Source of the DNA: Squalus acanthias
Lineage: Eukaryota
NCBI GenBank assembly: GCA_030390025.1
Contig: CM059448.1
Span: 4,588,001-4,652,000 of the forward strand
Reading direction: 5' to 3'
DNA: 64,000 nucleotides
Under the pieces are notes generated by a model. That model worked only from the letters and a program-made list of their open reading frames with translations. It was not told where the DNA came from and did not search any database. This document shows, piece after piece, positions 1 through 64,000 of this stretch. The stretch's first letter is position 1; every line of letters begins with the position of its first letter. The translations under genes were made by a program, and so were the position numbers.

Positions 1-389
1 ACATATCTGTGTAATGAAAGGCACTAAGTTCGCCTGCCTCTAATCATGCAGAACCTCGACCAGTGATTCCTCCATGAGACGACAGTGAAACTTCAATCTT
101 TAATATCCTATGAGCATCTTACAGATGAGTCAATCACAAACAAAATTATCCCTACTTTTCAATATCACTAATTTACAACTAAAAAGCAAAATACTGCTGG
201 AAATCAAACTAAAGGCAGGGGGGGGGGGGGGGGGGGGGCACACACTCAAATTAATCACTCAACCTTCCCCAAATGATCCTAGAGCGTCCACAGCCCCGGG
301 ATCCTGAACCATCTGCCCCGGCCACCCCTCAATTGCTAACCAGGATGGGGTGCGAAGTCTGACCGTGGCCGGGCTCTGCCCCCAGTGCC

Positions 390-946
390 CAGCACCGTTA
401 CCTCAGCCACCACCTGCCCCGGTTATAAACCCCACCATCCTCCCGGGGCCGGCTGCTTCTGTCCGGTCTATCCCGTCACCTAGCTGCCTCTTTCTCCACC
501 CGGTATTCATCCCCCGCCTCCCCAGGTTACCCCACCGGTCTCCCTCCGGCCCCGGTTACCTCAGCCTTTGGTCTCTCTCACACACACACACACATCCCCC
601 TGCGCTTACCCCACTCCCCCCCGGTTATCTCCAGCCCTCTCATCACGGGTCACCTCGGCCCCACTCTGCCAGGCCGCCCGGTTTACCCCCCCTCCCCCGG
701 TGCCGGTTACCTCAGGCCCGGAGCTCTCTCTCTTCCCGGCCCCGCTTACCCCCCGGCTCCTGTCGTCCCCTCTCTCTGGCCCCCGGGTTACCTCAGACCC
801 TGGTTCTCTTCCCCCCACCAACAACCCCCGGGTTACCGCGGGTCGCTCGCTCGCTCCCCCTCCCCGGGTTGCCCGGGTTACCGCGGGTGCCTCGCTCGCT
901 CCCCCTCCCCGGGTTGCCCGGGTTACCGCGGGCGCCGGGTTACCTG
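390..946. repeat. Degenerate GC-rich repeat array built on a (C)CGGGTTACC motif
   Basis: About 14 copies or variants of GGTTACC; near-perfect ~45-bp tandem units at ~825-935. Confidence 0.75.
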
Positions 947-1000
947 GCTCCCCTCGCGCTGCCTCTCGCGCTCTTTCCGTTGCTCAGGAACCGCACCGGA
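944..1000 (-). other. Putative non-coding first exon of the divergent gene (VMP1 by synteny); 5' end approximate
   Basis: Minus-strand donor CAG|GTAACC at 944/943 next to the ETS motif; VMP1 is head-to-head with PTRH2 in vertebrates. No VMP1 coding sequence lies in the window. Confidence 0.45.
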
Positions 1001-1239
1001 AGTAGACGTGTTTCTATCCACAACCACCGGACGTCCTTCGACGCTGCAAAGCCCCGCCCACTCGCGCGTCTTAACCCCCCCCTTTAAACTCTCCGTCACC
1101 GGGAGGCGGTTGTAATTGTGGGTATTTTTAAAAACTTTTTAATTCATTAATTTATTTATTTAAAACCGGAATCTCCACAAACAATTTTTAAACACCCGAC
1201 ACTTTGAAATGAATGGAAACGCGTGAGGCGACGTCATCA

Positions 1240-1323
1240 GCGGGCGGCGGTCCGGCCCGGGTTTGTGTCCCCCGGAGCGCGGCTCTGTGGTTGAAGCTGG
1301 ATCGCCGGGAGCGGTTCCCGCAG
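1240..1323 (+). other. PTRH2: Putative PTRH2 exon 1 (5' UTR); start approximate
   Basis: Donor CAG|GTACTG at 1323/1324 inside the CpG island, matched by acceptor TTCATAG| at 3287. Confidence 0.5.
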
Positions 1324-1486
1324 GTACTGGGGGGCCGTGGGCCGGGGGGTGGAGGCGGGCCTTGCGCTTCACAGATTCCGGGGTCAGCCGCACAAACAGC
1401 TTAACGCTTCCCCCATCCCCTGATCACGGGCTGGCCTGAAACGCCGCCTTCTCCCAGACCACGGGTGCTGGCTCTTACTGGGGCCC

Positions 1487-2310
1487 TAGGGTTGCCAACT
1501 CTCCCGGGTTTGGCCTGGAGAAAGAAAGACTTGCATTTCTATAGCGCCTTTCAGCACCTCAGGATGTCCCCAAAGCGCTTTACAGCCAATGAAGTATTTT
1601 TTGAAGTGTAGTCACTGTTGTAATGTAGGAAACGTGGCAGCCAATTTGCTCACAGCAAGCTCCCACAAACAGCAGTGTGATAATGACCAGATAATCTGTT
1701 TGTTAGTGATGTTGATTGAAGGATAAATATTGGCCCTAGGACACCGGGGAGAACTCCCCTGCTGCTTGCTCTTCCATTAGTACCATGGGATCTTTTACGT
1801 CCACCTGAGAGAGCAGATGGGGCCTCGGTTTAACGTCTCATCTGAAAAACGGCACCTCGGACAGTGCGGCACTCCCTCAGCACTGCACTGGAGTGTCAGC
1901 CTAGATTTTTGTGCTCAAGCCTCTGCAGTGGGATCTGAACCCACAACCTTCTGACTCAGAGGCAAGGGTGCTACCCACTGAGCCACGGCTGACACGGGGG
2001 ATCTCTAGGAACTGCAATCTCCAGGACAACCAGGGAGAAAAAAATCATTGGGGCATTTAAAAAAAAAAACAAGTTGTATTTTTTTTTGAACGCTTTCATT
2101 TATTTGTTGTGAAAATATTGGAGATGGGAAAATTGGCTGAAAGTAAAGAATCATCCAATCGAGTAAGAGTCTGTTCACTACGTACTTGGTATGGGAAGGC
2201 GGTGTGTTGTAAGGATGAACATGTTGGACGACCGTTGGCGGGAGTGATGGAGGTGAGGGATAGTGTGATGAAACATCCAGGAATACGTCCAACCAGAGTT
2301 GGCAACCCGA
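1487..2310. mobile_element. Probable non-autonomous DNA transposon (hAT-like MITE) interrupted by a SINE
   Basis: TIRs TAGGGTTGCCAACTCT (1487-1502) / AGAGTTGGCAACCCGA (2295-2310); both flanks contain CTGGGGC (degenerate TSD). Confidence 0.5.
1520..1995 (-). mobile_element. tRNA-derived DeuSINE (SacSINE1-like), full length
   Basis: On minus: tRNA-like head with A/B boxes, Deu core (GATGAGACGTTAAACCGAGG...GATCCCATGG), LINE-derived tail ending GCAAGTCTTTCTTTCT; several similar copies in the window. Confidence 0.85.
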
Positions 2311-3308
2311 CTGGGGCTGGCCCTCAGGTACTTCATCCAAATGGCCATTGGGATCCGACACAGTGCGTGTTGGCGGGATGGTCGATCACAAGGGGGCATC
2401 ACAGCCCCCTCATCCGACATCCACACACACACACATGCGCTTTCCAAGAGGGTCACGGGATAACTGTCAAGATTGGGAACCCTGGCTGATTTCCCCCTCC
2501 CTCCTTTCCTTAGCCCAGGGGCACTGAGGGAATTATAAATCCTCCCGCCCACCCGCCCGCCCCATCAAATCTAACTGCAAAGACTGGGAGAACCTACAAC
2601 TTTCCAGGTCTGCGTGGTATAGTACTGTGCCAGATAGTGTCATTTAACCACTGAACCATTTTCCTTTGCTACAAATGGTTGGGTTTCCAGGGTTGGGAGA
2701 CGGTGGTGGGGTGTCAGTATGCTAGTATCAGAGTAGAAGGAAGTGGTTTTGTGCTGTTTCCCTGAACACAAGTGTTCTGATCTCTATTTGTGTTAATAGA
2801 GGGGTGGGAAAGATACAGAATGCAGGAAGGATAAGCAGGGAGTGTCCCTTTGAGATAGTAAGTGGCAGATGGTTTGCCGCCTTGCTCCCTTGGTTGGGCC
2901 ATGGTGTGGAGTGCAGATAAATCTAGAAAGCAGAAGAACAATATGGGTCCAGATGGGCTGTTTAAAATGATTTCATTATCAAACTGGTACAGTCTCACAG
3001 GAGTGAATTTGTGCTGCTGGGTATATCAGGATGGTCAGATGTCTTGGTTTGACCAGAACAGCCATTCCTGGAGCTCTGAGTGCACTATTTCAGAGAGCAG
3101 GAGATTTTGTTGCCGAATTAAGGGGCCATATGGAATGTTTGGGGTATTCACTGCATAAAAGCACAATTTCCTGCATTTTCATTTATTAGTTAAATGCACC
3201 AGGAATTTCCCCTCAGCAGTCCTGTAATAACTGGATACAGTAAAGGCTGGATACGATAATATTCTTTCTTTGTCTTCACGTTCATAGGTGTTTGCAGAGA
3301 GGCACAGA

Positions 3309-3821
3309 ATGGAGACTCTGGCCACCCCGTTAGCTTTAGGGATTTTGGCAGGAGTTGGATGCGGTTTGTGCCTGGGTTGGCTGATACGCGGACGATTTAT
3401 TGGATCCTTAAAAACCCTGCCCTCTGTGCGGAACGCAGGGATGGAGACGAGCACCATGGGGGAGGGTGGGGAGTACAAGATGGTTTTGGTGGTCCGTAAC
3501 GACCTGAAGATGGGGAAGGGTAAAGTGGCGGCTCAGTGCTCTCACGCTGCTGTCTCAGCGTACAGGCAGGTCCAGAAACGGAATCCGGATCTGCTCCGGC
3601 AGTGGGAGTACTGCGGGCAGCCCAAAGTGGTCGTCAAGGCACCAGACGAGGGTTGCATCGTCGACCTGCTGATGCACGCCAAGGAGCTGGGGCTGACCGT
3701 GAGTTTGATCCAGGATGCTGGCCGCACTCAGATAGCGCCTGGCTCACGTACCGTCCTGGGCGTTGGACCAGCCTCGGCGAAATTAGTGGACAAAGTAACG
3801 GGGCACCTGAAACTTTATTGA
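3309..3821 (+). CDS. PTRH2: Peptidyl-tRNA hydrolase 2, mitochondrial (Bit1), 170 aa, single coding exon
   Basis: N-terminal hydrophobic anchor, then PTH2 domain motifs [66 protein letters not shown]; strong Kozak AGAATGG; acceptor at 3287; ORF open from GTG 3288. Confidence 0.97.
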
Positions 3822-4751
3822 AATGTATCAGTGCCGCGACTGAATGGGCAGTTGGATGGACTCACCAGTCTCGAACCTACCGCTGCGAGTGTTATCGACA
3901 GTCAGTGCTTCCCTGCAGACGGGCTGCAGGATCTCGTTTTTTTTGGAGTCAATCCATATTGATAGGGTATTAGGCAGCGCTCTGTATTCATTCGTTTAAC
4001 GCTGACGAGATTGGAGTGAGTGGACGTGGCAGAGGAGTTTCCCTGTTGAAGTGAAAACGGAACACGTGTGGAGCGCTGGCGATCTGCCCACTCTCTGGTC
4101 AATTGGCATCGGCCCAGCTGGTTCCGTTGTGCCCCGAGACTCTGCGTTCTGCAGAGGCACCGTGTCCCCTCTGGTTAAAACCCTCGCTGGTGGGGGCAGG
4201 CGAGCAAGTCAAAGTCAGCTGAGGCTCGGAGGAGATGAGGCACTCCCGTCAACAGAGCTTCTGAGACCCAGGCAACTTGCTAAAGAACGGTAACGCAATG
4301 CACCGGCACCACAAAAGCTCGGAAGGTCCTACATGGAGGGGTTTTTCTAGCAACACCCGCCCCCCCAACCCCAGCTCCAGTCTCTTCACATTGGAAAAAG
4401 ACAAGTACAATGCTACAATACAAAATATCCCTAGAAAAAGAACATTCCAAATCCGAGCTCACAAATTGCCCTGTGGGGCTGATCTGTGGGATGTACTGAA
4501 TATCAATGACGTTCTGTAGAGGTTACGGAACCTTTCAATTGAAACAAACTCTGCAGACTGCTTAATCAGTGCTTGACCAACGCCATGGACTCTGAGCCAG
4601 ACCAGCATGAGGCGTGTGAGAGGCCAGTTCATTTAAATGAGGCAAATTCTGGAATTTGTTACCTGGTGACCCTGAGACACCTCAAGTCACTTTGATGTTG
4701 ATTGTTTTATGGATGAATAACTGCTCCCAAGGACTGTCTCCATTGTTCAAT

Positions 4752-4815
4752 ATTAAAGAGTCACAAAGCTGATGAATTACTTTATTAAAGTGTCAGTATA
4801 ATTTTTATTTTTTTA
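4752..4815 (+). terminator. Candidate PTRH2 poly(A) signals
   Basis: ATTAAA at 4752-4757 and 4784-4789 followed by a U-rich tract, just before the TE-rich region. Confidence 0.4.
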
Positions 4816-5184
4816 ATGAATTTGCACTTAAACATGATGGCTGACACCCACTGTAACTTGCTTGACATTGGCGGAGCATTGTTGCTCCCAGGGCTTCCTG
4901 CAGCACCTGGTAGGTTAGCCCTCTTGGGCCCTTTCACTCCTCCATTGTCGAGCATTGGTGCCACCCTGTGTTTGGGTGGGACGGTTTCTGTACCACGATT
5001 TGGTGATATTAGTGTGGAGGCAGGTTGGCTGGTGGAGTGGTAAAAAGTTAATGTGTGGCGTAATCATGCATGGAGTGACTTCAGAAATTATCCACTTGGT
5101 GAACTCGGATGTGCCACTGCATGACTTTATACCTCTTCCTCCACATAAACTCTCCTACCCATATTCATGGCCACCTTGCATCTC

Positions 5185-5312
5185 AACGAAAGGTCATCGA
5201 CCTGAAACGGTAACTCTGTTCCTCTCTCCACAGATGCTGCCTGACCTGCTGAGTATTTCCAAACATTTTCTGTTTTTATTTCAGATTTGCAGCATCCGCA
5301 GTATTTTGCTTT
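5185..5312 (+). mobile_element. Solo Penelope-like pLTR insertion, 5'-truncated within its hammerhead
   Basis: Matches the pLTR at 15085-15180 plus tail; 9-bp TSD TTGCATCTC at 5176-5184 and 5313-5321. Confidence 0.8.
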
Positions 5313-6821
5313 TTGCATCTCTCACGTGACCTCTCTACTCTCATTGTCTCGATCACACACAAGGACATCTCTGACCATTTCCTTGTAACTCTTGCCACCA
5401 ATATCACCCCTACCGCCTTCCTGCCCCACTTCTTTCTGCATCCGCCCCTGCAGAAAGTCTCAGCTCATCCGCTGCTGAAACCCTCATCCATGCCTGTGTT
5501 ACCTCTAGACTTGACTATTCCAACACACTCCTGGCTGGCCTCCCACATTCCACCCTACGTAAACTTGAGGTCATCCAAAACTCGGCTGCCCGTGTCTTAA
5601 CTGCACCAATTCCCGTTCACCCATCACCCCTGTGCTTGCTGACCTACATTGGCTCCTGGTTAAGCAATGCCTCGATTTTAAAATTCTCATCCTGGATTTC
5701 AAATCCCTCTCTGGCCTCACCCCTCCCTATCTCTGTAATTGCCTCCAGCCCCACAACCCTCCAGAGATATCTGTACTCCTCTAATTCTGGCCTCTTGAGC
5801 ATCCCTGATTATAATCGCTCCACCATTGGTGGCCGTGCCTTCGGCTGCCGAGGCCCTAAGCTCTGGAATTCCAACTCTAAACCTCTCCGCCTCTCTTTCC
5901 TCCTTTAAGATGCTGCTTAAAACCTACCTCTTTGACTCTGCCCTAATATCTCCTTATGTGGCTCGGTGTCAAATTTTGTTTGATAACGCTGCTGTGAAGC
6001 GCCTTGGGACATTTTACTATATTAAAGGTGCTATATAAATGCAATTGTTGTTGGAAAAAACATCCTCAAAGTCACTTACAGTTGCACTTTCAAGCTCCCA
6101 ACTTTGGCCTCCCATTCGCCACGGCACTTCTGCATCTGTTGATCTGCTCAATCACTCCCTCTCCTGCACCGTTGATGCCCTTGTCTCCAATAAAACCTTT
6201 ACTCGCTCCTATCCTGGTCGTTCCCCCTGTTACGGCCACCATCCTCACTCCCTCAAGTCCAAAGGGATGCAGACTTGAACTCAGCTTGCGCACGACTGGT
6301 TTAGCCGTCCATCACCACATCTGGCTGGACCACATCAAGCACTACCAGGCCCACTGTTCTGCCAAAACCCGAAAAGATAACCCCTGGCTTATTCCCTCCA
6401 CTACCAACCGATTCCTTAAACTCCTTATCCAATCTTCCCCGCCTCACTTCCGACTAGTACAGGAGCTCATGGACGTTTTTGTCACCTAAGATTGAGACCC
6501 ACCATTCAGCTGTCGCTGCTGTTTCCCTTTGCCCATTAAGCCAAGGCTCCCCCCCCCAGCCTGCCCTGAACCCGCACCTTTCTCTAGTTTCTCTCTTATC
6601 TCCCCTCACCAGTGAGAACACCTTCCCATTAAATTACTGACGACCCAACTTCCATTTCTGGCCCTCATGCTAGTCGACACTGTCAATGGTTCCCCTTCCC
6701 TTTCAATACTGCCATTGTCACCCCTCCTCAAAATACCTACCCCTAACCTTTCTGTCCTTGAAAACTACCACCCCATCTCCAACATCCCTTTACTCTCCAA
6801 AATCCTTGAACGCGTTGTCAC

Positions 6822-6976
6822 CAATGTACCCTCTAATTTTTTTTTCGTGCGCGGTCCCTTTTAGAGGCTGCGCGGCCCATTCAAACCTTCGGGTATGAGC
6901 GGTTTCTTCCACTTAAAAGCCGGTGAGCGGCCTGCGCGGGACCACCAGAGCGCCGCGCAGCTTAGCCGGAACTTTG
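6822..6976. mobile_element. 155-bp hAT-type MITE inserted in a LINE fragment
   Basis: Perfect 8-bp TSD GTTGTCAC (6814-6821, 6977-6984); imperfect TIRs CAATGTACCCTCTAA / TTAGCCGGAACTTTG. Confidence 0.75.
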
Positions 6977-7769
6977 GTTGTCACCTCAGAAATCCATGCC
7001 CAACTTTCCTGCAACTCCATTTGAATCCCTGTCCTTGGGTTTTCACCCCTGCCACAGCACTGAAACGGCCTTAATAAAAGTCACAAATGACATCCTCTGT
7101 GACTGATGTATTATCCGATCTCCACCACAGTGCAGCCTCCAGTTGTCCACCTTCCTGATTATCCACCAGAATTTTCACGGGATGCCGCCTTGTATGAAAT
7201 GTTACAATTATTTTTAATTTGTTCTCAGGATACGGGTGTCACTGGTGTGACAGCAGTTGCTGCATATCGCTAGTTGCCTTGCGCTGGTGCTGGTGGGCCT
7301 TCTTGAACTGCTGCAGTCCAGGTGCCGATGGTGCTCCCACAATGTTGTTACAGTCCCCTGCCACTTTAAAAGGTCCACGTTTAAACCGGTTGGTCGCTTA
7401 TATTGGCCAAAAAGCGATAACCATTATCCATTTGTATTAACGTCAATTTCAGAGTTGCCGGTTACAGTGTCTTAAAGTGACCTGTTTTATTTCGGGCAGA
7501 AAGGCTGTGTTTATTCACGTTCGCTGAATGTACAGGAATAACAGAGCCTTATTGCGTGATTATTTTTATGCTGGGAATGTGCTACATTGATTCAGATGTT
7601 ACAGTTTCTCTGAATGCATGACTCGCAGCCTCTGCTGCTGATGGATATAGTTGGGGTCGGTACATTTTGCCATTTCCTAATTTGTGACTTTTTAATCGGT
7701 TTCTTCTGAAAGGTGATTATTCCATTTCACTCTCATTAAATCTTAACTCAAAGGGAATGTACAGGGCAA

Positions 7770-8227
7770 ATCCAGGACAAAGCAGCACGCTTGATTGGCA
7801 CCCCATCCACCACCTTAAACATTCACTCCCTCCACCACCGGCGTACCATGCCTGCAGTGTGTACCATCTACAAGATGCACTGCAGCAACTCGCCAAGGCT
7901 TCTTCGGCAGCACATCCCAAACCCGCGACCTCTTCCACCTAGAAGGACAAGGGCAGTAGGCGCATGGGAACACCACCACCTCCAGGTTCCCCTCAAAGTC
8001 ACACACCATCCTGACTTAGAAGTATATCGCCGATCCTTCATCATCGCTGGGTCAAAATCCTGGAACTCCCTACCTAACAGCACTGTGGGAGTACCATCAC
8101 CACACGGACTGCAGCGGTTCAAGAAGGCGGCTCACCACCACCTTCTCAAGGGCAACTAGGGATGGGCAATAAATGCTGGCATTGCCATCGACGCCCTGAT
8201 CCCATAAACGAATAAAAAAAAATAAAA
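7770..8227 (+). mobile_element. 3' end of a CR1-group LINE (ORF2 C-terminus plus tail)
   Basis: IQDKAARLIG...HSLHHRR...RRSFIIAGSKSWNSLP...KGN*, A-rich end; near-identical copy at 9511-9994. Confidence 0.8.
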
Positions 8228-8627
8228 AATGACTTTTTAATTTTATTAACGCTACCCCGTTATACCATGCACTGTGCATAGCGGGCAAATCGCGTTCACA
8301 CAAACACTCCCGCTATAAGCAGTGGGGACTGTAAGTGGCGAATTCCAGGATATTGACCCAGCAATGATGAATGATTGATGATGTTTGTCCAAGTGTGGAT
8401 GGTGTATGACTTGGAGGGGAACTTGTAAGAACATGAGATTGCTGCTCTTGTCCTTCTGAGTGTAGAGGTCACAAGGGTGGGAGATGCTGTAATGCAGCCT
8501 GTAGATAGGATATGATCCAGCAACAGTGTGCCAGTGATGATGGAGAAGAATATTGTGTCCCGTGTTAGGGACACTGGTCAAGCTGCCGTGTCCTGGGTAG
8601 TGTCGAGTATTAGGTGTGGGGGTCAAT

Positions 8628-9087
8628 AGAAAGAAAGACTTGCATTTCTATAGCGCCTTTCATGACCATCGGATGTCCCAAAGCGCTTTACAGCCAATGA
8701 ATTATTTTTTTGAAGTGTAGTCACTGTTGTAATGTAGGAAACACAGCAGCCAATATGCACACAGCAAGATCCCACAAACAGCAATGTGGTAATGACCAGA
8801 TCATCTGCTTTATTGATGTTGATTGAGAGAGAATTATTGGCCAGGACACCGAGGAGAACTCCCCTGCTCTTCTTCAAATTGTGGCCATGGGATCTTTTAC
8901 GTCCACCTGAGAGAGCAGACGGGGCTTCAGTTTAACGTCTCATCTGAAAGACGGCACCTCTGACAGTGCAGCGCTCCCTCACTGGAGTGTCGGGCTGGAT
9001 TTTTGTGCTCAAGTCTCTGGAGTGGGGACTTGAACCCACAACCTTCTGACTTTGAGGCAAGAGTGCTACCCACTGAGCCACAGCTGA
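8628..9087 (-). mobile_element. SacSINE1-like DeuSINE, full length
   Basis: Colinear and highly similar to 1520-1995. Confidence 0.85.
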
Positions 9088-9510
9088 TGTACAATTTTTA
9101 TATCTACATAACAATTGTATAAAAAATGTAATATAGGTTAAAAAGATCCCAAGTGCTCCACTGGACCTCCTTGACATTTTGATGTCAACAGCCAAGAGGT
9201 CAGGTCAACTGTTGGAAGTGTAAATTTCAAACCATGTGCAGCTCTGTGTGCGTGTGTGTGCACAAATGTGTGTGTGCACAAATCTCCATTGTGCCAGAAT
9301 TGTGCATAGCAGACAGTATGACAGTGCTGCGGGCCCACACTATTTTAAGCAGGTATTAGTCTCAAGGTGTTAAACCCAACAGGGCTATAACAGGTGCACA
9401 GCACCAGCCTTGGCTCAGTGGGTAGCGCCCTCGCCTCTAAGTCAGAGGTTGTGGATTCATATTCCCACTCCAGAGACGAGCAGCAAATCTCAGCTGACAG
9501 CATCCCCTGT

Positions 9511-9994
9511 AATACTCTCCACTTGCCTGGATGAGTGCAGCTCCAACAACACTCAAGCTCGACACCATCCAGGACAAAGCAGCCCGCTCGATTGGCACCC
9601 CATCCACCAGCTTAAACATTCACTCCCTCCACCACCAGCGTACCGTGGCTGCAGTGTGTACTATCTACAAGATGCACTGCAGCAACTCCCAAACCTGCGA
9701 CCTCTTCCACCTAGAAGGACAAGGGCAGCAGGTGCATGGGAACACCACCACCTCCAAGTTCCCCTCCAAGTCACACACCATCCTGACTTAGAAGTATGTC
9801 GCCGATCCTTCATCGTTGCTGGGTCAAAATCCTGGAACTCCCTCCCTAACAGCACTGTGGGAGTCCCTTCACCACACAGACTGCAGCGGTTCAAGGCGGC
9901 GGCTCACCACCACCTTCTCAAGGGCAATTAGGGATGGGCAATAAATGCTGGCCTTGCCAGCGACGCCCACATCCCATGAATGAATTTTAAAAAA
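9511..9994 (+). mobile_element. 3' end of a CR1-group LINE, same family as 7770-8227
   Basis: Same translated motifs and tail; preceded by a SINE tRNA head at ~9405-9500. Confidence 0.8.
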
Positions 9995-10668
9995 TTGAAC
10001 TGCTGTCTCCTCTCAGGAATTTGTCAAGTTCCTTTTAAATGACTTGTCACTCTGACTCAGCTGTTTGTTCCAGAGGGTGGTGATTCTCTGCGTAAAGAAA
10101 TATAATCTGGTGGCTAACCTCTTTGCCAATGGAATTTATCTGCATGCCCCCCAGTCCAAACATTCCCCATTCATCTCAAGTGACCAATCTAACCAGACTG
10201 AATCCAATCCCCCCTTCATCATTTTGAAAACTTCAATCATATTCCCCTCTCAGCCTGTGTGTCTCCAAAGTAAATAACTCCAACTCTTGGAGCCTGTCCT
10301 CATTGGTGTCATCCTGCTCACCCTCCTCGGCACCCTCTACATCCTTCCCCATGTTCAGGGACTAACACTGGACACAATACTCCCAAGTACAGATGTACCA
10401 GAGCCTTCTATAGCCTGAGTATTTTGTACTCAGTTGCCCTAATCAATACAACCTCAAACTTTACTTGCTTTCCCCATAGCCTCCTCACAGCTTGCACACC
10501 TTCAGCAGATGATTCACCAATTACCTCCAGGACTCTAGTGATTACCTTTAACAGGCACACTGTAAGGTATAAAAATGCCTGGAGATTCCTAACCTGAAGT
10601 CCAGCTGTCCACAATAAGTGGCATCTGCTACACACAGGCCCATTCGCCTACTTTGTCTACCTGCAATC

Positions 10669-11395
10669 GTACAAAAGCAGAACACTGGGGATGCTGGAAA
10701 TCTGAAGTAAAAACAGAAAATGCTGGAAATACTCAGCAGGTCAGGCAGCATCTGTAGAGAGAGAAACAGAGTTAACGTTGCAGGTCGATGACCCTTCGTC
10801 AGAACTGGAAAAAGTCAGAGATGTAACAGATTTTTAAGCAAGTGGGGAGGGGAGGAAAGAACAAAAGGGAAAGTCTGTGAGAGGGTGGAAGGCAGGAGAA
10901 ATTAAAAGACTAAAGAGATGATGGTGCAAGGCAAAAGGAGATGGTAATGGGACAAGTTAAGAAACAAAAGATGACTCTAGATGAGGTTTAAATGGGAATG
11001 GCAGAATCATCAGCAGCTGCCACGTGAGAGAGACAAAAAAAAATGAAAAAAAAAATAGGGGCAGAGGTTATGGTCTGAAATTGTTGAATTCGATGTTGAG
11101 TCCAGAAGGCTGTAAAGTGCCTAATCGAAAGATGAGGTGCTGTTCCTCGAGCTTACGTTGAGCTTCATTGGAACAGTGTAAGAGGCCGAGGACGGAGAGG
11201 TCAGAGTGGGAGTGGAGCGGAGAATTAAAGTGACAGGCAACCGGAAGCTCGGGGTCACCCTTACGGACTGAACGGAGGTGCTCCGCAAAGCGGTCACCCA
11301 ATCTGCGCTTGGTCTCCCCAATGTAGAGGAGACCACATCGTGAGCAGCGAATACAGTATATTAAATTGCAAGAAGTACAAGTAAATCGCTGTTTC
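10669..11395 (-). mobile_element. 5'-truncated Penelope-like retroelement: GIY-YIG endonuclease, pLTR and tail
   Basis: NLIYCIRCSRCGLLYIGET...R..EH...HF...E...GLN (GIY-YIG with CCHH, stop at 11068); 10-bp TSD ACCTGCAATC at 10659-10668 and 11396-11405. Confidence 0.9.
10770..10806 (-). ncRNA. Minimal type I hammerhead ribozyme with a core mutation (GAAA to GCAA)
   Basis: AGTT-CTGACGA-A-GGGTC-ATC-GACCT-GCAA-CG-TT-AACT on the minus strand. Confidence 0.6.
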
Positions 11396-13554
11396 ACCTG
11401 CAATCTATTGATTTCATCTGAAAAATGGTACGTCTGAGAGCCATATAACACCATCCTTCTATGTCACTGGTGGTAGGATGGGGATTGTGCCTAGAATTCC
11501 CAAATGACAAGTTCCCAATCGTCTTTGTATTTCCAGAGATGGTTAGATGCCAAGTGGAGGTGATTTTTTTCCCCCTTCCCTCCTGCGGGTGTTGCTGGGA
11601 TACAATGCCATGGGCCCCACCACCCTCCTGTACCTCACTTAAGTGCACATTATTCATGTTTAAGCTGTTACAGGCTAGTTGAACAGGTGTGGCATCACTT
11701 TTTTACGCAGTGACTTGTTACGATCTTCCTGAAAGGGCGGTCGAAGCAGATTCAATAGTAACTTTCAAAAGGGAATTAGATATTCACTTTAATGAAAAAG
11801 GAACATTTTGCAGGGCTATGGGGAAAGAGCAAGACTAATTGGATAGCTAACAAACTGGGTTCAGTCTCAGTAGAGCAGTATTTCCACATAGTGCTTTTGT
11901 CCCATAACCTAATTACTTATATCTAATAGATTAAAAAAAAACTCAGTCACTGCAAAAATAGATCTCATTATAAGAGGAATAAAGATTAAATGATTTCTAA
12001 AATTACAGCTAATTGTTTTTGTTACTAATTATTTCCTGACACTGCAGGTTCATGCAGTTATCGAGTTCTGGGACTCAGAACCAGTGAGTGTTGAGCTGCT
12101 GAAGGTCACTTTCTGCTCAACTCCCTCTCCCAGCCCAAGAGACTCCATTAATAAATATCTAAAATGTAGTACAGTTTCTAGAGGGAACAAGCCAGGAAGA
12201 AAGTGATGCATTAGATTGTGACCATAACTGGAGACAATCTCAACCCAATTTCATTTGAATTCTGTGCTGGGAATAGAAAAGTTTCAGGAGGCTTTAAGAA
12301 GAAGTATTAAAAGAAGAAATCAAAGTTACTGATCAAAACTTTTATTTGACTGCGTTGTGAGATCCAGCCAAGCCGCTGCCTGTACGAAGGTTAATGTGAA
12401 TCACTGAGCCGCTTGTCACATTGCAGTTGAAACCTGAAGTCTGGAAATCTCATGCTTCGTTCCAGCTTTTCTCATCATTAAATCGACAAATCTTCTGGTG
12501 GCTGGGAGGAATGGGGAGGAAGTGGATCTGCATCTGACGTGGTACTGAGCCACACAAAGCGGAGGGAGCCAAGGTCTGTGCTGAGATAGCTGATCGTAAC
12601 CCGGATGCTGTCGGTAGCATTAAACGAAAGAAGACTTGCATTTATACAGCGCCTTTCACGACCTCGACAACAACAACCTTGTATTTATATAGCGCATTTA
12701 CCGTAGTCACTCCCCCAGAAGGCTGTGGATGCTGGGGGCCAGTTGAAAAGTTCAAGACTGAGAACGATAGTTTTTTGTTAGGTAAGGGTTATCAAGGAAT
12801 ATGGAGCAAAGGCGGGTAAATTGGAGTTGAGGTGCAGATCAACCATGAACTAATTGAATGGCTCGAGGGGCTGAATGGCCAACTCCTGTTCCTAATGTTG
12901 CTATTTGATTGAGCAGGCCTGTAACACTCGTGTTCGAGCTTACGTGAAGAATGAGCCGTTGGTTGAGGTGCCTGGGTGATGCTGTCAGCACCCGCGGAAC
13001 TAAAGCCCAGCACAAGTCGCTGCCTTCGGAATTAGGATAACTAAAGAGACTGTTCTTAAAAGTGTTCATTGTATTCTGGTCTCCATATTACAAAAAAGGA
13101 TATGGCGGCACTGGAGAAGGTGCACAAAAAGATTCACAAGAATGATACCAGAACTGAGAGGTTATAATCATCAGGAAAAGATGAACCGGCTGGGGCTCTT
13201 TTCCCTGGAAAAGAGTAGGCTGAGGGGGTGACCTAATAACAACAACTTGTATTTATATAGCGCCTTTAATGTAGTAAAACGTCCCAAGGCGCTTCACAGG
13301 AGTGTTATAAGACAAAAAATTTGACACCGAGCCACATAAGGAGAAATTAGGACAGGTGACCAAAAGCTTGGTCAAAGAGGTAGGTTTTAAGGAGCATCTT
13401 AAAGGAGGAAAGAGAGGTAGAGAGGTTTAGGCAGGGAATTCCAGAGCTTAGGGCCTAGGCAGCTGAAGGCATGACCGCCAATGGTTGAGCGATTATAATC
13501 AGGGATGCTCAAGAGGGCTGAATTAGAGGAGCGCAGATATCTCGGTGGGGGGTT

Positions 13555-14020
13555 GTGTCAGCTGTGGCTCAGTTGGTAGCACATTCGCCTCTGAGTCAGA
13601 AGGTTTTGGGTTCATAGTCCCACTCCAGGGACTTGAACATATAAAGCTAGGCTGACACTTCAGTGCAGTGCTGAGGGAGTGCCGCACTGTTGGAGGTGCC
13701 GTCTTTCGGATGAGACGTTAAACCGAGGCCCCATCTGCTCTCAGGTGGACATAAAAGATCCCACGGCACTATTTCAAAGATGAGTCGGGGAGTTATTTCC
13801 GGAGTCCTGACCAATATTTATCCCTCAACCAACATAACAAAAACAGATTATCTGGCCATTATCACATTGCTGTGTGTGGGACCTTGCTGTGGGCAAATTG
13901 GCTGCTGCGTTTCCCACATTACAACAGTGACTCCACTCCAAAAGTACTTCATTGGCTGTAAAGCGCTGAGACATCCAGTAGTTGTGAAAGGCGCTATACA
14001 ATTGCAAGTCTTTCTTTTTT
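13555..14020 (+). mobile_element. SacSINE1-like DeuSINE, full length, nested in the L2
   Basis: tRNA head, Deu core and tail; L2 sequence resumes on both sides. Confidence 0.85.
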
Positions 14021-14423
14021 GTGGGACTGGAGGAGATGACAGAGATAGGGAGGGGCAAGGCCATGGAGGGATTTGAAAACAAGAACGAGAAATTTGAAAT
14101 TGAGGCGTTGCTTAACCGGGAGCCAACGTACATCAGCGAGCACAGGGGTGATGGGTGAACGAGACTTGGTGCGAGTTGCAACACGGGCAGCCGAGCTTTG
14201 GATCACCTCAAGTTTACGTAGGGTGGAATGTGGGAGGCCAGCCAGGAGTGCGTTGGAATAGTCACGTCTAGAGGTAACAAAGGCATGGATGAGGGTTTCA
14301 GCAGCGGATGAGCTGAGGCAAGGGCGGAGACGGGCGATGTTGCGGAGGTGGAAATAGGCGGTCTTAGTTATGCTGCGGATATGTGGTTGGAAGCTAATTT
14401 CAGGGTTAAATATGACACCAAGG

Positions 14424-15180
14424 TTCTCTTCCCACTGTCCAGGGCCCCAAACACCCCTTCCAGGTGAAACAGCGATTTACTTGTACTTCCTGCAATTTAG
14501 TATACTGTATTCGCTGCTCACGATGTGGTCTCCTCTACATTGGGGAGACCAAACGCAGATTGGGTGACCGCTTTGCGGAACACCTCCGTTCAGTCCGTAA
14601 GGGGGACCCCGAGCTCCCGGTGGCCTGTCACTTTAATTCTCCGCTCCACTCCCATTCTGACCTCACCGTCCTCGGCCTATTACACTGTTCCACGGAAGCT
14701 CAGCATAAGCTCGAGGAACAGCACCTCATCTTTTGTTTAGGCATCCTACAGCCCTCTGGACTCAATATCAAGTTCAACAATTTCAGATCATAACCTCAGC
14801 CCCTATAACATTTATATTTTATTTTTTCATCCACCCTTTTGTTTGGCCCGCCCTTTTTTTTTTGCTTTTCCTCCCAGAAGCTGGCAGCTGTCCTTCATTC
14901 TGCCAGTGCATTTCACACTTCTTTTAGCCTCAACCTGTCACATTAACACCTCCTCTTGCCTTGATCATCTCTTAATGTCTCTTAATGTCTCTTAATCTCT
15001 CCTTTTGTTCTTTCATCCCCTCCCCCTTTTCCCAGCTTTATCCTTGCTTTAAATCTATTTCATTTCCTGCTTTTTTCCAGTTCTGACGAAAGGTCTTCGA
15101 CCTGAAACGTTAACTCTGTTTCTCTCTCCACAGATGCTGCCTGGCCTGCTGAGTTTTTCCCAGCGTTTTCTGTTGTTATT
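14424..15180 (+). mobile_element. 5'-truncated Penelope-like retroelement (GIY-YIG plus pLTR, no tail), nested in the L2
   Basis: ORF 14464-14793 NLVYCIRCSRCGLLYIGET; close paralog of 10669-11395; L2 rejoins as ACACCAAGGTT|GTGAACAG. Confidence 0.9.
15079..15115 (+). ncRNA. Minimal type I hammerhead ribozyme with an intact core
   Basis: Stem I AGTT/AACT, CTGACGA core, stem II AGGTC/GACCT, GAAA, palindromic stem III AACGTT; predicted cleavage after GUU at 15111. Confidence 0.75.
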
Positions 15181-15859
15181 TGTGAACAGTGGGGTTCAGC
15201 TCAGACAGATGTTAGGGAGAGGGATGGAGTCAGTGGCTAGGGAACGGAGTTTGTGGCGGTTACCGAAAACAATGGCTTCGGTCTTCCCAATATTTAATTG
15301 GTGAAAATTTTTGCTCGTCCAGAACTGGATGTCAGACAAGCAGTCTGACAATTTAGAGACCGCGGAGGGGTCGAGAGAAGTGGTGGTGAGGTAGAGCTGG
15401 GTGTCATCAGCGTACATTTGGAAACTGACAGTGTTTTCAGATGATGTCGCCAAGGGGCAGCATGTAGATGAGAAATAGGAGGGGGCCAAGGATAGATCCT
15501 TGGGGGACACCAGAAGTAACGATGCGGGAGCGGGAAGAGAAGCTGTTGCAGCTGATTCTCTGGCTACGATTAGATAGATAAGAATGGAACCAGGCGAGTG
15601 CAGTCCCACCCAGCTGGATGACGGTGGAGAGGCGTTGGGAGAAGGATGGAGTGGTCAACCGTGTCAAAGGCTGCAGACAAGTCAAGAAGGACGAGGAGGG
15701 ATAGTTTACCTATGTCACAATCACAAAGGATGTAATTTGTGACTTTGATGAGAGCCGTTTCGGTACTGTGGCAGGGGCGGAAACCGGATTGGAGGGATTC
15801 ACACATGGAGTTGCAGGAAAGATGGGCACGGATTTGGGAGGCGACAACATGTTCAAGGA

Positions 15860-16102
15860 ATAACAACAGAAAACGCTGGAAAAACTCAGCAGGCCAGGCA
15901 ACATCCGTGGAGAGAGAAACAGAGTTAACGTTTCAGGTCGAAACCCTTCGTCGGAATTCGTCGGATGGGTTCCGACGAAGGTCTTCGACCTGAAACGTTA
16001 ACTCTGTTTCTCTCTCCACAGATGTTGCCTGGCCTGCTGAGTTTTTCCAGCGTTTTCTGTTGTTATTTCGGATTTCCAGCATCCGCAGTATTTTGCTATC
16101 GT
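15860..16102. mobile_element. Penelope pLTR head-to-head foldback with two hammerhead-like motifs
   Basis: ~97-bp inverted arms (15859-15956 / 15970-16067), 35-nt tail, 14-bp TSD AACATGTTCAAGGA at 15846-15859 and 16103-16116. Confidence 0.85.
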
Positions 16103-16399
16103 AACATGTTCAAGGACTTTGGAGAGGAAAGGGAGGTTGGAGATGGGGCAGTAGTTTTCGAGGACGGAGGAGTCAGGGGTTGTTTTTTTGAGAGGGGTGA
16201 TGACAGCAGATTTGAGGGAGAGGGCGACAATACCTGAGGAGGTCTAATAGGTCTTTAACATTAAAAAGGGGTTTGATAGGGTAGATGTAGAGAAAATGTT
16301 TCCACTTATGGGGCAGTCCAAAACTAGGGGTCATAAATATAAGATAGTCATTGATACTGCAGAAGATATAATTCAGGGGGTTTACATGTGTTAAAGCGA

Positions 16400-16650
16400 G
16401 GCCATAAAAGATCCCATGGCCACTATTTTGAAGAAGAGCAGGGGAGTTCTTCCCGGTGTCCTGGCCAATATTTATGCCTCAACCAACATCACTAAAAAAG
16501 ATTATCTGGTCATCATCATATTGCCGTTTGTGGGATCTTGCTGTGGGCAAATTGGCTGCCGCGTTTCCTACATTCCAACAGTGACTGTAAAGTGTTTTGG
16601 GATATCTTGAAGTTGTGATAGGTGCTATAGAAATGCAAGTCTTTCTTTAT
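16400..16650 (+). mobile_element. SacSINE1-like DeuSINE, 3' half
   Basis: AAAAGATCCCATGGC... through the GCAAGTCTTTCTTT tail. Confidence 0.8.
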
Positions 16651-16699
16651 GTAGTTGTATCAAATTAAAATAGTAAAGATCTGACTCCTCCCATGTGGT

Positions 16700-17047
16700 G
16701 CTGGAGGATATGGACAAGGATGATCCCGAGCTCGGTATCCAGCCTGTGCTGCGTTAGTTTGGCAGCCGTGGAAGTACGGTTGGTACAGCTTGCCTCAGTG
16801 CCAATGGGGCAGTAAGGGGACAAACTCAGGTGGGTGGCGCAGGTTCCTGCTCCTGATCGCCACCTTGTGACATTTGCTGGAAGGTGCCGGGACAGCAGGT
16901 GGGAACTCTATGACAGTCTACGCTCACCGTCTCGGCTCACACGTGAAGAATGGGTTCACTGGATGAGGTGCTGTAGGGCAGCTGGCCCCTGTGGGTCCCG
17001 TATCCCAGTGAGCAGTCTGTGCCCTCGAGACAGAGGGGGGGGAAAAT
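16700..17047 (+). mobile_element. Old unclassified SINE-like repeat
   Basis: Shares GGCTCAC..GTGAAGAATGG and CTCCTGAT motifs with diverged copies at ~26700-27010 (-), ~34945-35130 and ~36445-36740. Confidence 0.5.
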
Positions 17048-17673
17048 CTGACCTCTTGTCAATTTATTGAAAATATTTATTTCCAATCCTGGATATTATG
17101 AGCAGAAAGAGCTATGTCAAGATGTAATAGACAGGGTAATCCTCACAGTGCGTTTCACTGGGATATCCATCAATCAACTGACAGTGTCATTACCCCCCCA
17201 ATACGTCCCATTCAGGTAGAGAGAACTAATGTCCTGAATCAGATTTAATGAACCTCGGATCCTCTCTGACCAGCGATCTTGATTTACATCCGGGCTTTAA
17301 TTTCTACCCAGCGTTCGAGATTGAGGAAGCAGCTGGGCCGCTGAAGGGAACCGAAACTTCCTGAGCAGCTGAGAGTGCACGATTACCCCTTGCACTGCCA
17401 ATCTCAGCTTCCATCTGCCACATGCTTTATTTCCTCTCCCTCTCTTTAAGGTCTGTTTACATCCTGCACCGTTCTCCAGCCAAAGGGAGGGGCAGTCAGG
17501 CCACCGCTGCCCAGGCACCTCTCACTCCCGCTTCATTTTTATGGGCTATTTCTTGGGTTTCCCCACTTTTCTCCTGTAATTCTTGTTTGACACCTCTGCC
17601 CCAGAGCGAATGGCTTGCTCCCTAGTTGCCGACGCCCTGGCCGCTGGGAGATCTCCAATTTTCCCCAACTTAG

Positions 17674-18412
17674 GTGTCAGCCGTGGTTCAGTGGGTAGCA
17701 CCCTCGCCTCCAAGTCAGAAGGTGGTGGGTTCAAGTCCCACTCCAGGGACGTGAGCACTTAAAATCCAGGCTGGGAGTGCGGCAGTGTAGGAGGTGCCAT
17801 TTACCCTCCCCGGTGGACGTAAAAGATCCCATGGCACTATTTCGAAAAGCAAGGAAGTTCCCCCTGGTGTCCTGGCCAATATTTATCTCTTAAACATCAA
17901 TAAAACAAATTAAATGATCATTGTCTCATTAGAATCATAGAACTGTATGGCTCAGAAGGAGGTCATTCAGCCCATCGTGTCTGTGGCAGCTGAAAAAGTG
18001 CTATCCAACCGTATCCCACTTTCCAGCTCTTGGTCCGTAACCTTACAGGTTATGGCACTTTAAGTGCATATCCAAGTACTTTTTAAAATGTGATGAGGGT
18101 TTCTATGCCTTGGCCACCCTTTCAGTGAGTTCCAGATACCCACCACCCTGTGGGTAAAAAAAAGTTCTCAACTCCCCTCTAATCCTTCTACCAATTATTT
18201 TAATTCTATGCCTGCTGGTTATTGACCTTTCTGCTAAAGGACATAGGTCCTTCCTATCTACTGTCTCGGCCCCTCAATTTTAGATCATTGCGCTTTGTGG
18301 GAGCTTGCTGTGTGCAAATTGGCTGCCACGTTTCCTACATTACAACAGTGACTACACTTCAAAAGTACTTCATTGGCTGTAAAGCGCTTTGGGACATCCT
18401 GAAGTGCTATAT
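17674..18412 (+). mobile_element. SacSINE1-like DeuSINE interrupted by an antisense CR1 3' end (~17930-18283)
   Basis: SINE head at 17674, tail resumes at ~18284; the insert begins with the TAGAATCATAGAA CR1 tail repeat. Confidence 0.75.
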
Positions 18413-20023
18413 AATTTTTAATCAATCTTCAAATGACTTTATAAACTGCAGCAACGCAAAGAAAGTGGAACTGAAACTGTACAAGTCCCAGCAATTATCT
18501 GAGGTGGGGGAACCAAAATATGTATCACCCTAGGATCTGCCCTTTCCCGCTCCTCACCTCACCAGAGACCGAGACACCAAACTATTAAGTGTAGCACGGC
18601 AATTAATACCAATACCTGCAATTTATATATCACCTGATCACATCTCAATGCACTTAATGAATTACTTTGTAGGGACGGTCATGTAGCGAAATGTGGCTGT
18701 TACTCTGCACCAGTATTGTCCCATAAACGAGATGAATGCTGTTATTTGTTCCTCTAAAACATCAACCAGTCCGTATTTGAGCTAGAACTTGAGTGATGTG
18801 TGCGCGTGTGTCTAAGCTGCGGGCGTGTCTCGCTTGAGGAATGTATGACTGATGTCAACCCACTGCACCAGCCACGCCCCAACAATTATTTCTGTGTTTG
18901 AAGACTATGCTGACCAGCTGCGCATGCAATCCTAGTTTATGACTAAGTCTTGCCAACAGAGGAGGAAAGTGAGATGACTGTCTCGAGAGCCGCCAGGGTC
19001 ACATCACAGTAAGGGAGCAGATTAGGACCTCACCAGTGCCATATATAGCGGGATCTTAGAGGATTTCACCACAGAATAATCATTGGTTAAGCCTGCAAAA
19101 ATCACCATTACCCACGACAAATAAGAGTTCCTTTGCTCCTCGGCTGGAGGTGCTAATGCCCTCTGGTATCTCACCCAAGGGATCATCACGTGAGAGGTGT
19201 CAGCACGTATTTGCACGCACACCACTCCTACTCAGTCAACATATCCACATACATTTTTCAGCTGAATTTGGTAGAAAAAGACTCGAGTGGCAACCTGATA
19301 GGAGGTCCTCAAAGATTATGAACGGGTTTGACAGAGAAGATGTTTCCACTTGCAGGTGAGAGCAGAACTGGGGGCTGTAAATGTAAGAGTCACTAACAAA
19401 TCCAAAAGGGAATTCAAGAGAAACGTCTTTATCCAGAGAATGGTTAGAATATGGAACTTGGCGTAGTTGAAATCAATAGCTTAGATGCAATTAAGTGAAA
19501 GCTAGATAAGCACAAGGGAGAAAAGAATAGAAGGATATGCTGATAGTGAAATGAAGGGTAGGAGGAGGCTTGTGTGGAGCATGAACAGCAGCAGTGACTT
19601 GTTGGGCCAAATGGCGTGTTTCTGTGCTGTACTCCAATTCTTTGTAATAATCAGTGGCAGGAGTCCCATTGATTTTCCTGCCCTAAATCAAAGATACTGG
19701 AGCTAATTTTAAGTGTCCTCAGCTTGGCTCAGTAATACCAATCTCAGCCAGAAGGTCATGGTTCAAACCCAACTTCGGGGGACTTGAAACAAATAACCTG
19801 AGTTGACGATTCAGTGCAGGACTGGGTGCAGTATTGTCAGGGGAGATATTAAAACATTCCATCTGTGTGTTCTGGCAGATGTAAAACATCCCATTACAGA
19901 AGGATCCTGGCTAACATTCATCCCTTAATCTAAACATGCGGAGATGCCGGTGTTGGACTGGGGTGGACAAAAAAGGGAGAAGTCGCACAACACCAGGTTA
20001 TAGTCCAACAGCTTTATTTGAAA

Positions 20024-20060
20024 TCACAAGCTTTCGGAGCGCTGCTCCTTCGTCAGGTGA
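20024..20060 (-). ncRNA. Minimal type I hammerhead ribozyme, intact
   Basis: TCAC-CTGACGA-A-GGAGC-AGC-GCTCC-GAAA-GC-TT-GTGA: perfect stems I and II, palindromic stem III AAGCTT. Confidence 0.75.
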
Positions 20061-20837
20061 AGTGAAGAAATACATATGGGCACAGCATATATAGTCAGAG
20101 AATACTGCCAGACGACTAGTTAATCTTTCTAACTGCCCTTTATCACACCTCGGCAGAGACAATCCCGGCAATCACAGGTGCGGATGGTGTCCAAACAGGT
20201 CAGTCAGGAAAACATTACATCAAAGACAATAGCAAAATAAAACAAAGACAATGAGGTGGGGTCACAAGGGGTCAAATGTGGCAGATGCTGCAGGTCTGTA
20301 TGGAAAACAAGAAACTTTAAACTTTTTACTTTTTGCTGGAAATCACAGCAGGTCCAGGCCGCATCTGTGTAGAGAGAACAAGCCAACGACGACTTGAGTC
20401 TGGATACTCTACGTCAGGTGGGGTTACATGTAGCATGACATGAACCCAAGAACTGGGATCTTGGGTTCATGTCACCCCACCTGATGTAGAGTCATCCAGA
20501 CTCAAGTCGTCGTTGGCTTGTTCTCTACACAGATGCGGCTGGACCTGCTGTGATTTCCAGCAAAAAAAGTAAAAAGTTTCAAGTTTCTTGTTTTCCATAC
20601 AGACCCAGCATCTGCCACATTTGACCCCTTGTGACCCCACCTCATTGTCTTTGTTTTATTTTGCTATTGTCTTTGATGTAATGTTTTCCTGACTGACCTG
20701 TTTGGACACCATCCGCACCTTTGATTGCCGGGATTGTCTCTCTGCCGAGGTGTGATAAAGGGCAGTTAGAAAGATTAACTAGTCGTCTGGTAGTGTTCTC
20801 TGACTATATATGCTGTGCCCATATGCATCTCTTCACT

Positions 20838-20874
20838 TCACCTGACGAAGGAGCAGCGCTCCGAAAGCTTGCGA
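20838..20874 (+). ncRNA. Minimal type I hammerhead ribozyme, intact core with one stem I mismatch
   Basis: TCAC-CTGACGA-A-GGAGC-AGC-GCTCC-GAAA-GC-TT-GCGA. Confidence 0.7.
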
Positions 20875-23029
20875 TTTCAAATAAAGCTGTTGGACTATAA
20901 CCTGGTGTTGAGACTTCTCACTTTAATCTAAACAGATCAACTATTTTTTCCACTCTATTGCTGTTTAGGGGACTTGTGCACAAATTGGCTGCCACATTTG
21001 CCCACAAACCAATGACAACAGTATTCCCTGTTTCGATGAAACTGCCATCCTACTACAGTCTTAGCTGCTGCGGATAGGGCAGGCCCCTTTAAGGAGAGAA
21101 GGGGTGTTGGAAGACAGTACATGGTAGAAACAGGACTTTTTAATCAGTTTGGGAGCATTTTAAAAAAATGAAGCAACCAGCCTGCAACCTTTGATCCTCT
21201 TACTATAATCAGCCCAGGGCTCCAAGACCCAGGTATCAGTGAAGAGCTTGGCAGCTCAGCCTTCACATCGCAGTGTTTTGATTTTAAAAAATCACTTGCT
21301 ACTGAAATATTAAATAGTGTGGGTTTCTTTTTTGACCAGATTAATGTTTATTATCCCAATAGTCTTTCATTATCAATGCAAATAAAAACAGATCAAAGGT
21401 GAATCGCCACCACAGAGCATTGACTGATCAAAAAAGTTTAGCTTCAAGGACCAGCAACTGAGCACTCAAACCTGCATCACCTCAGTCATCAACCCTGCAT
21501 CTTTTCACCTCATTACTGAAAGGAAGCTAATTTCTACATTCCAATTTTTAAATCACCTTGCTACCCTCCTAAATCGATAACAGAGCTTCTTACCATCTAA
21601 AAAGTTTGCAGGTAAGTAAGGTGGGCTTCCTGCAGTATTGCTGGCAGTCTCCAGGCTGGATGGAGTGTACAGTAGCAGGAACTGGGAGCTTGTTGGTTGA
21701 AGTTCAGAGCAATATTCAGGCAAAGGATAGGAGCTGGAGCATTCAGAGCAGACTGTGTGGGTAAGAGCAAGGTAGCACATGCAGGAAAGGAGCTGAGAGA
21801 AAGAGTTGGAGACCAGAAAACCTGCCATAAAGTTCTTGCTCGGTCCCACTGTCATAACTACAGATTTTAAATATCAAAATCAATGGAAGAGCTCCAAAAA
21901 AAACTGCAAAAAAAGTAAAATCACCAGTTACAACCAGGAGAAAGTGGCAAGAATAGAGCAAATGTTTATATTTGGACTGTTAAAAGCAGCATGGGTCCCA
22001 ATGGTTAGATCTGTATACAGGAAGTGAAGGCAGAGAATGTAAATATTGGCTAGAACACCAGGGAGAACTCCCCTGCTCTCTTCCAGTGCCATGGAATCTT
22101 ATGTGCACCCGAGGGGGCAGATGAAGCTTCAGTTTAACATCTAATCTGAAAAATTAATCCCCTTGGAGCCCTGGTAACTCTGCACTGCACTCCTTCCAAG
22201 GCCAATATATCCTAAGGTGCAGTATCCAGAACTGTACACTACTCCAGACATGGTCTAACCAGGGCTTTGTACAGCTATAGCAAAACTGCCTCCTTTATAT
22301 TCTAGCCCTCTAGTTAAAGGCCAATATCCCATTACCCTTTGATTCATTTTGTACCTGACTACTACATTTGAGATATATGTACATGGACCCCTAAATCTCT
22401 GAACCGCCACTGTGCCGAGCGGAGTTCCACAGCTAAAAGCCTGGTACAACTCAACACGTGCGCTCAGGGGATAAATACTGGACGGAAGGCACCCACAGAA
22501 CTGTAGCGCAGCCAGAGCAGGTACCTTCAAGTCAAACAACTGGAAAGTGAGCGATTTGTATCCCAGTGAGGGAATTGTTAAATACATCAGGTCAGAATGT
22601 GTCCTCCATCTACATTAGATGTTGGGTATTTTCTCATGGAGATGCAGGTTTGACCCTAGGAGAAAGCACTTTCAATTTTAGGTATAGACAGTACATGCAA
22701 GCCAGCTTATACATCCTTAAACTATGTTGCTTTTTTTAAAAAAGGAATCACGAGGAATAATTAAACGGAGCAGATAAAGGGTACTAGGTTAGAGCTACTG
22801 AATCCAACAAGAGAGCTTAGACCCACTACTGAAATATTCTCAGGTTCGTGAACACATCTTAATTCAGTTTATTACGAGAACTTTGTAAGCTTCTAACTGG
22901 AGTTCCTTTTTTTTTTAAAGCCCCCCTGCCATTTGTCAGGAAAAGGACAGTTGTGACCCCCAGTTGAAAGAATTAAAGATGAACTAGAATGGGCACAAAG
23001 AAAACACACCCACACACAAATCAGCAGAG

Positions 23030-23910
23030 ATCCATAGTCCTGTTACTTTATTTCCAATCAGCTTTCAAATTGCACAAAAAACTGACAGGATAGTTTAATT
23101 CTTTATTCTGTACACTCAGACAGTGACCTAACACACCACAATATCCAGCAAACGCAAGACCTTAGCACAGGGTTGGAAACAGACTGGGTTCAGGGAGTTT
23201 GTCAAAACAATGGTCCCACATCAGCACTGTATATTAGCACAAAAAAAGGCCATCCTTAACCATGAGGGAGTGAATGGTGTAGTAGAAACTTTAAAAACCT
23301 CTACATGGTTTTAAACTGAGCCTGCATAGATCGGGAAGAGTCCAAGTTTTAAGTGAACTTTTTGTACGTCTTGAAAAAAATGAAACTTTACAGAACTACT
23401 AAATTTCCAACTTTCAGATCATGGTGTTGGGTGCACTGTGATTAGTGTTTCCTTTTTTGCTCATCAACATCTTACAGGTAAGCAGCCAAGTCCTGTACTC
23501 AACTTCTATCATAACTTTTATGAATACAATGAGATTTACTGCTTTATTTTATTTTATTTTTTTATACAGCCCACAAGCTGCTCACAGACAGTTGGGAGAT
23601 ACTAAGTATTGTCTCACTACAGAGTGCAAATCAAATTCTTTACAACAGACTGTTTTGCAGGACATGTGCTCGCACCAAGAGCTTTAAATGCGACAACCAT
23701 TCCCCTTCAAAAAAGAAAATCACAATCTAATTAACGTGGAATGTGAGAGATGAGTTAGACAGCTGTGATCCAAACATTTAGAACTAGAAAACAAAACAAA
23801 GACTGAAGTCCTTCATGACATACAATATAAAGAGCTTTACTTTCTCTCCCGTTGCAAGGTGGAGGGAAACTGGCAGATGCTGAGCAGGTGGGTAACTGGG
23901 ATCTATTGCC
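23030..23910 (-). other. CLTC: CLTC 3' UTR (distal end approximate)
   Basis: Follows TAA at 23911; no TE seen; carries miRNA seed matches; ends at AATAAA plus a GU-rich element. Confidence 0.7.
23047..23052 (-). terminator. CLTC poly(A) signal AATAAA
   Basis: GU/U-rich tract TTTGTGTGTGGGTGTGTTTTCTTTG lies ~30 nt downstream; a second AATAAA at 23102-23107. Confidence 0.7.
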
Positions 23911-24032
23911 TTACATACTATACCCATATGTGCCAGGCTGAGCATATGGTTGGGCACCGTAACCGTAGCCATAAGCTGCCTGTGGAGGGACGCTTACACT
24001 GGGTCCTGCTGTCAACATCAGCTGTGACTGAC
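23911..24032 (-). CDS. CLTC: Clathrin heavy chain 1, last coding exon
   Basis: (G)[39 protein letters not shown]; the QLMLT Hsc70 motif and tail identify CHC17; CAG acceptor. Confidence 0.95.
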
Positions 24033-25219
24033 CTGCACAGAAAACAAAAGAAAAAGTTAGTGCACTGCCAGGTTATTTTGAGGGAACTATTTGCGAGGGT
24101 CTCAAGATGTGGACTGTTTGAAGCACAAGAACTTAAGAAACCACAAAAAGTCCATTCCTTCTGCAGAAGATCAGTCATTTAATTTTGTATAAATACCCTA
24201 ACGAAAAGGTAGCGAGCAAAACTTAGTTACGTTTCCGCTAACACTACTTGCCAAAAATTTCCCCCAGCTCCAGCTGGCAGACTACTTCACCCTGTGGAGA
24301 TTATAGCCATTTATAATTTAACCGTTAACTAGTTACAATATTTAGGCTCCTTCAACATGTTGGATCAACCAGTAGGTGGAAGTGCAATAGTTGAGAAAAA
24401 ATGTTCATATGATGCCCATTTGTACCATCAAACATCCAGCAGTTCATTGGACCAACCTTTCAAATTTGGCTTGCATAGGGAGCATTTTCACTTGTATACT
24501 AGGGTTAAGTACTGATGACAGGTGGTGGGAGCAATTAGATATGAATTAAGACCATTTGGCAACAGATCAGTGCCCTAAATATCAGCAACACTGTACTAAA
24601 ACTTTCCAGTGGATAAAGTACTTTGTGCTTTGGTGTGGGTGATTTGTGACATGCAAGAGACCCAGGAAGATGCAAAACAAGTCACTAGGATTTCAGTTTA
24701 AAAAAAAGTGTTATGGGAGCAAACAATTTAAGGTTTATCAATTTGAACTGAAAACCCAGAGTAGTTACAAGTTTTCCCCCCCCAGAGTCACTGCTATTAA
24801 ATCAATTTACTTGAAGTCATAGGTTTAAGTACAATGAGCTGAACCAGTCTAGTGATGGTCAGCCCTCTGCAGTGGGAGGGAAAAAGGGAAGTTGGTTATC
24901 TCCAGTGTCAGACTTTTGACCTGTGCTCACAGTCCAAGTCAGTTAGGCTACTTACACCTACACATGTCAGCATTTAAGACAAGGACCAGAGTCTTTGATC
25001 TCAGATCAGCAAGTTTCTGATCCAGTATCTTTATATGTTCATAAAGATCCAAACCTTGTGCTTGATCAAATTTGAAAGTTTTAGCATTGATATTTTAGCA
25101 CTATACTCAATTTACTGAAAAATCCCATTACATTTTTGTACTTTAATTGCTGCTTTGTAAAATGTTAAAAATTAAGAGTCCACAAAAATGTGAACTCTAC
25201 TGTAAAGAAATTTACAGAC

Positions 25220-25295
25220 CATAAACAATGGGTGTCGTCTCAGTGGCCTGCTCCTCCTCTTTCCTCAGTGATTCAGACACGTCCAACTTGTCCAC
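25220..25295 (-). CDS. CLTC: CLTC penultimate exon (76 nt)
   Basis: [25 protein letters not shown](G); AG/GT borders. Confidence 0.95.
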
Positions 25296-28200
25296 CTGAA
25301 AAACCCAAACAATTCCCAGTCACTTGTCTCCCAATGGCGAGATTTGCTTCTGCTGAACGTCAAAAGGAAAAGCCTTACAAATGCTTAAAATTGTTAGAGA
25401 TTTCCAAAACAGAGGACGAGTGACCATTCAATGGATTGCAGTGAGCAACGCAAACTACTAATTCAGTCGGTTTAGATGTCTAACGTATGGCAAAGCTGAT
25501 TAGTTTAGTTTACTGCTGAATTTCTGGAGTGAGGTTTCCTTTTGCCCAGAATGCTGCATTCTTCTCTACAATTACTGGGCAAGTGTTCTAACCATCAGAA
25601 GGAAAACCCTGGCACTTCATTAAGAGTGAACTGCAGCACCAACATGCAGGACTTAGGGGTGCATATTCAAAACCTCCACCTCTAAAGGCACCAGCAGCAG
25701 AAGGAAGAGCCACTCGAGGCCCATTTATGTCCAATTGCTTGATTCACTGATTTTGTGTGGGGGTTGTGTAGAGGATGGCAGGAGGGGGAGGAGACGAGGA
25801 TGGCGGAGGGGAAGGAGACGAGGAGAGAAAAACATGTTCCTGCAACTTTAATACTTGTATTTGATGGTTAAGTTTCCAACTAACCAAGTAGTGAGTGGCT
25901 TCTGGATTGGGAATATGAGTCACATGCCAGAGATACAGCAAATCAGTGACTTTCATACACCAAGCACCTACTGCTTTCAATCAAGAAATGACAGCCAGGA
26001 TACACAAGCCTCATGTTTCTGCCTTGGTCAATACCAAGAGGGCCAGCCAGAGTTAAAATGGTTTTTAAAGTTTGTTGCAAATAAAGTGGGGAACAAGCCA
26101 GCTTCTCTGTAGTCTGAAGACAAGTGCATATCCAGTTGCATTCACAGGAAAATGTATCCATAAGGTCTACACATTTCCCATGGTTTATAGTGGCATTATT
26201 TTTTCCCCCCCAGTGCAGGGTGGATAAGGTAAATAGGAGCTGGAGCTTTTAGTTTACACTTAGCTAGCCAATACAAGTCCCTCCTCAAAACAATGCCTAG
26301 TAAGGCACCAATAGTTCCCATTTTGCCATATTACACATCCCCAGCAATCTCTAAAGGGACATGAATAAAAATCTCAATACCACTGTGTAAACACATTCAG
26401 TTGTAGGGTCCAGGTTAAACAACTGCATGCAACAAGGATGCCCTGTATGAAATCCAAAGGACTGGAGTAAAAATGAATTTTATATTCCCAAAAGGAGAAA
26501 TTGAACTACAGAAAGAGCTCAATTGTAGTTTTAATTTTCCTGCACTACAGATAAGAAAAACCCCTTTTGAAGTTTGCTTTGTGCTTTCCCCCAGATGTAG
26601 CAACTGGATAGACTCAAGTTACTATGTTTGGACAACAAAGCTGATCATTCTTTCTTCAAACTTCTAATTAAGCTTTATGAAGGCTCAAGTTCACATTTCT
26701 TCTTCCCCCTCCTTGCTGGGGCATAGTTCTACTACCCTCTGGTAGTCATTCAGATGACCATTCTTCACATAAAAGCCTAACAGCAAGTGTGGTCATTACA
26801 GCAAAGCCCCATTCTGAAATCCATGCTTGCTTCCAACAGGGCTCACTGAACAGCCATCAGGAGCAAATGACCTGGCTGACTGCCTCCAGGGAGGGCAAAG
26901 ACTAATAGTGCACCTCGGGACAGCAGCCAACTCAAGACCGGGGGGAGGGGGGGGGGGGGGTTTAAACCTGGTACTTGACTCAGCTACTCGAGGCCTTAAC
27001 CAGCTGAGCCTTAAAACAAGAGCTGTTAATCCTTAAAAGGCTCAAAGTAGTGTGTTAAAATGAAGCTCATTATATAAAAAAAAACAAGATTCCAAATGTA
27101 CCTACGCAAAGGCTTAAGCTGTTAGTAAAAGGAGAGCTTAGATCACCAACACAGGATATAGAAATGCTGACGATTAACTGTTGCATGCAATATTTGCACC
27201 TTGGCCTTCATCCATTGAATGGTCTCCCACCCCCATGCTTGTTAATATTAAGATATTACTGTATTAGTCAGAGGTATGCAGAGAAATCAAGATGCAGATC
27301 CAGAACAAGCTGTAATTAAATGAAGCTAGTGGCATGGGGCAAAACTGTGGGTTTTAAGCAGCAACCAGTTTGTGAACAAACTAACAGGGACTTGTATAAA
27401 GGCAGTTTGCTCATCCTGCCTGCAGTGGGCCCATCAACTGGAGCAATCTACTCTAGTCTCCTTTCCCTGCAGTTTCATATTCTTCCCTTTCCAAACTTAT
27501 CCCATTCCTTTTTGAAAAATAGTCCACCACACTAGCCACCTGTGAAAAGCACTAATAAGAGTCGGTCACCTCGTCAGAATGGAAATAAGCCCATGTACCC
27601 TCAAAACCTTCAAACTTATTCTCAACCAACCAGCCGCTACACTGGAGCCATTTTAAAAGCTGACCATTCTCACTTTTCGGAGGGACTGTAAATACCATTA
27701 GTTGAAAAAGCCAAAGCAAATTTGTATGAAAATTATGTTCTTGTAGCACAAGAAATGAATTTGGTGTTTGGGACAGTTAAAGCACTAACCCCTTAAACAT
27801 TCTCGCCAGAGTATTTGAAAATTCCACGGTGTCTCGGCCATTTAATGTAGTTACCAAGACCAAAACAGGATTTAAACATTTATGAACCAGTTTAATCACC
27901 GAATCCTAGAGAACAGAATACAACAGGTGAAGAATATCTGCATTGAGAATGCATAGACCAAACTCTGAGTTTCTATTTGGGATGGATCTTCAGGGATGGC
28001 AGAGAATCCAAATCAAATGCAACTCCAGATTAAATGAAGGAATCAAGTTTACTCAAATGGGGGAAACTTAAACATAACAGGTAGCAGTGGTCTTGAAGTT
28101 CCACTGCCAGGTTAAGTAGAGATTTATACACAAGCTGAATGCTAGTGTTGTCCTGGAAATGGTGCTTTTGGACACTCATTTGGTGTGCTGATGAAAACCC

Positions 28201-30691
28201 TGAAACTGACCCCACCATTACTGTCACTTTAAATTAGAATGGACATAGCACTGGTGCCTTACTAATGCATGTGATGGATCCACAATTCATTAGAATCAGG
28301 CATAAATTGAGACTTCAGCAAAATATACTTGCACACCTCCACCAGTGCAGTATTCTACACTGAAAATATTGACCATCTTGGAGGGATGGTCTCACTCATT
28401 TAATTGCAAGAATCTTTGTCAATTAAACAAGCTATAAAGTGGGTTTACACAAAACCAAAGTTGCTTTTCAGTGGGAGGCTGTCCTCAACTAACAGCCCAT
28501 CAGGAACAGACAGCAGGAGAAGGGAAACGCGGGGTCAGACATTCTAATTAAGAGGCAGCCGTCCACCATATAAGGCAGTTTAGTCTTAACATTACTGCAA
28601 AGCAAGCCCTGGATTACAGCTTTCTAAGCAAATATACTTCAAGACAACCCAACTCTGTTTCGAAGACAAAGATTATAGTATAAATGTCTGGTTTAAAGCC
28701 ACATCTGAATAGATTAAGATGGAATCCTCAGCCTGCATTGTCTGATATCCAAAAATTCTATTTTGGAAACATGGCACTAAAATGTAGTCTGTCCTTGCTC
28801 ACCTGTTTCCACAGTTGGTAACTGCATTAGTTTAAATGAAATTAAGCAGATGTAGTTAAAGGCCTTTACCTTTCAAGATAATGGGGCACAGGGAAAACGC
28901 GATGTAAAGAATTAAAAAGTGCGTGTACATTTGTGAGCATCAAGTGTCCCTTGATATTCCGCTCCCCCCACATCTCCACTGCTCAACACAATACCAAGTG
29001 CCTTCTGCAAACACACTAGTACCAATGCTGCTCTCCAGTTAGTGACTAAATGCATGACCATTTCCCCTCCTAGTGTGGCAAGGAAGCCTAATCTTTACTT
29101 GACAACTCCCCAGTGAGGCCAGTATTACCGTGAGCACAATAATCAAAGAGGAGGAATGCACCATACAGCAGAAAGGAGCTGCTAGTTATTCAGCTATTAC
29201 ACCAGAAACATTACTCCACCTAAATATCATCCACACACGCCTAATCATTTAGGACATATCTGGACTATTCACCCCCCTCACTGAATTTAAAGATTTTAAT
29301 TGTACACTGCCGTGCCACTAAAAGAATTCAGTAACTTAGCTGCAAGAGTGACCAAAATGTAACATCCACCCTAAAAATTAAACTGGAGGATGATGCCTAT
29401 CCACCTTGCCCAAAGGATACATATATTTTGTACATGTCTGACAGCCACAACTAGACCAGAGGAAGCATTAAGCATAACTAAGCAGCAAATCTCATTATGG
29501 GACAGATGCAAGTGTTGCATAAAATTAAAGCGTGTTTTAAACTGATCTGCATGAAACTAAACTCAATTTTTTACATACCCCTTGTTAATAGCAGTTAGTA
29601 GAGAATACAGAACAGAAACTGCAGCACAAAGGCTTTTCCACAAACTGCAGCCAGCACACTGCAGTTTTGAGCGAGAAAAACATGCCGATTATGTTTTATT
29701 TTAGCATTTGTGTGCATGAAAAAGAGGCAAAAGTACTGAAGCAAAAAAATGGGCCCGAGAGATGGTTCTGCCAAACAGGCTCTTCAAAAGTACACACGCA
29801 GCCAAACAGCGATGCTTCATGGCCTCAAACGTGACCCCCTTGCAAATGGAGTTGCACATGCTCAAGTTTTAAACAAACACACCGCAGTTCAGTTACCCGT
29901 TTTTCACACACACTCAAGTGGCTGGGAGGGGGCTACTGAATGGCTGTACCCACAACACACACTGCTGCCCACTTGCCCTAAAGTCCCTGTGGAAATATTT
30001 TCACCCCATGGAGCCGCTTTGCTGTGGCACAAATAAAAAAAATCTTGGATTTAATAAATCCCAGTTGATTTCTGGCTCATTAAATGGGGAAAACATTCAC
30101 TTGTTGGACACTAAACCTGAATTTGAAGAGCATCCTCGGAGATGAGGGGCTCTTCCCTGCCCTTAAACCACTTGGCCAAAGCCAGAGTTTGAAGCTTCAA
30201 TGGGGCACCACAGGGACTAACTTGAGAAACAGTGCGTGGGACAGGTCCCATCACGAAACCCCTCAAACTGCCTCGTGTCCGTCAGAATGTATTAACAGAA
30301 CTAGTTCATAAGCTGGTTCACAATCCTCTGGAAGAGGCAAGACGGTTTGCATCTTACATCACAATCTTCAATATACTCACATCAGTAGTGTAATACCACA
30401 GTGGAAAGTTTTCAAAATTAAAAAGTGAAAACAAGTCCAGTTTTAAATTCTGAAAGGCAGGGATTGTGAACCAGTCACCATATGGCCACCTGCCAATTCC
30501 TGCCAGTGACTTATAGGTCACTGCGAAGGTCCTCACTAAACACTTCAACTGCTCTAACTCTGCTCGGAAGGAGTTGCAGTGGATCTAGTGGAATTAAAAA
30601 GCAGCAGTGTAAGATGGGGAGGAAACAATTCATGCAGATTTCCTGAGGTTCAGTCTCCAGAACTAAAGATGGAAAATGAGTCAACTTTCAC

Positions 30692-30712
30692 CTTTTTCTT
30701 TATTTCATCAAC
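30692..30712 (-). CDS. CLTC: CLTC 21-nt alternative microexon (exon 31 homologue)
   Basis: CCTTGCAG|GTT GAT GAA ATA AAG AAA AAG|GTGAAA = VDEIKKK, phase 0/0, at the position of the mammalian 7-aa exon 31. Confidence 0.85.
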
Positions 30713-33595
30713 CTGCAAGGGAATTCAGAGGGTAGCAGCTTAGAATCCAAACTCCATGTCCAGCACAATAAAGCAGGTAGAAAACAGCAAAACAAGGAGC
30801 AAAAAGTCAAGGAAGGAAAACCCAGAATGGGGAGGGGCAGTGGAAGGGAAGGGAAGAGAACAGTAAATAGCATTTTAGTGTACTACAAAATGTCAGGAAG
30901 GACACCAAATATACAGATGAATGCTGGCAGAATAAAATTGAGACAAGTAACTCAGCAAAAATGGGGACTGATTATGGTTTACTTTAGCTTACTCTAATCT
31001 AAAAATCAGACTCTGCTATTTAACAACTGTGCAGCACAGCTGCCAAGTCTTCAGTATCCCATACAGCTGTTGTAACTTGGGTCAGATTCGAAAAACCAAG
31101 AATCAGGAGTCGGCCATACAGCCCCTCGAGCTTGCTCTGCCATTCAATAAGATCATGGCTGATCTGTATTGACTACCTCTAAATTTCCACATTTAAAGTC
31201 TCCATTTCCCAAACCAACCAACTTCTCCAGATACATATGCCAAGTCACATGAATGGACTGTGGGAAAACTGACCATTAAATACTTTCAAGCTATGTGTGT
31301 GATTAAAAAAGGACAAAGCAAGCTAGGAAGTCTTTACTTCACTGAAGAAAGCAAGCCTTGCTCAGCCCAAGGCCCAGTGTCCTATATGGGGAAACATACC
31401 AAGTGGTGTAGTCCCATGGCAATTAGAGCCATTACTTGCAAGGGTAACTTATAAACTGCCCAACTCTTCGCTATGTGGAATTTAAGTTTACACTCCTCCA
31501 GACTGGCTGCAGCAAGTTGAGCTGGATTCCAAACCTAAATTTTATTATGCCATTCATCTGCAAGCAAAAAAAAGGTAGCCTGCAACAGGTACAGAAAAAA
31601 CAATTAAATCTCAAAATAAGACACTGCAAGCATATTAAAGGATTGTAATTCTACACAGGAAAGTGTGGCCCAGGAATGCAAGGTTGTTAGATAAGGCATT
31701 ACAGTGTAAACAAAGTAGTGCGGCAGGTGTGGATAAAGGAACCGGATAAAGGAAGTCTGTTGGCCACCTCAGTTTCTTGCTGTCACAATCTCAGCATCAG
31801 ACACGATTCAACTTGAGAAAGAACTTTGTTACTCAGACCAAGTTTTGTTAGTACAGTACAGCACAATCTAGATGGATAATGTCTTCAAACACATGCCCAT
31901 GGTTGGGAACATTTACGGTACTGTCTAAACAGTTAGCAATTCTGAAACTTCAAGTCAAAAGCTGTGAGGCAACCCACTTTAAACTATCTCCCATTCCATA
32001 CACTAATCGAAAGCTATGAGAAGTTAGTCCTCTTGCTTAATTGTAAAGTTGAAAGTTTACAGTAAGGTCACTACCAGAACCCTCAAACTAGAGCATAATT
32101 ATGTCATATCCATGGTTTAAAAAACCCTACTAATGCAGACCAAGAGCCAAGTCATTAGTTAAGCTAGTCAAACTTAGCTCAACATTACCAAGTAAAATGA
32201 TCTCCCTTAATAGCAGGGAGTGCAACACCAGCACACTTCGTTGAAGTACCAAGTAGAACAGAAAAAAAAACCAGGACCATAATTCTCAAATGGGGGCCCT
32301 GGCAGCATTTTCCAAAAAGTTGTTCAGTTTAGTTCTGTAGGCAGACATTAATTCAACTGCTAACCAGTAACTTTGGTGGAGACCCATTTGCTTTTTAAAG
32401 AAAAAAAAAGCTACTACAGGTGGATGCCAGAAGTACAAGTCACTGGAGCCCTGGCCAAATGGCATCGCATTGCTCATTAACAGCAGAATACTCACTGGGA
32501 CAGGCCTCATGTTAACAGTTAGCACAAAGTTTAATAAAAATCAAGATGGTCCATCTGCAATCTTGTAGTAATTGGGATACAGTGTGTGGACCAACAAGTT
32601 TTTTTTAAATATAAAAAAGTCTGCACAGCACTGCACTCCCAAAGAGGTTTAAATTAGGAGACAAATGAAGTCACTGGAGATTAAAGTTGGATTTTTTCCA
32701 GCCTTTCTAAAAGCCTTTTTCGGTAGCCAGATTACACTTAATTTATGTTAGTGTTTAAATACTTCTCAACATTTAAGTGAAATTAAAGGGCTTTTATAGT
32801 ACCCTTGATTAACCCTCAAGCATTAGAGACAGGGTTAGGGACCCAGCTGTTCTATTAGGCTCTCAGCAGTTGAGTAAACTCACTGCAACCCACAGTTGGC
32901 AGATTGGCCTGGTCACATTTGTAATGCAGCCAGGTCAATGTCTGGGCTGTCAAAACAGATGCTGGTTTCTTGCCAAGAGCTTTTCTAAACTTCTCACCTA
33001 GAGTGGACTGTGGGAGCTAGGAGGAAACAGACAAGATTTAGAAGCTTAAAGGAGTGGGGAAGAACAGGATTAGATAGGAAAAAAGTTATTTGAACATGTA
33101 GAATACAAGAAAGGAGAGAATAGGGAACGAGTGCCAGAACTAGTGTTTTAATCCGGGGTTAATCACATTATTCTGGATGATTCATTACAGGCTCAGTAGA
33201 CGAGCTGAAGGCAATAATCCAGTAATGCTCAGCAGGAATTTTACTAGGCCTGCTAGTCTTGCGTTAACAGTAGATCTTGCAACCATTAGGTTGAAGCACT
33301 CGTTTAGCTCAAACAGCAAACTCAGGTCAGTTTAAAGTTACTTCTGAATCAGTCAAAATACACACTGCCTTCTTAAACTACCAGTTAAGCGCTGTGCGCC
33401 AGTGTACTGTGCACTTCAAAAAGATGCTGAATCCCCACAGTAAAACCTCAAACTAGAAGCTATTGATAACTTTGCAGTATCCATGTAGCTCATACAAGCA
33501 TCTTTGGAGATTAGAATCTCCAACTCTCAAGCTGCAACATTCCTTGCAGCTACAGAGAGCTCCTTTACGCTCACTCCAGTACCCTGGTCACATAC

Positions 33596-33817
33596 CTTTG
33601 AGAGATACTCCCTCATCACCTGGATGAAGTATGGCATTGAGAAATCCATGATATTGTGCCGCCAAGAGAGCTCGAGCACAACGTCTGGCCTCAGCAGGTC
33701 ATAACAAGTGAACAGACAGGAAGCAAAGCACTCGTTCTTCCCATCTTCAAGGAACCACTGCAGCAGTTCCTCTGCCAGCTCGGTGTCCTTGGACTCAGAC
33801 GCATACTGCATAGCATC
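33596..33817 (-). CDS. CLTC: CLTC exon (~30, human numbering; 222 nt)
   Basis: [22 protein letters not shown]...MREYLSK; AG/GT. Confidence 0.96.
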
Positions 33818-35157
33818 CTGAAAAAACAGAACAAGGTGAGTACACGATTAACTTGAAGTGCGCTGCAAGGTATCCGATTGACTAGTTGCCGACCCCCAGA
33901 TGTGATCAATGGCTCCATATGTAGGTTTTAAAATCAAATATCCCCCCCCACCACTTGAAAACAGGACATCCAGAACCAAATAAAAGACTAGTCATTGCTC
34001 CAAATATTTGCACCCAATAAATTAATGCATGCAAGTTATTCTACATGCATAGCTCACTCTTGCACAGAAAGCCACCAAGTCTAACCAGTTTTACACAACT
34101 GTTCAGCCCAATTGGCATTCATCCTCCACATGGGCTTAGGATCACTGAGTGTCTGTTGTTCTCCTATGCACCCTCTATTTCATTTCATACTGTCAGACCA
34201 GTTTATGGCATGGTGACCAGAACTCCAAGTGGGGTCTGAGCACTGCATTGCAAAACCACAGCATTGCCTCTGAAGACAGTGCTGGGATGTATAGCCAGAG
34301 TACATCTTTTAAATGATTTGCACATTGTCCAGACAGTCTAGGTCCCTCAAGTCACTCTGCCATTCCACTCATTGTATATCGATGCATTTTTGCAGTCAAT
34401 GTGCAATACTTTATCCTGGAGCAAATCTTTTGCTGCATTTGCAACTTCTAGTACTACATTTTACAATAGTTTGGTTTTGATATCTAAATTATAGATTAGA
34501 AACAGGGCTCCAAACAGTGATCTGACAGTCTACATACATCATTCATTCTCCCAACATTTCATTAGTACTTTGCCTCTGGCACAGATTTCAAAATCTCATT
34601 GCATTTTAGGTTGAATACCAAAGCAAGTTATTATCTTCATTAAAGTTTAACTTCAGAAGTTAATAGGACCTTTGAAGCTACAAGACTGTAAATATTTGAG
34701 CCATTTAACCTTCACTGCATTCCTGTCATATGGGGCAAGTTGAATAGGAGCCTGCCAGACTGCTAGAGTGAAAGTCTGATGCCTCCATCAAGTATAGTGC
34801 ATAATGGTGCTCCAAATGTAGTCATTTGGCTACAGAAATAAAAAATATAAACAGAGAGCAGCAATAATGACCACTGAAATTGTGGTTCAAGTTCCCTCAC
34901 ACTCACTAACTTTGAAAGTTCATTCAGTATTTGTCAAAACAAATCCCAGGGGCTGCTACAATTGGCCTCAGCATTTCTGGACTGAGGGTGGGTTAAAAAA
35001 AAAAAGCCAAGACTTCCACTCCTGATTGCCAACTGTGACTTGTATTGGACATTGGGCAGGGATGCTGAATACCCAAAGGAAGTCCATCTAGGCTGGTTCG
35101 GAGCTCATAACCCCAGCAACTCCACCTTCAAGTGAACACGAACTGAACTGAACATTA

Positions 35158-35352
<195 letters not shown>

Positions 35353-35741
35353 CTAAGTAACAAGGATACATTTTTGTAACTTTCAGTATAACCAGACGAC
35401 AGTTAAATGAATCTCCCATCTACACACGAAAGGCTGTTCCCATCCACCTGCATCATATCCACAGCAAGAACCGAATTGACCAGGACCAACTCCACCCACT
35501 TACTATCATAGGGTACAGCCAGACGCTTCAGGAATTCCCACATCTACACAGTTAGTTAAAAATTTGCCCCACAATCCTGAAACCCTTTACACTATTTCTG
35601 CTCTTCAACCATCTTTCTAGGTCGTAAAGCTCAATCTGCTCGTTTTATCTAATCAAGTGAAACTGTGGTATATGGGACAGTAAACTGTTGCAATAATGCA
35701 GCTTCTTTTGTGAATACCTCCGGATTCTCAGCCTCACCCAC

Positions 35742-35852
35742 CTGGTAGTCCTCCTCTTGGATGAAGAGGTTATTCAGTGATTCATTCACAGACTTGTTGT
35801 TGTTGCTTTGTACAGAGCGCAGGTAGGGTTTAACCAGATTCAGCTGCTTAAC
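35742..35852 (-). CDS. CLTC: CLTC exon (~28; 111 nt)
   Basis: [15 protein letters not shown]...EEDYQ; AG/GT. Confidence 0.95.
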
Positions 35853-36845
35853 CTGAAAATCAAGACAAGTTTGAAAGTTTGCCACTAATCATTTAAAGAG
35901 AGTTGTACCCCTTTATCAGACCAGCCACAGCACAGGGGCAGGTGCTCTAAATAATTTGACAAAACAGTTAAATACCAGATTAAATCATTCGATACGTGAA
36001 AAATCAGAATACCATGCAATTCTGAATAGGATTTTCCAACAGTGATTCAGGATCACCTTACTGGCAGATAAGGTCCAAGGGGCTACAAATAGCCAGGATC
36101 TAATTGGTCACTGTGGCAGTGCTACGTAGCAGGATACAATTTGCTCGTGTTCTTGGCAACTGTTTTATCAAAGCCAATGCAAGACGCCAAGGTCTGAAGG
36201 ATCCACCTTCAAAACATTAACCTATCTTCTTGCAAAGTAACTAAAGACAAGCATATTTAACCAGGTCTCATACTTGCATCAATGTTCCCTAGATATCACC
36301 TTTGCCACTCCTCAACTTTACCCATCAAGTTTCAACTACCTACATTACACTATCTCGTACTACAGTGTGGCAGGGAAAATGGAAGACCCAATATAAATTA
36401 GCAAGTCAACCCATAACTTTCCCCCCACTGGCTCAAGTGAGTTTACTCACCAAGTAGGCAAATCATAAGACCAGAAAGTCCCAGGTTCAATTGCTGATAT
36501 GTATTAAGTCAGCTGGGTAGGGGTGCTACAACTGACCAGCATCCTTGGATCAGAATGGGTAAAGTGAACGAGAATTCTTCCCCCTTCTAGAAGAGTGGGT
36601 TCACATTGGAGCGTGGACAGGATCAGGCTTAAGCACGACACCCCAATTGTCAAACAACCTGCTGGCGCTTGCCAAGGCTCTCAAGTGAGGCACTGACAGT
36701 CATGGAACTGTACCTAATCAAGGGGTTAATGCACTGAGGAAGTGAAGATACACAAATGGCCATTATATTTTACCCTGAAATCTAAATGCTGCCAGCTTAG
36801 ATTTCAAACCACCACAGGCTAATTTGAGTCCTAAAGTAATTCAAA

Positions 36846-36929
36846 CGTAAAACAGAAAATGCTGGAAACGAGCTGGTTTTTCAGCATTCTCTTTCAAGAT
36901 TTCTAGTATCCACAATATTTTGCTTTTGC
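36846..36929. mobile_element. Miniature, internally deleted Penelope pLTR foldback
   Basis: AAAACAGAAAATGCTGGAAA ... TTTCAGCATT arms plus pLTR tail; 8-bp direct repeat AATTCAAA at 36838-36845 and 36930-36937. Confidence 0.6.
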
Positions 36930-37127
36930 AATTCAAATATCTTGACTATGGGAAGTGATCTCAGCTACTGACTTAGAAAAATGTTACATACCCCAAAAAG
37001 GATTCTTCAATTAGTTTAACCAAAGCAGCCACTTTACTAGTAGCACAGATTTGTTTAGATGAAGCACCACAAGTTTATGTATTGATATTGTCATTAGAAA
37101 ATTGCCAAACAGTCTTGCAGCGAGTAC

Positions 37128-37259
37128 CTTGGTGAAGTAGTTCACAGCACGTGTATGGTCCAGACGAGGGGACAGCACCATAAGCAGATCGTTCAGTAAC
37201 AAAGGCTTAAATTCCAAATAGAACTGTGTTGCTTTGTAATAGAGCTCTACATTGGCCAC
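37128..37259 (-). CDS. CLTC: CLTC exon (~27; 132 nt)
   Basis: [19 protein letters not shown]...NYFTK; AG/GT. Confidence 0.96.
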
Positions 37260-37899
37260 CTGAGAAAATATGAAATTGGATATTAAAGAGTGATTAAGAA
37301 AGCAAGTTTTACTTCGGCAGGCAAGCCAAGAAAACTTGGCTTCAGCATATTAATGTTACAAGTAGCAAGCTTTTTATAAAAAGTGCTTATGCAACTAATC
37401 TACAGAAAGATTGGAATACAATTCCCCAGGAGATTATACACTTCACATCCAGACCGCTCTTAATATATTACAAGCTTATCTTGCTCTTTCCCTTCATTCT
37501 TGCCCCACACAGCTTGGACAAACCTATACCTTCCTCCAACCACTGGGTGGCACCATGTACAAGATGTCCATGGTCTCTGTAGTGTCACCCAGTGGGTAGA
37601 ACTGGTACTAAACATTCTGTACTACAGCTTTTGTGCAGAAGATCCCGGTCAGATTTTAGCCGGTCTCAGTCAACATCGTCCGACTGCACTCTTGTATTTT
37701 TTGGTATTTATTGACTTACTAATCTTACTTCTGTTGCTACCTTTCTCAAGGGTAGTGCTTTCAGGCCAACCTCTTTTGAAGACAAGGGTCATCAGGGTTG
37801 TCAGTATTCAAGGGCCTGCCCTAGCTTCAAAGTTTGAAAGGCACTAGTGTGACAATTAGCTACCAGAAATAAAGTTCTAAAAAGGAGTACTTTTAACTA

Positions 37900-38292
<393 letters not shown>

Positions 38293-38347
38293 TTAGTAAA
38301 TATTACGAGAGCAGTGTATTTTTGTATCAGAGGACAATGCAAATTTA

Positions 38348-38578
<231 letters not shown>

Positions 38579-38799
38579 CTACATTTAATCCATATGCCAC
38601 AAGGTCAGCAACCTATGTAGACTGGTTTGGTCAGTCGTTTAAAAATATCCAATAAATGCTTATTTCTACACATGCATATTGAATAGAAGTGATGCGATGT
38701 ACAATAAGCAGTCTTCTATACAATTTCACATTTCCTTGAGGTTAAAGGTCAGTGCAACTGAGTGCACAAAGTTTGGATAAAGTCAGTACAGACAAATCA

Positions 38800-39012
<213 letters not shown>

Positions 39013-39661
39013 CTAAAAACCAGCAGAAAAGACAGTTAATACGAGTCATGGAAAGGAGATTTAAATTAAGTCCAGATTCAAACTTCAACTAAGTTTCTTC
39101 TAGATACTGGTTATGGAAAATTGCAAACTAACAGTTCTCCGACAGAACGACGACACTTGAAGTCACTTGAAGAAGCTTCTTCAAATTTCACCACTTTAAT
39201 TGAACACGGTATAAAAAGATAGATTCCATTATAAGCTTTCCCACTAGAGTGTTAAAACTTATGATTCTAGAACTGCTGGGCTCCTTATTTATACAAGGGA
39301 GTCATTTTTATACAAGGGAGTCATTTTCACCATTGTCTCCACTCTTGTTGAAAGTGCATTCCCCCCCCCTCCCCCAGAGGTAAAATTCCCCACTTCACCC
39401 AAAGAATGTCCACGCAATCTTCCCAACCAACCTCAGGAAAGGATGAACTGGCTGGGTCTCTTCTCTTGGAGAAGGCCGAGAGGTGACCAAATAGAGGTCT
39501 TTAAAATTATGAAAGGTTTTGATAAGAGTAGACAGACACGGACTTCAGGAGGGACAGTGATCAACCGGCATCCCATACATAAAGTTAGCAAACTGGAGAG
39601 GTCATCAAGATGTCCTGAATTTAATACTCAAGTACAAGTCAGCAAGGCACTTAGTAAGCTA

Positions 39662-39865
<204 letters not shown>

Positions 39866-40413
39866 CTAATGAACAGAGCCAATACAGTACTGATAGGAAC
39901 CTGACCACCACATACCACTGACATCCAGTCCCACTCGGTCATTGAGAAACTTCACTGTTTGGACCTTGCAAGTATACCCAGGGCTCCTTAAAAATGTACA
40001 ATTAGCAAGTTTTCCCAAAAGCTTATAGAACATTTACTTAATTTCTAGGGTTCCTATCCTTTTATCTAGCTCTGAACATTCCCAAAATCAAAAGCAAGCC
40101 AAAAGAGACCTACATCCCACTGACAAATTAAGCTGGAGAGGTCATCAATTGTCTCAATGGCTCAGATGGTCAAGACAGCAAGTAGCTGACCCACACAGAC
40201 CAAAGGTTGCAGGTTCAATCCTTAATCCAAGTGTTACTAGATCTCTGGCTGCAGTGTTGAGTTAGGAAGGGATTGATCACTGGCTAGGGTTTCTACTCCC
40301 AGATCCTCTCCAGCAACTATATATAAAATAGTTTTCACTTAAATGTCAAACCTGGATTCACATGCATTATAGCTTTACTGCAGGTCAGCTGCTAGGAGCA
40401 AGTTCAGAGATCA

Positions 40414-40647
<234 letters not shown>

Positions 40648-40749
40648 TTACCTTCTAACCATTAGAGCAGAATTGAGTAAACTTAAGCTCATGCCTCAAC
40701 AGTTTTGTAATGAATACAGGAGGTTGAGAATCAAACTCAGCAAGAATTT

Positions 40750-41110
40750 AACAAAGAACTAGGAGCAGGAGCAGGCCATACAGCCCCTCAAGCCTGCTCT
40801 GCCATTCAATAAGATCATGGCTGATCTCCACTTCAACTCCACTTGCCCGCCCGATCCCGTGGGGTGGGGGGGGTGTAGAGAATTTCAAAGATTCACAACC
40901 CTCAGAGTGAAGAAATCTCATCAGCCTTAATGGCTGACCCCTTATCCTGAAACTATACCCCCCAGTTCTAGACTCTCCAGCAAGGGGAAACAACCTCAGC
41001 ATCTACCCTGCCAATTCCCCTCAGAACCTTGTGTTTCAATGAGATCACCTCATTCTTCTAAACGAGTATAGGCCCAATTTTTCAGGACAACCCTCATCCC
41101 AGGAATAAAT
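40750..41110 (-). mobile_element. CR1 LINE 3' end (degenerate)
   Basis: RLFPLAGESRT.G motif and the CR1 tail GGCCTGCTCCTGCTCCT; related to 57330-57700. Confidence 0.7.
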
Positions 41111-41154
41111 AAATTGTGTTCTTAATTTGAAATCAAAAGTTACACAAGAGCTCA

Positions 41155-41394
<240 letters not shown>

Positions 41395-41488
41395 CTACAG
41401 AACAGTGCTATGTGTTAAACAATGCTATTAGCTGCACTTGAACTGTTAAGCTACCAACATGCAAGATTTGCTACAGTACATTGAATCA

Positions 41489-41698
<210 letters not shown>

Positions 41699-42753
41699 TC
41701 ACAGGATTTCTGTACATTTTGTATTTATAATGCTAGAGAAGACAATCTTAGAATTGTGCTTTTGGTTACCAAAAGGAAGGGTTGCTGAGATATGGTTCTA
41801 TAGGCACCAATTTTTTTTTGCTGTATCTCATCCTACTGAGGATTCATAAAGGACCCTGAACAGCAAGTGGATGAAAAAGGAGAAACAGGAAAGGCATCAG
41901 ATAAGCCCATTTCTGCCTTTATCCAGCAGGTAAAATTTACAGCAAGCATTGTGGGATAAACTTAGTGGCTGATTTTCTTATCCCTAACTCCATGGCAATA
42001 AGGCCAACTAGAGAGTTTGTACCAGTGGTCATAGTACAACCCAGGAACGTAGCCAGATACATTCTGGGACTTGGGTGACCCATAAATAGAATTATGTACA
42101 TTAGCAGAAAATTATAAACCCAATTCTATTGAAGTACAAATTAACTGGGTAATACAATTCCAGCAATATGAAAATGTTCCTTCTGCAAGTCCATCACTTT
42201 GTTCTTATTCTGAATTCACAAGGCAACCAAAGATCCAGCACCCTTCAGACACCAACTGCCAGGACTCTGCATATTTGGGTTCTAACAGGCTTGCTGGGGG
42301 ATGCAGCCTCTGCCTGCCCTGAACAATTCCATTGACAAGGTGACAGGGCTCCCAATACCAGGAGTTCCCATATCTCCTGGCTCCATGGCCCAACAGCCAG
42401 TGACCGACAAAGCACACTAGGCCAAAGCAGAATTAGGGCCCAGGGTGAGATTGTGGACTGAACCCTGAAGGGGAAAAAAGCTGGTTTTTCCAAGTATTTA
42501 AATGCAGCCCCCAGCAAGGGGGGGGGTCATTGTTGCAAAACCGGATATTAGTGGCACCCTTTTGAATAAAAAGGGTCATGGATCCTAGTGGATAGACTAG
42601 TAACTTCAGCAGACCAAGTTACGACTTCCAATACCACATTACAATAGCAACTGGACTGCAGGCTGTAACAATGTGAAGCAGTCATTATTTACAGTTTGAC
42701 ATTTGAAGAGTTTTACACTCATGTTGAAAGATAAACTTCACCGATTTGTTCTA

Positions 42754-42945
<192 letters not shown>

Positions 42946-44209
42946 TCAGATTTCCAAAAAATCTATTGAAAGAATGCCCATTTTATGCAGATCAACATGG
43001 AAAGCTCAAAACATTTGGTACTTCTACTCAGGATTGTATGGTATTGACTTGAAACTAGTTACCCACAGTCAAACCAAGATCAGGTGCTTCTCTAGTGAGG
43101 GAATAAAAAAACTTCTGGACAACTCGTGCTGCTACACTCACAGCTGGATATAGACCAACCTTCCCTAGAGACCCGGGCGCGTGTAGTATAGAAAGCCTGA
43201 GTGTAGACCCAATCTTTAAAAAGTGGATCAACAGTTTTATTCAGTAAAGGGAAATGGTGAATGGATAGTTAAAACTACAGTGAGTTTAAACAGTGCACTG
43301 CACCACCAATTGCATCGTTCCTCCTGCACCTTTCAAGAGCAAGGGCCAAGGAAGCCAGTCAATATTTAGCACCTATAAAAATATGGAATCTGTAGTTTGT
43401 TACTACATTTATTTAAGAGCAGTGTAAAATATTGCATGCTACTCTTTTGCACACATTATAGAACCCTTAAAACGAGAAAAATAATCCCACTTGGTCACGC
43501 CCAACTATTACTTCCCCATTTACTCTCCAGCTGTGTCATGTCCTGCACCATGGTCCTCAACATTCAAGACACCTTAAACAATGCTGTAGCACATTTTTGA
43601 AGACATGGAACTTCAAACTGGTCACTTAGTTGCTTGTGATTTCAGTTATGTGCTCTACCCTCAGGTGTAAGATTCTAAAAAAAAAGGCATCAGTATGGTT
43701 TTGGAACCAATAATTCCCAGTCCAAATTTGAAGTTACCAAGGCCACCCCAGGTCTTATACAGCAACGGCCTTAAATAGATCCAGCAAGTTTACACTAAGA
43801 TTGCCGTTAGCTGCGCAAGACTTGTGCTTCAGGAACTTCAGTGGAAACATCATACGACAGCAGCTTAACTTCAGTACTAAGACGATGAACCATCACAATC
43901 CCAATTCTTCCTTTTTTTTCCTCTCCCCATAATTGATCACCCTCAACAATGATCCATTAATGTTGCTAAAAGATTCAAGTTTTCACAACCTTCCTGAATG
44001 GCAACTCACTAACAGACTGGTGAGTAACCTTCCATTATTGTGGATGATGAAATTTCAGATTGCAGCTCTAAGCTTGCCACTCAGAACAATGTCAGTAGAA
44101 CCAGGCCATAATTAAGCTTTTACATTGCAGCCAAATGTATGAAACTACTCTGCAAATACTCAACTGGATACTTGAAGTCTAGAATGCCATGTAATCAAAT
44201 GGTTCTTAC

Positions 44210-44332
44210 CTGGTCAATAAGGGGTCTCCTGTAAGGGTTGGTCTCCTGCAGGACACTTGCCCAGAGCTCAGGATCTTTCCGGCGGACTAGGTAACGAGAC
44301 AGGCTCTTGAACAGCGAGTTTTCATTGCACAC
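44210..44332 (-). CDS. CLTC: CLTC exon (~18; 123 nt)
   Basis: [24 protein letters not shown]...LIDQ; AG/GT. Confidence 0.95.
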
Positions 44333-44539
44333 CTGCATTAGAAGAAAAAGTGGCTTAAGGACAAAATTTCAGAGCAAGTTTTTTTTTTTTTAATATAAAT
44401 TAAACCCAGACCCCTTAACCTTTAGTTAACAGACTCAATTTTCAAGTGATCATTCAAAGTATACAAAAGCTAAAATGCAACTATCTAGGCAATATTTTAA
44501 GTATTACAGTACTCAGACATTTATACTGTGACCATTTAA

Positions 44540-44835
44540 ATTGGTTAGCTCAAAAGGTTGCACTCTTACTTCAAAAGGTAGGTTCAAGTCTTCAATGTAA
44601 ATCTCAGCAGACATTCCAGTACAGTACTGAGGTAGGGCTACATTGTCAGCTACTATTTCAGGAGGAGGACATTTAACAATCCCATGGCACAGAGCAGCAA
44701 GCACTCTAGGTAGTCTGGTCAACATTCAACCAAAAATCAAGTGACTGGTAATTTTTTGCACTGCTTTTTAAGTGAGTTTTGCTGTGCACAAAATGGCTGC
44801 CACATTTGCCTACATACTGTACTTCAAAAGTAATT
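44540..44835 (+). mobile_element. Degenerate DeuSINE copy
   Basis: tRNA-like head, ATCCCATGGCAC core and GCTGTGCACAAAATGGCTGCC tail motif. Confidence 0.6.
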
Positions 44836-44958
44836 GCTTCTGGCTAGATATTCCACTTATGATGGGTGGAGAATCTGGCCATTTGTGAAGAACCAATATG
44901 TTTGAGCTAGACAAGTGCATCAAACTCAGCTTAACCTGCATTTTTTATTTATACATTA

Positions 44959-45243
<285 letters not shown>

Positions 45244-45859
45244 TTAGAAACCAGTGGCCAACGCACTCAAGCCACATCATTCAGCACTACATAAAGGCAG
45301 GAGGCCTGTGACTCAGACTCCAAAAATTGAATTAAAAAAAATCAGTGTAGAAGGTTAGCACAAATTCTCTGGAAGGGCAGCAGTGGGGAGAGAAGGCAGG
45401 AAGTACCAATCCTTTTCAGATGCCTCCAAGCAACTAAATTTCAGAACAGAACCAGAGGTGTTAACAGGTCAACTGTCAGACTTCTTGGTTAGGGACGGTG
45501 ATTGATAGAGGTCTCACCATTTTTATTAGCAAACAAACCATTCTGGCACAACTGAATTTCACAATGCAAGGACCTACTTGCTCATCCAGGGATTGATGGG
45601 CAGAGTGGAGATATGCCTAGTTAGAGCACCAAACAGAAGTTACATCAAGTCAGAGGCTCAAGGGAACTGAAATTTCAGTCTGCAGAAGTGCCATCTGCTG
45701 ACTAATTCCTTTAGTGGCCCAGTTGAAATGTAGAAAGCCATTTTGGAAAGTTAATGTTACTATTTACTCATTTTTATACACAATGTCTACAAATTTATGA
45801 ATTGGCAATATTCAAATAGTCACCAAACCAGCTAGGCCAAGTTGATAAAGATGGCCTCA

Positions 45860-46045
<186 letters not shown>

Positions 46046-46248
46046 CTACACAAAGCACAAGAGTTATGTTCTTGTCCCAATAGACCCTTTTACAATTAAA
46101 AGCAAGTGAATAATTTGAGAATGGAAATATGATAAAACAGCTCAAACCTTGTTAAGTGAATTAAGGCAAAGAGTTTAGCTTGTGGACTCAAGAACAATTC
46201 TGCCCCCAGCCAAAAATGTAATAACCATCTGACTAAGTTACAACTCTA

Positions 46249-46425
<177 letters not shown>

Positions 46426-49400
46426 CTACAAAAACAAAACAATTTTAAAATCGGGTAGCTTCAGGGTCCTAATGTAATGCACCACGAACACAAACCAATC
46501 TCCTTCAATGACAAGTGCTCTGAACCTCCTTTTGACGGCAGAACTAAAGCACGATATTTTAAATCTACATTTTCTTTTAACATGGTACAGAAATGCTGCT
46601 GCTTTTATCACAAAAGGAAAGATGCGAGAAAGTATTTAGTCAAATTCTAACAAATACATGCCAATGTAAATCCTTGAATGGATTATTGATCACTTAGTAA
46701 ATCAGTACATTTGATTATGAAAAATATATCAAAGTAAAAACTGCAGCAAAAGTGGCCATGTCTTTAGATGCATCTACAGCAAAGGATTTTTCAGCTCTAA
46801 AGAAATGCATATGGGGAATAGAGGAGATACAGGTTTATACTGTAGATCTGTATTTGACCTTTCACAGAAGTAATCATTTTACTTTAATCTCAAATCTATA
46901 TTTCACACCAGTCTTGTTCAGATGGATGTGAAAAAGATCCCAAAACATTTGAATAGTAGCGAGCTCTCCCAGCCAACAAATCAACTAGTCACTAATCTCT
47001 TGCTGTGTGCGTCTGCAGAAAATGACTCAAATTGCTCAAAGTGTAAATGCTTTGGGATGCAATAAGAGCCTACATAAATGCAAGCTTCCTTGCAGTCCAA
47101 ACTGATTTTACTGAGCTTTGGCAGCTTATACACCAAACAGGGCTGAATTTTCACCTACGTTCCTTTTAAATGTGCAGAGTTTGAGCATACATGACTGAGG
47201 AATGGGACAGACACTGGAGCATTGTAGAACTGTCCTCAGCCTAGAAACAAATTGGTTTGAATTATCACAAGCCAAATGCTTAATCTTTCAAGCTATCTAT
47301 GCAACATACAAATAGAGGACATGGCACAAGTATTGCTTCAGTTGAGTAAGGGCATCTCAACATTATAAAGTTGGATTCTACTTGAAACATGGGAGGGCTT
47401 AGAGACCCCCTGTACCAAGTCTGTAGATTTAACTGAAAATTTAAGGTTGATGTAAAGCTGGGGTTACAAATTTGAATTTCAATACTAATCTAGAACTCCC
47501 AAAAATGTTACCAATACTGATCATACAGGGTTTTTGTGGAAACCTCACCTCCCCATTAGGAGCACAACACAACAGCATTGAGATAACCCTACATCTACAG
47601 TAGTGATGGTATTCAAGAAGCTAGCAGTTACTGCAGGAATAGCACTCTGGGATTGAGATGCAGACATTGCTATATAATTAATTTATATGGGATTTTAATC
47701 TCAGTTTAAAAGTTCATACATTTGTAAGCAAATTCACTATGCACTCACCCATGGTGTATTGGAGTCTGACTAACGTCAAGTGTTGTACATCAGAATTCTC
47801 ATTTCTTCCTTTAAATTCTAAATGTTAAGTGGTTTAATACAATTCTAATTGGTTCTTTCTCCTTCCCTCAGCATGCTAGCTGTGCAAGGATACATCTTTA
47901 CATCTACAATTCCCACACTTGCATGTCTAGTCTTATCCATGACCTCTGGCAGTAGGTGCCCACCATCACTGCTTAAGAAAAATGGCAATCACCAAATCTG
48001 GTACATGACTAGGCAATAAGCTCGAGAGCAGTTGCTGAAAGTTTAGTTGTGTACTATGCTCTGACTAGAGACAAGAAACTGGCAGTAGATGAGACTCAAT
48101 TTATGGAAATAGGATTAAGTAATTTAACCCTTGTCCCTCCATCTTGACATGCAATGGCAAAAACAATGTGTAGCATCAATATAGCCCAAAGCCAGATACT
48201 GAATTTTCAATGTGAACCAAGAAGCCATCCATTCACTAGTTACTAGGCTTCCAGGCAGTCTAACAGGGTGAGGATCATGTTCACTGGCCTTCAGTATAGA
48301 GAACAGAGAAAAGACTCAATTGTGCTTCAGCAAACTCAACAGTTGCTTACACTTATATTTTAGTTTTCACTTAAAGTACTAGATCAAAAGATTGATTCAA
48401 ACTTGCATTTTAACATTACTGTAGTAACTGACAAGATGGCTTTCCTCCTGAATCTTTGAGCTGGTTGGTTTCTGTGCCAGCCAGGTGTCCCTAGTTGGAT
48501 TTTGCTCCTTTTTAAAAAAAGAGCAGAATTAATGATAGATGAAGCTGCAAAGAGCTAAAGGTCTGAAAGTAAAACTGCAGTGCTAGCTTAGTGTCAGAGG
48601 AAATCTTAATGTGCATAATGTCTTGTTTGTTTTACAGATATATAAAGTGTGATTTGTTCACATTGATGGCTGTTAAGCAGTCAATATTCTATTTAGTTTA
48701 CAATTGTTTCCTCCAAACACCTTTGCTTACAGCTTAAAGTCAAACATCTAATTTTCTGTAAAAATCAAGAGACAAGCTTGTGACCCAATGGCAAGGAACT
48801 CTAAGCAGGTCAGCTCACTAGCAATTTCATTATTCAGCTCAGTCAAAACAATGCAACTAAACTGGACATCTTGCCCTGCATTATTTGAATCCATTTTATG
48901 ATCAATGAGCAGTCGTTAAACTTTGGAAATACTGTAAAGTAGCGGTGTCATCATAGTTCGTTTAAATATATTCTACTGGAAAATTAGAATTAAACTACAA
49001 GATATTCTAGAAAACAAGACAACCTTCTGTAAATCCATATTTTAGCCAGCTTTACAATGGATATTCTGCCATCAATGTCTCTCCACATCCAAGAGCACTA
49101 TCCTGCACAAATACAGAAGGAATATAGTCTGCTGTAAACAAGGTAGGGAGAAAGGAAAGGCGGCGGCCTGCGCTGCAACATTTACCTGGTACATGTCCTG
49201 CCCATTCCAGACACAAGGAACAGCACAAAAGATAATAGCTTCCATCAGGAGCTGGTCACTCAATGCAACATTATACAAACTGACAAGCAGTGGAATAAGT
49301 TTAACATGGTTATCAAACTACATCTCAATTTAGCACCAATAACTGAACGATCAAACATCTCAATTCTGCAAACCCAGTTTAATCGGTTCTAGATTATTGC

Positions 49401-50487
49401 ATGAAGCTTTAAGGGGTCATTAGACTACAGTTGAGAAAGCAGCTACGATTAGGTTAAGTGTTTCTTTAAAGGCTATTTACTTTTGTAGCCACTTCAGGCT
49501 CTAACTTCATTCAACTTTCTGTAGATTTGCACTTAATGCAAGTACATAATAAAGTAGCAAATTAGTTCTTAATACAACCCAAACAAAAACAGCAACTACA
49601 TTTGATCATATACTAGCAGTTTGGCAACTGCAAATCTGAAGCATGCAGTATGTATAAGTACACATACTAAGCCACTGTCAGCTATAGTGTGAAAATTATG
49701 GTTAAGTTTAGTGTGGACCCTCTAATCAAGATATGCATAATTTCAAGACTAGCTTCAATTTAAGACTCAGGTGCTTCAGTTATTAGATCCCTTGTTCGGA
49801 ATGAGCAGCTTGTAGTCAAGGTCTTGATGTGAAAGATAGAATACAAAAACAGTTCACTGTCATTACAAGTCACAAAGCCTTTAGAAATGCAATATGTGCT
49901 TATGGCAGGACAACAGTAAATTGAGAAAGTTGATTAAACAGATTTGGAAGCTTGAAATTGCTCAATAACCAAGCTGGATTCAGTCAAACATTCAAATCCC
50001 AAAGAAGCTGAAAACTTAGACAGGTAGAGTGCTAACTTGTGGCTAGAATCTGATTGAGGCTAGGACAACCAAATACTGTAGTGTTCAGTTACAGTACTGA
50101 ACATGGAGTCCTTTGTACCTCAGATGACCCTGCACAGAACAGTATCAGAAAAATGGGTGATCAAAAAAAAATTACACATGGGTTTATGTGCAAATAGCCA
50201 AGAGATAAACACTAAGAAAATGCACTTCAGTTTCTATGGCATGATCAAGACAAGACAGTAGCTTCCTTAAAGGGAAAAGGGCAATCTTGGGACAGATTGC
50301 TATGGTTACTTGCTTGGATTTTGCAATTCAGCCACCAAAATAGAAATTCTTGTATGCAGTCATGCAAAAAAGACTTGCCAGACCAAAGTAGCCAGTTTTT
50401 ACACAGCATTATTTAAACAGTTTATAAATTACTTTGACGTGTACACAGTATATGCAAGAGAAGAGAAATAAAGCCATGAAGTTTTCA

Positions 50488-50664
<177 letters not shown>

Positions 50665-51699
50665 TTACAAATAAAGCAAAGTACATATTACATGGAGACA
50701 AGCAGGGAATCTTGTTAGTCAAGGTAGCCATCAATACACTACTTTTGTTTGCCATCTGATTTGACCCAAGAACACACACTGGACAAGAAAAGCCCAAAAA
50801 AATTTCCAAGTCAAGATTCATCCTAGTTACCTCGCAGCCCATGACTACTTGGTAACAGACCAAGTCAATCAAGATAGGATGATTGAAAGCTCGGTAGAGT
50901 TTAAGGTTTTTTAAAAAAAAAGGTAGAGATGTGAAGTTTAAAGAATTTTTCTGCCATCAATGGTGGCGTGAAAGGGCAGGGAAGGATGCAGAGGGGCAGA
51001 ATCAGGAATAAAGTATTTAGGAGAGGAATTAGAGCTTGGAGATTTCAGATGAAAATGCAGCAATTGATGAGGACAAGGGTTTAGAATTTAGACATAACTA
51101 ACGTAGGTCAGCAAGGACAAGGATGATGGATAATGAGGACCTGTAGCAAAGTTTTGGATAATACTTATGCAGGAGCTCAGAAAGGAGGGCATTTTTGAAT
51201 AAGTATCAAAAGGTACACAATTGTTACAGTAATAAAAGGCTAGCAATGTTGGAAAGTAAGCAGTCAGTGATGGATAGGATATGGGTTTCAATTTCAGTCA
51301 GGATAGAACAGGAGGCCAAGGCTGCAAATAAATTGAGCCAGAGTGACCAGGGAAGGCTATGGCATCTGCACCAAAAGGCCAGAGATTAAGACTTCAGGTT
51401 AAGCTTGAGGAAGGAATGACTTATTTAAAAATGCTGTACAAGCAGTCAGATGGCACACAAGCACATGAAGGCTGGGTTGCGAGAAGCAAGCAGTAGAACT
51501 GCAAGTTGACCCTGTGCTTGCAGAGCCTGGAAAGGGGAGGCAGGCAAGGTTACATTCTAGCAGGGGCTACTTAGTTTTAGAAGTGGTGTATAAAGTAATG
51601 TGGACCAGGTTAGCAGATTGCAGCTAAGGCACCAATTGCTACTAAGCTAGGAACTCCTGTGCACAATTATCCCAGGGATTACTACTAAAAAAGCAAATA

Positions 51700-52219
51700 C
51701 AGGAAACTGTTATCCGGCACGACGGGACCGGGATGGTGCCAGTTGATTAAAAATTCTGGATGACAGGATTATCTACTGAGGCTATTTTTAAACAAAAAAA
51801 TTTTTTAAATCAAGAAGTGTGCAGTATACAGTAGTTGGGTACTCACCTACAGAATGTGTGTTAAATGGATGGTGGAAGATGCTTGATTAAGTAGTGCTTG
51901 GACCAACTTTTGGGAATTCCATAATGCAAGATGGGGAGATAATTCACAATAAAGATGGAGAGACACAGAAAAATGGCAGATCGGAAGAGACTACTGGCAG
52001 CGCGGGAGAGTCAGGCTCCTGTTATTGAGATGTTCAGACTTCTGACAGCGCCAAGAAGCCAAGCAGTGGCAGTTTGGAGAACTACCCCCACTGACCAACT
52101 CAGCCACCGCGGGAGACTGACACATTTCCGGTTATTGAGGTGTTGATTTCGGAGTATGAATTTTGCTGGTTAATAGAGAATTCCGGATATTTAGGTGCCG
52201 TTTAAACGAGAGTTTCCTG
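51700..52219. mobile_element. Tc1/mariner-pogo-type non-autonomous element (MITE)
   Basis: TA|CAGGAAACT ... AGTTTCCTG|TA termini with a TA target duplication; subterminal ATCCGG/CCGGAT repeats. Confidence 0.6.
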
Positions 52220-52510
52220 TAGTAGGAATTCAGATAATGATTGCATAGGTGGCGATATTTACCACTCAATAGCTGCTGATTCATGGTTTTGGCACAAAAA
52301 AGCCTAGTCAGACAAACTGCTCAAGACATGCTGGCAACAGTACAATTCAATCACCTGCAGAAAATATGCAGGTGGCAATGAAAGCAGCATGTACAATTGC
52401 CCACTCCTCCATTCAATTCCTGCTGTCAACTAGCTATGAATTACCCATGGCTTAAATTACCACCCAAGTAGAAGTTACATGATGAAATTCTATACAAGTC
52501 AAACATCTTA

Positions 52511-52720
<210 letters not shown>

Positions 52721-52855
52721 TTACAATTGTAGATTTAAAGTGAATTCAAAATGCAAATATTTACTTGGCTTTCTGAAACAGTCAAGTAACTGAAACAGAC
52801 ATGACATTTAGTATTTTAAATCTAAAGCAGCCTCCAATTAAAGAAAGTTATATTA

Positions 52856-53191
<336 letters not shown>

Positions 53192-54342
53192 TCAAGCTCC
53201 AATTGAAAAGAAAGCCATATTGACAAGAGGAAGACACTTCAAAGCACTGCACCAGCATACAAATGAATCCTCTTGCTTTATGCTAAAAAGTAGGCCAAGT
53301 AAGTGTCAAGGATTTCTTCAGATGATCACACTCCCCACTATTGAAGATGCAATCACCTGGGTAGCTGCCAACTCCTACTAGCAAATAATCAGCATCACAG
53401 ATGAGCAGCAGCAGGGCACCTGTGATTCTGAGTCATAGGATACATGGTGCAGAAGCCTTGGAAGGGGAAGAAATGCAAGAGCATATTGAACACGGCAATC
53501 ACTATAGTCCACTCTTGCTGAATATTTAAGTCAGCCGACTACCCAAAGAACAAGTAACTGGATGTTGTGCAATGCAACAACCCAAAAAAAAATTGAAATG
53601 CAAGTCATCCATGCAGCCACTAGAGGGGGTAGAAATGCCAACCATATGGAAGATGCATTACTGCAGTAGCTCCTACCAGCTGGAAAGGCATTAATGAAGC
53701 AACAATACACCAGCTGCTAGTAGAGTTAAAGAACAAACCTGGGTAGATTAGAATTTGAAGGGGAACTATTAAAATGGGGTAAAACTAAGCAAATATAGCA
53801 TTCAAACTTCAACCCAAGGGAGATGATATTGATGTCGCAAACAATATTCCCCAGGGTAACATTAGAGGTAGATTTATATTGTAGAATGTACAGCACAGGC
53901 CATTCAGCCCAAAAGTCCAGACTGGTGGTTATGCTTCATGCAAGCCTTCTCCCACCCCTCATCTGACCCCAACAGCACATCCTATTGCTTTCTCATGTTT
54001 ATCTAGCTTCCCTTAAATTAGTCTATGCTATTCATCTCAACTACTCTGCTTGCAGTAGTTGAGTGCCACATTCTGTGTAAAGAGGTTTCTCCTGGATTTA
54101 TTAGGGACTATCTTATTCTTAATGAAAAAGAATCAGACACGGCCCTTCTATTACAACTGGGTCAGACACCACAAAAATGTAATTAACCCACTCAGCTGGA
54201 TCACTGTCCAAATATTTGGCAGGGAAGTGAACGCAACATCCAATTATCACCACTTCCACCCCAGAGAGTATAGAACTGTTCATGGTTAGCTTGTTCTACA
54301 CTTTTTTGCCTCACAACCTGCAAGGTCACACTAACAGCTTCA

Positions 54343-54546
<204 letters not shown>

Positions 54547-55987
54547 TTAGACAAAAAACTTGCACTCTAGATGTGGAATGTCAGTGAAGAATGAAACTTT
54601 CCATACTTGTCAAAATTCTTCAATAGTGAGTGGATACAAAATAAAAGTAGTTATTTATCCCTCTTGCTTGCAATCATTTCCATGCATTGCAAAAGTCAAA
54701 CTCCAAGAGCAGGCAATTTTGCCAGAAAAGGGATGTGCTTCTTGGGCCAATAATCAGCTCTAACCCAACTCAAAACCATTTCTGAAAACATTAAAATATG
54801 TCATACAAATTTCCCAAGGTTGGGGGCTCAGAGGTATTTAATAGGCAAGAGAAGCCCCTTTGGAGCCTTATCCAAAGGAGGACCATTCATGCAAGTTCAG
54901 AAAAGTATTTGTGGGCAGCCTGTGGAAACACCAGACAAACTCATAGAATACACAGAAGGCTGCCATTCAGCCCATCATGCCAGCTCTTTCTACCACTCCC
55001 CTGCAAATTTTTCCTTTAAGTATATACCCAATACCCCTTTGAAAGTTACTATTTAATCTGCTTCCATCACCCTTACAGGCTGCACATTCCAGATCAGAAT
55101 TCGCTGCATTAAAATTCTCATCCCTTCTGGTTTTGTCGATTTTAAAGTTCACACATTCTCAAAAAGCTGCATTTACACAAAATCAAAACTTAAGTACTAC
55201 ACAGACTTTTATTTATGTGCAGCACATTTATGTAAGCAAATGTACATGCAGTTTCCAGCAAGAGTACCAGACAGCAATCAAGTGTGACAATCCTTGCTCA
55301 CTTCCATCTCTTTTCCAAGATGGACACCAACTGTGACCCCCCCCCCACTCCAGCTAAAGTGATGCAACTCAAATCAGGGACTGAAGCTGGGGCCTTCTGG
55401 GCCAGAGGTACCCACTTTCTTGGACTGGTAGAGGCAGCACTGGGTGTCCCCAGTGTCACCAAGCATAAAAATCAGTACTCCAAGTACCCCCTTTGAGGGT
55501 GGTCACTAAAAATAATCGGAGGTTCACAAAGCTCAACACGAACTAGGTCAGGTCAGTATTCCATTGTTCGATTATACAATGAACATCCTGCAGTGCCCAC
55601 CAGTCACTGAAGAGTTTTCTTCCCTGCACATAGTATACCAGGAAAGATTTAAAGTGGGTGATGAGTTAAACACAATGGAATTTCCCAGGGGGGGGGGGGG
55701 GGGGGGGGGGAAGAAAAAAAGAATCAGTATGTACTGATTAAACATGGAACTTTGAAGAAAACAGTCTAGCAGATGTTGAGTTAATTACAGTTTTCAAAAG
55801 CAAGCATTTCAGCATTACAAGGAAGGCCATTCATTCCTGTCTTCAGTTACCCCTACCATTACAAGTTGTAATTAACTGAATAAGTGGTTTCAGTTTGTAT
55901 TTTCAATTAAAGATTAATTTCTGCTATTATGCAAGTTTTTTTTAGTACTCTTAAATTCAGTGAAGGAGAAATTAAGAGTTCTCTTAC

Positions 55988-56110
55988 CTGGGTAATATCT
56001 GCAAGAGGCTCTTCATCCTGAACCAACATCTGAGCAAACTGAAGTCCCTGATCAGGCCCAACCCTCATCACATTCCTCAGCAGAAAGATCCAATCTGGAG
56101 AGTAACCAAC
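55988..56110 (-). CDS. CLTC: CLTC exon (~10; 123 nt)
   Basis: [16 protein letters not shown]...ADITQ; AG/GT. Confidence 0.96.
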
Positions 56111-56539
56111 CTGAACAGGACAAACCATAAAATTGAGCAATAAATCTAGTATTGCATGGATACAATCATTCCTCCATGCTCAGGAATTCAATACCTTCAT
56201 CTAGCTGAATCAGTCCTAAATTTCCTTTAATGCAGATTCTTAATACCTACAAAAAGACATTCCATATTGCTACAGCTCAATTATGAAGATTGCAGAAGGA
56301 TTTCTCAATTTAAGCAAGGTAGTTTGTGGCAAAATTCAATGATCTGTAGGGCTTTGAATGCAAAGGCCATCAGTGCTAAAATACAGAATAATTTGACAAT
56401 CTCAATCACAACCAAAGCCAGATTTATCCCATTTAAATGGGAACGTGAAACATTCAAGTTTTGCAAGTTAACCTTCACAAGACATTATACCTACCATGAG
56501 TGGATACCATGTAGCTGATCTCTTACAATCCAGGCATTG

Positions 56540-57700
56540 AATTGTGTGATTTGTACATGGTGATTTTCAAAAGACATTTGATAAGGTTCCACAAGAGGTT
56601 GTTCTACAAGCTCATGGGATTGAGGGCAATTGGTTAGCTTGGATTGAAGATTGGTGAATGGACAAAAAAAGTGTAGGAATAAACTGGTCATTTTCCAGTT
56701 GGTAGGTTGTAACTAGCAGGATGCCACAAGGATCAGTGCTTGGGCCTCAGCTATTTATAATCTACATCAAATGACTTAGAGGACTGAGTATTGTATCCAA
56801 GTTTGCGGAGGATACAAAGCTAGAAAGACTTGCATTCCTATAGTGCCTTTAACGACCACCAGACGTCCGAAAGCACTTCACAGCCAATGAAGTACTTTTA
56901 AGTGTAGTCATTGTTGGAAATATGGGAATAGGTAGGAAAGTAAGCTGCAAGGAGGATGTAAAGAGGCTGCAAAGGGATAAAGACTGTTTAAGTGAGTGGG
57001 CAAAAAGGTGGCAGATGGAGTATAATGTGGGGAAATGTGAAATTATCCACTTTGGTAGGAAAAATAGAAAAGCATAATTTTTTTTATGTTGAGCACAGAA
57101 AATGTTAGAGGTATTTGGGGGGTCCTTGTACAGTAGGTTAGCCTTTATTGTAAGGGGGTTGGAGTACAAGGAGTAAAAAAGTCTTGCTGCAATGATATAG
57201 GGCTTTGGCGACACCACACAGTAGTGTACAATTTTGGTCTCCTTACCCTAGGAAGGATATACTGCCTAAAAAGGGGTCCAACAAAGGTTCACTAGATTGA
57301 TTCCTGGGAAGAGACACAGACACCTGGTGTCAACAATGAGGTGATCTCATTGAAATGTCTAAAATTCTTACAGGGCTTGACAGGATCGATACAGAGAGGC
57401 TGTTTCCCATAGCTGGAGAGTCTAGAACTAGGGGTCACAATCTCAGGTTAAGGGGTCAGCCATTTAGGACTGAGATGAGAAATTTCTTTGCTCAGAGGGT
57501 GGTGAATCTTTGGAATTCTCTACCCTAGAGGGTTGTGAATGCTCATTGAGTATATTCAAGAATTAGATTGATAGATTTTGGGACACCAAGGAACATGGGG
57601 ATAGGGTAGGAAAGGTCAGCCATGATCTTATTGAATGGCAGAGCAGGCTTGAGGGGATTGTATGGTCTACTCCTGCTCCTATTTAGGTGGTGTTCCTATG
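56540..57700 (+). mobile_element. Decayed CR1 LINE (RT to 3' end) with a SINE tail inserted at ~56822-56915
   Basis: DFQK.FDKV, PQGSVLGPQLF, KFAEDTKL, KCEIIHFGRKN motifs; frameshifts; CR1 tail. Confidence 0.8.
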
Positions 57701-58031
57701 GTGCATGACTGAAAAATTATGCACAGCTCCAAATTGAACAGCAAAATTATTGTAGAACAGTTTAGGACAAAGGTGACCAGAAAGGGCTTTGAACTGAATG
57801 ACGTCTCAACTGAGGAATTCTGCAAGTAGTCAAATGGGCCACAAGAATGGAACAAAACATTCAGGCAAGTAACTCAATGAATGAGAGGTTATTCAAATGA
57901 AGAAATTTGTAAAAGAAAAACCTGAAAGCAGATTTAACAAATTCTAAATTAGAGAACTTGGCCTAATAGTCCCATCTCTAGGAGCAAGTAAACCATTAAT
58001 CACATGGCTTAAAAAACCAAATGCAACTTAC

Positions 58032-58184
58032 TTTCTTAGCATAGAGCACAATCTTCTGGAACTGGCCGGTTTCAGCAAAACACTGGATCACCTTGTTGGG
58101 GACATTCGCCCTCAGGTAGACACTCAGTGCCAGTGTGGGGTCCACAGACTTCACAATATCACCAAGCTCCTCCGAGCATTCCAG
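58032..58184 (-). CDS. CLTC: CLTC exon (~9; 153 nt)
   Basis: [23 protein letters not shown]...LYAKK; AG/GT. Confidence 0.95.
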
Positions 58185-59384
58185 CTACAGGAACACAAGA
58201 CCCATTAATCTCAAGGTACCAAAGGTTAAATTTTCATTTACTGATTAAAACAACTATTTCTGGAAGAGGCAGAGCACTCAAGCAGTGGTGCTTGGCACAT
58301 GGAAACTAGAAGCATGGTGGGGTGGTGGAGGAAGTGTTAAATACTATGCCATCTACAGAAAGATTCCCTTAACCAGCTTTTGCATAAAAAGGTTTTGGTT
58401 TACAAGCCAGCAAATTTTAATTTAATTCAGTACATAACAGATTAGCAATTATTGGCAAGTTTCAATTTGTCTACTTTTCTCTAAAGGAAAGTAGTGATAG
58501 GGTTAGACAGACAGGCTAATACCTCATCCAAGTTTATGCATCACTAGGCAATAACAATTAGAGTTGGTTACTTGGGCCCAATATCCTGTGCCAATTGCAA
58601 AAAAATAGCATTCTTTAATAACCTTTCAACTGGAGATTTGGTACAGGTGGACCAAGGTTAGAAAAAGTTACCAAGTGTATGCTTGTAAACTGGATATTGA
58701 AGCAGAGGGAAGGGATTTACATCACAGCTCACATTTTGTTTGAGCCTACACATGTCCAGAGTTTGAGGAACAAAGTGTGGCAAAATGAATGTGGCACATT
58801 AGAATCATTCAAGACTTGTGCATTGGAGTAATACTTTCATACATTTGCATAACAATTACCAATATCTACTGGATAAACTTCAATCTTGCAGCATCCCAGG
58901 TGGTTTTCTGGGCAGCAGTTAATTTCAGTCCCCTTATACAGCACTGAAAAGGGAACCCAATGCTACATTGAGTGGCATCTCAATGAAAGACACCAAGATA
59001 AGCAGATATCAATCAAATTGGGCTACAATCCAATCTGTTCAGCCAATTGTTTGTCACTCAAGAAACCAGGTGAAAAGGAGCTGCTGCCAAAAACGGTTTT
59101 CCAGGACACGTTAAATAAAATCGTACACTTGGACTTGGAAGGATAAACCAAGTCATCCAGTCTCAACCCCACTCTTCCCAAAGAGATTTGCTCCTTAAGC
59201 TTATATTTTGCTTTACTCAAAAGCAATTATTGGCACCTTTTGCAGTTTGACTTAGAAGGTTGCTTTAATCTTGACTTGGAAGTTCAAGTTCTACTGCTTC
59301 CTGCCCAAAACTACCCTACTAGTGTGTTACAAGAGTTTTCCCTCCAAGGATTCAGCTTTTTCTTGAAGGAGACCCTGGAAAGGT

Positions 59385-59900
59385 CACATTTATTGCCCAC
59401 CCCTTGTTGCCAAGATGGTGGGCCTTGAACCATTCCAGTCCTTTGTTGTGCTCCCACAATATGGTTTGGTTGGAAATGGCAGGATTTTGAGCCAACAATA
59501 AAAGAATGGTGACATATGTCCAAGTCAGGATCATGTGACTTGGGAGGGGAATTTGAAGGTTATGGTGGTCCAACACTGCTGCTCTTGCCCTCTGGTGGTC
59601 AATGTTATGGAGGGGCAGGTAAAGTGAGCTTGGCAAGTTGCTGCTATGTATCCGAAGATATTGCATACTACAGCCACAGTCTGATGGAGGATGGAGAGCA
59701 AGTTCAGCTGATCGAGTGAACTGCTTGGTCCTGGTTATGCTTGTGTTGTGGCTCCACCCATTCAGGAGCATAAATATTTCATCAGTCCTGACTTCAGCCT
59801 TGTAGATAGAGAGGGACAAGTGAGCAACTTAGCATACCCAGCCTCTGCCCTGCTCTTGGGCAAGATCACTGCACCACAGGGACTGCATGGTTGAAGGCAA
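59385..59900 (-). mobile_element. Degenerate CR1-group LINE 3' end (family of 7770-8227)
   Basis: Antisense matches such as CCCAAGTCACATGATCCTGACTTGG and GGCTCAAAATCCTG. Confidence 0.6.
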
Positions 59901-60254
59901 CTAGAGACTGGCAATTCATGCAGTCTTTCCAAGATATCCCCAGCACGAGAACAAAATATCAACTACTTAAATACACCAACTATATTGAAAAGCCTAAATT
60001 AGCAATAATCTGGATGGCTATCAACCTTTAATTCCAATCCATTTCAACAAGGATCATAACTCAAATAGATATCTGGAAGTAGAGAAAACATTTAGGGGGA
60101 TTTGTGTTTTCCTAAACCATAGTAAACCACAATTAGTGCCATGTAAGCACTAAGCTGCAGTTCAATAGCAGAGAGTGGGCAATTTGGCTTTCACTTATCT
60201 GCCAAGATCCCAATTAGGGATAACATGTCCTTGTGCTCAGCTACATTACACTTA

Positions 60255-60551
<297 letters not shown>

Positions 60552-61013
60552 TCAAATTTATAGCAAAGTGACTGAAGTCTACAGGAATGTTGTTGACAAT
60601 CGCGGCATACTGTAGAGCAATACAATGTCTCCTTTATCAAAATTTTCACACATCTGCCACCAAAATTAATTTAACTCATACATATCAATATTGCATTAGG
60701 ATTGACAAAGTCAGCAGGACTGCTCAAGCTAGGGGTTCAGAATCAGTATTACATCAAGAACTAAATTAAAGCCAATGTCTGCTGCAATAAAGTGGATCCT
60801 AGCACCACTTCATATTGATTTTTTTTTAATGTAAACTTGCCAGAAGAATATAAATTTACACTTCCTAGGGATAAGTCAAAGTGGAGAAAGCAACTGGTAA
60901 CACAATTAAAGCAGCTTTAATTTCCTGCAAATCATCCCACCAGATAAACCAGTTCTATCAAAGATGAACATTTGGTCCATTTCTTGGCAAGTAAGTGTTT
61001 GTACTCTTCTTCA

Positions 61014-61445
<432 letters not shown>

Positions 61446-64000
61446 TTACAAGGGAAATCCTACCATAGCATGGAAACTGTGCTTGGTAATAAGAATTAAT
61501 TCTAGTTAGTCTAATCCAACCTTTTACATCAAGGAAAACCATTTATTCAAATGCAAAGTTTCTACCAACATGCATCTCCAATGGCATATTGCAAATTTCT
61601 TTCTGGAGAGTTTAGGCTGTCATTTTCACAGCAACATAGCTAAATCCAGCTGCTTCCCCATAGCAAGAATTGATATATACACCAAGCTGACAAGACATCT
61701 TGCAAAAGATGAGAAATTTAGATTTGACTTGCTTCCACATCTCTGGATAAATGCAGGAGATACACGGCCTTGGGATAAAGTTGATGTTCTGGGAAAAGGA
61801 TGTGCACTTGCTCAGATCACCAACTCACCAGGAGGCATTCATTGCATCCTATTCAAATAGGTTTTACTGTTCAAGCATTACCCTACAAAGCTCAAGTATT
61901 TCACAAGGTTCTAGTTTCATTAAATTTTGAACAAATGATGCCTGTGTGCAGATTAAACAAGGCCACTGCATGATAAATGTTGACCCTTACTTGTCTCGGC
62001 TATACCCCAACCATGTGGGTGCAAGGAAATAACCAAATTCCTTAAAACTGCACCACCCATCGGCAGAAACTAGGTTGCCTGTATCAGTGCTTAGCTCAAG
62101 ATACATGCAGAAACCCATCTCCAAACTGCTGCAAAACCATTTACTCAATGAGAACATGGATGGTTGTTAGATCAGAAGTTTAGGGACCCTGAGTTTAAGC
62201 TAGCTAAAACCCTGCAACTCATCAGTAGCAAGCTTGCCATGTGCCATTTGTCCAGATGGGAGCAGCCGACTCATTAGGACACCAACTAGCAGTTGTCAAG
62301 AGTCACGTGGGAAGAATTCCAGTCCCTAGTGACAGATTTATCCTTCAGGTCTAAATGAGCCAGCCTGGTCCACCAACAGCATTAGTGTTTCTGGACTCCA
62401 GATTGCAAAGTCTGTCAGAGGATCCATTTGGTTGGGATGGTGTCAGTTTTTTGGGGGGCAGAAAAGGTCCTCAAGATGACAGTCATTGACTTAGTGTTGT
62501 CAATGGCTCCTAATAATTTGCTTTAATTAAAAAGGCATCATTTTATGGAATTTAGGTTCAGAATACCAATTTTTCAAACTATTGCAATCTTATGCTAGTG
62601 TCACTAGGATATCACTGCATTTTTCAGATGGGAACTAGAGCAAGATAGGAAATGCACTGTTGAAGGAAGTTCAAGGTCACAGCAGCAAAGCAAATACTAA
62701 TCTAATCTACCAAACTGGAGCCTTGATCCTAGCCTGTTTCTGGAGCTCCTTGCACAAGAGATAAGAGTAGCAATTAGTTTGTACAGAGAACAGTACAAAT
62801 TTGCAAAAATATAGTACAAATTTAAGTAGGTTTACACTGGTGGATCTGACTATTGACCCTCAACAAAAGTATAGGTTTCTAAAATGTAAAGAATTTTCAT
62901 GGAACAATTCTGAAGCCAAAAATTGTTTGGAAACAACCAATGCCAACACCTGCCCCCCTACAATGTTAGAGATCCTTGCCCTGTTCCACAAAAATACAAT
63001 TGAAGACCTACTTAGCTGCTAGACAAAATATCAGTGGTCCCTAAACTTCTGATCTAACCAACCAAGACAAAATATTTGATCGTTTAAAGTGTAAATATGC
63101 TCTCAATCCACAAACATGGTGAACTTTTATATGAGTGCTTATTGACAATATGCTAAGGAGTTGCATTACCAAACTAAACTTGCAAAGAGGAAATTAGAAC
63201 ACAATTGAGCTCAGACATTACAAGCACCATGGCAGTGCAGTCATGGACTGCCATTTGCATGTGTGGGAAGAAATTCCAGGCTGCTCACATTTAGTAGAGA
63301 TTGATGTAGCAGCACACCAACCTGGAAGCATGTCACCAATTGTTCTCCATTTAGGAGCAAACCAAGGAATCAGATATTTGAGTGTGGTCATGCCCCAGGA
63401 AGTGTGTAATTGGGACTTAAATGCAAATAAAACTATGTTTGGAGTACATGGTATTTCACTCAGGTTCTCTTGGATGTCCACATGCTGATTTTTTGAATAC
63501 AAGGTTAGACAGACAGGTTCTCAGCACAGACGATGGGTCGAATGGTCTCCCTCTGCGCTGTAAATTTCTATGATTCTATGCAGCATAACTGAACAGACTA
63601 TCAATTTAACACAGGCTGGAAAATTCCCTCAACTGGCAGAGGTTGTGGGGAAGGGGGAAAGGAGCTTAAGAAAGCAACCTCACCATCTTGAAAATCTTTC
63701 AACACTGAACTGCTACAGCGCTCTCCAAAACAACCACCATCACTATTGTACAACAGTTCTTTTCAAATTGTACCTCCAAAGTTCATGGAAACGTTAAGGT
63801 GCAGTCCCTGCTCCTACAACAATTCTGTGCTAACTTAATGCTGCAGGCAAACTGACTACTTTATTTCTCACCAGGAAAATAGAACAGCAGACAGTATGCT
63901 TGCAGATGTGACCCAGAATCTTGCAGACTCCCAAGACTAATCTTTAAAACATCTTCACCTATCCCAAGTTTATGCATCAGCAGCCAGTCTCCTCAGGATT

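Follow-up and report, generated by a model that had tools for sequence, protein, structure and literature searches.

Background

The closest described systems to the locus analysed here are the complex insertions of EN+ Penelope-like elements (PLEs), in which pseudo-LTRs (pLTRs) stand head-to-head in inverted orientation, a tail of 30-40 nt is present at one end, the target duplication is near 10 bp, and the pLTR carries a TATA-like box and a TCACT motif (PMC3846280; PMC8557442). The tail has been described in PMC11167929, PMC8557442 and PMC3846280, and the TCACT motif is also found in a rotifer pLTR (PMC3846280). A second relative is PAc, the Poseidon PLE of the green anole, which has the tail, a pLTR hammerhead and insertion ends at two fixed points approximately 35-40 nt apart. 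Its protein, a predicted dimer, cuts and extends both strands in vitro, and its two start sites bound the tail (PMC11167929). Metazoan PLE hammerheads of the minimal type I are inactive as monomers, and those of Schistosoma occur as pairs on opposite strands, approximately 100-700 bp apart (PMC4209133). Non-LTR retrozymes are also non-coding, hammerhead-bearing and derived from PLE pLTRs (bioRxiv 10.64898/2026.07.22.740005). The route of PLE integration, and the reason for one-tailed inverted copies, is a long-standing question.

The locus we describe, in a 64-kb stretch of the Squalus acanthias genome (the window), is an ordinary product of this known kind of element, and an inverted pLTR with a one-sided tail has already been published. 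It differs from the published complex insertions in that each half retains nothing but the pLTR, leaving no ORF body between them, and in that the inverted form is the majority in the shark genome, mostly as palindromes of 200-230 bp. What the counts below add is evidence on mechanism. With more than 20,000 hammerhead-bearing ends, the shark genome allows the one-tail rule, the concordance of arms and the positions of 5' ends to be counted, and such counts separate models of two primers, of fold-back and of antisense priming.

Architecture of the palindrome

The palindrome consists of 986 bases in two head-to-head arms; with its duplications it spans C25:4607925-4608934 and lies downstream of the clathrin gene. 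In a self-alignment, 19972-20430 pairs with 20924-20468 over 464 columns at 95.0% identity, and a terminal stem beyond these arms closes on a 7-nt loop (20452-20458). The original prediction of inverted arms with few mismatches was right about the arms and slightly understated their divergence, which comprises substitutions, several indels of 1-2 nt and the loss of 12 nt from the right arm beside the loop. The hairpin folds at -862.6 kcal/mol (z = -61 against 20 shuffles). The two arms share three rare alleles and a 2-nt deletion, and self-BLAST of the arm found no third copy in the 64-kb window.

The left, tailed arm (T; 19937-20451, minus strand) extends from the last codons of a PLE ORF to 1-2 nt before that ORF's ATG. 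The tail is confined to this arm (19937-19976, minus strand); it runs from 19937 to approximately 19971-19976, and its length of 35-40 nt depends on which end is chosen for the right arm. On the same strand lie an initiator-like TCACT at 20061-20065, where the A at 20063 is the probable transcription start since 5' ends of short copies pile up there, and a putative TATA-like box at 20087-20093, 30 nt upstream of that start. The right, untailed arm (U; 20452-20922, plus strand) is a second copy of the pLTR with the 12-nt deletion after 20474, and its sequence mirrors the left arm in having a TATA-like box (20805-20811) and an initiator-like TCACT (20833-20837). The loop is the stretch by which the right arm extends further 5' than the left, with a 1-nt overlap at the joint; the arms start at positions 2697 and 2689 of the reference.

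A 12-bp exact direct repeat (19925-19936 and 20923-20934) closes both ends as the left and right target-site duplication, which bears out the earlier view that the structure was inserted as one unit. The proposal that it splits an older repeat, a putative SINE, also holds as regards the repeat, since the flanks are the two halves of one old dispersed sequence (colinear matches of 64-72% in 2 of 154 loci). Likewise the palindrome has no meaningful ORF, as expected: the longest stop-free stretch is 69 codons and the longest started by ATG is 48. Loop, one-sided tail and duplication are all as first described.

Hammerhead motifs

One candidate hammerhead of the minimal type I known from PLEs is present on each arm, exactly where the original prediction had placed it. 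By sequence, the motifs fit the definition of the type, which asks for a conserved core, stems I and II and a stem III that is palindromic or absent. They share with metazoan PLE hammerheads the core, the extra base before stem II, the G10.1-C11.1 pair, a 4-bp stem I and a palindromic stem III, and differ in a stem II of 5 bp (PMC4209133). In the minus-strand motif (20024-20060) stems I and II are intact, and when it is folded in isolation stem I, the C3-G8 pair and stem II all form. The plus-strand motif (20838-20874) has its core at 20842-20848, stem II at 20850-20862 and a predicted cut at 20870/20871. Its stem I has a mismatch at 20872, where 77 of the 79 aligned arms of relatives have T, and folded alone it gives a minimum-energy structure without the hammerhead shape.

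Although the sequence motifs are present, comparison with covariance families did not recover them: Rfam gave no match in the window at the gathering score, and no hammerhead family among the 10 matches to 19900-20960 at E <= 10. These ten were nine microRNA precursors and one snoRNA, all below their own gathering scores, and we took them as generic hairpin matches.

In predicted folds of both full-length strands the hammerhead stems have a pair probability of 0.0, so the hammerheads of a hairpin transcript are predicted to be buried in the duplex and silenced. That a rod-like transcript would cut itself close to its 3' end, as had been suggested, is improbable: the stems are predicted not to form, each strand has a single motif and such hammerheads were inactive as monomers (PMC4209133). 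The suggested likeness to retrozymes and viroid-like RNAs fails on architecture: retrozymes are head-to-tail tandems with at least two hammerheads on one strand (bioRxiv 10.64898/2026.07.22.740005), whereas the shark arms are head-to-head with one motif per strand.

The parent element

The arms are pLTRs of a PLE, and the palindrome is very probably a PLE insertion product, in keeping with the PLE link drawn in the original prediction. The tailed arm is 87.5% identical to the pLTR of a natural ORF-bearing copy, and its relatives run upstream into the end of an ORF and downstream into the start of one. At the upstream side, 20424-20451 (minus strand) holds the last codons and the stop, with the same end in the ORF-bearing loci L019, L023, L028 and L029; the ORF continuing from the arm encodes a reverse transcriptase (Pfam RVT_1, E = 1.7e-9). 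At the other side the tail leads into an ATG, and in 11 of 30 loci the product matches the N-terminus of the full-length homolog P0005 at 42-57%. Both junctions, the RVT_1 match, the partial inverted pLTR with a tail of 30-40 nt at one end and the target-site duplication, 12 bp here, are features of EN+ PLEs. The parent ORF ends in a GIY-YIG-like region whose motif was read by eye; Pfam gave no GIY-YIG match on the shark ORF at E <= 1, and the homolog P0023 does match PF01541 (GIY-YIG).

The parent ORF also has the linker CX2-5CxxC that PMC8557442 defines between reverse transcriptase and endonuclease, in the form C-x4-C-x2-C (L019, L023, L028). This linker is common to Neptune and Nematis, and since the vertebrates of a survey of PLEs held only Neptune and Poseidon, the clade is likely Neptune. 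PAc belongs to another clade, and the arrangement around the ATG differs as well: hammerhead and tail lie upstream of the ATG in the shark, but PAc has its ATG within the hammerhead and its start sites within the ORF (PMC11167929).

Family-wide counts and the mode of insertion

A 26-mer of the hammerhead has 22,169 exact matches in the genome (control 0), and approximately 4,050 palindromes are centred just 5' of the hammerhead (4,049 and 4,056 strand matches; control 0). Head-to-head pairs are the commonest insertion form of the family, with 65 found in 81 sampled loci. Candidate target duplications of 8-16 bp flank sixty of these 65. Their tails follow a strict rule: 62 pairs have one tailed and one untailed arm, none has two tails, one has no tail and two are unclear, where about half would be expected to be one-tailed if the arms were independent. 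At a subfamily site with alleles at approximately 50/50, the two arms agree in 63 of 66 pairs. Homogenising after insertion was rejected as the main cause of this concordance because CpG decay is one-armed (a single arm in 12 of 56, both arms in none). Long arms have correlated 5' ends (rho 0.49, p 0.011, n = 26, in a set mixing sampled and selected loci), and the 5' ends of short copies and the centres of palindromes pile up at the A of the initiator-like TCACT.

Our main reading, to which we give a probability of roughly 0.55, is that the palindrome is a PLE insertion product whose mirror image was made at insertion by two primed cDNAs. We favour it because of the strict one-tail rule, the variants shared by the arms, the fact that either arm may reach further 5' and the pile-up at the initiator base. 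The reverse transcriptase-endonuclease, probably as a dimer, would nick both target strands approximately 12 bp apart. One nick would prime a cDNA at the tail end adjoining the ATG and the other a cDNA approximately 40 nt upstream; the template was likely a single RNA for both, or else RNAs from one source copy. These two starts would be the known PLE start sites that bound the tail, and the in vitro action of the anole protein on both strands supports such a route (PMC11167929). Their 3' ends would then join through zero to a few complementary bases, and repair would fill in. Priming in the 5' pLTR of the RNA would run off at the start site and yield the common mini-palindromes of 200-230 bp; early stops after priming in the 3' pLTR would yield longer ones such as that of the window. 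The hammerheads would be passengers of the insertion. L1 twin priming likewise produces an inversion at insertion, primed from both target strands and with small overlaps at the joint; it copies non-overlapping parts of one RNA, whereas the shark arms cover the same stretch from fixed starts. We found no prior proposal of the two-primer reading in the literature searched, a weak negative given that most subscription papers lay outside its coverage.

Several observations weigh against two primers. A selected set of 27 pairs includes one with two tails (L134) and one with none (L013), and L175 nearly has two. In an unbiased sample, 24 of 89 units had no detected partner arm, several of them being clean single insertions flanked by a duplication of their own. 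Of 16 long pairs, just 4 have arms that are each other's nearest relative. At the subfamily site 3 of 66 pairs are discordant, two of them being the twin hairpins of L074. The in vitro data on the anole protein come from another clade and hold no joined inverted products (PMC11167929).

The strongest alternative, which we nevertheless consider unlikely, is that a tail-primed cDNA folds back on itself at the 3' end and serves as template for a second arm, which stops or is cut approximately 40 nt short, with later deletions blurring the centre. A single priming event of this kind would account for the shared rare alleles, the one-tail rule and the correlated arm lengths, and centres are frequently tight. 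However, under this route the tailed arm should be the one extending further 5' in every pair; among 59 unbiased pairs this is so in 23, whereas the untailed arm reaches further in 24, as in the window, and 12 are ties. Deletions of the centre after insertion could themselves give a pattern in which either arm is longer. Often, too, the untailed arm begins precisely at the initiator-like A when its tailed partner is much shorter or consists of the tail only (L044, L047, L056, L067, L190; tail only in L067, L190 and L168). Moreover, single untailed copies exist, so the upstream site primes by itself.

Less probable again is self-priming on antisense RNA, or a circular or branched intermediate resolved by the endonuclease that leaves the tail on one side. 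These are the published readings of the same architecture (PMC3846280; PMC8557442), and the TATA-like box can be read both ways. However, centres cluster at the initiator-like base of the sense strand, where run-off on sense RNA would place them, and the tail has since been matched to the span between two reverse transcription start sites on sense RNA (PMC11167929). The base before that A in 32 non-native cases (15 G, 8 C, 6 A and 3 T) would fit copying of a 5' cap where it is G, a preference confounded by microhomology.

The original prediction of a mobile, non-autonomous foldback element, under which the PLE protein would reverse transcribe an entire rod-like RNA, finds little room in the comparison of centres, and we consider it very improbable. 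The breakpoint of the palindrome recurs on at least one orientation at L005, L006 and L015. However, the exact pattern was found at just four loci in 3.7 Gb, with different centre letters in each; the arms of L005 and L006 belong to another subfamily (73-77% to the present element), L005 and L015 have the tail on the opposite arm relative to the centre, and none of 28 fetched close relatives of the arm has the same centre. A mobile hairpin family should show numerous dispersed copies alike in centre and arms but unlike in duplication, and these searches found none. The centre is nearly unique, as a one-off insertion would have it; the other copies are not the non-palindromic ones expected with that, and most are palindromes with their own centres. 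Accordingly, the mirror image is likely built anew at each insertion; a ready-made hairpin is not what moves.

Now and then, however, a complete hairpin can be copied. One unusual centre recurs at two unrelated sites (L049 and L053/L054) with a shared arm variant and different flanks, which speaks against building at insertion, and the two hairpins of L074 are identical in centre and in an allele on which their arms disagree. The former was rejected as a dispersed family, since its three copies all lie within 0.55 Mb. A fixed 10-nt centre that recurred five times in the first 100 matches to the hammerhead was rejected as a mini-hairpin family because it carries both subfamily alleles; such short centres recur because the 5' end of the RNA is fixed. 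An assembly artefact from fold-back reads is the least credible explanation: some of the differences between arms are indels of 1-2 nt within short runs, and the check with independent data covered the left flank-tail junction, but two DNA runs from different studies (X2, X5) each have one contig across that junction, the arms are 5% diverged and have alleles of their own, the tail is present on a single arm, both ends are closed by the duplication between halves of an older repeat, and the same pattern is found at 62 other loci.

Insertion from two primers may extend beyond this family. We tentatively propose, at somewhat less than even odds, that target-primed reverse transcription in PLEs is generally two-headed, a dimer nicking both strands and copying one RNA twice from starts approximately 40 nt apart, with the one-tailed palindrome as its ordinary product. 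If so, thousands of shark insertions would record PLE integration and make its mechanism testable, and the genome would be seeded with thousands of potential double-stranded-RNA hairpins, which, if transcribed by read-through, would be potential substrates of ADAR or Dicer.

The element and its setting

The palindromic element occupies positions 19937-20922 and is bracketed by two copies of a 12-bp repeat, as the original prediction held. The left arm and the reverse complement of the right arm are 95.0% identical over 464 columns, the terminal stem closes at the 7-nt loop that had been claimed (20452-20458), and a 12-nt bulge in the fold corresponds to a deletion in the right arm. The one-sided tail was also found, the left arm beginning with 35-40 unpaired nt that have no counterpart in the right arm, and the longest frame is at most 69 codons, in line with the reported lack of a meaningful ORF. 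Both flanks are colinear with one older dispersed repeat (2 of 154 loci), and the left flank-tail junction is spanned by a single contig in each of two DNA sequencing runs, which belong to separate studies. The palindrome is real and its first description was good.

The element lies between two convergent genes, a PTH2-family gene (3288-3818, plus strand) and, on the minus strand, a gene for clathrin heavy chain (from about 23920 to past 53191; last coding exon near 24050-23920). Since it is approximately 3 kb beyond the clathrin stop, only read-through transcription would be expected. Pieces of a second Penelope-like element (PLE) family are located at 11071-11463 (minus), 14416-14790 (plus, with a GIY-YIG Pfam match) and 15077-15115 (plus), with a hammerhead-like core at 15083 that differs from the element's.

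Identity of the arm

The arm is the pseudo-LTR (pLTR) of a PLE, because it joins the end of an ORF bearing a reverse transcriptase (RT) domain while the tail joins the ATG of the same ORF. We searched the shark's own genome (3.7 Gb) with the element centre and scored the best 40 of 1,421 candidates; in most loci fetched, the arm runs into the ORF end and not into a mirror copy. In 30 loci fetched by a tail-plus-ATG pattern, the tail leads into ATG and a common N-terminus in 16, and 11 have a tblastn match to the full-length homolog P0005. The nearest named proteins to the parent ORF are from sharks (top four 80-92%). The end of the ORF is GIY-YIG-like by eye only, and the GIY-YIG Pfam family is present in its homologs. 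Besides the RT domain, the ORF has a C-x4-C-x2-C linker, a type that indicates Neptune or Nematis according to PMC8557442, and Neptune is the likely clade. A TATA-like box and TCACT stand immediately ahead of the hammerhead, and in this the shark pLTR resembles a rotifer pLTR, for which PMC3846280 notes the same arrangement.

Palindromes across the family

A hammerhead 26-mer occurred 22,169 times in the genome (control 0). The first 100 matches on one contig, C1, gave 85 stretches, or 81 after removing 4 overlaps, with 65 head-to-head pairs (L054, a local duplicate of locus L053, included) and 24 arms for which no partner was detected. The palindrome is the normal form for this family. Most pairs are 150-300 bp in size, and a candidate duplication of the target site (8-16 bp) flanks 60 of the 65, where the search had slack and the shortest may be chance. 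Genome-wide, about 4,050 palindromes are centred no more than 30 nt from the 5' side of the hammerhead, the centres being diverse among the 50 matches listed.

A tailed arm is joined to an untailed one in 62 of the 65 pairs; none has two tailed arms, two are unclear, and the only pair with two untailed arms (2.1 kb apart, no duplication) is probably mis-paired. Exceptions in the selected sets were L134, with two tailed arms, and L013, with two untailed, both among 27 pairs, and L175, which almost has two tails. Four independent insertions (L047, L056, L080, L119) hit one host repeat at almost identical points and have similar target duplications, a possible target preference.

Origin of the palindromes

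Combining this one-tail rule, the common source of the arms, their variable 5' reach and the TCACT starts with anole PLE biochemistry, we infer that two primers and two cDNAs give rise to the palindromes. One cDNA would be made per nick and per start site, both would have a single RNA or a single source as template, and joining by their 3' ends would yield the head-to-head form. For the anole protein, PMC11167929 describes cutting and extension of both target strands, two internal start sites that bound the tail, and a predicted dimer.

Both arms of a pair have a common source. In a set of 71 pairs, 10 of them selected and one the window's, a site dividing the family about 50/50 could be compared in 66 and has the same allele on both arms in 63, and the window element's arms have three rare alleles and a 2-nt deletion in common. 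Post-insertion conversion was rejected as the cause of this agreement, because, among 56 pairs, decay at a CpG site affects a single arm in 12 and never affects both. Counter to a common source, an arm is most closely related to its own partner in just 4 of the 16 long pairs.

The main rival, fold-back of a single cDNA to make both arms, accounts for the one-tail rule and the common source, but it requires later deletions for either arm to reach further 5'. The untailed arm reaches further in 24 and the tailed arm in 23 of 59 unbiased pairs, with 12 ties, and the tailed arm can be the tail alone (L067, L190, L168). The 5' ends of 26 long pairs, a mixture of sampled and selected loci, are correlated (median gap 118 nt versus 279 shuffled; 6 of 5,000 shuffles equally low). 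Short arms and single copies begin at, or right after, the A of TCACT, preceded by G in 15 of 32 non-native cases by a crude classing; together these would fit run-off on capped sense RNA. Antisense self-priming and endonuclease resolution, proposals made in PMC3846280 and PMC8557442, fit poorly, being a bad match to these starts and to the preceding G.

The inverted one-tailed architecture is already in print; our literature search, with most subscription papers outside its reach, found no statement of the two-primer reading. The family-wide counts provide a usable test of PLE integration mechanism.

Mobility of the hairpin

The claim of a non-autonomous mobile hairpin did not survive. A centre pattern allowing up to 20 nt between arms matched 4 loci genome-wide, with different centre letters in each, and the centre query gave four further loci with decayed or altered centres. 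The element's centre was found in none of 28 other loci fetched with a mid-arm query (40 places scored), many of which are longer 5'-truncated copies including ORF sequence. L005 and L006 have the element's breakpoint with arms of another subfamily (73-77%), and the tail of both L005 and L015 sits, relative to the centre, on the opposite arm. The element was produced once, by an abundant PLE. That the hairpin itself is the mobile unit is very improbable, and we retain this reading only because whole-hairpin copying may happen, rarely and locally (L049; L053/L054).

These three loci (C1:3.433, 3.967 and 3.984 Mb, respectively) carry a palindrome of 299 bp marked by an unusual centre and by an arm variant, in three copies only genome-wide; L049 and L053 differ in target duplication and are at unrelated sites. 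Their centre reflects either ectopic conversion or the rare copying of a whole hairpin. In L074, two mini-palindromes separated by 1.2 kb (747-924 and 1951-2130) have a centre and an arm-discordant subfamily allele in common, yet different target duplications. In three dispersed mini-palindromes (L080, L087, L100) the centres are almost the same, and the tailed arm, unlike its partner, has a G in its hammerhead core.

Hammerhead motifs

The predicted hammerhead motif is present in each arm (20024-20060, minus; 20838-20874, plus); an Rfam search of the window and the element called neither. Alone, the minus-strand copy is predicted to fold with stem I, the C3-G8 pair and stem II, and the plus-strand copy, with a stem I mismatch, is predicted not to form the fold. 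The motif has the features listed in PMC4209133 for metazoan PLE minimal hammerheads, whose monomers are described there as inactive and whose dimers as weakly active. Self-cleavage within a rod-like transcript, as originally suggested, would not be expected, the predicted pair probability of the hammerhead stems being 0.0 in either full-length strand and the antisense arm preceding the hammerhead-bearing arm in order of transcription. Each arm also has an AATAAA (20013-20018, minus; 20880-20885, plus), some 10 nt downstream from its predicted cut. An altered stem II recurs in more than one subfamily, each time on a single arm (L053, L078, L096, L116, L119), through either recurrent template switching or assembly error.

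The suggested likeness to retrozymes was not borne out, since these are head-to-tail tandems (bioRxiv 10.64898/2026.07.22.740005), whereas the element's arms are inverted. Retrozyme-like units were seen in four loci (L163, L166, L167, L188). In these short partial tandems the sequence enters the ORF start, extends about 60-70 nt and jumps back to the hammerhead, with two hammerheads on the same strand about 200 nt apart.
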